Positions 1 through 64,000 of a stretch of DNA of 64,000 nucleotides are shown here, piece after piece. The notes below the pieces were generated by a model. That model was given only the letters and a program-made list of their open reading frames with translations. It was not told the origin of the DNA and did not search any database. The translations under genes and the position numbers were made by a program. Every line of letters starts with the position of its first letter. Positions within the stretch are counted from its first letter, which is position 1. Source of the stretch: Podarcis gaigeae (lineage: Eukaryota); NCBI GenBank assembly GCA_964106915.2, contig OZ066914.1, one strand, 5' to 3'.

Positions 1-1844
1 TAAATGCACCAGATTTTAGTGTCTTGCCTGTAGTTTCATGGTCTGGCTCAGTAAACTCCACCTGCGTTTTGTTTTACATTGAGACAAACTCTGAAAACTC
101 CCAGTATCTTTCCTTTACAAAAGGCGTCAGTGGGGAGCCGTGATCTGGATTGTGATGAGGAGCAAGGGGCGGGGGGATGGTTAAGCCGTTACATAAGTAC
201 ATGACAGTGGGCAAGCTGGTTGAAAAAATACACTCTTGACTTCCCTGTTATGTACATAGTGTAGGAAGCTGCTTATAATGAGTCAGACCATTGGTCCATC
301 TAGCTGAGTGTTGTCTATGCTGACTGACAGCAGCTCTGCATGGTTTCTGGCAACTTCCCTCCTAGCCTTACCTGGAGATGCTGAAGATTCATCCTGGGAC
401 CATCTGCATGCAAATCGGGTGCTCTAGCCACTGAGCCTTTCCCCCTCCCTTCAGATTCTTCTGTTGCTGTTCAGAGAGACAACCTAGTGGTGTTTGAAAA
501 TAGAAATGTCCTCTGTTTGCCACCGCAGTGATGTTGCCTTGGGAGCCAAGTCTGTGTCTTGCTGCAAGTTCACCATGGAGTGAATGAATGAGTTGTGAAT
601 GAATGAGTTGTGAATGAATGAATGAGAATTGAAAATGGGTTTGGGCTTTAGTCGGGAGAGAATTTGCTTTTGTCCCCAAAACCATTGCAGTAACTGGCTT
701 AAGCATAGAGGGCTCTGGTTGGGCTCCATAGAGTTTGTTCAGGAGGTTAGCAACTTGAATTTTAGAAATTCTGCTTGTGATAGTCACTTCTAGCATAAAT
801 GTTTGTGTGTGCAGTAGGTGTTGAATTGGCCCTGTGTGTCCAGGAGACATCCCTATTGATCTTTTCTCTACTCTATAACTTTACTTGCTTGCAGGAAATA
901 AAAATAAAGTTTCTTCCCAATTTGGAAGGAAGAGATGGAGGTGTCCTGGCTTGCCCAGCCTCTGCACCCATTGGTAGTTGCTTGGTTAGAGTACCAGCGA
1001 GGTGCAGAGGAAGAGCAATACTTTGCATAACCCCAGCTCTAAACTTTTGGAGGTGGAACTTGTTTTAATGTTCCCACTTCTCCCCCTTACTCCAAACAAA
1101 AAAGTTCAGAGGAGCAGATTTTCTTCTGACTTCTGACCATGTGCTGCATTTCAGAGAAGCTGTTGGACCCTGTCCTTTGGAGGAGTGGGGTCCTGCCAAC
1201 AACAAATGCTTAGCTCCGCTGGTAAGGCCAGCCAAAATGTATTGACCCCTGACAAAGTTAGGTGTGAATTTGAATGCTTTGTCTTGGTCCAACTGGAGGT
1301 TGGTTCCATTTACAATATTGGGAGTAATCTAATATTTAGGAACTTCTATGAGGTGCCATCCAAATATGTACTAATCCTACTTTTGCAGAAAACTAGTTGT
1401 ATTTGTGGAAGGAAGTAGATAACAATGAATGCTCTTGAGATGGTTGGAAGGTGCCTTGTATGCCTCCTTCCCTCAACTCTGCTTTCCTTTGGACCATATC
1501 AGTGAGACCGAGAAGGGGATATTTGTCATCTGGGTAGCCCAGGTGCACTGTATGCACACTGCCCAAGCTTGCATCCCAGGAGGTCACTTTGGTTCTGCTA
1601 ATGCAGCGGTTGACTTCACCCCTGGAGGTGCACTCCATTGTCTTTCAAGACAGACAGATGCCAGCAACCATAGTAGCTCTTTTGTATAACAGCTAAGTTA
1701 TTTTGAAGACCTTTTGTTTCAATGAGGTGTATGGGTCTATTGCAGGTGTTGTTGTTTTAAGCTGCAAATCTTTTGAAAGAGGTATCAGTGTCTTTGCTGC
1801 AGCAGAATAACATCGCCACTTTGTTTCCCCTTGCATGTGTTCAC

Positions 1845-2206
1845 GGGATGTCGTAGTTAGTCACTGAGCCTCTTGGGCTTGCTGATCAGCGGTTCAAATC
1901 CCCGCGATGGGGTGAGCTCCCATTGCTCTGTCACAGCTTCTGTCAACCTAGGAGTTCAAAAGCACACTAGTAGCTGCAGCTACTAGTAGGTACTGCTGCA
2001 GCGGGAAGGTAAACAGCGTTTCCATGCACTCTGGCTTCCATCACTGTTCCGTTGCGTCAGAAGCGGTTTAGTCATGCTGGCCACATGACTCGGAAAGCTG
2101 TCTGTGAACAAACGCCGGCTCCCTTGGCCTGAAGGGGAATACTCCATAGCCACCTCATAGTCACCTTTGACTGGACTTAACCATCCAGGGGTCCTTTACC
2201 TTTACC
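1845..2206 (+). mobile_element. Sauria (Squam1) SINE, older copy
   Basis: tRNA-like head with GGTTCAAATCC B-box, shared body, (ACCTTT)n tail. Confidence 0.85.
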
Positions 2207-2768
2207 ATGTTGGTCACCTGGGCTGTACATAAGGATCTCCCGTGAGCTTTGTTTAATAGTGATATCTTACAGTCTGTTTATACCAATTCAATCCATCTTT
2301 GGTGAAGTTCTTGTCTGCAGTTTTTGAAACTCTACCATTTGTGCAGATGTCTCTCAGTGAGGTGAGGTACAGGTGATAAAATCTTGGCGCAGAATAATAA
2401 AGCTGTAATTTGTGCCTTCTCCCACTGCTTGCTGATTCTTCTTAAAACCCAGCTTAAAGTAACATTGGCACACACATTCAAGCTTACATTTTAGAAGCTG
2501 CCCATATCCTGTGTCAGGGCTATTGCACAGAGAGACGGTTGACTTTGTTGATTATGTCTATCAATGGATGTGAATGAGAGCAGGGTCCTTTCTCTTGCTT
2601 CCCAAGATCAAATCTGAGAGCAGACTTTCAATTCCTGTTTAATACCTAGCCTTCACCAGAGTGAAGCACATAATATGCCTGCTGTGTACCAAAAGAAGCA
2701 CAGCAGCCTTGATTTTTGGAAAACGCTGTGTGTGGGAATACTACCTTTTCATCTCTTTATTTTCCAAG

Positions 2769-2899
2769 CTTTTAAGATACACTTTGGATAAACAAGAGCT
2801 GCAGCGGGTGAGGATCATAGCCAGCGATAACCTCTGGGAGCCAATTTCCTTTTTCATGCTGGTTGACTCTGAGCTACGTGAAGCAGTCGATATCATTGG
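2769..2899 (+). CDS. GALC: Galactosylceramidase (GH59) coding exon, equivalent to human exon 7
   Basis: ccaag|CTT...ATTGG|gtagg; 131 nt; LLRYTLDKQELQRVRIIASDNLWEPISFFMLVDSELREAVDIIG resembles human GALC LQRVKIIASDNLWESIS...VDVIG. Earlier exons, including the WNE acid/base motif, were not found in the window. Confidence 0.96.
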
Positions 2900-4812
2900 G
2901 TAGGACATCTCTTCAAAGCTGATTTTTTCCACCCATAATCCCTTCTGAAAAATTCTGGCAAATGATGGGAAACAGCAACTTTGGAAAAACTTTCTGGAAT
3001 ATCAGCATAGCAGTTACAAAATTTTGGCCACGTGCCTCTTTAGCAGCAATCCTGTATGCCAAGGGGAGCATGCGTTGTGCCCATCAGATGTTGGAATGCA
3101 ACTCTCACCAGCCTCAGCCAACTTGGCGGTGGTCATGGCTCATGGGAGCTGTAGTCTCAATAGCATCTGCAGGGCAGCATGTTGGCTACCCCTGCCATAC
3201 ACATGGATCTGGGAGGATGACCCATTGTTGCAAAGATGGACTGACCTCTGATTAGACATCCATAGGATACTTTCAGGGATACTGAACTATACACACACGT
3301 TGATGTAATTGGAACATGACAACCCTCTCCTTTTTCCTTTGCTCTGGGAAAAGGGGAGAGGAGAATTTGAGCAGAGAAGTGCCTCATTTCTTCAAATCAT
3401 GCCACCCACTTCCCCAAGCTGTTCCCCCTCCTTCCAAGATTCCAAATATGCTTGTAAGTCTAGATATACATTTGGTACTCTGGTGAAGAAAGTCTTTGCT
3501 CAAAATCACATCCTCCCAAAGCTGTTTTGTTTGGACAGTAGGGAGACCTGTCAGGCTCTACTTTCAGGCAATTGACTGTAATTCATCGCGGTAGGTCTCC
3601 TTAGTTCTGGTTGTTCCCTTTTGGTAGACTGAATGGTTGCCATGTAGATCTGATTTTATCAGCCTGACCAATCCATGTGGTAACATTAGCTCTTCAGTGA
3701 GTAAAATTTGCCTTGTGTATCTTTTTGAAACTGGTGATTGTGGAGATGGACTATATTCAGTTAAGATCTGAATCGTTTGTGTGTGTTGTGGGAGGTAAAT
3801 TGGTGTGATTTAGGTTAAAACGATAAGATAACTCTAGTTCAAGATTTCAGAAGATAGAAAGTTCTTAGGGGTAGCTGCATGTTTCAGTACTTCCATGTTT
3901 CAAAATCAACTTGGCATGCCCAGAGTGAGGCAGGATTCCTGTTTTGAGAAACAAGAACCCCAAGCCCTGCTGTGTGGCACTATAGTCCTTAAGGTCTTTG
4001 ACTTTGGGTCAAGAATGGTGGCTGAGAGTTAGTAAACCCATGCAGTTTAAATTCTGCCTCTGCTGTGAGCCCACCAGAGGCCGAGAGAGAGAGAATGGAG
4101 ACAGTGATAATGACTTATTTTGCAGGGTTTTTGCAAAGATGGATGAGAAAGTATACAAAGCTCTTTTGAGTGTCCAGAGTGCTATGTAGATGCTAAGTAT
4201 TTATTTTTTTCCCCTTCCAAGTTTTGAGATGTAAATTATTATTATTCAGTCTATTAGCCACCCTTCACCAGCAGGTCCCAGAGCTGGTTACTGCAGTTTA
4301 AAATTCAGTATTCAGAATAGTTAAATGGCAGTCTTTGGCAGAAATTAATAAATCCCTGACACTTTCAGGTTCAAGTATTTTGTTCTTCTGGGTCATGGAC
4401 TTAACTGTGTATTGCATCCAAATGGATGATGCAGCCTGGCCCTCACCAACCCTGTGCCTTACAGACATCATGGACTGCAGTTTCCATCACCCCTGACTGT
4501 TGGGCATTCTAAGTGGCACAGATAGGAGCTGGATTTCACAATGTCTGCAAGGCAGCAGGTTAAGAGATGGCACATGCAAACACACAGGAAAAAGACACCC
4601 AATTTCACTGGGTGATCAGTGATTTGTTAAATGTATTCTAGAGGTGTTTGGATCCTAATCTCTCCTCCATGGAGAAAGGACTGATAAGAAGAACTACTGC
4701 AAAAGAAACTACAGTTTTCTGAAAGTTTAAACTTACTGCAATCAAGTGTGTTTAGAGTCCTTGCTTTGAGTTAAAATGCACTTTGCCTTGCTTTTTGTTT
4801 TTCAATATCCAG

Positions 4813-4968
4813 GGCTCATTACCCAGGAACGAAAACGGTGCGTAGTGCGTTGCACACAAAGAAGAAACTCTGGGCTTCAGAAGACTATAGCACTTTCAAT
4901 GATGAAGTGGGGGCAGGTTGCTGGGCTCGAATCCTGAACCAAAATTTTGTGAATGGGAACATGACATC
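4813..4968 (+). CDS. GALC: GALC coding exon (exon 8 equivalent), contains the catalytic nucleophile Glu
   Basis: ccag|G GCT CAT TAC CCA...ACA TC|gtacg; 156 nt; [51 protein letters not shown]; WxSED motif intact. Confidence 0.97.
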
Positions 4969-5033
4969 GTACGTCTTGACTTTCAAAGAATTATAGATAT
5001 GTGTGTGTGTGTGTGTGTGTCTGCCTGTCTGTC

Positions 5034-5065
<32 letters not shown>

Positions 5066-5282
5066 GCAAGGTAGAATATAACCTTGTCTAATTACCAGTA
5101 ATTGGAAATGCTAGTTGCCAGGTTTGCATTTTTCAGCTAATGAAATCCCCGTGGACTTGAAACTTGTATTTCTTGACAGTCTGGTTCACTTTTATCCACA
5201 ACAGAAGACGTAGGCTCAAACACTTGATATTGTGGCCCAGATAAGTCTTAATTTCCCTCTTCACATGTTACCTCCAGTTATT

Positions 5283-5605
5283 GATGATGATCTGCATGAT
5301 GACCTCTTGTTGGGAGAAAGACGGAGGGGAAATATGTCCCTGTTAATTCTCCTCAGTCTCTCAGCGGCTTTCAGTACCATCAACCATAGTATCCTTCTGG
5401 AGCGGCTGTCTGAGTTGGGGGTGGGTGGCACCCACTTTGCAGTTGGTCGGGTCCTGCTTGGATGGTCATTTCCAGAAGGTGATGCTTGGGGAGTGCTGTT
5501 CGGCCTTGTAGAGTCTTCACTGTGGGGGTTCAATTTGATCCTCCTTGCTGTTTAACAAGTAATCTGGAATTTTGGAGTACGTTGTCAGCAATATACTGAT
5601 GACAT
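5283..5605 (+). mobile_element. L2/CR1-clade LINE RT fragment
   Basis: LLILLSLSAAFSTINHSILLERL, a decayed LLDLSAAFDTIDH motif; YTDD remnant near 5594. Confidence 0.8.
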
Positions 5606-5740
5606 ACGTTGAGCTACAGCCCTTTCTCATAGACAAATATATTCCCGGTATATTTATTGGTCTAACCATAGCATGCTAGACCAATTCTTTACATGATTCT
5701 CTTTATTAATTCCTGTCTTCTTTATCTCTATATCACACAG

Positions 5741-5865
5741 CACTATTGCTTGGAATTTGGTGGCTAGTTACTATGAAGATTTACCTTTTGGCCGGTGTGG
5801 TTTAATGACAGCGCAGGAACCATGGAGCGGGCATTACACTGTGAACCCCCCCATATGGATAACAG
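5741..5865 (+). CDS. GALC: GALC coding exon (exon 9 equivalent)
   Basis: acag|C ACT ATT GCT TGG...ACA G|gtatt; 125 nt; [41 protein letters not shown]. Confidence 0.97.
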
Positions 5866-6997
5866 GTATTTTTTTCAGACAGAGCTTTTTGAAATGAGAT
5901 GTATGTTTTTCAATTGTGGCTTTTCTAAGCTATTAAGGCCGCAGCACACTTCATTGGGCATACAAACTATTTAACCCAGCAGGGCTAACTTCTGCATAGA
6001 TATGCATGGGATTGCACCACAAATGTATTTTGAATTGCTGCTCTGTGATGCAATTTTTCAAATTTATTGGACAGCCTTTGTAGTAGTGATGTTCTTGGCA
6101 AGTTAACTAAGAGCTGGAAGGGAAAGGTTGTGGTGTATTTGGAAATTAACTTGTTTGGGCGCAATAAGGGCCAGCTCAAGGCACGATCAGCATGATAAAA
6201 AATGCCACGTATTCATGCTATACACACATACATGCACATGTATTTACAGAGTAGCCCTAACTGTGGCTCAGAAGCCCTATTTAATTTAACAAGGTTTACT
6301 CCCAGGTAAGTGGAGTTAGGATTGCAAATTTTAGTAAGATTCCATGTTTCCCCCAGGGGGGCAGAACTAAGCAAATTCTCTCTCTGTGTGTTTGTGTATG
6401 TATATATATGTACATAGGGCCAGCTCTAGACATTTTGCTTTCTGTGGTGCAGCAGCAAATGATGCATTTTCTATCCCTAAAGTACATAGTACCCAAGGCC
6501 AACAATGTTATTTTGGTATCTGGGGCAGAAAATACTGCAAGCTCCTCTCCTGTCTTGTAAAAAAAAAATCAACAATAAATACACAAATATTTCCTGCAAT
6601 GATTTCATGTCATCCCAAATTGGCTGCCAGAGATGGCTGCATCACTCTGCCTAATGTTAGGGCCAGTCCCCACCTCTCTGCATCAACCTGTGTGTGTAGA
6701 GCTGGAGTCCCCAACATGGTGTCTATGAGCACCACAGTGCCCTCAGATACATCTATGGCACCTTCCTTGGGCCTCTGACCCTCCTGATTTTTATCTTAGT
6801 TTTGGAATTGGGGGATGTTTTGAGGGGGCAGGGGACAGTCTACTTTTTTCATTGTTTTCTTTCCCCCCCGCTGATGTCAGTTCTGTAAAAGCAAAAACCC
6901 TCAATGCAGTTTACAAAAAAGATAAAACTGTAGTAAAGTTATTAATAGAAAGAAAAAAACAACAACTTTCTTCTCTCCTTTTTCTGTTTTGACACAG

Positions 6998-7125
6998 CAC
7001 ACACTACCCATTTCACACAACCAGGCTGGTACTACCTGCAAACCGATGGGCATCTGGAAAAAGGTGGCAGCTACGTGGCTCTGACTGATAGGCAAGGCAA
7101 TCTCACGATCATCATTGAAACCATG
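6998..7125 (+). CDS. GALC: GALC coding exon (exon 10 equivalent)
   Basis: acag|CA CAC ACT...ACC ATG|gtaat; 128 nt; [42 protein letters not shown]. Confidence 0.97.
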
Positions 7126-8335
7126 GTAATGCTTTCTTAACGCACTCTGCCAATGTCTACCTAGCTCAGAACTGTATTCCAGCTATTTAAAACAATGGTG
7201 TTTTAAAGGTACCTGTGCTGTATGCTGGTCTGCCATGGTCCGTTAGATGGAACTGTGATTGGGAAGGGCCATCTATAAATCTCACCTCGTCTATGAATTC
7301 AGAAGCTGGCCTTAGATAACCTTCTGTCTCATAATCTCTGCCCCCATGCCTGCATTACAGGAGCTGTTTGTAGTGACCTATTTTATAGAATTGTGGAAAG
7401 GCAAGGTAAAATTGGTGAACCTGCAGCCCTCCAGATGTTGTTGAACCACAACTCCCATCATCCCTGGCCATCATCCATGATGGTGGGGGTGCTGATGGGA
7501 GTTGTGGTTCAACCGCACTGGGAGGGCCTACTTCTTTCTCCCATCCCTGTTGTAAGGGTTCCTGGAATGACATACTTGAAGTGCTTTGAACACTGGTGAC
7601 ACAGTCATTCAAAGTATGACAGTCATACCACTATTGAGGTTCATGGCACTTAACAAGGAATGTGAGGACCACAAAACAAGGTGCTTACAAAAGTTTATTT
7701 TTCTGCAGCTGCTGCTGGCTTGTTATTGCATGATCTTGAATGGAGTTTGTTCAGTGTGATCTATGACCTGCTTCAGTTGCTAGCAATGCAAAGTTAGGTC
7801 ATGTTTGTGCCAAAGTTTGAGACTTCTCAATGGAAGTTGCATGCAAGGAGCTTCCCGATTGACTTAGGGCATCAATGAATGTTAGCCTAATTCCTAGGAT
7901 CACCCCCCACTCCAAAAAAAGAAAGAAACACAACTTAGCACTTTGTTGCTGTGGGCAACAAACTGTGCACAGTTCCCAGTCTGGTCCTTCAGAGCAGTCC
8001 TGTTCTGATCCAGGGTTGATTTGATGTGGATTCAGGTCCTGGACTGAATTGGGGTCCTTGCACAGTCTTTAATTGGGGTTTAAAATCTTAATTAAGCTTG
8101 GGGTTGGAATGTGGGATGGAGTGGGGGAAGAAGACACATGCAGGCAACTGACTGTCCCCTTTTGACCTCCCTATTGCTCCCCTCTTAACAGCCCCAAAGT
8201 GATCCAGGGTTGCCTTAACCCATTTTGGCTCAATTTTGGGTAAACCCAAATTGGCCCCGTTCAGGACCTGGAATTCAGCCAGAGTCAGCACATAGCTCCT
8301 AAGCAACACATAGAGTTCTAGTTGTATTGTTAATA

Positions 8336-8580
8336 CAGTGGTACCTCTGAATGCGAACGGGATCCATTCTGGAGCCCTGTTCGCATCCAGAGCAGAATGC
8401 ACCCCGCGTCTGCGTGTGCGCGGGTCGCAATTCACTGCTTCTGCGCATGCGCGTGACGTCATTTTGAGCGTGTGCGCGAGTGGCGAAACCCGGAAGGAAC
8501 GCGTTCTGTTACTTCTTGGTCGCGCGGAGCGTAACCTGAAAACGCTCAACCTGAAGCAACTTTAACCCAAGGTATGACTG
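8336..8580. mobile_element. Tc1/mariner-type MITE
   Basis: TA|CAGTGGTACC...GGTATGACTG imperfect TIRs; CpG-rich. Confidence 0.75.
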
Positions 8581-8666
8581 TGATTCTTTTGAGTATTAGT
8601 TTCAGATAATATATTGTCTTGAGTTGAGATGGTGGTTGATGTGAGTTCCTTGCTGTTCATTTTCAG

Positions 8667-8756
8667 ACTCACGACCACTCCAAGTGCATCAGGCCACCAC
8701 TATTTCCCTACTCTGTGTCACCACAGAAAGCAACTTTCCATCTCAAAGGATCCTTT
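8667..8756 (+). CDS. GALC: GALC coding exon (exon 11 equivalent)
   Basis: ttcag|ACT...TTT|gtaagt; 90 nt; THDHSKCIRPPLFPYSVSPQKATFHLKGSF. Confidence 0.96.
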
Positions 8757-9713
8757 GTAAGTAAATGTCATACACTTAATTTGCTGCCTCTCACTTCTGT
8801 GTTCTGCCACTAATGTGTGCAATATACGTGCAGTAGGACATATGAAGAAAGCAGAATCTTGGAATAATAGTGTGTGTGGTACGTATTTGCTATTTTGAAG
8901 TGTCTATAGCTAGACACCATATATAAATAATCCTACTTGTTTTATACTCAGCCAATCACAGCTTTGGATCACTCATTAGTAGGTCTGTTCTGTATGATGC
9001 ATTTTGTGTGTGTGTGTTAGGGCACCTACCCTTCCACTGAATGTCAGACAGCTGCTGTCTCTATTGTCTTTTTGGCAGCAGCTGAAGACCTTTCTTTTTC
9101 AGCAGAGATTTGACTCGTACCAGATTTGAAATTGTTTTTAATATATGATGTTGTTTGTATATATTTTATTGTTAAATTGCTCTGAGATGTTTAATAAAAA
9201 ATGGTTTTAAAAAGGGTGGACTTTGCTGCCACAGACTTACAAATTTATACATTCTTATTGAGTTGCCCACACAGCAGTTGTATATGAATGAATTAATATT
9301 AAAACAGTAGGCAGCTAGGTATTCTAGATCCATGGTGTTTGGTTATTGACACCAGCCCATGATCTTTATGCGGGGCCTTACATCTGCCAGGAGGAAGACT
9401 TCTACTTTGCTCTGGCATTGGGAACCTCTTTGACTGTAGCTTCCATAAGCCTAATCCAGCATGGCCAATGATTTGTAGTTCAACAAAATCTGGAGGGCCA
9501 CATTTGCCCCATTCCTGATTAAGCTGGAATCTACACACGTATAAAATCCATTGTGAAAATGCTTTAAAAAAAATGTTTTGAAAAATACATTGAATTTGGT
9601 ATAGCTCACTGTTGCCATCCAGTGTCACCTCTGTATATTGCACTTTACAACACATTCAGAAACCTACAGGGTTTTATAAGAAGACTCATGAAAGTTTTCT
9701 CCCCCTTCCTCAG

Positions 9714-9803
9714 AGCAAGCTGAAATCTCTTCACATGTGGTATTCTAAACTTGAATTTAATTCTCCCAACTCCACATTGTTCCAGTCTCTTGGACCCATA
9801 AAT
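9714..9803 (+). CDS. GALC: GALC coding exon (exon 12 equivalent)
   Basis: ctcag|AGC...AAT|gtaagt; 90 nt; SKLKSLHMWYSKLEFNSPNSTLFQSLGPIN (human LQVWYTKL region). Confidence 0.92.
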
Positions 9804-10198
9804 GTAAGTGTGCCTTAATTTATTTACGTGGTCACCTTACCCCATAAATGTCAGTTCGATTGCTTTGATCTGCTGAACTGGCACTGATTCTTGCCTATCC
9901 AGACATGTAGAATGTTGATATGTCTTTTATCATTGACTGTAAATATTTTTTTAATGTTTTCAATGGTTGTTTTGTAAACCGCTTTGAGGTTTTATTGCCA
10001 TCAAGCGGTATATAAATCTTATAAAATTAATTGATTAATTTATAGCAAAATACTGCAGTCTTCAAGAAGAAAAAAAAATCCATGTTGCTTGTGATCTTTT
10101 CTCCAGGCCTATAAATAAAGGCCTGATAAGTCCTCAACATGCTAAATATTGATTCTGTTTACTGCATAAACTCACTACTGTCCCAGGCCTGAAATGTA

Positions 10199-10544
10199 CA
10201 GTGGTGCCCCGCAAGACGAACGCCTCGCAAGATGGAAAACCCGCTAGGTTTTCCGTTTTGGAGGTGCTTCGCAAAACGAATTTCCCTATGGGCTTGCTTC
10301 GCAAGACGAAAATGTCTTGCGAGTTCCTGCGGGTTTTCCCCCCTTCCCCCCCTTTTCCTAAGCCGCTAAGCCGCTTATCAGCTGATCCGCTGATAAGCCG
10401 CTTAACAGCTGATCGCATAAAGCCGCTAAACCGCTAATAGCGCTAATCTGCTAAGCTGTCAATGGGCTTGCTTCACAAGACGAAAAAACCGCTATACGAA
10501 GAGCCTCACGGAACTGATTAATTTCGTCTTGCGAGGCACCACTG
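10199..10544. mobile_element. Tc1/mariner-type MITE with internal TAAGCCGCT-like tandem repeats
   Basis: TA|CAGTGGTGCCCCGCAAGACGAA ... TTCGTCTTGCGAGGCACCACTG|TA. Confidence 0.85.
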
Positions 10545-10744
10545 TAATGCATCACCGTACTTACCTATAATGCCTTGTATTGTTGCAGTAAAATGTCACA
10601 TCCAGAGGTTGTGGCTAAAGCTTAGTCAACCTTGTAGTGATAATCTGAAGCAGGACCATTTTGTTGCCTTGCCAGTCCTAGGCTTGTACCCAAGATGAAA
10701 GATTTCACCTGTATTCCCTGCCTCTAGTCAGCCACTTGTGCATC

Positions 10745-11800
10745 ATCTCTCTCTCTCTCATTTTTATTAAATTTTCATCTAATGACTTCCCTTCTTCTCT
10801 TTCCATGATTCATTTTGCCTATCTTACATCCCTGCATATTTTACAATAACCATTCCAATCGGTTTTCCACTATTACGTCCATCAATATTATGTTGCCAGT
10901 GTTTTGAGCTGTACACAGTTATTTTCCATATACTCAATAAACATTTTCAAATCTTCTTTTAATGTATGTTCTTCTTGCTCTCTTATTCTATATGCCAAAT
11001 CTGTCTGCAAGCTGTGCATATTCTGTCAACTTAAGTTGCCAATCCCCTTTAGATGGGACCTCGCTCACTTTCCATTTTGGAGCTAACACAACATGGGCTG
11101 CAGTTGTTGCATACATAAATAACCTTTTCTGATACCTGAGGATTTCAGTCTGGGTTATCCCCAGCAGAAAGGACTTTTTTTTTGGGGGGGGGGGGAAAGT
11201 AATTTTAAACATTTTTTTCAGTTCATTATAAATATTTCCCCAAAATTCTTTTACCTTTTTACATGTCCACCACATGTGAAAGAATGTTCCCTTCACCTCT
11301 TTACACTTCCAGTACCAATCTTGTAAATCTTGGCCAGCCTAGGTAAAGGTAAAGGGAGCCCTGACCATTAGGTCCAGTCGTGACCAACTCTGGGGTTGTG
11401 GCGCTCATCTCGTTTTATTGGCCGAGGGAGCCGGTGTACAGCTTCCGGTTCATGTGGCCAGCATGACTAAGCCGCTTCTGATGAACCAGAGCAGCACGGA
11501 AATGCCATTTACCTTCCTGCCGGAGCGGTACCTATTTATCTACATGCACTTTGACGTGCTTTCGAACTGCTAGGTTGGCAGGAGCTGGGACCGAGCAATG
11601 GGAGCTCACCCCGTCGCGGGGATGCAAACCTCCGACCTTCTGATCAGCAAGTCCTAGGCTCTGTCTTTTAACCCACTGTGCCACCTGCGTCCCATCTTGG
11701 CCAGCCTACTTGGAGTTAAATGCCATCTATGAATCATTTTCAAATAGTTCTCTTTCAAAGAATAACATGCTATAAATTTCAAGTCACTTTTCCAAAGTTT
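10745..11800 (-). mobile_element. 5'-truncated L1 LINE (ORF2 C-terminus and 3' end), interrupted by a SINE
   Basis: Minus strand gives KLWKSDLKF...[11 protein letters not shown] and GTFFHMWWTCKKVKEFW (L1 Cys-rich domain); TSD CTTGTGCATC at 10735-10744 and 11801-11810. Confidence 0.88.
11342..11693 (-). mobile_element. Sauria SINE nested in the L1
   Basis: GGGACGC head on the minus strand, AGGTAA tail; perfect 15-bp TSD ATCTTGGCCAGCCTA (11327-11341, 11694-11708). Confidence 0.93.
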
Positions 11801-11824
11801 CTTGTGCATCCTTTCTCCACGCAG

Positions 11825-11969
11825 GTTTCCGAAGGCGTGTTGACACTAAATCTGGGTCTGGATGAGGTCTATACTTTGACAACCTTGACAGCAGGCTTTG
11901 AGAAGCCTTTCCCGGATCCCCCTGCATCCCAGCCATTTCCTTCCGATTACAAGGATGATTTCAATATCC
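11825..11969 (+). CDS. GALC: GALC coding exon (exon 13 equivalent)
   Basis: cgcag|GTT...ATC C|gtaagt; 145 nt; [48 protein letters not shown]. Confidence 0.96.
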
Positions 11970-12828
11970 GTAAGTAACACTTGGAAGTCATTTTTTGGGT
12001 TTCGGAGGTGGGATAGGACATTATCTGGTGGCCCCAGGCTACCACAGGATCCTTATCAATAGTATTAATTCTCAAGCATATGTGATTAGAAGCCTGCATT
12101 AACACAAATGTTTGACCTGGGGAGTATCCAGCATACTGTATACTCAGTGGACATTCATGTTTCTTTTTGAGGAGCTTCAGCTTCAGGAAAGACTTCTGAT
12201 CCCCAAAGGCGGGGGTGTTAGAACCTCAGGTCTGGGGGCCAACTGCAACCCACAGCCCTGGCTCCTCTGTCTGGCCCTCTCAATTCTCCGCAGACACACA
12301 CCTTCCTGGCTCTGTTCGGACCCTGAGCATTTCTTCCTGGCTGTGATGTGTCTGATAAAGCCTCTTGCTTGACAGGGTTGAGGATGGAGGGGAAAGTGTG
12401 AGTGTGTGTAGAAGGTAGTCTACTTTGCAAATGTAACGTTTCCATGTGTGGCCCCGCATGCCGCTGCCACGTGGTCCTTGGAAGGTAGGCCAGAAAAAGG
12501 ATGTGGCTCCCAAGTTGTAGAAGTTTCCCTAGCTGCAAGGTCAAAAACAGCCATCCGTTTTGAGATTTGCATCCAGCGCCGGAACTGCTTGCAGGTTAGG
12601 ATTGAGGATCCTCCATGGGCTTCAATTCCTGAGAGGCTTTCAGGTGTCCTCTTCAACTTGGATGACCCTAATGAAACACTCAGTTTGTTACCAAATTGGG
12701 GGGATGTCAGCTCTGTGCCAGGTTCTGCCTGCTGCGTCCCTGGTGTTGCAGTGGTACTGAGAGAAGCTGTCACATCTTCTTTTGTAGTGCAGGCGGGTGA
12801 AATAACAAGCTTTCTGTTCTCCCAACAG

Positions 12829-13009
12829 GCAACCCGCCTTTCAGTGAGGCCCCAAACTTTGCCGATCAAACTGGGGTGTTTGAGTACTTTGTAAACGTTT
12901 CTGATCCTGGGGAGCATGTCTTCACCCTCCGACAGGTGGTGACACAGAGGCCTATAACCTGGGTTACTGAATCAGAGCATCCCATCAGCATTATTGGCAA
13001 CTATAAATG
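12829..13009 (+). CDS. GALC: GALC coding exon (exon 14 equivalent)
   Basis: acag|GC AAC...AAA TG|gtatgt; 181 nt; [59 protein letters not shown]. Confidence 0.97.
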
Positions 13010-13650
13010 GTATGTAATTAAACGCAGTGCAACCCGCTGAATTTCCAGCTTGGTGCAAAGTTGCAGTGGAATCCAGTAATTGCACTGATTTTGTTAGCTG
13101 CGGTATGCAGATTTGAACATCAGTGAATGCAAAAGGGCATCCCTCACCCATGAATTGCAAAATGTCTTTCTTTGCTGGGTTTTTGTGGTTGCATAAACCA
13201 GGTGCTGCATGGCGACGTACAGTATTTAATGTGATTCAAGGCTGCCACCTGCTGTTCTCCTAGCATAACTACGTGAAAAGAATCTGATGGAAATCAAGGT
13301 GTTGCAGAAAGTGATTGTATGAGCATGCATGGTTGAACGTAAAAAGAAAACAGCCTTAGATTGTGTGTTTGGAAATCGGAGTGTTACAGGATTGTGAATG
13401 AACTATGGTTCTGAGTATTACTTAGTACTCATTTTATCTCTTAAGTACTGGAGCTCTGTGCTTATAAACGTGCTGCAGTCCCTGCAGTTTAGTTTTTCTT
13501 ATCAATTTGGTTTTTTGCTCTATAATAAAGATGCTGGGTTGTATTCAGTGACGTCACTGCACGATTGGAACAACTACCGCTCACACAACAGAACTTCTCT
13601 TTCCTCCCCATTTGCCCCTCACCGTAATAATAATGTAATTGGATACAACA

Positions 13651-13787
13651 GGTCTTTTTCAGGGGGTAATCAGAGGTATGCAGTACTGGCACCCCCCCTT
13701 GGTAAAAAGTGTGGCACTTATTGTAACAGCTTCGTGGTGAGTACCAGCACCTATTTTTCCACGGGGGGAAAAGCACTGGCTACAACT
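13651..13787. mobile_element. Short non-autonomous DNA transposon (CAGTGCTTTT-type ends); related pieces at 27892-28025 and ~18930-18960
   Basis: ...GAGTACCAGCACCT...AAAAGCACTG end resembles, in reverse complement, CAGTGATTTTTTT...AGGTGCCAGAACTC at 27892. Confidence 0.55.
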
Positions 13788-14389
13788 CCATTTGAGGGTG
13801 GCTTACATATAAAAACAAAAAGCAGTTGGCTAGGTGCCTCTATTCCTTTCCTATCTTCTTCCTCCACTCCCTGGGATTCTGTTATTTGCCCTGCACAGTC
13901 GTTTTGCTGCTCCTGCTCCCATGGAGTTATGCCAGGCTAGCAAAGAAACACAGTGGTGCATATCACTTCTGGCAGGGATGGCACAGCTGGGATAGCAGAG
14001 GAATGGACAGTTGTACTGGGTGCCTCCTTGGGTGTGGTTGCTGTTCACCTTAAGCAGTTGCATCTATGCAGCTCTTGGAAAATGATGTGTGTGTGTGGAG
14101 GGGGGGGGGGAATAGTCAACCTCTGTTGTGCCAGAGTACTGATCCAGATTCCACCTCTCCCGCCAGCTGCAGTGTATAAATACAAAACAAGTTCAGGAAC
14201 AACTGTATTATAATTATTACAATATGTTTATTTATTGATACTCTGCCTTTTTCCCTGACACAGATTTGTGCATACATGTCCTTAAATATGTTTACACTTA
14301 GAAGTGGTTGGAATTTTTCTTGTTGTTGGAAGACTAATGCCAAAACTGACACTTTTCCAGCGCTGAGAACTGCATTTGTCTTTTTGCAG

Positions 14390-14550
14390 GGTAAACCTAA
14401 CGATAACTTGCGACATTTACATAGAATCAAATTATGGAGGTGCATTCATTGCGGGAAGAGTGAACAAAGGTGGGATATACACCAAAGCCGCTAAAGGCAT
14501 TTTCTTCTGGGTATTTCCTGACGGTACATACCGAGTTACAGGTGATCTCG
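14390..14550 (+). CDS. GALC: GALC coding exon (exon 15 equivalent)
   Basis: tgcag|G GTA...CTC G|gtgagt; 161 nt; [53 protein letters not shown]. Confidence 0.97.
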
Positions 14551-16131
14551 GTGAGTATCCTTTAAAATGGATTTTGCATGCTTAATTAAATAGTTGCAGC
14601 TTATCCTGCAGTAGGTTATGCAGAATGGCATTTCTAAGGGTTTGAGGCTTGCACGGCAAATCCATTATGCAATAGTTCCCTTACTTGTAATTGCTGTTTT
14701 CTGTTGGGTGTCTTCCTCCACCCCTCATTTGATTTTGATTTCAAACCAAGGTGCCTTGCTAGCTTATCAGATAATAATGATAACTGGCACAGAGCAATCA
14801 AAGAGAAACTTTTTCAACCAAAAACTGTTCTGAATGGTTCTTATTTGCAGCGTTAAATGCTCAAATGTAGAAGGAGGGCCAGCTGCTTTAGAATATTGAA
14901 AGTGTTTCTAAGTCGTTTAATATTTTTTGAAAAAATCCCTAAGTAGCATACAAAACAGACAAAAATAATAATAACACACTATCAAAAAAAACCCAGGAAC
15001 TTGGTAAGAACAGGGTCCAATCTGGTCAGGAAGGCATCTGCCTCCCAGTTTTTTCTTAAGAACTCAGGTGTGAAATTGCTGATCTTTGAACAAATATTAT
15101 TATTATTATTATTGCATTAAAACATTTATAAACCTGCTTAATCTCTCAAACAGTATACAAAAATACCAACCTTCAAACAGTAAAAACACATGCAAAAATA
15201 AAAAGCAGTAGAATAGTATTATAAAAGTGGATAAAAAACAGAAATTCGGTAATAAATAAGGTGTAGCCTTAGGGGTCAGGGAGCACCTGGGCAAAAATAT
15301 GTCCTTAGGAGATACCTGAAGCAACTGATGGCTGATGCTTCATGCATGGCAGAGGAAAGGGCACAGTGTAGGCGCAAATTTCAGGCCACCACGCTGTGAT
15401 AGTCTGTTGGGTGCGCTGCTGTGAGTAAAATATCCAGGCACCTTTTGCTTGATCAAATGGATGACTTTAGAGTCCATGGCCTACAAGGCCTTTGTACAAA
15501 GGTGTTGTTTTTTTAAAAACAAACAAGCAAACACCACAATCTTAGATCTAGGCTCTAGAGGTTTGAAAGCTTGAAGGCATGTGCATAGGCTCTCAAATAG
15601 TGTGCATGTTCGGAATGGCAAATAATGTAGCTGCTCTAAAGAAGATCCATTTTTGTGTAATGGCCAGGAGTTCTTGTGATTGTAAACGCTGTGGCAATAT
15701 GCTAAAAACAATGAATTCTGTTTTCCCACTGCTTACTAAATTAGTCATGGAATCTTAAGAGTTTTAGAGCTGGAAGGGATCCCAACCTCCTGCAATGCAG
15801 GAATCTCAGCTAAAGCATCCATGACAGAACCATCTAACTTCCGATTGGAAACCTCCAAGGAAGGGGAGTCCACAACCTCCCGAAGGTGACAATTCATCAG
15901 TTTGTCCCATGTAGTCGATAGCCATTCACTGATGGAAGAAGGAAAATTAATCTCGCCTCTTTTCCATTTAACAGCAATCCAAATGAGCTACTGTTTCGAG
16001 TAATGAACAATAATTACTTAATCTTCAGGTAGACTATTATATCTAACATAACAGGACAGAATAAGCACTGGGCCTAAAGGAAAATCATTTGCTGTCATGC
16101 TTCCAATTTTATTTGCAACAGAGTTCCAATG

Positions 16132-16373
16132 CAGTGGTACTTTGAGTTACAAATGCCTCAGGTTACAAACATTTCAGGTTACAAACTCCGCTAACCTGGA
16201 AGAGTTACCTCGTGTTGAGAACTTTGCCCCGGGATGAGAACGAAAATCGTGTGCCGGTGGCACAGCGGCAGCAAGAGGCCCCATTAGCGAAAGTGGTGCT
16301 TCAGATTAAGAACAGTTTCAGGTTAAGAACGGACCTCTGGAACGAATTAAGTTCGTAACTAGAGGTACCACTG
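16132..16373. mobile_element. Tc1/mariner-type MITE (CAGTGGTACC family)
   Basis: CAGTGGTAC...GAGGTACCACTG|TA; body shared with copies at 32945, 41151, 58875 and 61709. Confidence 0.88.
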
Positions 16374-16424
16374 TAATGTATAATTTTAGGGCATGTCCCA
16401 AATAAAGAAAATGTTCTGAAGCAG

Positions 16425-16444
16425 CTTCTTCTTCTTCTTCTTCT

Positions 16445-16479
<35 letters not shown>

Positions 16480-16485
16480 TTCTTC
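16425..16485 (+). repeat. (CTT)~20 microsatellite forming the polypyrimidine tract of exon 16
   Basis: Visible directly; one CTC interruption; followed by ATGCAG|exon. Confidence 0.95.
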
Positions 16486-16491
16486 ATGCAG

Positions 16492-16568
16492 GTGGGGAAG
16501 AGGTCTTGATGAAAGGACTGTCTGGTGTGCGAGCCAAGGCATGGCATACCCTCACTCTGATTCTTACG
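16492..16568 (+). CDS. GALC: GALC coding exon (exon 16 equivalent)
   Basis: tgcag|GT GGG...CTT ACG|gtaagc; 77 nt; GEEVLMKGLSGVRAKAWHTLTLILT (human AKKWYTLTL); phases match both neighbouring exons. Confidence 0.93.
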
Positions 16569-17145
16569 GTAAGCACCAAACCTGGAGCATAAAATAAGAT
16601 TCATTTTGACTGATAGCAAGGGGTGGCATTTAAACTGTTTAGAGTTCTAAAATAGCTATAAGCCTAAAATAGCTGTAATTTAATTTGCTATGAGAAGTAT
16701 TAACCCTGATAAATATTGATGACCTGCTAATACCACTTGTCCGTCATAAACAATGAAAATGCTGCAGTGCGGAGTGTTTTAGTTCAGGGTTTCAGCCAGC
16801 CAAACCTCTTTTCAGGGTATTCCATTCCATAGCCACTAAGCAGGCTTTGTCCTCCCTGGACTGTTTTGCTCCACCCCTACTCCCTCTGCAGAAACCTTAG
16901 TGTACCCTGAAGCATCTCTCATCTTGTATGTAGATGATGGTGTTTTGGGTATATAAGGATCCACACTTGGAAAACCTGCTTTGCTATCAGTATATAGGAT
17001 TTTCCTATATATACACTAGTCTCTTGCAGCAAAAACAATGAAAGGCAGAACATATCCACCATGGGTAGTAGCCATTGATAGCCATATCCTCCATGAATTT
17101 GTCTGGTCCTCTTTCTCAAGCCATCCAAGTTGGTGACCATCACTA

Positions 17146-17395
17146 GAAGAAGAAGAAGAGTTTGGGTTTGATACCCCGCCTTTCACTCCCTTTAAGTAGT
17201 CTCAAAGCGGCTAACATTCTCCTTTCCCTTCCTCCCCCACAACAAACACTCTGTGAGGTGAGTGGGGCTGAGAGACTTCAGAGAAGTGTGACTAGCCCAA
17301 GGTCACCCAGCAGCTGCATGTGGAGGAGCAGAGATGCGAACCCGGTTCCCCAGATTAGGAGACTACCGCTCTGAACCACTACACCACACTGGCTC
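17146..17395 (-). mobile_element. Squam3-type tRNA/CORE SINE
   Basis: Reverse complement starts GAGCCAGTGTGGTGTAGTGGTT, has core CTGGGTGACCTTGGGC and a (CTT)n tail; short CACTA TSD. Confidence 0.85.
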
Positions 17396-17589
17396 ACTAC
17401 TGATTGTGGGAGCAAATTCCTTAGCTTAACTAAAACTGAATGGGCATTGGGAAACACACTTGGATGTCTTTCACTTCAACTCACCTTGCAAAGCAGTTTC
17501 CAGATAGCTTTGCAGCCCTCGTTCTTGACCAGTTTACCGAAATCCACATCAGACCCTGTACATTAATGTTCTCCCCTTACTTTTGACAG

Positions 17590-17733
17590 GGCACCAATGC
17601 GTCTGGCATGTTAAATGGCAATCCTCTCTGGGCAAACGTCACCATAACGGATCCTGGAAATGGATGGGCAGCTATTGGGACTCACACTTATGAATTTACA
17701 CAATTCGACAACTTTCGTGTTCAGGCCAACTGA
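17590..17733 (+). CDS. GALC: GALC terminal coding exon (exon 17 equivalent) to stop codon
   Basis: gacag|GGC...AAC TGA; [47 protein letters not shown]. Confidence 0.97.
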
Positions 17734-19600
17734 GACGCCCATCATACTTCAGCAAGCCAATTCTTGACTCCTTTTAACTTGAGCCAGTTTCAACCCCTTT
17801 GCTGTTGTCATTTTGTAATTGACATTGGTACGAATTTTTTGTTTCGTTTCCCCTGCAGCTTTGGGGAACGAATTCAGCTTTCTTCCAAAGTTGAAATGCG
17901 TTTGTGTCATCCTAATTAGGGTTTTCTCAGAATTCAGTTTTCTCTCTTGGCAGAAAGAATTAGTTTCAGAAAGTCTCCCTCTGTCCCCTCGCCCCCTTTT
18001 CTTTTACAAAGTATAAATGGAACTGGAGCAGAGTCCTTGTTGTTTCATTGGTGGGAATTGTGACTGTTTAGCCTCATTTTAAGAAATGTGCAACAGAGAC
18101 CTCAGAAAACTGCTGTTTTCAACTGTTTCAAAAGCTATGAAGTCCATTTCTTTTCAGAAGTGCCTGGTGTATGTGGCTGTTATGAAGTGCTGTGAACTGA
18201 AAGATCCTTTTGCCTCTTTCGTACTTTATCAGAGGTGATGGAATAAGGGACTCAATGGATTTAAATCCCTCTTTCCAGGAAATGAAAGGTTTCACTTCTC
18301 CTCTTCTAAAGTCTTAATTCATATATCTGTTTTTAATGAAAAGCCAGCTGCTAGCTGGCTACCTTATGAAGTGCCTTATTTTAAACTACCTCTGCTAATG
18401 GCAGTGTAGCAAATATGTCGATGGTGCCTGTCACTGTTCAAAGGTTTGATAACCCCACAACTTGCCTCGCCTCTTTGAGCTTCTCTTCTAAGCTTGTCTG
18501 CCTCTTTTGGTAAATGGAAGGGGGAAAGAATCTGCAAAAGTAATATGGATGAAAAAATCAAGGGAGAATGTTTATTCCCAACCTCACGATCCTAAGAGCC
18601 AATTTGCACAAGTCAGTTTGAGAGCACTTGAAGTTGCCAAGCTTTCAGCCATGCACCATTTGTGGGAATCGCAACCTCCATATGGGTCAAGTTAAATATG
18701 TGTCCTGCAAGGAGAAAATAGCTCGTCCAAACAATACCTTTGCATGAGTCCAGTTGCAACTTCACTAGTGACCAGAGAAATCACTGTGAACTGTCCTTGA
18801 GACATGTAATGCTTGTACTGACTGCTAATCTATGGTAGCAAATTTCAGGCTTGCAGGATATAGTAGAGCTATGAGGTTCACCAGCTAGACATGGGTGCAA
18901 AGTAAGGAAGGTGATTGTGGAGACAGAGACAGGGTTTTTTGTCAGCCGGAACTCAATTCAGACCAAATTCAAAAGTGCAGATAAAGATGTTCATTATAGC
19001 ATTTCCTTCTTGATGGACTTTGACCATAAGCAATGAAGATATAAGGTCATGACTGACTGACTGCATTTATTCCAAAGATTTCTCCCCCTTTTTGTGCTAG
19101 GGCAGATAATTTCTATTTTTGCATTGTGTACTAAATGTAGCATAATCACAATATTTGTTTCTTGTTAATTTATTAGACTTTAAAGTTGCTGGGTTGTGAA
19201 TGTTCTCAACAGGTTAATGTTTGCTGAATGTTTGGACTTCTCGTGATTCTTAACAAGAATTGCCTTGATGTTACAGCGAAAAGCTGGCATATGGTGGCTG
19301 ACTACCACAAAGCCTAATGTTTCAAACTGGAAAAATAAATGCTGCTTTAAAACCTTTATATGTCTACGGTACTGCTTTAAAAATTGTCGCTTTTTCTAAA
19401 GGTTCAGAGGTAAGCTTTCCTCTTTTGTAGAGTCTGATCTCTAACCCAAAGAGTTGTATTTTCACAGCCTCCTTCACTAAATAGGAATATACGCTGAAGG
19501 GTTTCACCACATGTGTGGTCTGCATTTTACAATGACTGAGCAATAAATCATATATTGGCAACACAATTAAAATAAAAACAAAATCAGTTGGAAATATAGG
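17734..19600 (+). other. GALC: Probable GALC 3' UTR
   Basis: Repeat-poor, U-rich stretch after the stop, ending in a cluster of AATAAA signals; the 3' end is inferred. Confidence 0.6.
19334..19339 (+). terminator. Candidate polyadenylation signal (others at 19542-19547 and 19571-19576)
   Basis: AATAAA followed by T/GT-rich sequence. Confidence 0.55.
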
Positions 19601-19640
19601 AACACTTTGAAGAATATCCAGATTCTTGTCCACAAGAGGG

Positions 19641-20004
19641 TAAGGTAAAGGTAAAGGTACCCCTGCCCGTACGGGCCAGTCTTGACAGACTCTGGGGTTG
19701 TGCGCCCATCTCACTCAAGAGGCCAGGGGCCAGCGCTGTCCGAAGACACTTCCGGGTCACGTGGCCAGTGTGACATCGCTGCTCTGGCGAGCCAGAGCTG
19801 CACACGGAAACGCCGTTTACCTTCCCGCCAGTAAGCGGTCCCTATTTATCTACTTGCACCCGGGGGTGCTTTCAAACTGCTAGGTTGGCAGGCGCTGGGA
19901 CTGAGCGACGGGAGCGCACCCCGCCGCAGGGATTCAAACCGCCGACCTTTCGATCGGCAAGCCCTAGGCGCTGAGGCTTTAACCCACAGCGCCACCCGCC
20001 TCCC
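19641..20004 (-). mobile_element. Sauria SINE, young subfamily
   Basis: TSD GTCCACAAGAGGG (19628-19640, 20007-20019); same subfamily as the copies at 39018 and 63205. Confidence 0.93.
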
Positions 20005-20344
20005 TAGTCCACAAGAGGGAGCCCCACCCAAATCTACTGGGTCTTCAGGTCTAGCCTTAGAAATTGCATTATTTGGATAAAGCATACACTGATTAACATT
20101 TTGGCAAAATCTCCTAAGCAGTTTACACACACACATACAAAAAAATGCAAACAAAAATCAAGATAACAACAAACATAGTAGGATGTTACAAACAGAAATC
20201 AAAATACAAGAGGTACATTAGAAAAATGTCTTAATTTAAAATAACATTCAGCAGCTGCACAGAATAAAAGTGGGAAGTCCGTATCACCTGTTTTTCATCT
20301 TGTATTTGTTCAGTGTAGGTGTAGGTAAATCTGTGTAGCAGATA

Positions 20345-21170
20345 GCATTTTTATGGAACAAAATTTATGTACCACTTGATTATAAGAGAAACTATGAGTG
20401 GTTTACAAAAATACAAAATGAAACATTACAATTACCTACAAACACTTAAATCGAGTACGTAGAAGCATTCAAAATATGATTGAAATAAAGAGGAGCTAAA
20501 AAGAGATAAAACACATGTAATTTCTCCAAGTCTAGGTAAGCTTGCCTAAACAAAAATGCTTTAAGTTGGTACCAAAAAAAGAGTACAGTGAAAGTGCTTG
20601 CCTGATATCAATACACAGAGAGTTGCAAACTGTAGGTGCTGCCACACTAAAAGATTGATTTATGAGGAACCTGTAGCACTGCCAGTTCTGGAGACTCAGG
20701 TGGTTGACAGGTTTAAGGCGATCCCGCATGTCAATGAGTCTTAGGCTGTTAAGGGCTTTATATGCTAATATAACCTTGAACTTGGCAAATGGACAACCAG
20801 TGGAAACTCTGAGCAAAGGTGTTACATGCTAACAAGGTCTCACTGCTGTCATCAACAGTGCAGCAGCACTCAGCACTAACCACATTTTCTAGATCCTGTG
20901 CAGGGAAAGCCCCACATACCATGTGTTGCAGTTATCTAGTCTTAAAGTCGCCAGTGCCTGAACTGCGGTCAGGCTCTCTTGGTCTCGGAATGGCTGTAGC
21001 CGTTGCACCATTTGCAGCAGGTAGAAGGTGCTACTGGTCATTGAGGCTTCCTGGGCTTCCAGCGACAGAGCTGGATCAAGAAACACACCCAAACTCTGCA
21101 CTTGCCTCTGTAGGGGGGATGCAGCCTTTTCCAGGGCACTGCTAGTCCAGTCTTCATAAGGTAATAATCC
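20345..21170 (-). mobile_element. L2-clade LINE 3' fragment
   Basis: Minus-strand QVQSLGVFLDPALSLEAQ...RLDNCNTWYVGL and FKVILAYKALN. Confidence 0.82.
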
Positions 21171-23177
21171 AACCATGGTAAGGAAGCGCCTTGCACCCCT
21201 ATCTTCCTTCCATCTTTCATATCACTTGCGGTAAATACAACATCAAGAGTGAGCCCTGATTGATTCGTTGGACCATTAGAGAATTATGGAATTGGTTTGG
21301 GTGGCCTCTGTTCAAATTAGAACTGGGCTAACAAATCCAGCCAGCTCTTTTTTGACCACTTGCAAGAGGAAAATAAACCCCCCTGATTTCTTTCTCTTTT
21401 TTATTTAAAGCTGTGTTCCACTCAGAACCATGTGGTTGGCAGGAAACAGAGCACCTTGCAATGCTTTCTGGTTGCCTCGGGGGCAATGGGACGTGGCACG
21501 CTTTTGATGGGGAGTACAAAACCCTCAGCCACCACAACACAAAAGTGAAGTATGAGATGTCTCCTTCCCTCAACAAACTGGGAACTTTTTATCTTCCCAC
21601 AACCCTCACAAGAAAGCAGCAGAAAATCTATTCCTGATTTCACAGGGAGTGGGAGAGCAGCCCAGCTTTAATTGAAATTCCTGTTTGCCCATGACGTTCA
21701 CTGGGTGACCTTGGGTCATTCAGTTAATCTAACCTACTTTACAGGGTTCTCAAGATAAACTGGACTTTATCCCTACGGATGGCACACCCTGAGTCTCTTG
21801 GAGGAAGGACGAGATGTGCAGATGTAGTCATTCTTAGAGCCTACAGCCTCACCTTTCATAAGTGCTCAGTCCAACATCGAGTGCCCTTGGGAAGGAAACA
21901 GACTGCCAAAATGTTAAATATCCCAAAGATTTGTAATTAGCCGTTGCAATCCCAACAGCCCAGATGGTTCTGCAATACTGGGAGCATATTTCAGTATTGC
22001 TTGGTGAAATATGGAGCAAGGTTGTATTACAATGTTTGGGTTTGCCGGAATGGAGGAAGGAAGTGAAAATGATAAATCCCAGGAAACCTTGCTTAACGTC
22101 TATTCGGAACAGATGTACACAGAGAACTGCAACGATGTAGCTACTCTGCATTATGCTGGTAGACAGCAATGCATTGTTCACTGTTAAGTATATCAGGAGA
22201 ATAGAAAAGGCAAGCTCAAGTTAAATTGTGAATGTGGAAAAACAACAACACCTTGATCGTGTGTTAAGTTTTCAGTAACTTGAAGCAATGGCTTTAAGGC
22301 AGCATGAGTGGGGATTAGTCCTCCCCCCTCCCTGCAACAATGGGTAGAAATAAATAATAATAAATGACTAAAGAAATGCAGAACACACCCAATAGTTCCA
22401 CAGCTGTATTATGCTTTTTGGGTCGGGAGAGAGAGTAAAATAAAGAAAATATTCAAATGCAAAATGGGAAGTTTCCTTAGTTCTGCTTTTGGAGCTGGCT
22501 AAATTCTGCTCTGTTATAAGACAGCTGCTACCTTGCTCTTTAACACACGCAAGCACATCACAGGAGGAGAGATGGAGAAGAGAGAGGGGGAGAGAACGAA
22601 AACCTTGAAGGGGTATATGAGCGGGGGTGGAGGGGTGGGCAGAGTGAGCAGAGGAAATCGCAGCACCTCAACGTTCGAAACAAGAAGACGAATTTGAGAT
22701 TTGTGCTCTCCAGCTGCTTCTACTAAGTCTCTCTGTGTTGCACAGTCTGCCACACGTTCTTCCAACAAGAGAAGCTCTCGTTGGCAGTCCCAGCTGCAGG
22801 CTCCTCTCAAGTTAAATCCCTCCCAGACTCGCAATTTCAACCACATGAGGCATGCCCTAAGAAACGGGAGAAGGAAGAGGAGGAGGAGGGTAGGGGAGAG
22901 GGACATTGTCCAGAGCTTCACCATTTTCTTTCAATTTTCATTTCTTTCCCTTCTTCCTTCCTGCCCCAACCTCTCTCCCATATCACTGTCCTTGTCTGGC
23001 CACCCCCTTTATTTTCATCAAATTGGCACCCCTGCTGGTTTCCACAAGTGGGGAGAGTGATGTTGTGCTCAGGTTCTGCTTCTGGGTTTCCTGTGGGTAT
23101 CTGGCTGGCTGCTGTGAAAACAGAGTGGTGGTTGGGATGAGTCCTTGGCCTGATCCAGCAGGGCTCTGCTTACATAC

Positions 23178-23850
23178 TTAGGAGTTGGAATCTAACAGTA
23201 CCTGGAGCCTCCCCATGTGCTGGCTCCAGGGGTAACCCGTGAAATGCGGTCCAAGATCGGTCCAGGATCTGAAGGTTCTGCTTGGAGTCAGTCCGACAGG
23301 GCCAAGGCAGGACATGAGGCAGGAAACCAGGCAAGGACAGGTGCAGGATCTCAGGCAGTATCTAACGTACAGCAATGTTGCTCCTGCAACCTGGGGCGGG
23401 GTCCGACAGCCTATTATTTTTGTCGGGGTAGTGGCTGATCCTGATCCCCCAGCGACTCGCCTCCCTGTTTTGCCCAAAGGCGAGCACTCCTCCTGCGAGT
23501 CCTCAGGTCTCTCCTTCTCTCAGACCTTAGTCTCTGCAACTCGGGAGGTGTCGGTGGATTACTAGATCCAGGGGCCACCTCAGCCTCCCCTGACCAAACT
23601 GGTAGTGGAGCAGCTGTAAGTGATGGCCCACTGAAGGCAACAAGGTAATCCCTGCATCTGGAGCCAGGGCAGGCTCAGGCCCCTGACTCGGCCCAGCTGG
23701 TGTTTGTTGCAGGGGAACCTGTGCAGACTGGGACTCTTCAGGATCAGGCCCCAGACTTGGTTCAGATGATGCCTGAGGCAAAGGATCCGGTGCAGACTGA
23801 GTCTCCGCTGGTTCCAAGCCCGAGTCCCAGGCCATCAAACCCCAGCCCTA
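23178..23850 (-). mobile_element. LTR-like element (probable old Gypsy solo LTR) with a frameshifted Pro/Ser/Glu-rich to Arg-rich ORF
   Basis: GC-rich block interrupting a CR1-type tail repeat; eroded TAGG...CCTA ends; minus-strand ORF 23838 to 23414 with one frameshift near 23627. Confidence 0.55.
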
Positions 23851-26026
23851 TCTTAATGGTGTGTTGCTTTTGTCTCTGTGCTGCATAGCAGGGCACTCTG
23901 AATTTTGTTGGAACACCAGAATTGGGCAGCAAGGCTGTGTGAATGTGTGTGCAACTTTTTCTCTACAGGCCATTTTCCTGATCAAATAGTGGCAGGGGGC
24001 ATTTATCTCCTGCATCACACATACTTTTGGCCCTTAAATTCCTCTTGGCTTGAGAAATTTCCCTTTTGAGGAAACACTCCTCCCCCAGTCTCATTACCAC
24101 ATCGTGCTTCTGAAGGTTGAGCAACCCAGATGGCTGACTGATCTTCAAACAATGCCACCAATTGCATTGAGGAATATGTTGCAGGTCTCAACCTCATATT
24201 CCACTGGAGGTCAATCTTGGTGATCCCAAGCAGCTGTCCATATGAAATGCTTTTGCATACAAAATGGAAAATAACCATCTTGTGGGTTTCTGGAAATGTT
24301 CTACAACATAGCAAATGAGTGGACCTGAGGGGTAGCTCTGGCATTTCCCTGCCCTGAGACATATGTGAACCAATCTTCAGATTCAACTATTAACAGTGCT
24401 GTCTTCTCCAAAGAATCAAGTGTGTTGAGGTATCAATCACTGGGTTCTTCGTAAGCCCCTTTCATATCTGGCTTCTGTGTATTATCTCTGCTTTTCCACC
24501 ATTGCAATCTTTCACAAGCTCCTAGCACAGCATGTTTAACAGAGCTTGGTCCAGAAAGGGTGCTGCATTTCGTTTTTCATTACAAAGATGGATTGCAGCA
24601 ATTCTCTGCTGTCCAGCCTCCCTGATGAGGCCTTTCAGCATCCACAGATGCTCCTGCTGCAGGCTACTTAGTCTTATTAGGTCGTCTCAAAAGCAAGCTA
24701 CTTTTGAGAAGTTATCTGGCGTCATGCGAGGCAAGCCTGTCTTTTGAGCAACGGGTTTCATTTAATGCCACGCATTAACTCGGCATGTCCATTCTGGATA
24801 GATTTCCTTTTACCCTTGCTGTTACTGTGGTGAGCAAGCTATCTATTAAAGTGGGTGAGGGTCAAGGTGTGTGGCGGCATTCCATGCCAAGAAAACCCAA
24901 CATTGGACCATTAATGTGAAAACGTAAACAGAAGAAGAGCCTGCTGGATCATGCCAATGGTCCATCTCATTCACCACCCTGTTCTTACAACAGCCAACCA
25001 GTTGCCTTTGTGAAACCGACACGCAGGACCTGAGCAACAAAGCATTTGCCCCTGCTGTGGTTTCCAGTGACTGGTATTCAGGAGACTACTGTCTCTGGCT
25101 GTGGATGTAGAGCATAGCTTTCATGGCTAGTAGATTTGCACCCCCCTGTTGATGTTTTATCATTGCTGGGTCTGCTGCCTTGGGCTCCTTCAGGGGGAAG
25201 GGTAGAATATAAATCAAATTAATAAATGGCATGGGGTGATGGGAATGGTAGCCCCCAACAACCTCTGGTAGGAGCCAGTTTGGGGGAAAGCTGCAGAATG
25301 CTGATGTGGCAAATAAATAAATGACAAGTAAGTGCCAAGTTGCAAAGTCAAATGCGGCCATCTTCTTTCCGTAAGGTCAAATTATTTCTCTCATTTCTGA
25401 GTTTTCATCTGATGTAGGTCAAATTGATGCTCCCTGGGGATGGGGGGGGGGGAGGAGGAAATTGCTTAAAACTTTCTAATTTGCACTGTCAGAAACAATA
25501 CGTGGAGCAAAAGAAAGCCATCCTTCTAAATTTCCACTTCTCCAAATTCTGCGTTGCAGTTCTCCAGCCAAGGAATTGTGCACAAAACTGCACGTCCTAG
25601 GGCAAAGTGGGGGGAAATTGACATATTAGGGAAAATAACATACAAAATTGCATTCTGTTAGGGAAAACTGCATTGCCAAAATATGTACGCAAAGGTGTGT
25701 GTATATGAGGAGATATGTGCATTCAAATGCTGATCAAATGTGGATAAAATTGCACATGAATGGGGAAATGCGGAGAACTGAACTCAGTTTTGGAAAAATG
25801 GGAAACTGGGAAACTGAACTGACCATTTCACTCATCTCTATTGCTTCCTGTGTACTGTAATATCAGATTCCGGTGGATTGGATGTGGTTCAGTGATACTG
25901 AATGTGGCTGGATCTTGATTCCACCTCACTGATAAATAGAAATAAACACATCAGGATGACAGGTGGAAAGTAACTTAATGGTGGCATTTCCCTGCACAAT
26001 CTGCACGTACAACCACAATCATCATC

Positions 26027-26063
26027 TTCTCCTCCTCCTCCTCCTCCTCCTCCTTCCTACTAT

Positions 26064-26109
<46 letters not shown>
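26027..26109 (+). repeat. Compound (CCT)n(ACT)n microsatellite
   Basis: Visible directly. Confidence 0.95.
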
Positions 26110-27002
26110 GAATTTATATACTGCCCTATACCAGGAGGCAAATGAACCAGTGTGGTGCAGCAGTAAGTGTGTTCAATAGGCTGAGATGTGGGGAAATGAG
26201 ACTCAAATCCTACTCAGCCACAATAAACTGAAATTTACAGATTTAACCATTTCTAGTCATGGACAAGTCCCTCTAGGGATGTTCAGTCATTGGCCCTCCA
26301 AATGTATGAATTTCAGATGAGTCCCACTCCCCTTTGTATGTATTTATAACATCAGCATGGATGGCTAACAAGTGACTAGCATCTTCTCTCTCAGTCTAAT
26401 ACCTCACGTGATTTCTTGAGAGTTTAAAAGGCGGCCAGGAGTCCTTGGAGGAAGGGTGGGATGCTGAGGGTTACTAAACAAAAGGGGAGCTCCAAAACAC
26501 AGGCCTTTCCCAACATCATGTGAACTCTTTATGCAACAAACCCCTCTCTCCATCAGAGCAAGCTGCTATTTTCATTTGCCTCTTGATATATCATTTCCTC
26601 AATGTGAAATAATTCTGAGCTACCCTCCTTCCCTTCCCAGCAGTTGCCCTCTCTGTCTCTCTCCCCCTTCACCTCCCAAGGAAAGCTTAAGTGAGACATG
26701 CCACTTGTCTTCCTCAAAATGGCTGCTCTGTGGTAACAAGTACTTTCTTACAGGAAGACAAGCTTTTCATTCATTTGATTCATTCCTCTCAAAGTTACTT
26801 TCAAGGGAGCTATTCTGAATGAAGTCCCAAATAGCCAAAGTGGTGTTTAAGTGACCATGCTTTATTACACCACAAAGTCCTGCGTCATACTAAATTTATG
26901 GCTATATCATTTGCGTTCATGAAACTTATCTCACTACTTGGCTGGTCTCTGCAAGTCAGCGCTTGCTGAGAGAAGAAAAATCCTTACCACTGAAGCAACA
27001 CT

Positions 27003-27003
<1 letters not shown>

Positions 27004-27053
<50 letters not shown>

Positions 27054-27114
27054 TGGTTACACACAAACACACCTATAGGCACACATAAAGCAGAGGAATA
27101 ATAATAATAATAGT

Positions 27115-27156
<42 letters not shown>

Positions 27157-27310
27157 TACCCTGCCCAGCTGGGCAGCTCCCAACAGAATATAATAATAAA
27201 AAAGCGATAAAACATCAAACATTAAAAACTTCCCTAAACAGGGCAACCTTCAGATGTCTTCTAAAAGTCAGATAATTGTTTATTTCCTTGAGATCTGATG
27301 GGAGGGCGTG
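27004..27310. repeat. (GT)n and (AAT)n microsatellites; the (AAT)n is the tail of a minus-strand L2-type 3' end
   Basis: Visible directly; downstream AAAAACTTCCCTAAACAGGGC is shared with the L2 ends at 44420 and 45100. Confidence 0.85.
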
Positions 27311-30055
27311 CCTGCCAAACAGGGTGCCCATTTTATAGCTAATTTAAAATGTAACATAGACACAAATACAAATAGTATTTAACTGCTTAGATTCCAAGTC
27401 TTAAATCATTTTGCTTCCATGATATGTGGAAAAAATGAACAGGCTCCATTCTCTGAATTTGGGACCTATTCAATGGTTGGTAGGCATGTGTAGGGGAGTG
27501 GATGTGGAAAATGAAGGTTCATGACACTTCTATTTTTTATTTTTTTTTATCTGAGAGATGAAGGAGACAATTCCATGAGCCTTTAAACACAGAACCTCTC
27601 AGGTAGAAAGGTATGTGTTCATTTGAGGACAGCCCAACACATTTTGCTGCCTGAGATGAAGCAGCAAATTGCTCTCTCCACCCATCACAGTGCATAATCC
27701 CCAAGGCCGATCAGGATATTTGGGCACCCGAGGCAGAAAAGGATGTAGTTCAGTTATGGGGCATCCTCTTTGCAAGCAGATAATCCTAGTTCAATCTCTG
27801 GCAATTCCAGGTTGGGCAGGGAAATCTGGAATTCTGTAGTGCTGTTGCACAATGCTGAGCTGGGCAGACCATTGGTCTGAATCAGTATAAGCAGTGATTT
27901 TTTTTCTTGAAAAAGAGGTGCCAGAACTCACCATGAACACCTCCCTTGTTCTCTTATAATGACAATGGCGCCCACCTGAGAGGTGTCAGAACTGAGTTCC
28001 AGCAAGTTCCGGCTGAAAAAAAGTTCTTCTAAAATTCCACAGGCAACTCCTCCCTTCTCTGGTATTAAAAACACAGCAATAATAAATTATATGACTAATC
28101 ATTTGCTACGCTTTTATGGCACCTCAAATCAGCAGCCTCTCTTGTATTTGTGTGTGGCCTTTAGTTAGAGAAAGAAAGAGAATAACACCTTCAAACTTTC
28201 TTTGGCTGACGGGGTAGGTAAATAATATCACTTATGCAACAGAAACTGTTAAGCATCTATTATGTAACTGTGTATGAGCAAAGATATCACCAAACCACAC
28301 AAACACACAGGCCTTCTTTTGACACATTGATTCACGTGGTCTGTTTTTATGGCAGTTAATGAATGCATGTCATATCACAGGTGGTTTATCATGACACCTT
28401 GCTAGGAGTCGCCCTCTTCCCTTCTGAGACACTTCTAAGCCTCAGCTATAAACAGATAAGCAGTTCACTGAGTGAGACTGACCCCTTCTTTGAAAACTGT
28501 TCCAAGGCTGCCGATGGTGCTACCTCAGTCTAAGAAAAAACAAACAAAACAAAAAATGTTCCCTTCCAAACTTATTACAGCAGGTCTGATCTGTACGTTT
28601 AAAGAAAGAAATATATAGATCTATCGCAAAGATCAGTCTGCAGAATGGAAAATAGAAGCTTGACATGAATTTTTATGATCTCCTTCTTACCGAAAACTTT
28701 TTGACAAGTCTACACAAGAGCACAACATACCTCTAGATGGCAGTGGTACTATGGCTAAGGAAGCATGTAGCATCTTTTGAGCTTTTTCTGCCTTCCTCTC
28801 AGGCATGGGAAAGCAATTTTATTGATGGCTGCTTTGAGATGTCATGTTTTTGTCAGTGGCCTTACTGCCCACCGTAGTCTAGCATTTTGGAGCTAAATGT
28901 CAGTCTGAAATGGTTGACAAGAAGGAGGAGGCCTGGTGGTAACTGTAGACCAGGATGGGGAACACTTGGTCCCCAAAATGTTGCTGAACTACATTGCCCA
29001 TCAGCCCCAGGAATGGCCACTGTAGTTCAGCCATATCTGGACAGCCAAAGCTTTTCCCCACCTGCATTATGGTCAATACATTATGGGGATCAAGAGTCTG
29101 TCAGGACTTATGCAAAACCAGTACCATAAGTACATGCTGAAGTCTCATTCATTCCTATACAGAATGCTCAACAACATTTTGTGTCTGTATTTGAACCTCT
29201 TGAAATACGGCAATGCTACTTATGTGATATAATTTCTGGAGTGAATAAAGTTTGCCTACCTTTTGGAAAAACAAGAATTTTCTTCTTAATTCAAAAAAGA
29301 AAAGAATAAAGGATTAAGATAAAGAGGGCACTCATGGACTGAAAGAAAGGTATTTCCGGTCTCTCAATGGTTATCATTTTTTTCGAATGGCTCTGGCATC
29401 AAGAAAACTAGTTGTTACCTCGTCAAGTCACCAACAGGATAAGGGTTACTAATACTGACTTAGGCAGACTACTGGACTGCATCTTGTGCTCCCTTTGCCT
29501 TCTGCGTGTATTTAGAAAGATCCAAGAAAGGTAGGAAACATACATTTATATAATTAACATCTATTATTAGGACAGAGGTAGCGAATGTGGTGCCCTAGAG
29601 ATGTTATTGGACTTTCATCAGCCTCAGCCAGCATAGCCAATAGTTAGGGGTGATGGACCAGTCAGGAAGTTGTAGCTCAACAACTTTTGGAGAGCATGTC
29701 CGTGTAAGATACTGCAGTGCAAGTGATGCTAAGGGTTTATAAATGCCAACGTTTTCCAAATAACTTGCAGGGCTGCCAGGTGATTTTCTTGTTGTTGATA
29801 AAATTGATTGAGACATTTGCATATTTCCCAAGCCTGGCATCAGAGATCAGTGTCCTTGGGTAGCTGCTAAGGCTTCAGCAGCGTGGCAAGGCCCCCCTAC
29901 GACCAGCTGTTCTTTCCTGCCATTTTGTTTTCAGCCACTTGTTCAGGACAAATGAGAGGGTGGTGGTGGAGGTAGAAGAGGAGGAACTCCATCAAAACCA
30001 TCTTGCCTTACCTTGGAGCCAATTCTCATTCTAAATCAACCTCAATAAAGGTCGC

Positions 30056-30816
30056 TGTCAGGGGTTCAGAAGGAGAGACACAGGAGGGGGAGCAAATGGA
30101 GAGTGAGGAGGAGGAGTACGAGGGGGGCGCAGGCAGTGACAGTGACCAGAGTTATTCCACAAGCCTCTCTAGCGAATCGGAGGACTCACAGAAGGGAGCG
30201 CCGGTGGCCAGAGCGAAGGGGGGTCCAGGGGGGAAGCCCCAGGAGGAAGGGGCCAGCGGGGAGTCCTTGAGCAGCAGCTGGAGATCAGGACCAGTGTCTC
30301 CACCAGAGCGCAGTGGGGAGGGGGAGTCCCAGGAGTCGGGACCAGTGTCCTCACCACCAGAGGGAGGAGAGGAGTCAGGTTTGGCAACACCCACATCAGG
30401 AAGCGGGGAAACGGTCAGAAGGAAAGTCACCGGCTGGGCGCGCGCGCCAAGTTCAAATGTACAGGAGCGCGGCACAGCGGGGAGCCCGGGAAGGGAGCCA
30501 GGTCCTAAAGCCCGCCGGAGGGAGGGGCAAGACTCAGGAGGCTCAGCGTCAGAGGAGTCCAGGAAGGAGGGAACCCCAGAGGGCAGAAGGACCCAGCGCA
30601 GGAAAGAGCAGCGCAAGAGGTGGAGCCGGGCTAGAATCTTAAACTGGTGTGGGTGGAGCAGTGAGTCAGAGGGGACTTAGCCGGTCTAGCGTCGAGACGT
30701 GGGTCTGCGCGCCCAGAGCTTGGAAATGGAAACTAAACTTTTAATAAAGACTTTTGTATATAACATCCACTGGGCGTTGGTCCTCTGTGAGCTGGGACCT
30801 AGCGGCAGTCCTGACA
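30056..30816 (+). mobile_element. Solo LTR (probably Gypsy/Ty3), young
   Basis: TGTCAGG...CCTGACA 7-bp inverted ends; perfect 5-bp TSD GTCGC (30051-30055, 30817-30821); AATAAA at 30743-30748; CpGs retained. Confidence 0.9.
30096..30680 (+). CDS. LTR-embedded ORF, 194 aa from ATG: acidic/Ser/Gly-rich disordered region followed by an Arg-rich C-terminus; function unknown
   Basis: Frame open from the start of the LTR to TAG at 30678-30680; in-frame internal duplication SGPVS(S)PPE; ends TPEGRRTQRRKEQRKRWSRARIL. Confidence 0.45.
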   Translation: MESEEEEYEGGAGSDSDQSYSTSLSSESEDSQKGAPVARAKGGPGGKPQEEGASGESLSSSWRSGPVSPPERSGEGESQESGPVSSPPEGGEESGLATPTSGSGETVRRKVTGWARAPSSNVQERGTAGSPGREPGPKARRREGQDSGGSASEESRKEGTPEGRRTQRRKEQRKRWSRARILNWCGWSSESEGT

Positions 30817-31547
30817 GTCGCTTTTTAGGTATAAAAGGAAATGTAAGATACATGATTATTTAATTTGAAAAGGCCACCATTCTCTGTTAGAATTTTTTTA
30901 AAAAATATCTTATTGCCATAACAAAAATGAGGGAAAGCCTCAAAACCTAAACAAATGTACTCTCAATTCACAGCTCCACTGGTTCCAAGCTGCCTTCAGT
31001 GGCTGAAAATGACTCTTACCGATCAGTCCATGAAAGCTGTAGTTGGTGAATCTAAATTAAGCCAATTAAGACCTCCAGTCCTAATTATTCACTCTTTGTC
31101 CAGTTCTGCTAATACAGGCAATAACCATGTCAAGCATCACCTTTGTGTGAGGCCTGTATGGTCTGCCTCAGCTCTGGATCCTTTGAGTTTTATCCAACTA
31201 AGTTATATGCAGAGTACATATACACTACATATACACTACATACACTCCAACATTCTGGGAGGGTGAATCGGGACACGACCTCCCCCCGCACCATTCTGCC
31301 ACCCACCACCCTTATAAGTTGCCATTGGCTCCCCCCCTCCCGATGGCTTCAAAGTGGGTAAACCAGTTCTCTCAGTACAACCGAGACCTGGTGATTCTCT
31401 TGATCTTCATGACCCCCTCTCCTGGGGATTAAATATAATTTCATTTCATCAACTTGTGGAGTCTGAGAATTTCTTTCAGTACTTTTGAGAAAACTGTCGG
31501 ATGGCTGGAGGAACAAATGCAGGAATTAGGCTTGCTTCTAAAACCAT

Positions 31548-31897
31548 CAGTGCCAGATTAAGGTGTAAGCTAAACAAGCTATAGCTTAGGGCCCCACTCT
31601 CTTTGGGGCCCCCCAAACAATTAAAGGCAAAAAACCCTGGATGTACATTTCCAAAATATAAGATAAAGAACAAATAAAATAAAACCTACATACAGCAACA
31701 GTGTTTTGTGTTGTGTAGGCTCCTATTTGTTATGTGCAAATGGCTTTAGATACCTATTAGGTCCATAAATTACCACATAGCATATATTCAACAAAAAAAC
31801 CAGCGACAATTTGTTGTTGACAAAGGACAGCTGGACATATAAAGGGCCCAATTACCTTCAGTAGCTTAGGGACTCATCAAACCCAAACCAGGCCCTG
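31548..31897. mobile_element. hAT-type MITE
   Basis: CAGTGCC...GGCCCTG termini; 8-bp TSD AAAACCAT/AAAACTAT. Confidence 0.8.
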
Positions 31898-32944
31898 AAA
31901 ACTATCCAGGAAGAAAACAAAGCTAAAGGTAAATTTCATGTGCAAAGATTCGCTAGTGTTTGTGGCAACTTTTGACTAAAGAAATCTCAAGGTTTTCTTT
32001 CTCCCCTTGCCACCCCCTGAGTTGTTGTGAGATGTTATGTGTTACATTACAAGGCTGAAGCACAAAGGAATATCAGATCTGGAAACAGACAAAAGAAGAT
32101 GGGCTGGGCTGAAGAGGAGATGGCATTGTTTAATCACTTCAGAGAGATTCAGATGTTTGAAAAGCCTACTCTGAAAGCTTCAAAACGAATTTTTGCTTAG
32201 TCTAAAAGAAGCCAGAATAAACATTTTCTTTTCTCCGTCTTTGTTCAAGATATGTATCCCAACAAAGGCACTATAAAATGATGATTATTTGTAGCCTCCA
32301 ATTTAAAATGTGAATGAATGCACAAACCGCGTTCTCATCTGTACCAGATCTGAATTATCAGAATCAATTCATGTGTTCCTTCCTTAATTTGTTTCAGTGG
32401 GTAGATTTATTTTATTTTATTTTTTAAAAAAAGCTAAGGCTACTGTGATGTGAGAAATCCATAAAAAAAACCCCTCATTCTTCCATTCCCCAAGTAGAGA
32501 GACGTCAAACAGGCCACTTCTTTATGTTGATGGAGAACCAGATGTCATGTAACCAATTATTAAGAGGATGATGGCAATGGCTGAGTACACAGCATATATT
32601 TAAAGCACATCCCCCTGTAAAGAAACCTGGGAACTGTAGTTTGTTAAAGCTGCTGGGAATTATGGGTTTGTGAGGGGAAGCTGCAGTTTCCAGCATTTGG
32701 GGAGAGAGGGGAAATGTACCTGATAGTGCGTACACAGCTGAGGCCTTCCTTTAAAGCTAGAAAGACAAAACTTATGTTTCCAAGATTTTAAAGAGGAGAA
32801 TTAATTCAGTTTCTGCTGTATACCATCTTGTAAATTATTTTAATGAAGAAATATTCCAACTATTTTATGCCTCTGCTGTGTTGGAAAAATCTGCATGTGA
32901 CTCTTCTCTACTCTTTTGCCTGATGTTGCACGAGAAAGAAAATA

Positions 32945-33186
32945 CAGTGGTACCTCGGGTTAAGTACTTAATTCGTTCTGAAGGTCTGTACTTAACCTGA
33001 AACTGTTCTTAACCTGAAGCACCACTTTAGCTAATGGGGCCTCCTGCTGCTGCTGCGCCACCAGAGCACGATTTCTGTTCTCATCCTGAAGCAAATTTCT
33101 TAACCTGAAGCACTATTTCTGGGTTAGCAGAGTCTGTAACCTGAAGCGTATGTAACCTGAAGCGTATGTAACCTGAGGTACCACTG
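32945..33186. mobile_element. Tc1/mariner-type MITE (CAGTGGTACC family)
   Basis: TA|CAGTGGTACCTC...GAGGTACCACTG|TA. Confidence 0.9.
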
Positions 33187-33294
33187 TAATAATAATGGTT
33201 CACTTTATCCATAAGAAAGAAAGTCTTCAATGAAGGGAGGTTTGTTTTCGCTAACCCAGGAGAAGGTGCTCCCACCGTCAGAAAAGGATGGGGA

Positions 33295-33656
33295 CAAGCC
33301 TGGAATACAGGAGACTGAGAGGAGATAAGATAGCCATCTTCAAAGATCTAAAGGACTGCCACATGAAAGAAGAAACAAGCTTGCTTTCCCCTGCTCTGGA
33401 GAGTAGGAGTCAAACCAATGGCTTCAAGCTACAAGAAAGAACATTCCAACTAAACACCAGGGAGAACTTTCTGACAGTAAGAGCTGTTTGACAATGGAGC
33501 AGACTCCCTCAGGAGGTGGTGGACTTTCCTTCCTTGGAGGTTTTTAAGCAGCGGTTGGATGGCCATCTGTCATGGATGCTTTAGCTGAGATTCCTGCATT
33601 GCAGGTGGTTGGACTCGATGACCCTTGGGCTCCTTTCCAGCTCTACATTTCTATGA
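33295..33656 (+). mobile_element. CR1 LINE 3' end
   Basis: LEYRRLRGDKIAIFKDLK...TNGFKLQERTFQLNTRENFLTVRAV; TTCTATGA tail. Confidence 0.9.
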
Positions 33657-34632
33657 CAAGCTGTGGCCCTCCAGATGCTGTTGGATTCCAGCTGCCATCA
33701 GCATGGCCAGGAGAGACAGGGGTTGTAATGTTTTCTGGGTTTCCTACAGACATCTGGTTTGCCACTGTGAGACTAGGATGCTGGACTATATGGGCCATTG
33801 GCTTGATCTAGCTGGCTCTTCTTATGTAACCCAACAATGTCTGGAGGGCCACAGCTTCCCCACTTCTACCATAAGAGTAGTTCAGCAGATCAATAGGTCA
33901 CTTAAGATGCCCCTCCTCCCTGTTCATATTTCAGTAGTAAACTGGAAGCAAGAGGAGTGTTCCAACAAAAGATGGGTGTTTTCATGAATGGGTCAATGTA
34001 TTCTGCTGGCCGTGGTGGAGGTATCCCTGCATGAGCTAAGTGTGTTGTGAAATCTCTTAACAGATAACAGAGGATCCTGGGCGAACTCTGTTTGTATGGG
34101 GAGCAGGCTAATGGAGGCTACCACCAGCTCTGCTGAGATGCCAGGCTACTCCCTGCAGTGACTGTCCCCTGGAAGGATTACAGAACACGGGTTTAACCCT
34201 TCCTTCTCACACTGCAGTCCTGAAAAAGATCACTCCCGTGCAGCAAATAGGAATAATAACAAACTTCTTCTAGTGTTATTTGCTATAGATAGAAGAACAT
34301 TTTTGTAGGATCACAGCAGGGGACGGAATGGTTAAACCTCGCTTCTCTGCATGCTGTGATTGCAATCCTGATTGCTCCCCCCACCATGTCTGCTTTTTGC
34401 TTCAAGAGACACGTTTAAGATCTTTAGATCAGAGAGTTTAACACCAGACCCTGAATGTGCACTGGGCAAGCAGTTAACAGATCCATTTTAAAGACAGTGG
34501 AGACTGAGACTGATGTTAGTCTTTAAACACTCTTGAAACCCATGATAGAGAACTCATATCCATGAAGATAACCTATATCTTATTCCAATAGCAGAATCAA
34601 AAGCAAGTGTATCAATGGCAAAAAGCCCTTTC

Positions 34633-34678
<46 letters not shown>

Positions 34679-35595
34679 TTCACAAGCATCGGCAGACCAA
34701 GGAAACAACAAATGCAAATAGGCATGTAAAAATGTTGAAGGTATGTGTTTTTGTGAATGTTTTTGAACTCCCTCCCCACAAATGACAGCTTTCAGAGAAA
34801 AACTGAATTTCATGAAGCTTCTTGAAACATTAAGAACAGCCCATCTTGCAAAAGCTTTGAGTATATTTATTTACTGAATTATAAAGCTCTCCTCAATTGT
34901 TTGCTTGTTTTCCAGAGCCATTTGTCTTCTGTTGCTTAATACCCTTCCCATCTCGGTAAATATCCTTTCACCTTCCTTTCCTGTTTGTTCTCTTATTTTC
35001 TTTAATTGATCATACCTATTCTTTGGGAAGCATGTTAGATAACCATTCGCCATCTCTCTCCCTCTCTCTCGTGCACAAAACCTGCTCTAACTTTTTGCGA
35101 CTTGTTGGCTTTGAGTACAAAAGTGCCTGGAAAGCAAAAAATCCCATTAAGGTGGGAAGCACTGAAATATGATCATTAAATCTTGATGGGGGTTTTCCTT
35201 TTGCATTGCAAGACCAATTGCTTACGGGAACAGCTTAGGTGAGAGACGAATATGCAATAAGGTAGAAGAGATCCCAAGGCGTCCTAGGACCTGTAGAGAA
35301 GAATGCTTATTTAGAAGCATTTCCAAGGCAAGTGAAAAACAGCTCACTCTTTGTAAGCAGGATAACACCAGGATACCACTCCTGATTATAGTGGGTTATT
35401 TTTTTTCTGTGTAGTCAGCACCATTAGGCAGCCTGGCAGCGGGTGCTTGTGAGGTTTTTAGGCCATCTGAGATGCACTGGGTGAATTATTTAGTGGAGGA
35501 ATTTGCTTAAGGAAGAACTGAGGCGACTGAACTGCGAAAGAGCCCATACCCTGCACAAGAGTGGTGAAAATAGAAATAGTTATCTGCACTGGTAA

Positions 35596-35981
35596 GGTAA
35601 AAGGTAAAGGTAAAGTACCCCTGGACGGTTAAGTCCAGTCAAAGGTGACTATGGGGTTGTGGAGTTCATTTCACTTTCAGGCTGAGGGAGCTGGTGTTTG
35701 TCCACAGACAGCTTTCCGGGTCATGTGGCCAGCATGACTAAACTGCTTCTGACGCAATGGAACACCATGATGGAAGCCAGAGCACACAGAAACGCTCTTT
35801 ACCTTCCTGCTACAGCGGTACCTATTTATCTACTTGCACTGGTGTGCTTTTGAACTGCTAGGTTGGCAGAAGCTGGGACAGAGCAATGGGAGCTCACCCC
35901 GTCGTGGGAATTCGAACCACCAACCTTCTGATCAGCAAGCCCAAGAGGCTCAGTGGTTTAGACCACAGCGCCACCCATGTC
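35596..35981 (-). mobile_element. Sauria SINE
   Basis: AGGTAA tail; TSD CTG(C/T)ACTGGTAA. Confidence 0.9.
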
Positions 35982-36477
35982 CTGTACTGGTAATACTTCC
36001 ATTCTCCCACCAGGATCGCTCCCTGAGCTCCCCCACCCCAACATGCATTGCAGAAACCTTATTTATACAGTTTCATTCCACCTTTTCTCCAAGGAGTTTA
36101 GAAGGTTCTCCTTGCCGCTCCAGCCATTTCACCATCACAATAGCAACAACACCATCACAGTGTTACATATGTATGTCTGAACCCACATGCATGTCTGAGT
36201 GCCATGTTTTATTTATTTACCCCACCTTCTTCTCTGAGGAGCTCAAGATGGTGTACATGGTCCCTTGTCCTCCTCATTTAATCCCTACACTGAGAGGAAG
36301 TGCCTGGCCCAAGTTCACCCAGCAAGCTTCATGCCTGAGTGGGGATTTGAACCCTGGCCTCCCAGGTCCTAGTCTGACACTTTAACCACTACGCCACACT
36401 GTCTCCACCCTCCCCTGGTGAAGAAGTTGAAGAAGATGACCTGATGAAGAGAGAAAAGAAGAGGAGAAATCAGCATA

Positions 36478-37310
36478 GATTACTGCAACATGTTATATGT
36501 GGGACAACCTCTGAAGACGGTTTGGAAACTGGCCTCTGAAGATGGTTGGGAAACTGGAGAGCCAGTGTGGTGTAGTGGTTAAGAGCGGTAGACTTGTAAT
36601 CTGGTGAACCGGGTTCGTGTCTTTGTTCCTCCACATGCAGCTGCTGGGTGACCTTGGGCCAGTCACACTTAGACTTCAGAGTCAGCCTCACTCACCTCAC
36701 AGACTGTTTGTTGTGGAGGAGGAAGGGGAAGGAGAATGTTAGCTGCTTTGAGACTCCTTCGGGTAGTGATAAAGCAGGATATCAAATCCAAATTCCTCCT
36801 CCTCCTCCTCTTTTTCTTCATCTGTTCAGTGGCCAGGTTGCTCATTGGGGCAAGACGATTTGAGCATATTACCCAGATCCTGGCCTGATTGCACTAGGGC
36901 CGCTGACAAAGTCTGGACCCAATTGAAAGTATTGGTTTTGACCTATAAATCCTTAAATGGCTCAGGACTGAATATCTCAAGGACATCCTCTCCCCACATG
37001 AACTGACCCAGATTTTGTGATTGTCATTTAAGGCCCTTCTTCATGTGCATCCTCCACAAGAGGTCTGCAGGGTGACAACATGAGAACGGACCTTTTCTGT
37101 GGTGGCTCCCTGTCTGTGGAAAGCTCTCCCCAGGGAGTCTTGCCTTAGTTACATATGTATCTTCAGGCGTCAGGCAAAACCATTCCTGTTCTCCAAGGTG
37201 GTTGGCTAATGAAACAATCTATGGCCCTTTCAACATTGTGTTTATTGCAATGTTTAGGTGCTTTTGTGTTTTTTATATTGCAAACTGACCTGTGATCCTC
37301 GGATGAAGGA
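36478..37310 (+). mobile_element. L2-clade LINE 3' fragment, interrupted by a Squam3 SINE
   Basis: DYCNMLYVGQPLKTVWKL ... VLVLTYKSLNGSG; TTTTCTGTGGTGGCTCCC motif. Confidence 0.75.
36557..36819 (+). mobile_element. Squam3-type SINE
   Basis: GCCAGTGTGGTGTAGTGGTTAAGAGCGG head, GGTTCG B-box, CORE, CCT/CTT tail. Confidence 0.85.
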
Positions 37311-37511
37311 AAATGGACTCTGATTAGTTTGTAAGAAACTATCGCATAAATAGCCTACCCTCATCATAACTGCACAATAAAGAAATATTGCATATAGACT
37401 TAACAATTCCTATAAATGTCAAGGGGAAAGTCAGAAGCAAATTCCCACTCAGTGGGGCTGCACTCTGAGAAGCCGCTCCAGCAGACTGAGGGGGCTTTTG
37501 GCAATGCGAAA

Positions 37512-37865
37512 GGGATGCGGGTGGCACTGTGGGTTAAACCACAGAGCCTAGGACTTGCTGATCAGAAGGTCGGCGGTTTGAATCTCTGCGACAGGGTGAG
37601 CTCCCGTTGCTCGGTCCCTGCTCCTGCCAACCTAGCAGTTCAAAAGCATGTCAAAGTGCAAGTAGATAAATAGGTACTGCTCCAGCAGGAAGGTAAACGG
37701 TGTTTCCGTGTGCTGCTCTGGTTTGCCAGAAGCGGCTTAGTCATTCTGGCCACATGACCCGGAAGCTGTACACCGGCTCCCTCGGCCAGTAAAGCGAGAT
37801 GAGCGTGCAACTCCAGAGTTGGTCACAACTGGACCTAATGGTCAGGCGTCCCTTTACCTTTACCT
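37512..37865 (+). mobile_element. Sauria SINE
   Basis: GGGATGCGGGTGGCACTGTGGG head; CCTTTACCTTTACC tail. Confidence 0.9.
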
Positions 37866-39017
37866 ATAGCTGGGGGGGGGGGTAGCTGGGGTCTTTGCCC
37901 TGGGTGAAGCCTCCAGAGAGGTCCCATTGAGGCTCCCAGACTCTGTGTATGCAAATGCACCTGGCAGGTGCCAGACTGGGTCTTTGACCTGGGTAAAATA
38001 AAGCCTAGTTTTGCCCCTGCCTTTTGGAATAGGATAGGATGAGGATGGTAGGTTTACACTGGTTGGGCTGGTGGGAACCAGAGACCCTCTTCTTGCAGAA
38101 GTGGAAGCATTTTTGTTTTGTTTTCTGGATCCCACCCAGCAAATTCTTCGCCATTTGTTTCATTCCGAGATTAGACGGAACAGGAAAAACAAACAACCCC
38201 CTCAATATTTGTAGCAATATTACCACTTGTGGGTGTATTCTTATATTATAGCAATCTCCCTATGGTTCAGAGCGAATGGAAGGAATGTTTTAGTGTTGTG
38301 TTTTGCACCTGAACAAATTAGTGAAATAAACCATCTCTGGAGTGTTTTGAAATGGCCTTGAAGATACTTTATTAAAAGCGATAAATCAAGTACTGTGATG
38401 GAAATGATTTAATTGCATCAGACCGAGATGTTGTCTCCCCACCCCCCTTCTCTCTTTTGAAATGTCTCCCCATACATTAATGACTTTGAAACAAAGAACT
38501 GGATTTAATAGTTTGCAGCAATTTAATCTAGCACAAAATATTGTGGGAGAGTTTACTGAAATGAGCTTTAGTTTATCATTATATAAGACTACTTTTTTAT
38601 GGGTTTTGCAGTAAAGAGGGTTTTAACTCATTTGATGCAACAACTCTCTTTCCTTCCTCCCCCGATCCAGTTATGTTTATAAATATTTGTTCGAGCAAGA
38701 AAGCATCTTCGAGCTTATTAAAATGGCAACTTATTCATAGGTCATTATGCCATATACAAAACGTTAGTAAAGATGTAAAACATTCGCCAGAATGGCTGTA
38801 TGCTTTTAATACAACATGAGCCAATGAAACAGCAACATTTAAAAGGCAGGATGAATTCTGCAGATAGTTAAAATAGCCCTGTTTACAACTTTGACAAATC
38901 TGCTAAATAACAGGACCCATTCATTTTACATGACTTGTGAATCTCATTGAAAACAACAGTCTCCAACTATTCACCACCTCAGTGACTGTATCTTTTGCAG
39001 TTACCTATTTAAGATTT

Positions 39018-39382
39018 GGGACGCAGGTGGCGCTGTGGGTTAAAGCCTCAGCGCCTAGGACTTGCCGATCGAAAGGTCGGCGGTTCGAATCCCTGCGGCG
39101 GGGTGCGCTCCCGCTGCTCGGTCCCAGCGCCTGCCAACCTAGCAGTTCGAAAGCACCTCCGGGTGCAAGTAGATAAATAGGGACCGCTTACCAGCGGGAA
39201 GGTAAACGGCGTTTCCGTGTGCGGCTCTGGCTCGCCAGATGCAGCTTTGTCACGCTGGCCATGTGACCCGGAAGTGTCTCCGGACAGCGCTGGCCCCTGG
39301 CCTCTTGAGTGAGATGGGCGCACAACCCCAGAGTCTGTCAAGACTGGCCCGTACGGGCAGGGGTACCTTTACCTTTACCTTT
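39018..39382 (+). mobile_element. Sauria SINE, very young copy
   Basis: TSD TATTTAAGATTT (39006-39017, 39383-39394); CpG-rich; almost identical to 63205-63566. Confidence 0.95.
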
Positions 39383-39673
39383 TATTTAAGATTTGGGCTT
39401 ACAAAAGCTGTCTTGTTTTAACACATAATACATATATTTGCCAAGCATACTGATTGCACATAATTTCTATAGCTTTCCCCCACCATGTGCAAAATACTTC
39501 AAATCTAGTTATGTCATTGACACCTGCCACACTCAAGTTTGCTGAAACATTCCATTTTACAGATGAAGAACTGAGAATGGTCAGGGGAGTTAAGAATTAT
39601 CAGGCCAAGCAGTGATCTGTACCTGATTAATGTTATCCAATGCCAATTTCATATCCATATCTGATGTAACAAT

Positions 39674-39880
39674 TACAGATAGGTAGCCGTGTTGGTCTGC
39701 CATAGTCAAAACAAAAAAAAATTCCTTCCAGTAGCACCTTAAAGACCAACTAAGTTAGTTCTTGGTATGAGCTTTCGTGTGCATGCACACTTCTTCAGAT
39801 ACACAGAAGAATGAAGTGTATCTGAAGAAGTGTGCATGCACATGAAAGCTCATACCAAGAACTAACTTAGTTGGTCTTTA
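39674..39880. mobile_element. Penelope-like element remnant with inverted pseudo-LTR (65-bp-arm palindrome)
   Basis: TSD TGATGTAACAAT (39662-39673, 39881-39892); arms 39740-39804 and 39816-39880 differ at one position; GGTAGCCGTGTTGGTCTG...AGCACCTTAAAGACCAAC signature. Confidence 0.85.
39818..39855 (+). ncRNA. Minimal type I hammerhead ribozyme motif (mirror copy on the minus strand, 39765-39802)
   Basis: GUAU-CUGAAGA-A-GUGUG(CAUG)CACAU-GAAA-GC-UC^AUAC; stem I GUAU/AUAC, stem II hairpin, palindromic AGCU in place of stem III. Confidence 0.7.
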
Positions 39881-40134
39881 TGATGTAACAATGTTACTGA
39901 GAAACCCCAGCCTGAGCCAAATTCACAGAAGTTCCTTTTAAAATTCTGTTTCTGACCTTGAACACCAGATTTCTGTTGGCTCATATGAATAATGATGTTG
40001 TTCTATTTCAGTGTTTAGTCTAAACTCCCTTTCTTGTGATTTGGGTTTTGCCCTGTGGAGCAATTTGTTACATCATTTATGTGACATCCACTTAAATATT
40101 TGAAAAATGCCATCATACCACATGTTAAAGCTAC

Positions 40135-40640
40135 CAAATTCCTTCAACTTTTCCTCTTGGACTTGGTCTCCAGTCAATCTAACCTTTCATCGCAAGACTC
40201 AATCTCTTTCACTCTCTTTGTTACCCTCCTCTGGACATGTTACAGTTTGCTAATATCCTTGCTTAACTGCAGTGTCCAGAACTCAACACAGGATTCCAGG
40301 AGAGGTCTGACCAAAGCATAACAGAGTGGTACAATTTCTTATGATCAGGGTACTATACTTCTGCTAGTGCAGTCTAGAATTGCATAGCCTTTTTAGCCGC
40401 TGCATTGATTGCTGACTCATATTTAGTTTTTAGTCTACTAAAATCCTTAGATCTTTTAAACACATACTGCTGCCAAGCTGCGTGTCACCCGTCCTGTATT
40501 TGTGCATCGTTTGTGCATTTTCTCCCTACTTAAATGCAAAAATTTACATTTGTCTCTGTTGATAAATTCACATTTAGCTCTTATCTCATGCCAAGTAGCT
40601 TTGCTGAAATTCATTTTCTTAGTTTTAGCCTCGTTCTACA
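40135..40640 (-). mobile_element. CR1 LINE RT fragment
   Basis: CAGTGTCCAGAACTCAACACAG...GGTCTGACCAAAGCATA reads on the minus strand as a decayed ALVRP.LE.CV.FW motif. Confidence 0.7.
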
Positions 40641-41150
40641 TCCTGTCAAGATAATCTTGAATGCTGTCTTTCTGCTCATTCTGAGGTTTCAGTACTAACT
40701 CCTTCCCTTATTTTACCCTGAGGGGTAGTGAGAAGGTTGAATTGAGTGGAGGCATCCCTCAGTTTGCTTCTCCAGATCAGCTGACCTCTGGCTGGTCTCC
40801 ACCGACAGAGCAATGTGTGTGTCATTCTGCCAGTACAGACCTCTCTCTTCAGTCTACCATCGGTACAGATGGGCAGAAGACCTATTGGAAGCGCATGCTG
40901 TGTTGTCCTGAGGGTGTGGTGGGGCTGAACTGACCCAGACCCTCCTAGTGCCCCTAATTTCCAGGGACATCTCTGATTTAGAGAATCTGTCCTGGTTTCT
41001 GATTTGATCCTGGAATGTTTTCCTTAGGATGTCCCTATTTTCATTGGAGAAAAGTTGGAGAGTATGGAGTTATCTGACCCCTGAGCTGCCTGAAGGCAAA
41101 CCTGTATAAGGAAGTTCTTTCTAAAAAATATTTTATTATGTTTTAATATA

Positions 41151-41375
41151 CAGTGGTACCTCGGGTTAAGTACTTAATTCGTTCTGGAGGTCTGTTCTTA
41201 ACCTGAAACTGTTCTTAACCTGAAGCACCACTTTAGCTAATGGGCCTCCTGCTGCCTCTGTGCCGCCAGAGCATGATTTCTGTTCTCATCCTGAAGCAAA
41301 GTTCTTAACCTGAAGCACTATTTCTGGGTTAGCGGAGTCTGTAAGCTGAAGCGTATGTAACCTGAGGTACCACTG
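41151..41375. mobile_element. Tc1/mariner-type MITE nested in an L2-tail-containing repeat (40936-41495)
   Basis: TA|CAGTGGTACCTC...GAGGTACCACTG|TA. Confidence 0.88.
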
Positions 41376-41807
41376 TATGTTGGAAGCTGTCCAGAGTGGC
41401 TGGGGCAACCCAGTAAGATGTGTGGGGTATAAATAGTAAAATTATCATTATGGATTGGGACATCCCTATTTTCATCGGAGAAATGTTGGAGGCAGTTAGA
41501 GCTACCCACCTGTCAATCACATGGCATTGGGTGACCCAGAGTAATTTATTTCCTGTGTAGATTTGGCTTAAACCTGACCTGCAGAGGAAGATCCTTTGCC
41601 TCACCCTGTTCAGTTCATGTTGGCACTAGGATTGACGATTTGTGCTTACAGCAAGCCCTGTTTGGCTTCACTTTAGACTCTTTCCTAATCCCAGTGGGCT
41701 TCCTTTAATTGCTGTTCAGCTGATTGGTGCTGAAAGCAAGTCCTGCTTTGCCTAGCCTTGCTTGCTAAGGAGCATTGGGGGTGCATTTTAAGTTTCTCAA
41801 TACCTTT

Positions 41808-42054
41808 GCCAGTGTGGTGTAGTGGTTAAGAGCGGTAAACTCATAATCTGGTGAACCGGGTTCGCCTCTCCGCTCCTCCACATGCAGCTGCTGGGTGACC
41901 TTGGGCTAGTCACACTTCTCTGAAGTCTCTCAGCCCCACTCACCTCACAGAGTGTTTGTTGTGGGGGAGGAAGGGAAAGGAGAATGTTAGCCGCTTTGAG
42001 ACTCCTTCAGGTAGTGATAAAGCGGGATATCAAATCCAAACTCTTCTTCTTCTT
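41808..42054 (+). mobile_element. Squam3-type SINE
   Basis: Head and CORE as in the other copies; (CTT)n tail; CTTTGC on both flanks. Confidence 0.88.
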
Positions 42055-43779
42055 CTTTGCAGCCACATCTCTGTCCCATATCGGATGTCCCAAATGTTGT
42101 CAGGCGTGGGGCAAGTAAGTGCCCATGGTTTGCAGAAAACAGCCTCACAAGCTTAAACTGGAACTTGCATTGGGCCTAATTTGGCCCATGGCCCAGAGGT
42201 TCCCCACCCTTGGCATAAAAAAAAGATATGAGAAGTGGAAACAGCAGAAGCTGATGGGGGTATTTTAAAACGCATTCACAAGTTGCCAGACCTGTCAGCT
42301 TTCCCCTTGGGACACTTGCTTACCTGCTTTTCCCTGCTGGTCACCCTCCAAAGCCCAGGTTGCTAGGGTTGGAACTTCCTTAGAAGCTTCTGCCGAGTAT
42401 CCGCTGCTTGCTAGATCTCAGGCAGAGGCTAAATGCAGCTTTTCAACAGCAGCAGAAATCTGCCTCCAGGCATTCATTTCAAAAGCCAGTTGGAAGATTC
42501 TTGCTGGATGCTGGGATCTTTTCAAAAGTCTGGCAGCAGAGAAGTATGCTCTGGTTGAGTGGGCGAATTCTGTCTATAATAATAATAATTATTATTATGC
42601 TAATCGCTGGGACAAAGAGCAGCAGGGCACCCCATGAATGTATTTTCATGTTATTTAAGGTATTTATATAATACCCTTAGCTACCTAAGTTTTTAAGCAG
42701 TGTAAATAAAGAATATGAAAGCAAATAGGGGATAAAATCAACGAGAAGGGCTATAGCTGCAGGATAAAACATTGGCTTTGCATGCAGAAGATCCTAAGCT
42801 TCATTTGACAAGAAGAATTCTGATATTCAAAAATTAAGCTTTGTGTGTATGTGTGTGTGTGTTTTAATGGGGGAAAGTGTGAATCTGCATTCTCTGTTTG
42901 CAAGCTCTGGACTCTTTGCTCCGTGCTTTGTAATAACAGCATGTCTGCAAATCACTTAACGGTGACCTGTTCTTGTAGGCTTTAAGTGGAATGAAGTGGC
43001 AACCAATTTTGAAAGTGATTTCACTCTCTGCAAAGGGGTAAATGCTTCATCATAGAGCCACCCAAGTGATATAATATTGTGGTCTGATCAGATGAATTGT
43101 CATCACCCTCTTGCTCTTGAAAATCAAATGTTTGGAAGGAAAATGACAAATTTTGCCAGTTTTGACTCAGCCAATTATTACTACCAAATCACTGGTTAAG
43201 AGCATAAGAAGAATATGCTGGATCAGGCCAGCAGCACATCTAGTCCAGGATTCCCTTCCCACAGAGGCCAGCCAGAAGACAATAGCTTGTACTAAGTGGT
43301 TCAGCACCTCAAACATCAGCGGGGGGACGGGAACGGGGGACGGATTTCCTTGAGTTGTGATAAAATGCTGTACTAGTTATAACTTTAACTGTACTGCACC
43401 ATTGATGCCAGCACAGTACACCATTTACTGGGCTATAGAATAATATTGCTTTTTACATCTAGAGCACCTTCTATCTGAGCCACTCCAACACCCCATGCTA
43501 ATTTTAATTAACTGAAACTGTAAGACAGAGAAATATTCTTGCTGGCATGGGACATTAAAAATTATTTCCCACAGAAATAATAACTGAGAAAGGAAGTTAA
43601 ATGTTACTTTCAGTAGCATTAGGAAAGGAAAGTGATGCATTCACACTAAGGGGCAAATATGTGTGGCAGAGCTAACCACATCGTATGAGTGCTTTATGAT
43701 GGGGCCAGAATGAGGTGCTTGCCAGGGTTATAACTTCTGTCATCACTCTCCAACTAGGAAGATTTCACATAGGTCCAGA

Positions 43780-44203
43780 TAGGGTTGACATACGTCCGGG
43801 AAAACCCAGGTGTATGGCAGCCCATGTTGGCAGTGCTGTTTCCCCATAAAAATAGCTCCAAAACGGTATTGTTGCATAAAAAGCTCGACAACTTTGGCAA
43901 AAAAAGCTCAATAACATTTCTTTCTTTTTTTAAAATAATAATTTTTAATTAAATTTTCCATTTTAACAATTCAATCCAATCACATTAAATATTCCAAATT
44001 ATAAAAATACATATCATATAGTCCAAATATTCCAATAGTCCAATAAATTATAAATTATAAATTTTTCAAGTTCAGTGGGGCTCTGATCATCTTATATCTC
44101 TACTGCCTTGAGTTTCCAATAATTCCTTTAATTCTTCCTGTTGTTGCCTTTCTTAGCTCAATAACATTTCTGTCCATATTTTCACTGAAATATGGCAACC
44201 CTA
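43780..44203. mobile_element. hAT (Blackjack-like) MITE containing a retroposon insertion
   Basis: TAGGGTTGACATA...TATGGCAACCCTA TIRs; flanks GGTCCAGA/TGTCTAGA. Confidence 0.75.
43922..44154 (-). mobile_element. Short L1-type 3' end insertion
   Basis: T-rich tail at the left; perfect 17-bp TSD AGCTCAATAACATTTCT (43905-43921, 44155-44171). Confidence 0.75.
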
Positions 44204-44390
44204 TGTCTAGAGCAGTTTTGCCTGGGAAACTCAAAGCAGCTTATGAGGTAGTGAAGAAATAACATCACCCAGAAGTGCCTCCTCCTGGAAGTAAGGCCAC
44301 AATGATTTGCTGCCCTTTCATGAGACCCCAAAGCAGCTGCTGAATGGTACGACTGGCTCAGGGTGTCACATCAAAAACCTTTCTGTATGC

Positions 44391-44780
44391 AATAATGATG
44401 ATGATGATGATGATGATGATGATAATAATAATAATAATAAATACCTCACTCATCTGGCTGGGTTGCCACAGCCACTCTGAGCGGCTTCCAACACTAATAT
44501 AACATTAAACATTAAAAACTTCCTGCTGCAGGGTTGCCTTCAGATGTCTTCTAAAACTTGTGTAGTTCTTTATCTCCTTGACATTTGATGGGTGGGCGTT
44601 CCACAGGGAAGGCACCACTGACGAGAAGGCCCTCTGCCTAGTTCCCTCTAACTTCACTTCCCACAGTGAGGGAACTGCCGGAAGCCCACCGGAGGTGGAC
44701 CTCAGTGTCCAGGCTGAACGATGCTGGTAGAGACACTCCTTCAGGGCTGAGACTGTTAAGGGTTGTAAAGGTCAACACCA
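44391..44780 (-). mobile_element. L2-clade LINE 3' end with (GAT)n(AAT)n tail
   Basis: Homologous to 45100-45690. Confidence 0.8.
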
Positions 44781-45099
44781 GGAGATTGCCTCTCCTGGAT
44801 CTCAAACACTACTGATATCTACGTTATAAAGGAGCCATGTAAAGCCTGAATCAGAAACCCACAACAGGGGTGAACTTGGGTCTTTCAAATTTCAGCAGCA
44901 AGGCCCAAAGTCTGCATCCCCTTGCCTCTCGCCCTCTGTTCTGCTCGATTTGCTACATCATAGTTGTGCCGGGGGAACTGGGCACACTGCCCTAAATCCA
45001 CTGCTGCCCACAAGTTAATAGGCAGCCAATATTCTCTGAAATTGCAATCCTCTGACTAGGCCCTGCTAAACTCACTAAGGCATACTGTTAAGTAAATCG

Positions 45100-45690
45100 T
45101 AATAATAATAATTTATTATTTGTACCCCGCCCATCTGGCTGGATTTCCCCAGCCACTCTGGGCAGCTTCCAACAAAGACAAAAATTACACTAAAATGTCA
45201 CACATTAAAAACTTCCCTGAACAGGGCTGCCTTCAGATGTCTTCTGAATGTCAGGTAGTTGTTTATCTCTTTGACATCTGATGGGAGGGTGTTCCACAGG
45301 GTGGGCGCCACTACTGAGAAGGCCCTCTGCCTGGTTCCCTGTAGCTTTGTTTCTCGCAATGAGGGAAGGCCCTCGGCGCTGGACCTCAGCATCTGGGCAG
45401 AACGATGGGGGTGGAGGTATACTTCAGGTATACTGGACCGAGGCCATTTAGGGCTTTAAAGGTCAACACCAATACTTAGAATTGTGCTCGGAAACGTACT
45501 GGGAGCCAATGTAGGTCTTTCAAGACTGGTGTTATGTGGTCTCGGCGGCCAATTCCAGTCACCAGTCTAGCTGCCGCATTCTGGATTAGTTGTAGTTTAC
45601 GGGTCACCTTCAAAGGTAGCCCCACATAGAGCACATTGCAGTAGTCCAAGCAGGAGATAACTAGAGCATGCACCACTCTGGCGAAACAGT
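45100..45690 (-). mobile_element. L2-clade LINE 3' end
   Basis: VVHALVISCLDYCNVLYVGLPLKVTRKLQLIQNAAARL...HITPVLKDLHWLPVRFRAQF; RAFSVVAPTLWNTLP. Confidence 0.92.
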
Positions 45691-48113
45691 CTGTATATAG
45701 ACTTGCCTGCCACATCACCCAGATTCCAAAGGTTGTGAGGGTCGGCATTTTTCACTAACTGCAACTTTCAAACACTCTTGAAAAAGATTCCTCATATGGA
45801 GTCTACACTGGGGGTAGCTACCTTGGTGCCCTCTAGATGTCGCTGGACCACAACTCCCATCATCCCTGACTATGCCTGCTGGGGCTGATGGGAAATGAGT
45901 TCAACAATATTGGGAGGGCACCGTGTTGGCTACCTCAGTCTAGATTCTCTGCAGCTAAGGTGGTCAGGTCCACAGGACTTCTGCCCGGCAATGACAACAC
46001 GACTACACCAATGTCCTGATGTTGTTGGTTGATCTCTGAGCTGTGACAGGGCTTTCTCAGTGGTGGTTCCCTGTTTGTGGGATCCCTTCTCCTGCCTTCA
46101 GTAGTAAAACATTCCTCCTTATCCAGGCATTTTATGGCTGAAAGATATGTCCCTGGCAGCTTTGAAATTATTAGCTGTGAGGGTATGGGACAGTTTTAAA
46201 AACTTTTTTTGTTTTATTTTTAATTGTATTGTTGTCCTGCTTTGTTGTTTGCCATCCTGGACTTATTTGGGGGGAAGGTCAGGATGGCAATTTAATGAAT
46301 AATATTAATGCTAATAAGGAGAACTTATGGAAGCAGAAATTATATAGGGTATGAGGATCGATCTGGGAACCTCCTCTGACTTGAGGCAGCCTGAAAGAAG
46401 AACTTAGTGAAATTCTGGGGGGCAAAGTGTGGGCTGCTTCTACAGCTTGCTCTGGTGCACCTCCACATGAGAAGCCCCTATGGAATGCAGAGATGGGTTT
46501 GGGTGCACATCCTCAACTAGGGTCACCCTTGTTAGGCTTGGTTCATTGAGCGTGGCTATGGTTTGCCTTGGCTTCTTGGTAGCTTTCTTTTTGCCTGCTC
46601 AAGTGGTTTCCTGTCAGGAAACTTGCATAAATGTCAGGCTGGATTTCTGGCAGGCCTTGTGAACGGGTGGCAGGTGTTTCATAACAACACTCGGAGCCGT
46701 CGTCTCAGAAGTGTTGCTCCGTTTAGTGCAAATGCGTAGGAGAGAATTGTGGGGAATTTTGGCTCCCTTTAATGTCAGTCTCTTTTCTCCAGCACGCAGA
46801 CTTGCAGAACTCCCATCACCCCAGCAGATGGGGAGAAATGCCTTTGGGAGAGCGGCAGTGTGCAGATGAACTAAAGTACTGGAATGGAGCCCTGGGGATG
46901 GAACACCTACAACCGAAGGGGGAAATAGGTCGGGTAATGTGCAACCTTTCAATTACTTTAGAGATGTAAGGTGCTGAAGACTGCTCATTAACCAGAGTTG
47001 TAAAATGGCACATTTGCTGTGTCATTATTCTTTTGTGCATTAGCCTGACAGCCTTCTAAAAGGTTTATCAGAACTCATTCTGACTCACTGGAAGCCCCAC
47101 TGCCTCCCTAACTGGAAGATTTTCTTCCTGTGCACAGACTACCCAATCCTTTCCTTTATTGGCCTGCTCCATTCACCACCTTTCCTCTGCACAAATGCAG
47201 CCCTGAAGTAGGAAAATCTCCCTTCTAGCTACACCTAAAGCCACCTATCTCAGGGAACAGGGTTTTCAGACAATGAAAACATCTGTTATTTACTTGCAGT
47301 GAAATCCTATACATGTCTACTCAGGCATAGGTCCCACTAAGTCCAATTGGGCTTGCTCCCAAGTATGTGGGTAAGGAACTGCAGCCTTAATTTATTATTA
47401 TATAATTTAATAGGGGAGGAGGGCCCAGTATGGGTTTATTGCCAGAGCTGCCAAAATGACTTTGAGGTGACCTTGTGAATGCCGTTATGTACGAAATGCA
47501 GCACTGAGAGTTGGCAACTGAGGAATGTGCGTAATTGTAGTCTCACACTTGTGAATCATGTTTCCTGGCTATCTAACACAGGATTCTGTGGGTTTCCCAA
47601 CTTCCAGAATATTTGAGCTTTCACCTTTTTAGCATAGTTTTAGCTCTCATAGAATCCTTGTGGATAGTTTTTACTAGTGCTGCTGACAAAGTCTGGATAC
47701 AATGGGCTCATAAGAGGAATGTTCATAGCTTGTAATACTTGTTAGCATTGGATGTCCCTTACCCTGAAACTTGTAATCCTGTCATAGCTGAGTGGGTGTC
47801 CTGTTCTCGTGCCTGAGCAGCTGATCAAACCAAGTTGGTGAGGGTGTAATCTATAGGAGGTCCATATTTCAAATTTGATTACAGTGGTACTGTCTCACCA
47901 TAGATTTCAACCTGGCTCACGGGTTTGCTTCAGAGTCAATCTGGATATACAATCACATATATAGGTCAATTATTTGACCTAATGAGGATTATTATAATTA
48001 GCCTAATTGGATGTTGTTACTTCTGATCCATGCAGTTATTTTATGTAATTTTGTCTGATGGTCGTAAATAATATTTTTTTTAAAAGTTATTTGTGCATAT
48101 GCCAAATAACATA

Positions 48114-48464
48114 ACATATTTTTCCGTGTATAACATGACCCCATGTATAAGACGACCCCTATTTTTGGGAGCCCTCAACAGTTGTTGAGTTTCTTTTGTA
48201 AGTTTGCTGAGCTGTTGAGCAGCTTTTTGACGATCCTCTTCTCTGGCTGACGGAACAGGTGCCGTAATACACCGCATACTGGCACTCACCAAATACTCTA
48301 CCTAAGCTGGGAAGACCGGGTAAGCAGCCTCCTCTCCGACATTTCCCTGCTACCACCACAGCACCAGCCCTTGCTTACTTAGCATATTAACCCGTGTATA
48401 AGACAACCCTCAATTTATCACAAAAAAATCAGAAAAAGGTCATCTTATACATGGAAAAATACGG
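48114..48464. mobile_element. Tc1/mariner (pogo/Tigger-like) MITE
   Basis: TATTTTTCCGTGTATAA ... TTATACATGGAAAAATACGG|TA; internal GTATAAGAC repeats. Confidence 0.78.
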
Positions 48465-48488
48465 TATGTATTGACACACCCATACATT

Positions 48489-48753
48489 GTTGTTGTTTAG
48501 TCGTTTAGTCATGCCCAACTCTTCGTGACCCCATGGACCAGAGCATGCTAGACACTCCTGTCTTCCACTGCCCCCTGTAGCTTGGTCAAACTCATGTTCC
48601 TAGCTTCGAGAACACTGTCCAACCATCTCGTCCTCTGTCGTCCCCTTCTCCTTGTGCCCTCAATCTTTCCCAACAACAGGGTCTTTTCCAGGGAGTCTTC
48701 TCTTCTCATGAGGTGGCCAAAGTATTGGAGCCTCAGCTTCACGATCTGAAGAT
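48489..48753 (-). mobile_element. BovB (RTE) LINE 3' end
   Basis: KLRLQYFGHLMRREDSLEKTLLLGKIEGTRRRGRQRTRWLDSV; (CAA)n tail; TSD CATACATT (48481-48488, 48754-48761). Confidence 0.92.
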
Positions 48754-51700
48754 CATACATTAGTAACCACTGAAGAATACCTCATTTGGTTTTTCACATT
48801 TACATTTGTACTATAAATATTCTTTAGCGTATCAGGGTTACAGTATTTCATTTCATTTTCCCCATCCCAATTTGTTTGTTATCACGGTGTGGGTTGCACT
48901 GGCATGTATTTCCTTTGTTTAACCGTGCTTAAACTTGAAACAGCATTTGCCACTGCAAAGTGGCTGTTGTAGAGGTGCTCTCCCTGCCGCCTTGCTTTGA
49001 AAGTAGGGTCCTTCCTTGGAGTGAGATAGTTCCAGGGTATACAGAAGCCTATACTGCTGCTACGGAAATGGTGGCATTTCTTCTTTACAAAAAGCAGGAG
49101 GATGTCAAGGTAATGGAGGGTTGTGGTGGCTAGGCTATCAGAGGCAGCACAATGCCTTGCAGTGGTCCTGGGCTTTGACACGTATGGATTGCAATTTTAC
49201 ATGGTCATATCGGTAATGGTTGACCTTGAGCTTTCTTGCATATATATAAAACAACACATTGCCATGCAGCATGGCACTTAAGAAATGTCAAGCCCAACCA
49301 GTGGAAGGTTAGAAGGATAACGTTGTCCCACCCGATACATTTGCTCTGCTGCAGCCTACATTGCAAAAGTAAACAATATGCAGATTTAAATATACCTTCA
49401 GGTATAGATTTTCCATAAACCAAGAAACCAACCCGGTTTATATGTTTGGCTTTTAATTCTGAAATTTATTAGCTCTCCATAGCCATTGCAGATACAAGCT
49501 CAGTCTTAATTGTTCGGTTTTTATTCCTGCTGAAAACACAGTAAATCTTAATGGTTGTGCTTTGAACATTAAGAGGCAAAGTAGTAGCTGTAGGAAAAAA
49601 AAGTATTCAAAACATTAAATTAGCAACGGAGTAATAACATTTTCAAGCTGTTCATCAGAATTTATACTGAGTTTGAGAAAGTAATTGTCCCGCGCCATTC
49701 TTAAAGGGGCCTACTGATAGAATCATACTCCATCCCCAAGATAGTATTAAAAGACCATTCTGATCTTCCCACCCGCCCATTTTGAGACTTTCAGAACTGT
49801 GAAAATGATATTTTCCCACTTTAATTATACTGCTGGTTAAGAATGCATTCTGTTGTTTTCACTCTGTTACTAGTTTACACGCTGTTTGTTTATAGCTCTC
49901 TGAAAACTCATTTTAATAAGGTCAGCTTTGCAATTTAAATTAACTTTAATATTTCTTGCAAACTCCAGAACAGTTTGTTTATGGAATGGCATTATAGACT
50001 CTACTGGAAATTTATAGGGTTTTACATATATAAAAAGTTAAAAATATATTTTGTTTTCTTTTCCAAATGATATATGATAGGATATAAATAACTGTGGTCT
50101 CCCCCCTTTTTTTGTAAAAAGGACTCCAGCTTAAAACAATGAAATAAATTATGTACTCAGCACAGCATTTGAGCTGATGACAGAATTCTCGGTGAGCAAC
50201 CACTTTACACAAACTGAGTTGTTCTCCTCTTCTGGAAGTAGCCTGCATTTAAAATAAAATGGATAACTCAGAGGAATAAATCAGCAAATGTTTTGGGTGA
50301 ACAAATATCTGCCTGTTGATAGCATTGTGACTATTTTGTGTATTTCCTCTGTTCTTATGAACAGATGTAATCTGGTCTGTTGAGATCACAGGCCATTTCT
50401 GCTGCTTATTTCAGTGGGTGATAGATAGATCTTTGGACTGGTCTATTGAATCTTGTGTTTTGTTACGAATTGCATGACCAGAGATCTATATGAGCATATA
50501 TTTTCCCTGATCCTGTGCAGAGTTTTACTTGTGTTCAAGTGAATGCAACTGGAGTCCTTATGTGGTTGTTCCTCATGCAATGTGGGAAATGTCAAGGACT
50601 TAGTGGGTGGTGGGTGGTGCCATTGGGCAAAGACTTGTGTGCATTCCCTTGCCCCCAATATAGTTTGGCATTCACATGCAGGTGGATTCCCGAAAACAAC
50701 AAATCCTCTTGATATATAGATTTTCCTTTAGAACATTATCAAGCATCTGTCTCTTCTAAGAGCCCTCCCATTTTCGCTGCAGCAGAAGAAAGATACTCCT
50801 CTGTAATTTATAACAGTAAAGAACTTCCAGGCTCGGATGTTAAATCATGGAATGGCAGGACAATTCTACTAATGAAAATGAGTTGCTGAACGAATATTGT
50901 AATTGGGGCCTTCATGTCAATAATGCACTTCTGTGATTCATGTTTACCTGATATTTCTGATTGAAAATCCCTGCTATATAATTGAACCATAAGTTGTTAA
51001 CATATTGCTGAGGCCTATGTACATGCCCTGTACTGAATAGGAGTGAGCCCCAACCACATTTTGAAAGAGCACTTAAATGGATTTGTAATATATGGTCACA
51101 TAGGCTAAGCTGACTAATGCGAACATCCAATTTGGACTGATCTTCACTTATTTTTACATTACAGCATAATGATGGGATCATAAGGAGTCATATTGGAGAA
51201 GATCTATTAGGCTTTGCTGTATCTTAGCAATAACTCTGCTACCCAGTCCAATTCTTGGGACACAATATGCCTATAATGCATAAATATATTCTCAAATCGA
51301 GTTTTAGAAGATGCTTAGAGTGGCAATGTTCTATTTCCCGTAGGTTTGCCTGTAAATGTAGACTTGTACCCAATAGTTGTGAAAACAGAAGGCAGTTCAT
51401 GCAATTTCTCTATACCCCACACCCCCTGAAAACTGTCTTCTGTGGTTTAGGGACCCCCAAACAATGGGCATCTGTGCCACATCAGGCTGTGGCTCGATAA
51501 GGAATCACCCAAAATCAAAGGTTGAGGTCATGTTCCAGAGGAAGCTCAGTTGGAGCATAATCCCTCCACCCAAATTTTGTCCAAAAAAGCTTCTGTGTGT
51601 GAGCTGCTTCCACCCACATACCTGCCAGACACCATCTTTATAGATATTTTCTGTTTTTGTTCTAAACCCCCCCCCCCATCTTCTTTAAATGCAGGATTGG

Positions 51701-52556
51701 TAACAGCAATTCAGAGAACATCAACAGTACAAATTACATACAATGTTGTTGTTTTTAAAATTAACTTTCCCTGATCAGTTTGTACAACATAGATGTGTTC
51801 CTATGTTTAGTGGAGTCTGCTGGATTGTATCCTGTCTTTCTCATGAGAAACAGAGAGAAGGCTTGTAGTTAGAAAATGATTCGGTGGATATATTTGAAAC
51901 TTGTCAATGTAGGAGAAGAAAGTTTGCAGATGGTCTATGCTGAATTTGGGGTACAAAGGATAATAAATACTTCTTTTGAACAAGTTAAACATTTGATGAG
52001 AGACTATGGCATGTTGGCATGTGCCATGTGTTTTTCTCCCATAGACACTGAAGAGGTGGTTTCCCTACAAAGATTTCACAGTTTATACTGTATCTTTTGG
52101 GAAATGCTGTACTTTCTTAGGTCAAGGGGATTGTTAGCCTATATTTTTGTCTAATGTAACATGTTTGTGGGGTTTTTATTATTATTAAAAATATATTTTG
52201 TGGCTAGTGTTAGCAGAATTTCATAAGCACTCAGTTTGAACCTCTTGAGTGAGAAGGTTCAGTGGCATGAGAGGGAGCTTCAGGCAGAGTTGGTCAGTTG
52301 ATCAGAAAAGGATGGAGAAGGGAGAGGCACCAGGTTCTAGTATTATGAAAGTATTGTGCTTTTATACTGCTTATTACTCTGTGATCCTTAGATGAAGGCA
52401 GATATGTAATTTTTTATAATAAAGAAAGAAATAGGGACTCTGAATCTCTTATGGTTTTGAAATGCAAATACCTGGTTCATGAAAGATGCTATTAACGTGG
52501 TGTTAACCATGCACACTCCCAAGGTCTGGTTTTGGGTCCCACCATTCCACCAGGCT

Positions 52557-52874
52557 GGGACGTGGGTGGCGCTGTGGGTTAAATCACAGAGCCTAGGACT
52601 TGCTGATCAGAAGGTCAGCAGTTCGAATCCCCATGACGGGTTGAGCTCCCGTTGCTCGGTCCCTGCTCCTGCCAACCTAGCAGTTCGAAAGCACGTCAAA
52701 GTGCAAGTAGATAAATAGGTACTGCTCCGGCAGGAAGGTAAACGGCGTTTCTGTGCACTGCTCTGGTTTGCCAGAAGCTGTACGCCGGCTCCCTCAGCCA
52801 ATAAAGCGAGATGAGCGCCGCAACCCCAGAGTTGGCCACAACTGGACCTAATGTTCAGGGGTCCCTTTACCTTT
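52557..52874 (+). mobile_element. Sauria SINE with an internal deletion
   Basis: TSD ATTCC(A/T)CCAGGC; lacks the segment lying between two GAAGC copies in sister elements. Confidence 0.9.
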
Positions 52875-53799
52875 ATTCCTCCAGGCCAGAAATGGGGAAG
52901 TCTAGATTAGTATCCAAAGCCTTAATATTCAAATTCATTACACATGCAGGCTAAGACGTATGTTAGCTTTCTATGACTGATATATGATTGATGGGAGGAT
53001 TATATTTGCATACATCTGTTCATATTAATGAATTCACACCTTTGTTATTGGGTCTCACCATCTTGACGCACTCTTTACTTTTGTTGTTCACTGCCAGTTC
53101 AGCTGAAAATGGAAATCCATCTGAAGCAAATTTCTATTTTTTCTTTCTCTGTCTCTCTCTCCCCATTCAGAATAAAAAAACCCAATATTTTAGTTCTTCA
53201 TACTGGAGTTGCCTGCTGAGTTTAAGAAAGCAGAAATCTTTCTGTGGTCTCGCTCAAGCAAACCATTGTTCCCTAAGAGAACACAGGAAAAATTTGAAAG
53301 TATACTTTTGCATTTACTCACTCTGGAGCTTTGATTAGGGATCACAGTGAAGAGAAAGTGCTGGTGGATACAAAATAATTTGTGGGAGCCTTTCTCATGG
53401 GCATCTATGAAACTTCTGGACACATCCTTGTTAGCAGAGAAGTGAAAGCAACTCATACTGGGACGATGAGAAGATTTTCAACCAAAGTATACAACTAATA
53501 CTTCTTTGTTAGATCCTCTCTCTGATTTGGTATCTAGTCCCAGCAATCCTTTTATATGTCTAGCTGGTGTTCCTATGAGTTACTGTTCTTCTTGATTATT
53601 TATGTTCAATCATGACCTGATCCTATGAATTCTTCCTTGCCCAACACTTCCACCCACCCACCTATCTCCCCTGTTTTTCCAAATTCTTTCTGTTTTCCAA
53701 CCATTTCCGCATATCCCCAATGGACATTTGCAACTTTAACTGTACCCATCTTGCCACCGCCTGACCTTCTCTCTACTCAATTTTTTCAAAGTCCATATG

Positions 53800-54450
53800 G
53801 GGAGAGGCTGTCTTGAGGTACTGCGGTCCTGAGCTGTTTAAGGCTTTATAGGTCAAAACCAGCACTTTGAATTGGACCTGGAAACCATGACAGCCAGTGC
53901 AGATGAGCTAGGATCAGTGTAATATGCTCAAAGCTGAGCAACCTGGCCACTGAATTTTGCAGCAGCTGAAGTTTCCAACTGTCTTCAAAGGCAGCCCCAT
54001 GCATTGCAGTAACCTAACCTAGAGATTACAAGACCATAGACAGAAGTTAGGCTATCTGTGTCCAGATAGGGGAGCAGCTGGGCCACCAGCCAAAGCTGAT
54101 AGAAAGCACTTTGCACCACTGAGGCCCCCTGAGCCTCAAGTGACAGCAAAGGGCCCCCATGCTATCTTCTTTGAAGTCTGCCCTGATGCTGTACTTAGTA
54201 CCCAGGTGGGCAGAGCTGGGTGAGACCACCTCCACCCTGATCACCCACCCAGATCTCCGTGATACAGACCAGAGCAGCCTCCTCATCCACAATCAGGTCA
54301 TGGAGAATAGAGGTCTTACTCCAAGCAGAGCTGGCATTCAGCAACAGCTGCTGTAGACCCAAGGGTTGGCTGATAGGATGACCACAGTTCCCCAGGTTAG
54401 AGGAGGCACTGGCACATAGTGCATCTCATTGCTAGTGATGCTACTGTACT
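53800..54450 (-). mobile_element. L2-clade LINE remnant: endonuclease N-terminus adjacent to RT C-terminus
   Basis: Minus strand SKTSILHDLIVDEEAALVCITEIW...PPGY (APE domain) next to the KVLVLTYKALN region. Confidence 0.72.
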
Positions 54451-54509
54451 GTCATCATGCCGTGCCAAGTGGCCTGCTGTATGGCTTTCCTTCGTGACTC
54501 TTCTCTGTA

Positions 54510-54765
54510 GTAGCCAATCCTAATGTGATGGACTTTGAAGATGCTCGAACTCAGGATGAAAGGGAGAAACGTGCTAAGAGGAAGGTACATTTGGCAAACC
54601 CTCACCGTGATCAACTCCTGCCCAGAAACTTATGTCCCCACTGTGGAAGGAGGTATGGATCCAGAATTGGCCTCCACAGTCACTTACAGACTCACAGTTA
54701 AGACCATGTTCATGGAAGACAATCTTACTCGGCTGTGAGTGATCGCCAAAGAAGAAGAAAGAAAG
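54510..54765 (+). mobile_element. RTE-clade LINE 3' end with C-terminal C2H2 finger
   Basis: FEDARTQDEREKRAKRK...LCPHCGRRYGSRIGLHSHLQTHS*; (GAA)n tail. Confidence 0.8.
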
Positions 54766-57700
54766 ATATATCATGTTAGAGCAGAGAGAACCAGGATCTT
54801 TCTGGTCAGTGCCAAACCACCTATATCTGAGTAAGAATTGGCTTGCTCTGTCTGATAACATTTACCTCTATTGTCTCATTTGTTTACCTGACCTGCCACC
54901 GCTCAATGTATTGCCATCTGTTTAGAAAACAACCTTGTTGACAACTTATTGTTTAATCATGGTGGCACTGTTTGCTTCATAACCTGGCAGGGACTTTGGG
55001 TTGAATTCTAAAACTGTAATTTCATGTGCATAGGTATGCCATCTTGATTGCCCTAGACTTTGGCAGTATTCATCCAGATTTATGCCAGCGAGCATAATGC
55101 TTTTCCATTTAAAGGATACTGTGGTGATCACAAGAGGCCATTTTTTGGAAGGTGCAATTTTTTTTTGTCTGCATGTCTATGTAGACAGAACATTAAATCT
55201 TACCTTTTCTATTTGCTGGGTCCCTGTAGGCCAGCACGATACCTAATTATCTCCAAAATGATTGATTTCACTTACGCAGGTGGAATGTGTGTTGTAATTT
55301 CCCATTCTTCAATTTATCTCCCTTTTACAGCTGATTGTTGCTTTGCGCATGGGATCGTGATAAGCTTTTCTAAAGGAAATATTTGGATAAATTAAAAAAA
55401 TATATAATCAGAACTGCATGATAGAGAGGCTTTTTGTTTGCTTCCCTCGTTCCCTCTATCCCCCACCATCTCTCACTCTTTAACATGGAAATTGATTGGC
55501 TTCTATTGACTAGTCTGCAGGAGGCTTTTTAGTAAGGAGATGAGTGGGCACTTCAGAGAGTCTTGAATGCTCCATCAGGTGGTGACGGGAATTAAACACA
55601 ATAGTTTAAAAGTTAAAGAGACAGATGTGAGGAGGAAAAACATCTTTTGCTTACTGCCTTTTGTCTATAATGAATGGGCAATGCATTATAACATGGTATT
55701 AATATTTGCCAGTTACACAGTCAGACAGAAATATATTATCATTCAAACCGTATGAGGATTTCTCCTTAATTCCCTTCTTATTGCTATAATATTAGGTCCA
55801 GATTGTCAGAGTTGCTAGCCATCCATCATCTTCCATTCTTCTAAAAAAGGGGGTGGTGGAGGAAAAGCACAACAGAGTAAATTGCATTGTGTTTTCCTGA
55901 CCTGAACCCCCTGGGTACTCTGTTTCACTTCCCACTCAATATACTAGCTGCCAATTCTGACATTTTGTAGTCTTCCCTTAAGAACCTTGACCCACCTGTC
56001 TGTAACTCTCTAGCCAGACAGCCACCTGAACCAAATCCCAATGAAGCTGACTGCATTGTAGTGGTTTTGAAAAGGTCACCGTGTTTACTGTAACACAGCT
56101 ATCATTAAAAATAAAATGCATGACTTTTTGTTCAGTTTCACCAAAGAAAAGTGGACTTTCTTGTAAATGGCATTCAGCTCCCATAATATAAGATAATGGA
56201 CACTGACAAAAATAATCACATTGAGGTTGCAGTCCTTGGGTGGGGCAGGGGGTGGGTTGAAGGTTGGTCACCCACCATCCACTTGACTCTTGCCAATAGA
56301 ACACAAGTAAGGCTTGCTATGATGTGGTCCAAGGAAACGGGGGCAATTGTCAGGCCCCAGCTGGCTCCAGCCCACTGGCCAGCAGCTGGGCGAACTCCAG
56401 TCCTTAGAACAGCGTGTAACTGCGACTCAAGCCGCAGAAACCCTTAGAGGCTGAGCATGCAAGCCAGCAGAGATAAGAACTTTCCGCAACCAAAGGGCAG
56501 ATTGGAGGCTGTGTAAAGCGTATTTACAGGCATTTTATTCAGCATCAGGACAAAGGAAAAACATGCCTTCTCCCCTTCGTGTCCATGCAAGCAGCATAAG
56601 CAAAAGCTATACACAAACGGAAGTTCCCAGCAGGCTGTGCTGCAATGTAAGCAGACATGTGACATACAACTCCACATATCTGTTAAGGTGGAACAGAATA
56701 TCGTAACAAGGCTAGAGAAGCATCCTCACATCCCTTTGTCCTTTCCCCATTTACTGAAATTCCCCTCCCATTGAAAGCTGCACTAACTCCTGGGTGGGCA
56801 TAAGTCTCTTGGTTGAGGGCATATTATAACCAGTAATATGTCGGATCCTTCAGATGCAAGCTTCCTGCCCTGGCACACTCTTGATCTGCCCAACATGACC
56901 CATTTGGGACCAACTAAAATCAGAGTTCTGACATCTATTGTGAAATTAGCCATGGCAGCAAAGAGGGAATCTGGCATAAGATCTCCATTTCTGAGACTGG
57001 GGGGGGGGGGGGTCTCTCTGCAACCTTGAGCAGGGAGATTAGATGTATCCTAGTCCATTTGACCCACAGAATTGCAGCCCCCCCTTTCCTTAATAATCTT
57101 AAAATTGCATCACCATTAGTTCTACCGCTGCTAAATTCTATTCACACTTGCCATTTCACCACAACTGCTGATGGCCAGGTTCAGTTTCATACATGCATGC
57201 TCATTATTTGATCGCTGCGACATCATGTGAGATTACTCGCACGTGTGGATGGACCGTCACAGAAAGAACTTTCACATCTTGCCACATCATCTTTGACACA
57301 AAACTTTTCAATGGGGTTTGCTTTCACATTAACCGAGCAGAGAAATCCTATACACCCATGCACCTGTAAACTGTTGTCTATATCTGGCTTCAATGAAAAG
57401 CATGTTTGTAGGTTCTAAAATCCAGATTAAAGCTCCCGTTGCAGGTCCCTTTATTGTGTTGCCATGTATGCAGGATTCAACCAATAATCAGCAAGAGAGC
57501 AGACATCAGTTTGAGCACTTACCTGAGGATGTTTCAAGAAGGCGATGGGGAAATGCACTGTGGATATAACAATTGCTTGCTGTGATATACTCTGTAAAGA
57601 CTGGATACAATCTAACCTCCGCATAAGCTCTGTGCAAGCAAATCAAACTGAAAGCTCAATAAACAGGTTGTTAGGAAGAGTATTGAGTACTAAATGGTTG

Positions 57701-58874
57701 CATATTGCTTCAGCCCTAGAGGGAAGGCTACACTTAGGACATCTGGAGGAGCCCTGTTTATTGAGCATTCATCCTGATTTGCTTGCATAGAGCTTATGCG
57801 GGGGTTAGATTGTATCCGGTCTTTATTGAGCACCTGTTCCGATTTGTTTCCAGGGAGTTATACAACAATAACCATTCATCTTACATTCATCACTGTTTGT
57901 TTGTGTGGTCTTTGTATGCCTTCCTGTTAATCATTCATTCATTTATTCCACACTTTGCAATGCATTTTCCTACCCCCCCAACCCTCCCATTTCTTTTAAA
58001 AAGTTGATTTGTTGTGCTTTATATGCACAAACCTAAACTTCCTGGTATGTACTTGAATTCCACCTGGAGAATGCTGACAGTCCTGAGTCCTAATTGGCTG
58101 TATACTGCTTCAGGGATCCCTTCCAGACTGTCACTATTTTGCGAGTGGGATTCAGTCACAGTACAGGCAGATTTAGTTTGTGAAATTAAGGTGGATTTGG
58201 TTCTCTTGTGTAACAAACCCCAAAAGCTAAACATAAAACTTGGGATTTGTTTTGAGGTAAGGGATATGATGGGGAAATGCACTAGAAAATTTGGGATAGC
58301 AATCATTGCGAAAGGTGTTGCAATGTAGTTAAGGATGCTGCTGCCTCTGGTTTTAGCGTTGGCCTATATGTCTTATGCCTTAATTTCCATTTGCTTGCTT
58401 TTATGGTTATGGATCTAAAAATGTTGATTTCAGCTCTTTCCTAGTTTGGTTGGTGTGGCACAAGAATGCTGGTCAAATTGCCTCTTTGGATCATGCTAAC
58501 TAGTGGCAGAGTTTGCTGCATGGGGCGCCTGTAGTGGCAGCCATGCCATGCACCTGGGGGGTGGCAGAACAATCCGCTGCACAGGGGCAAGGCAATCCTC
58601 TGTGCGCGGCTGCAGCGAAGCTATCCTCCATGCCTGAGGGTGGCAGGGTGAACCCCCCTCCGTGATGTGCCTTTTTGTCTCCCCCTTCAGAGAGGGCACC
58701 TGGGGCGCCCCCTCTTCCTACACCCCTGATGCTACCCTCCATGCTCTCCTTTCCACTCACCTTTACATCCCAGTATGCAATAGCGATGCGACTTCCCAGA
58801 GGTCAGGTGAACGACACTGCCCCCCAATGCCATCTGCTACTGACTATAACATGCGCTAGAACTCACAGCAAGTA

Positions 58875-59117
58875 CAGTGGTACCTTGGGTTACAGATGCT
58901 TCAGGTTACAGACGCTTCAGGTTACAGACTCCGCTAACCAAGAAATAGTACCTTGGGTTAAGAACTTTGCTTCAGGATGAGAACAGAAATCGTGCGCTGG
59001 TGGTGCGGCGGCAGCGGGAGGCCCCCATTAGCTAAAGTGGTACTGCAGGTTAAGAACAGTTTCAGTTTAAGAATAGACCTCCAGAACGAATTAAGTTCTT
59101 AACCTGAGTTACCACTG
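58875..59117. mobile_element. Tc1/mariner-type MITE (CAGTGGTACC family)
   Basis: TA|CAGTGGTACC...TTACCACTG|TA. Confidence 0.88.
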
Positions 59118-60311
59118 TAATAAAAGAACTGAGCGCCCAGTCTGTTGCAGCCAATATGCGCTGCTCGGATGTGTCCTTTCCCCTCTGAACCACCCCAAGG
59201 TCTTTGGAGGTGAGACTGGTGACATCAGTTTCCTGGCTCAGGCTCACCTCTCACTGCTGAACAGCTATTAAGACACAGAATATTCTTGGGTGAAACTTCA
59301 CACGAAGTTTAGGGATAGAAGGAATTGATAATCTGTTTTCGGTGCTAGCGGAAAGGGATGCGAAGAGGCAAGGGTGTGTGGGTGAATTTCATATGTGTCA
59401 TCAGTTTGCCTGCTTGCTTAATTGAATAATTAAAAGCCCTTGCATAAACTCATGCGATAGTCTCATATTTACAGCATAGCTTGAGGCACTGAAAAGCACC
59501 CTATGAATTAGGCTTTGGAGACAAACAGGGATGGCAAAAAGGAAATTCAATTCCATTAAAACATTAGCGATAACATAGAATGTTTCAATGCTTTTCTTTT
59601 TGTTGTGGTATTTTGCCTTTATTTATGCAACCCCCCCAGGTCATCTTGCTTATCATGCTATTTTCCCCCTCTCCAGGAGATGGTAACTTTTTCCTCTTTT
59701 TTTAAGTTTACAGTCTCTGTGGTCCTTTTGTGGATTTTTTTTAGCAAGGATACATCTACTTAATTGACGAACAGCTTTGTATCGGGTGATTTTTGTAATC
59801 CCATGGCTATTTATCTTCTGAGGGACTGCAGTGTTTGTAACTGTGTTAAAAGGATTAATAAAAAAACAAACAAACTGGGAACAAGCAAGTTACACAGCAA
59901 AGATAAAGCATTACAAAACAACTGTTTATTCGCTTTTTGAGGATAGGATTATGCTTCTGAATTAATCTTCAATTAAATTTGTGAATTTTATTTATAGCCC
60001 TTGTTGTTAGTTTAACCAGTTTACACTGACATGGAGGCAACCGCTGCTCACAGGATCTATGGCATTGTAATAAATATGATTAGAAAAATCCCCACTGGCC
60101 TATTCCCCCCCAGCATTAGCTAGTTTAAGTATGTATTTAGCTTTGGCTATCAGAAATTCATGCATTATATATAGGATAGTAAAATTGTCATTGTGAAAAT
60201 GGACAGCCTTAAGTGGTCCCCAAACTGGCAGTGAATGAGAAAAGCAGAAATGACAACAGAGGGACTTGTGTGTGTATTGTGTGTGTCCACGCTTCAGTGG
60301 CCAGGATTGTG

Positions 60312-60362
60312 CCTTCCTTCCTTCCTTCCTTCCTTCCTTCCTTCCTTCCTTCCTTCCTTCTC
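60312..60362 (+). repeat. (CCTT)n microsatellite
   Basis: Visible directly. Confidence 0.95.
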
Positions 60363-61708
60363 CTCCTCCTGTAATAACAGGTACAAATCACGCCATACAT
60401 CAACGAAACAACTGTAGAGTGCTGCATAATTGGCTGTACAATATTAAAGTCATATTGTATGTTGCAATAACATTTTTGGCTGTGCGCATATTACCAGTCT
60501 CCAGCCTATCTACCATGTAGCCTTGCTACGCCAAAGACAAAAATTGCATTTATGTGGTGGGTGGGTGTGAAACAACGGCAAATTCCTTCCCTTTGGTGTT
60601 GACCCTTTAGGATTGGCATGACAGGGACCACTACTTTCAGTTTTTAATTTTTGAATGTCATTGTCTAGTAGGAGGATTTGAATGAAAAGTGAGTACTACT
60701 GGACGGTCACGGAAATGTTGTGCTTGTGTTTTGTTCTATCCCAGGGTAAGAGCCTGGGTTGTAATATTTCTGAGTGTTCTGAAGCTGCTTAATGTCGCTG
60801 AATGTGAAAGACTGAACCAGTGTAGAGTAAGGAGCTATCAGAATGGGAGACATTGAGGAAGTGATTATGTTTCTGATTTTTTTGATAGTGAGCTGCCCTA
60901 GATGTAGGTGGCTGAATGAGTTGGTTGGAAATTATGCTTAATTTCACCAGGGATTTTTTTGGGAAGGTGTGTGACTGTGAGTGAAACTTCTCTTCCATTT
61001 ATTTTGTTTTGTCATTATTGATATTTATATGTGCAATTTTTATTGTATGACTGTATTTGATTTGTATTTGCACTGCTTTTTTTAAAAAAAGGTTAAGGTA
61101 ATAGTTTGATTTCCTGTTAATCATGCTTCTATAAATTGGGATCCTCATTGTATTTGTTAATGTAGTGTGTAATGTTTTATTTTTATATTCTGTAATGTTC
61201 TGTTTGATTATATAAGACAGGGTGCAAACAGCTTAGGTTTTCCTTTGGAAATGTAAAGTATGGAATTTGATTAAAGGAAAATAAAAACAAATATTCACAA
61301 AGGTCATGAAAGAAAACCATAGTTCCTCAAAGTGTTCCTTGTTTATCAGCTCCCCGTCTACTCTACTGTGATGCATTAAGCAATCTCCCAAACTGTACAA
61401 ATTCACCCTTTCACTGAAAAGCCTTCACTGGTCTTTTGATGTTCAGCTGTTTCCATGCAGGCAGCCACTAGCAGGAAATTAACCAGATCCATGTGAAGGA
61501 CATCAGAACAAATTTGCCTAGATACCCACAGCAAAGCCAACACCACATTAAGAACTATGATCTGATTTGTCATTTCAGAATTCACTCCCATCTGTACGAA
61601 GCAGTTGGAATCTAGGGCCTGAATCCAAGGACAGAGAGGGGCAAATCTTTGCTGCTCCTCCATTTTTAAAAAAATTAAAAAACACAAATAATCTTCATGA
61701 CTAAAATA

Positions 61709-61923
61709 CAGTGGTACCTCGGGTTACATACGCTTCAGGTTACAGACTCCGCTAACCCAGAAATAGTACCTCGGGTTAAGAACTTTGCTTCAGGATGAGA
61801 ACAGAAATCGTGCAACAGCAGCGGGAGGCCCCATTAGCTAAAGTGGTGCTTCAGGTTAAGAACAGTTTCAGGTTAAGAACGGACCTCCGGAACGAATTAA
61901 GTACTTAACCCGAGGTACCACTG
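61709..61923. mobile_element. Tc1/mariner-type MITE, least diverged copy
   Basis: Perfect TIR CAGTGGTACCTCGGGTTA / TAACCCGAGGTACCACTG with TA TSD. Confidence 0.92.
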
Positions 61924-62883
61924 TACTGAGATAATTTGGAGGGATGGGTTTCTGACTGGAAATGGAACTCTTCACATTTTAGGGCCAACAGGGATCAACC
62001 GGCTGACAGCTAATCCATAGCTGAGAGCCATGGTGGAGAGCCCTTTGGCTTTTGCTCTTTGGCTTTCACCTCTGGCTCCCATGAATACCTGAAGGGTGGG
62101 AAGAACAGACACAAGCTCAGAATACAGACTGCAGCCTTCCAGGTGTTTCCTTTCTTTCCCCCTCCAGTCCACTGATCCAAACCTACACCAAAAGCCCTCC
62201 TCCAGGTTACAGTGGAGTGGGCTTCTGAGATGTTTGGAACTTGAAGGAGAAACTCTCCCACAGACCACAGTGACCTGCCGGGTCTACAAGGGATATATTT
62301 TATGTGCTGCATGAGTGACAACTTCTAGTAACTGCTTTTAAGAACTGTCTTTAAAACCACTCATTCTGTCAGCGTTCCTTCATTCTCCCCTTTGCCCAGC
62401 TTATAGCAACTCTTATCCCCTCCCACCACCCATGGAAGTGATAAAAAAAAAAACCCTCTAGAAGTTTTCAATCTAAGCCACTTTTTTTTTAATTCCAAAG
62501 CAACACACAATGTCTCCCTTGAATTCAGTGACCTTTCCTCCCGCTTTTGCCTGCAAGAAGCATTTGTCAAGAAGGCAGCAGGAGCCCACCTCATACTAGT
62601 GAACCTATTGTTTGCAGACTTGCTCTTTCGCTGTGCATGGCGGCCAGCTGTGAACTCTCACCTGAATAAGAGCTTGATTGACAGCTGTTGGGCAGCGGCA
62701 GGGGAAGGGAATCCACAAATCTCAATAGCACACGGAGGAATGAGAAAGTTGTTCAACACACATAAATGTTGGGCAATATCCATTCTTATGAAGAGCCTTA
62801 AGCAAGCCGTTCTTAAAATGCAGAAGGTATGTTTGGTGTGATTGTCCACTAACACTGAATGAAGCTCACAGGGCCAGACCAAA

Positions 62884-63655
62884 GCTTAAGAACATATGGA
62901 TGGTCTGCTGGATCAGGCCAGTGGCCCATCTGGTCCAACATCCTGTTTTTACAGTGGTCAACCAGATGTCTATGGAAAACTTGAGTGCAAAAGGACTCTC
63001 CCCTCCTGTGGTTTCCAGTAACTTGGTATTCAGAAACTTACTATCTCCAACAGTAGGGCAGAGGCAGTTTTAGGAGCAGAGCACAAGAGGCAAGGGAGGG
63101 CTGAACTTTGAGAGCCCACTGGGTGGATGTTTCAGAGCATGACCATCGGGGCTGGTAGGGACATATAGCCACATCCTCCATGAATTTGCTTAATCCTCTT
63201 TTAAGGTAAAGGTAAAGGTACCCCTGCCCGTACGGGCCAGTCTTGACAGACTCTGGGGTTGTGCGCCCATCTCACTCAAGAGGCCAGGGGCCAGCGCTGT
63301 CCGGAGACACTTCCGGGTCACGTGGCCAGCGTGACAAAGCTGCATCTGGCGAGCCAGAGCCGCACACGGAAACGCCGTTTACCTTCCCGCTGGTAAGCGG
63401 TCCCTATTTATCTACTTGCACCCGGAGGTGCTTTCGAACTGCTAGGTTGGCAGGCGCTGGGACCGAGCAGCGGGAGCGCACCCCGCCGCAGGGATTCGAA
63501 CCGCCGACCTTTCGATCGGCAAGTCCTAGGCGCTGAGGCTTTAACCCACAGCGCCACCTGCGTCCCTAATCCTCTTTTAAATCCTCGGCTTTTTAATCCT
63601 CTTTTAAAGCCGTGCAAATTGGTCACCATCACTACCTCTCGTGGTAAACATTTTC
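62884..63655 (-). mobile_element. Old CR1-type 3' end hosting a Sauria SINE
   Basis: TAAGAACATA...GCTGGATCAGGCCAGTGGCCCATCT and CCTCCATGAATTTG...AATCCTCTTTTAAAGCC motifs, which recur elsewhere in the window. Confidence 0.6.
63205..63566 (-). mobile_element. Sauria SINE, very young copy
   Basis: TSD TAATCCTCTTTTAA (63191-63204, 63567-63580). Confidence 0.95.
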
Positions 63656-63848
63656 TGCCTGAGGTGAAGGACAACATCACAGGTCTTTCTTCACCTTCTG
63701 TCTCCACCTCTTTCTCCAGCTGCTTTCTGGCTGTGCTAGCCCCACTCTATCTGACACACATTTACTGCCCTCCCTCAGCATTTGTACCTGGAATCGACCA
63801 CCTCACTGTGCCTAATGGGAGGACCAGACCCAGCAACCCACTGTCCAG

Positions 63849-64000
63849 GTTGTTGTTGTTTAGTCGTTTAGTCGTGTCCGACTCTTTGTGACCCCATGGA
63901 CTAGAGCACGCCAGGCACTCCTGTCTTCCACTGCCTCCTGCAGTTTGGTCAAACCCATGTTGGTAGCTTCGAGAACACTGTCCAACCATCTCATCCTCTG
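63849..64000 (-). mobile_element. BovB (RTE) LINE 3' end, runs off the window
   Basis: GTTGTTGTTGTTTAGTCGTTTAGTCGTGTCCGACTC, homologous to the copy at 48489. Confidence 0.9.

Follow-up and report, generated by a model that had tools for sequence, protein, structure and literature searches.

What is encoded by an open reading frame that lies within a repeat of a lizard genome and carries RRSARL, the core of an HMGN-like arginine motif, close to its end? The question is raised by positions 23178-23850 of a 64,000-nucleotide stretch of contig OZ066914.1 from Podarcis gaigeae, which we refer to as the window. A preliminary description of this DNA had read the repeat, tentatively, as an LTR with eroded termini that encodes a free chromatin-tethering peptide interrupted by one frameshift. 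The feature is real but was wrongly framed: as judged from sequence comparison, it is the tail of an integrase, encoded in the LTR and bearing an HMGN-like motif, in one lineage of lizard chromoviruses.

The repeat is a solo LTR of 624 bp on the minus strand (23216-23839) and belongs to a high-copy family of lizard chromoviruses (Ty3/Gypsy). It is flanked by a 5-bp target-site duplication, a direct repeat with one copy on the 3' side of the LTR (23211-23215) and one on its 5' side (23840-23844); its 3' end is CA, its 5' dinucleotide is non-canonical, and six of the eight terminal bases are inverted. This combination is unique in the search box, no other of the 93 flanking direct repeats there having TG or CA at an end together with five or more of eight inverted bases. 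To this we add a comparison with sequencing runs, four of the 24 listed being aligned to 23180-23880 at 80% likeness (2559 contigs from X1, 4387 from X5, 183 from X15 and 76 raw reads from X23). Matching breaks off at 23216 in 31 contigs of X1 and 25 of X5, and at 23837 in 43 and 36 contigs, respectively, and the loose contig ends at these borders agree with one another at 0.36-0.40, as expected of unrelated flanks. Both runs hold dispersed copies that keep the two LTR ends and differ in their flanks, and the summed depth of X1, which is not a copy number, rises from about 45 outside the LTR to as much as 302,252 inside it. The LTR call made earlier is upheld by the target-site duplication, the shared copy ends and the unrelated flanks, and the element is better defined than a description of eroded termini would allow. 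At 23180-23312 the junction of flank and LTR is bridged by contigs of two organism labels (X1 and X5, with 0 and 3 differences), so the insertion is common to both labels. Species-named matches to the tail encoded by the LTR frame are all from Podarcis.

The translation given in the preliminary description, in two minus-strand frames, was reproduced. The first piece (23630-23838) is open from LTR base 2, forms an acidic linker rich in proline, serine and glutamate, and has at 23835-23833 an ATG that starts 68 codons (MAWDSGLEP...LPSV). The second piece (23417-23626), read from 23626 and 70 aa long (PSLTAAP...QPLPRQK), contains RRSARL at 23494-23477 and ends at the stop TAA at 23416-23414, which is base 424 of the 624 of the LTR. 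The break between them lies at about 23630 (23629-23631), where 23627 had been given, and is a lesion of this copy. The expectation that the frame is continuous elsewhere is confirmed by the RefSeq model LOC114604991 of Podarcis muralis (P0001), which reads both pieces unbroken in a single frame and shares 61 of 66 residues with the first and 47 of 59 with the second; in addition, 13 of the 14 raw reads of X23 that cover 23630 differ from the window in length. Contigs with a length difference at this position make up 4% of the depth in X1, 6% in X5 and 47% in X15, evidence that is weaker than the reads because of the low share and because many contigs end there. The other indels listed are of 6 nt within the frame and 1 nt outside it. 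An internal tandem duplication (23670-23805, minus strand, 75% identity) has a period of 69 bp, or 23 codons, and keeps the frame. Shuffling yields a frame of at least 115 codons from LTR base 2 in 4% of cases; in a post-hoc test with 3000 first-order Markov shuffles of the element, one contained RRSARL and 28 contained RRSxR[LIV].

Judged by anatomy alone, what this frame encodes is very probably the C-terminus of a chromovirus integrase, a tail whose code lies in the U3 of the 3' LTR. A protein search through 1.84 billion representatives yielded two matches, P0001 and P0003, and a profile search for the tail yielded six, among them P0004. The latter is a Pol of 1240 residues with protease, reverse transcriptase, RNase H, integrase, SH3 and chromodomain (Pfam order PR-RT-RH-IN-SH3-Chromo), which continues past the chromodomain with G-D-G-V-M-A-W-D, reaches RRSARL and ends about 20 residues later. 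The window LTR reads x-M-A-W-D from base 2, in the same phase as this junction. Six of the 15 members of the P0004 cluster contain the chromodomain pattern, and five of these reach RRSARL in one frame (P0004, P0015, P0020, P0021 and P0022), the sixth, P0019, stopping early. Over 49 aa, the second piece shares 59-65% of its residues with the tails of the Pol models P0004 and P0021, and the whole tail past the chromodomain measures about 140 residues, about 115 of them in the LTR. Because the Pol models run from the chromodomain through the LTR start to RRSARL, we read the frame as an integrase tail and not as a separate peptide; what had been described as a free LTR-encoded peptide appears instead to be the end of a Pol that runs into the 3' LTR.

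These Pol models, among them UniRef A0A670IJD3 and A0A670K2R9, are gene predictions of a sister subfamily, compared at the protein level; the protein searches returned none from the subfamily to which the window LTR itself belongs, and the link runs via the sister. In the sister-subfamily models, again judged from protein, the LTR borders both gag and pol. Sequence of the LTR frame precedes Gag in P0003, P0005-P0007 and P0023, which fits a 5' LTR, and the points at which these models leave the frame vary, as they do in joined predictions. The Gag proteins of the relatives have Retrotrans_gag/Ty3_capsid domains. A FastTree phylogeny of 100 of 113 matches, a chromoviral-type set with no outgroup, places the integrase with chromoviruses, beside amphibian-named ones. 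The chromodomain of P0004 keeps Y, W and Y, which are given as the residues of group I chromodomains (PMC3605345).

Conservation along the tail is concentrated at its two ends. Between P0001 and P0003, P0004 and P0021, 10-12 of 16 residues are identical at the start, 19 of 77 (25%) in the linker and 23-24 of 34 (68-71%) in the basic block, and the lengths differ by 22-28 residues with both conserved ends staying in frame. The block defined by this identity (23459-23563, minus strand) consists of SNP, a short predicted helix (about 23545-23513), RRSARL (23477-23494) and GG. All six residues of RRSARL and an alanine at +8 are kept between the subfamilies, while the residues between helix and motif vary; the motif is found in P0001, P0002, P0003 and the five Pol models. 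The same does not hold for TPPE, which had been proposed as a feature shared by the two elements of the window and reads SP[KED]LQ in P0001, P0003 and P0004. In the squamate tails, an acidic linker with a net charge of -13 to -31 is followed by a basic stretch of +5 to +11 in the last 45 residues. In an AlphaFold2 model of P0021 (31 sequences, pTM 0.31), the tail is disordered except for a helix of low confidence at 409-419, immediately ahead of the motif.

The core of HMGN proteins is given as RRSARLSA (PMC12480509), and RRSARLxA of the window, P0001 and P0004 agrees with it at seven of eight positions. Dot5 and Dsup are described as binding the acidic patch and as requiring three arginines each, R6, R7 and R10 in Dot5 and R363, R364 and R367 in Dsup (PMC13347269, PMC12480509); all three are present in RRSARLxA. 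We dropped capture from an HMGN retrocopy as an origin, since only the short core is alike and there is no Pfam match. Pfam gave no family at E<=1 for either piece or for P0001, a PDB sequence search gave nothing at E<=10 for the tail, and ESM Atlas, Pfam and PDB sequence together gave nothing usable for the tail of either of the two elements in the window. Among metagenome contigs, 598 pattern matches to the second piece included no confirmed relative, and neither did 20 matches to P0021 among viral contigs. A complex prediction for residues 70-106 of P0003 with animal-type H2A/H2B stand-ins scored 0.02 with controls that did not fold, and counts neither way. As a separate observation, animal-type histone H2A/H2B genes occur in contigs of bacterial and archaeal genome bins (L003, L012-L014, L017, L022 and others), where they are likely contamination.

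Two further features lie close to the motif on the minus strand. Just past it, at 23455-23462, there is a splice-donor-like site, and the RefSeq models P0001 and P0002 leave the LTR frame at the matching residue; we infer that this exit is a splice. At 23412-23421 the A/T-richest 10-mer of the LTR contains the stop codon and is a candidate TATA-like box; an AT-rich candidate promoter stretch has been described for Sushi LTRs (PMC3601003). If the stretch is a TATA-like box, transcription from the LTR itself begins downstream of the frame, and the promoter of a solo LTR would likely leave the frame untranscribed. The conserved block directly precedes this stretch, and constraint at the DNA level is possible there. 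Among the 40 of 136 rows shown in the variant test there are 27 differences in the frame, 19 of them segregating among copies, and seven of these 19 (37%) are synonymous against 36% expected for random transitions. Two segregating variants among the listed rows fall in 23477-23551, both synonymous and neither inside RRSARL, although these numbers are tiny. About 360 bp downstream of the LTR and on the same strand we also note a candidate host exon (22666-22856) with a pyrimidine tract and an AG acceptor, for which Pfam returned no match.

To see how far the motif extends, we surveyed 113 proteins chosen by SH3 and chromodomain only, dropped four in which the chromodomain did not align, and searched up to 200 residues downstream of it in the remaining 109. 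Only one of the 109 tails, that of the query family, has the strict pattern RRSxR[LIVMF], a count that 132 of 1000 shuffles attain as well. The preliminary description had extended S-x-R/AR-(I/L) to squamates at large, which finds no support: in addition to this count, the pattern is absent from P0106, P0096 and the second LTR of the window, with few squamate families sampled. The seven squamate-named rows in the FastTree phylogeny form one clade (support 0.936); the 13 rows left out for coverage include the squamate-named P0047 and P0124 and the unnamed P0096. Within the clade, P0106, from a second Podarcis family, has a tail of 199 residues that is acidic and then basic and lacks RRSARL. P0106 and P0096, the latter not in the phylogeny, have long tails that end in an Arg-rich block, and in both the tyrosine of the WKGY motif is missing. 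The Anolis models P0133-P0135 have no chromodomain and read R-G-D-S-V-M followed by a long acidic tail with an Arg-rich stretch. In the squamate clade, it seems, the chromodomain decays while LTR-encoded tails persist. The tails of amphibian-named relatives, of 3-243 residues, are mutually dissimilar and in different phases, and some are joined to host genes.

A different arginine motif, RRSSAR, stands right behind the chromodomain in six of the 109 proteins (P0040, P0069, P0077, P0078, P0088 and P0097). It does not occur in 95,138 upstream residues, and none of 1000 shuffles reaches six of 109. Its carriers fall in two distant clades, P0088 being named as a fungus; RRSSAR may be a related motif of arginines, or else it may reflect a feature of the DNA next to the polypurine tract. 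A search for DNA of the integrases ending in RRSSAR returned other lineages, in the form of 80 metagenome loci; 15 of these have an open chromodomain, and none of the 15 has RRS..?R. Two further chromoviral integrases, L128 and L129, end in the AT-hook-like PPPRRKRGRPRK, where the lizard tail starts.

The window contains a second solo LTR, of another family, on the plus strand (30056-30816), with TG..CA, 7-bp inverted ends and a 5-bp duplication. Its ends fit the Sushi att motifs TGTYANR/CNTNACA, to which the ends of 23216-23839 have no exact fit. From base 2 its frame stays open over 207 codons (30057-30680) and shares its phase with that of the first element; 0.8% of Markov shuffles are open as far. 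The frame begins with the codons V-R, as found at the V-D-V-R junction of P0106 and P0096, and is probably another integrase tail. The earlier statement that the two elements have no DNA similarity is correct (best blastn E 0.057). Their shared architecture stands in part: both have an acidic linker, a basic end and a frame open from LTR base 2, but RRSARL is absent from 30056-30816. The Arg-rich ends of 30056-30816 and of the second piece align over 17 aa with an E of 0.61. By eye, the Arg-rich end of 30056-30816 resembles those of P0096 and P0106 (RR[RK]E..R...[IL]L.W), a match that BLAST does not return.

On present evidence, the balance tips slightly towards a tail that tethers the integration complex to nucleosomes through the HMGN-like arginine motif, the solo LTR preserving its code; tethering to the acidic patch by the RRSARL block is our best guess from sequence. 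In a full element, only the copy of the tail in the 3' LTR would be translated, as the end of Pol, and it would stay part of the mature integrase. The chromodomain would read a methylated histone tail, the long acidic linker would give reach, and the arginine block would dock on the H2A-H2B acidic patch, which would result in a two-point grip on target chromatin. Reverse transcription would place the code of the tail in both LTRs, and recombination between them would leave it in solo LTRs such as 23216-23839, where the tail would no longer be selected and has taken a frameshift. We favour the two-point grip because RRSARLxA agrees with the HMGN core at seven of eight positions and has the arginines of Dot5 and Dsup, and because Y, W and Y are kept in the chromodomain of P0004. 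Constraint on the protein is favoured by the in-frame 69-bp duplication, the 6-nt indel and the conserved ends that share one frame.

The same integrase tail could be put to another use, its basic block being a nuclear import signal or a general DNA- or RNA-binding helix that resembles HMGN through convergence of Arg-rich sequence. The Ty1 integrase has a C-terminal import signal and is a precedent for such a function; what squamate tails have in common is the acidic linker and the basic last 45 residues and not RRSARL, and the basic motifs at the ends of other chromoviral tails are diverse, the AT-hook-like RGRP among them. We nevertheless consider this use unlikely, since RRSARL and the alanine at +8 are kept between subfamilies while the spacer between helix and motif varies, and a plain basic patch would presumably not need a fixed serine, alanine and leucine. 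More sceptically, the tail may have no function, Pol reading neutrally through GC-rich U3 to the first stop at the A/T-rich box, with the conserved block being promoter DNA. This would account for the stop within the A/T-richest stretch, for the lack of an overall synonymous excess among the listed variants and for the unrelated tails, differing in phase and length, of the amphibian-named relatives, and shuffling gives a frame this long in 4% of cases. It is hard to reconcile with length differences between subfamilies that leave both conserved ends in one frame, with a duplication and an indel that preserve the frame, and with the 207 open codons that the second LTR has in this phase; the two synonymous variants in 23477-23551, with none in RRSARL, point the same way in tiny numbers. 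We hold a neutral run-on to be improbable.

Lower still do we rate a separate chromatin-binding peptide that would start from the ATG at LTR base 5 and be made from spliced element RNA or from host read-through transcripts, a reading that comes near to the original one. The ATG is present in all related models, P0001 and P0002 begin there and leave the frame past the motif at the donor-like site, and several UniRef models fuse the frame to Gag or to a host domain; however, the ATG lies inside the terminal sequence recognised by integrase, which would explain its conservation, and joined models leave the frame at differing points, like prediction artefacts. A search of sequencing runs listed no match recorded as RNA. 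RNA reads of related copies do exist, but all 76 in X23 derive from other copies, none being 99% alike to the window, and the minus strand takes most of the first mates (in the deepest bin, 20.9 against 3.08), a bias that would mean RNA antisense to the frame if the library is stranded by the commonest chemistry. The position of the frame upstream of the TATA-like stretch also argues against a peptide of its own.

An integrase tail with a putative acidic-patch anchor can be compared with several known systems. Chromoviruses of the Sushi-like vertebrate branch of Ty3/Gypsy have the same PR-RT-RH-IN-SH3-Chromo Pol, Gag domains and 5-bp target-site duplication, but the lizard integrase runs about 140 residues past the chromodomain to a conserved arginine block. 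Targeting by chromodomains is noted in PMC5053271. In plant CRM elements of group A, Pol is described as continuing into the 3' LTR and as bearing a putative targeting part there (PMC3059260, PMC3605345), and the CR domain as a helix that carries TRARAR/K and follows a tether of low conservation (PMC11302176). The Pol frame enters the 3' LTR in the lizard models too, whereas CR replaces the chromodomain and the lizard tail is added behind an intact one; motif (RRSARL), host and clade differ, and the lizard tail has no match to a CR-family Pfam entry. With HMGN, tardigrade Dsup and yeast Dot5 the tail has in common RRSARLxA (7/8), the three essential arginines and a disordered setting, but the likeness is confined to the short core, the second serine is replaced, there is no HMGN Pfam match, the carrier is an integrase and binding by the lizard protein is putative. 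Foamy virus Gag is described as using an arginine anchor on the H2A-H2B acidic patch, and the same has been proposed of MLV p12 (PMC11054761). These are also retroelement proteins with a conserved arginine, but they are Gag-derived, whereas the lizard anchor, if it does hold the patch, would be a part of integrase, LTR-encoded and accompanied by a chromodomain. An engineered fusion of a LINE protein to HMGN1 has been described (PMC13708176).

Our literature search, which covered few subscription journals, returned nothing on the integrase tail of a squamate chromovirus and no report of an HMGN-like motif in an integrase; read-through of Pol into the lizard LTR may already be recorded in Repbase/Dfam. 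Tentatively, and with more doubt than confidence, we suggest that this squamate chromovirus, combining an integrase chromodomain with an HMGN-type acidic-patch anchor encoded in the 3' LTR, has the first integrase-borne arginine anchor, and that its solo LTRs drop cassettes of ATG, motif and splice donor for use by host transcripts, as in LOC114604991. How vertebrate chromoviruses choose and hold their target chromatin has been little studied, and a natural peptide of 35 residues allows a direct test. If it binds the acidic patch, the HMGN motif would be in independent use by integrases as well as by Gag proteins, Dsup and Dot5, and there would be an animal counterpart to the plant CR motif, its targeting part likewise encoded in the LTR. 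Reading the frame as a tail also explains the long open frames of lizard solo LTRs and their presence in gene models, which matters for annotation.

Elsewhere in the window, Pfam named none of eight other frames. A dispersed repeat of 360 bp, which we take to resemble Sauria SINE, is present in many copies that are 72-99% alike (11340-11693, 19641-20010, 35600-35980, 37512-37865, 39013-39381, 52550-52875 and 63203-63571), and more repeat families are found at 16132, 32939, 41145, 58873 and 61703, as well as at 23066-23171, adjoining the LTR.

Follow-up and report, generated by a model that had tools for sequence, protein, structure and literature searches.

The long open reading frame of a solo LTR in a lacertid lizard very probably encodes the C-terminal tail of a Gypsy Pol polyprotein. 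On balance, we favor a reading in which the LTR is a young insertion, its frame is the end of Pol, reached by read-through into the 3' LTR, and this end forms a tail on integrase that is likely to serve nuclear import or chromatin tethering. Insertion-site choice in vertebrate Gypsy elements is little studied, and a young multi-copy family that seems to have lost its methyl-lysine cage and gained a tail of ~370 residues would offer a defined module for such import or tethering. A single stretch of DNA would then double as promoter repeat and protein code, which explains the gene calls on solo LTRs in these lizards (records of the P0001–P0004 type). Should the tail turn out to be passive, only an annotation note would remain.

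A young solo LTR

The LTR lies in the window, by which we mean the whole 64-kb stretch of DNA that was analyzed; its features are collected in Table 1. An earlier note made from the letters alone had described a clean LTR with the 5-bp target-site duplication (TSD) GTCGC and an AATAAA at 30743, and all of these were recovered. The LTR begins with TGTCAGG, ends with CCTGACA and is flanked on both sides by GTCGC. An empty site, without the LTR and without one TSD copy, occurs in all four public sequencing runs (two from one organism and one each from two others), with contigs in each that connect 30050 or 30053 to 30817 or 30820. Because these joints omit the LTR together with one TSD copy, the LTR borders are exact and independently fixed, and the empty site in 4/4 runs means that the insertion is young. 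It is polymorphic or private, and is thus usable as a marker for recent activity. No Pol sequence stands beside the LTR in the 64-kb window; TG...CA termini, a TSD, an empty allele and an absent internal region identify a solo LTR. Summed contig depth is 10^4–10^6 in the LTR versus about 5–190 in the flanks, an excess that marks a multi-copy family, depth not being a copy number. The sequencing runs listed as containing the element include no RNA run, which has no bearing on expression.

The T content of the LTR is 13%, and its CpG observed/expected ratio is 0.53 versus 0.29 for the whole window. [quoted passage not shown] Elsewhere in the window, a 116-aa frame at 10988–11338 (-), which resembles the end of a LINE ORF2, gave no match in a Pfam scan, and overlapping open frames of 160–183 aa at 12412–12971 and 13398–13940 are possibly host exons.

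Table 1. Coordinates of the solo LTR, its flanks and the features of its open frame
Feature	Position	Strand	Remark
Solo LTR	30056..30816	+	761 nt; chromodomain-bearing Gypsy (Tf1/Sushi-like) family; no second copy in window
Left target-site duplication GTCGC	30051..30055	+	joint of empty site omits 766 nt, i.e. LTR and one copy
Right target-site duplication GTCGC	30817..30821	+	from sequence and empty site
Poly(A) signal AATAAA	30743..30748	+	62 nt past stop codon
207-codon frame and stop, very probable LTR-encoded Pol end (integrase tail)	30057..30680	+	homology to Podarcis Pol C-termini
In-frame ATG, tail position 14	30096..30098	+	C at -3, G at +4; absent from some subfamilies
Acidic Ser block SESEDSQKGAP	30171..30203	+	within 14-residue run identical across four subfamilies
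Two 21-nt repeat copies (SGPVS..PPE)	30285..30305 and 30336..30356	+	51 nt apart; no length difference from subfamilies A, B
Conserved motif R/K-R-K-V...RAPSSN	30417..30458	+	subfamily comparison
Conserved basic motif PGPKARRR	30498..30521	+	subfamily comparison
Arg/Lys-rich end, then W-x6-WC	30585..30650	+	likely nuclear localization and binding module

The open frame of the LTR

The frame is open over about 82% of the LTR, as had been noted, with 207 codons at 30057–30677 and a stop at 30678–30680; the in-frame ATG at 30096 is also present and yields 194 aa. The product had been thought to end at ...RARIL, but 12 further residues follow, NWCGWSSESEGT, and these include part of W-x6-WC, the best-conserved motif. 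An internal duplication had been credited with keeping the frame; the repeat is indeed in frame, but since two related subfamilies, A and B, are equally long there without looking repeated, it provides no evidence for a frame-keeping insertion. How much does the length of the frame itself say? The caution in the earlier note that ORF length is weak evidence was borne out. A plus-strand frame of at least 207 codons arose in 22/5000 mononucleotide and 85/5000 dinucleotide shuffles of the LTR (the latter rising to 194/5000 when all six frames were counted), in 161/5000 shuffles of the ORF span alone and in 166–247 of 3000 block-wise shuffles (5.5–8.2%). Frame length alone is weak to modest evidence for coding. 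Neither the sense (tail) frame nor the antisense LTR frame gave a match in a Pfam scan, and hydrophobic residues make up 10% of the tail versus 37% of the integrase core. The antisense frame, 174 aa at 30152–30676 (-), is probably a shadow of composition.

Homology to the C-terminus of Gypsy Pol

A search among proteins of similar length found four relatives, 63–95% identical to the window frame and one of them named from Podarcis lilfordi; a search among longer proteins found four matches, namely one Logan fragment plus three Gypsy Pol records from Podarcis muralis. In the relatives' Pol P0005, Pfam recognizes protease, RT, RNase H, the integrase zinc and core domains and a Tf2-type SH3, and the best PDB match of P0005-type Pol is Ty3 Gag-Pol (E 1e-132). 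The PR-RT-RH-IN order of Ty3/Gypsy is thus found in the Pol of relatives; no Pol of the window's own subfamily turned up. The LTR ends had at first suggested a Gmr1-type element, a reading abandoned since integrase follows RT in P0005.

The last ~205 residues of P0005 align with the window frame from LTR codon 1 at 66% identity. Against the C-terminal ~205 aa of subfamily A and B Pol, the window frame is 62–66% identical over 205–208 columns, and against the subfamily C tail it is 52–54% identical. The LTR frame is open in four subfamilies, and also in a second copy of the window subfamily (P0001, 95%). The full order of Pol is PR-RT-RH-integrase-SH3-chromodomain, an acidic linker of ~160 residues, a Gly/Glu junction and the LTR-encoded tail. 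The junction reads GGFEGGMD and continues with VRGS, encoded by the opening four codons of the window LTR. Three records (P0039, P0058 and P0064) are out of frame at the junction and read GGWMSGVQ, where SGVQ is the start of the window LTR in another frame; these records therefore tie the LTR start to the junction. The Gly/Glu codons of the junction may be the polypurine tract read as protein. That the same three records lose frame at one G-rich spot before the LTR suggests a slippage hot spot.

The collection comprises 49 listed lacertid-type records and four short ones, the two largest clusters being represented by 15/23 and 15/24 listed members. Among the 49 listed, 15 span the chromodomain, the junction and the full tail to the terminal W-x6-WC, and a further four reach partly into the tail; 14 with a chromodomain stop before or at the tail, 14 have neither, and two have the tail and lack the chromodomain. 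A query free of the tail (residues 985–1290) brought three further clusters with 16 members, two of them full to the end and two partial. In P0029, the LTR tail follows immediately on the SH3 region, chromodomain and linker both being absent, and P0006 carries an in-frame 35-residue duplication in the linker. We read the tail-less, chromodomain-less and P0029-type records as probably decayed copies.

The continuation of the Pol frame into the 3' LTR is seen at the protein level, in predicted proteins, and gene models are able to run across frameshifts. In ten records, the distance between the SH3 start and the end is exactly 514 residues, and P0007 runs from the chromodomain through the tail end in 415 aa on a single Logan contig of 1,384 nt; both argue against stitched gene models. 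The window's own subfamily, known here from its LTR frame only, would share this Pol layout. Searches farther afield found no relative of the element in metagenome and viral contigs, three relatives in a 50%-cluster library (none beyond those already found), no usable ESM Atlas match to the tail and, for the P0005 C-terminus, ESM Atlas chromodomain clusters at 0.77–0.80, which are a lead only. The earlier note had offered a read-through C-terminal tail of Pol/integrase as one of two alternatives, and the Podarcis Pol records, which end with the LTR frame in frame with RT, RNase H and integrase, bear it out; by homology, we consider it highly probable that the LTR frame is the Pol tail.

A chromodomain without its cage, and a long linker

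A profile built from the chromodomains of 11 distant relatives matches 8/8 lacertid Pol records tried (E 1e-9 to 3e-4), Pfam Chromo itself scoring under its cut-off (E 0.009–0.026). The chromodomain model has a pLDDT of ~90 and its structure matches HP1/CBX, the folded alignment having included canonical chromodomains. The lacertid Pol records thus carry what defines chromoviruses, a chromodomain at the integrase C-terminus. They lack what defines a group I chromodomain, three aromatic cage residues, of which two or all three are absent: across 13 records, cage position 1 is N in 12, the remaining record having a different start; position 2 is K/R/E in all 13; and position 3 is F in two, T in 10 and A in one. 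The domain is therefore predicted no longer to read methyl-lysine. With 81–92% identity between subfamilies, it is conserved to the same degree as RT, and therefore it is not being discarded; the cage-less domain probably still does something. In the P0005 chromodomain (residues 1076–1128), even the second cage tryptophan, a residue retained by group II domains, is missing. Directly after this chromodomain, residues 1129–1200 form a conserved aromatic/acidic block (65–92% between subfamilies) with two short helices predicted at low confidence and with no known match.

From the SH3 start to the end, 13 distant relatives have 138–205 residues versus ~500–550 in the lacertid records; the distant relatives terminate within about 0–55 residues of the chromodomain, and in the lacertid Pol ~370 low-complexity, mostly acidic residues follow it. 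The basic end of P0005 has a net charge of +10 in 30 residues. An AlphaFold model of P0014 (22 close rows) has a mean pLDDT of 33 even in the integrase core and carries no weight on disorder. In a quick tree, which holds no named Sushi reference, a long branch leads to the lacertid clade, whose nearest non-lacertid relative among the records collected is the amphisbaenian P0044 (SH-aLRT 94), a partial record from which the presence of a tail is not readable.

Selection on the tail

Identity to P0005 across subfamilies is 86–99% in the enzymes, 81–92% in the chromodomain, 37–49% in the acidic linker where it is in frame and 56–71% in the LTR tail; the tail, in other words, evolves much faster than the enzymes. 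Between subfamilies A, B, C and the window, tails are 49–72% identical with length differences in frame, and 83/207 positions are identical in all four, clustered in short motifs. In every complete tail aligned, the end motif retains its two tryptophans and its cysteine. By a rough estimate, 6–14 nonsense changes would be expected without selection over the subfamily divergence, with a probability of 2e-3 to 1e-6 of seeing none, records first found via the tail being biased to open frames.

Variation among copies points the same way. Of 108 copy variants, 40 are listed, with subfamily and copy-private changes mixed; 18/36 of those listed in frame are synonymous versus 23–29% expected (p 0.0004–0.007; pN/pS about 0.3–0.4), and the same 36 give 6 and 11 synonymous changes in the other two frames. 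Codons with a single variant give 14/28 listed substitutions synonymous (p 0.002–0.016); four two-variant codons were set aside, one of which had the sole "stop" variant beside a second, near-fixed difference. Among listed variants, the synonymous share is 11/17 in the 3' half and 7/19 in the 5' half, a division made post hoc, and the third-position excess alone is not significant (16/36, p 0.11). None of the eight LTR indel places listed is inside the frame, all being past the stop; several of these 3' indels are at a T-run, and short contigs may hide indels as loose ends. Six low-depth (single-copy) internal deletions touch the frame, and four of them are not multiples of 3. The 14-residue conserved block has no variant among those listed, and DNA-level (promoter) constraint may act there. 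Taken together, the comparisons suggest that moderate purifying selection likely acts on a fast-evolving tail, and we hold with good confidence that protein-level selection maintains the frame in active lineages.

Proposed mechanism and alternatives

What might such a tail do? We propose that Pol translation runs on through the polypurine tract and junction and terminates at the U3 stop of the 3' LTR, giving an integrase with a chromodomain, a mostly acidic chain of ~370 residues and a basic W-x6-WC end. The tail would be disordered and flexible and would stay on integrase; its basic end would import integrase into the nucleus and tether it to chromatin, with the chain giving reach, much as in Ty1 integrase, and this end would act beside a chromodomain that would no longer recognize methyl-lysine. 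During reverse transcription, U3 is copied to both element ends. This copying would place the frame in every LTR as a passenger, and LTR-LTR recombination would leave solo copies such as the one at 30056–30816, which itself most likely makes no protein. For the import and tethering role of the tail on integrase, which is argued by analogy, we see slightly better than even prospects.

The tail could also be made within Pol and then cut off by the element protease, yielding a small accessory protein of its own, nuclear or RNA-binding, that acts, for example, against host silencing. The sheer extent of low-complexity sequence after the chromodomain, in a region so much shorter in relatives, would suit a released peptide, as would the short conserved motifs within a variable acidic chain, a pattern typical of accessory proteins. 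The cleavage site is purely hypothetical, however, and a long disordered tail can remain on integrase in Ty1 (PMC10050235); we consider release unlikely. Quite unlikely, too, is passive read-through, in which Pol lost its stop, T-poor promoter DNA happens to be stop-free, the tail is tolerated and the conserved blocks are cis-acting LTR elements. That block-wise shuffles reach the frame length so often, that the antisense frame is open too, that the most conserved block has no variant among those listed and that tail identity drops to ~50% all fit a passive tail. Yet the synonymous excess is confined to the coding frame, the frame stays open across ~50% divergence with its gaps in frame, and the tryptophans and cysteine of the end motif are kept, though Trp codons mutate easily to stops.

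The other alternative of the earlier note, an accessory protein translated from the ATG at 30096, would be an independent U3 gene expressed, in the manner of MMTV Sag or Nef, from an RNA that is spliced or starts internally. This ATG has G at +4, P0001, P0038 and P0067 have Met at the same place, and gene callers report P0001–P0003 as stand-alone products, although such calls are presumably what gene callers would return on short LTR contigs. Against it, the Met is limited to those three records, the first Met falling at tail position 25 in A, 10 or 36 in C and 140 in B; conservation, and with it homology to Pol, is present from codon 1, before any ATG, and runs on into Pol; and an ATG 40 nt into U3 would probably precede the LTR transcription start. 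The conserved start codon, separate from pol, that marks genes of the Sag or Nef type was not found here. As the family at large does not share the ATG, a separate accessory gene is very improbable. An integrase tail concerned with import and tethering thus remains our preferred reading.

Comparison with known systems

MMTV Sag and lentiviral Nef are coded in U3 of the 3' LTR as separate genes on their own RNAs; the lacertid LTR frame, in contrast, is continuous with Pol. Ty1, a Copia-type element, has an extended integrase tail that lies in mid-Pol and not in an LTR. The long disordered linker of Ty1 integrase ends in a basic NLS together with a short motif for tethering (PMC10050235), and the lacertid tail resembles it in having a long linker with a basic end, a likeness in layout.

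The order PR-RT-RH-IN-SH3-chromodomain is shared with the Tf1/Sushi elements (V-clade) of fungi and vertebrates, whose chromodomain is unlike the lacertid one, where two or all three of the cage residues are missing. In PMC3601003, the Sushi LTR motifs are given as TGTYANR / CNTNACA; the window LTR ends fit them, a fit that is weakly specific for Tf1/Sushi, as the 5' motif of rGmr1 fits TGTYANR too. The same paper places the poly(A) signal of the Sushi LTR model near the 3' end, as here, and describes the Sushi U3 as T-rich, whereas the lacertid LTR is T-poor and coding. Reptiles are known to hold full-length chromoviruses (PMC3670739), and the lacertid family may already be catalogued. In the open literature, covered mostly at the level of titles and abstracts, we found no vertebrate report of Pol running into the 3' LTR.

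In plants, this layout is already known, and the vertebrate case appears new in the literature covered. In beet Bingo1-4 and Bingo7, according to PMC3605345, the chromodomain is upstream of the PPT and the ORF extends into the LTR, as in the lacertid element; their group II chromodomain lacks cage residues 1 and 3, and, unlike these elements of a plant clade, the lacertid chromodomain has also lost the second cage residue (W). Pol extends into the 3' LTR of every CRM group A element (PMC3059260), a group in which acquisition of the CR motif is linked to loss of the chromodomain (PMC6317226). The lacertid Pol frame also reaches into the 3' LTR, at the protein level, but here the chromodomain is retained, ~200 residues upstream of the LTR, whereas the CR motif replaces it in CRM group A; the lacertid tail has no Pfam match. 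CRM elements live in plants and have LTR ends TGATG/CATCA, and the lacertid element lives in lizards and has TGTCAGG/CCTGACA. The lacertid element therefore appears to resemble CRM in layout without being a CRM member. A bolder and tentative idea, to which we give well under an even chance, is that a vertebrate chromovirus lineage recruited 82% of its LTR as code for a new module that targets integrase, convergent with the centromeric CR motif of plants, and that together with a cage-less chromodomain this module picks sites via some chromatin partner. The closest analogue of the lacertid element is the plant CRM arrangement rather than MMTV Sag or Nef.
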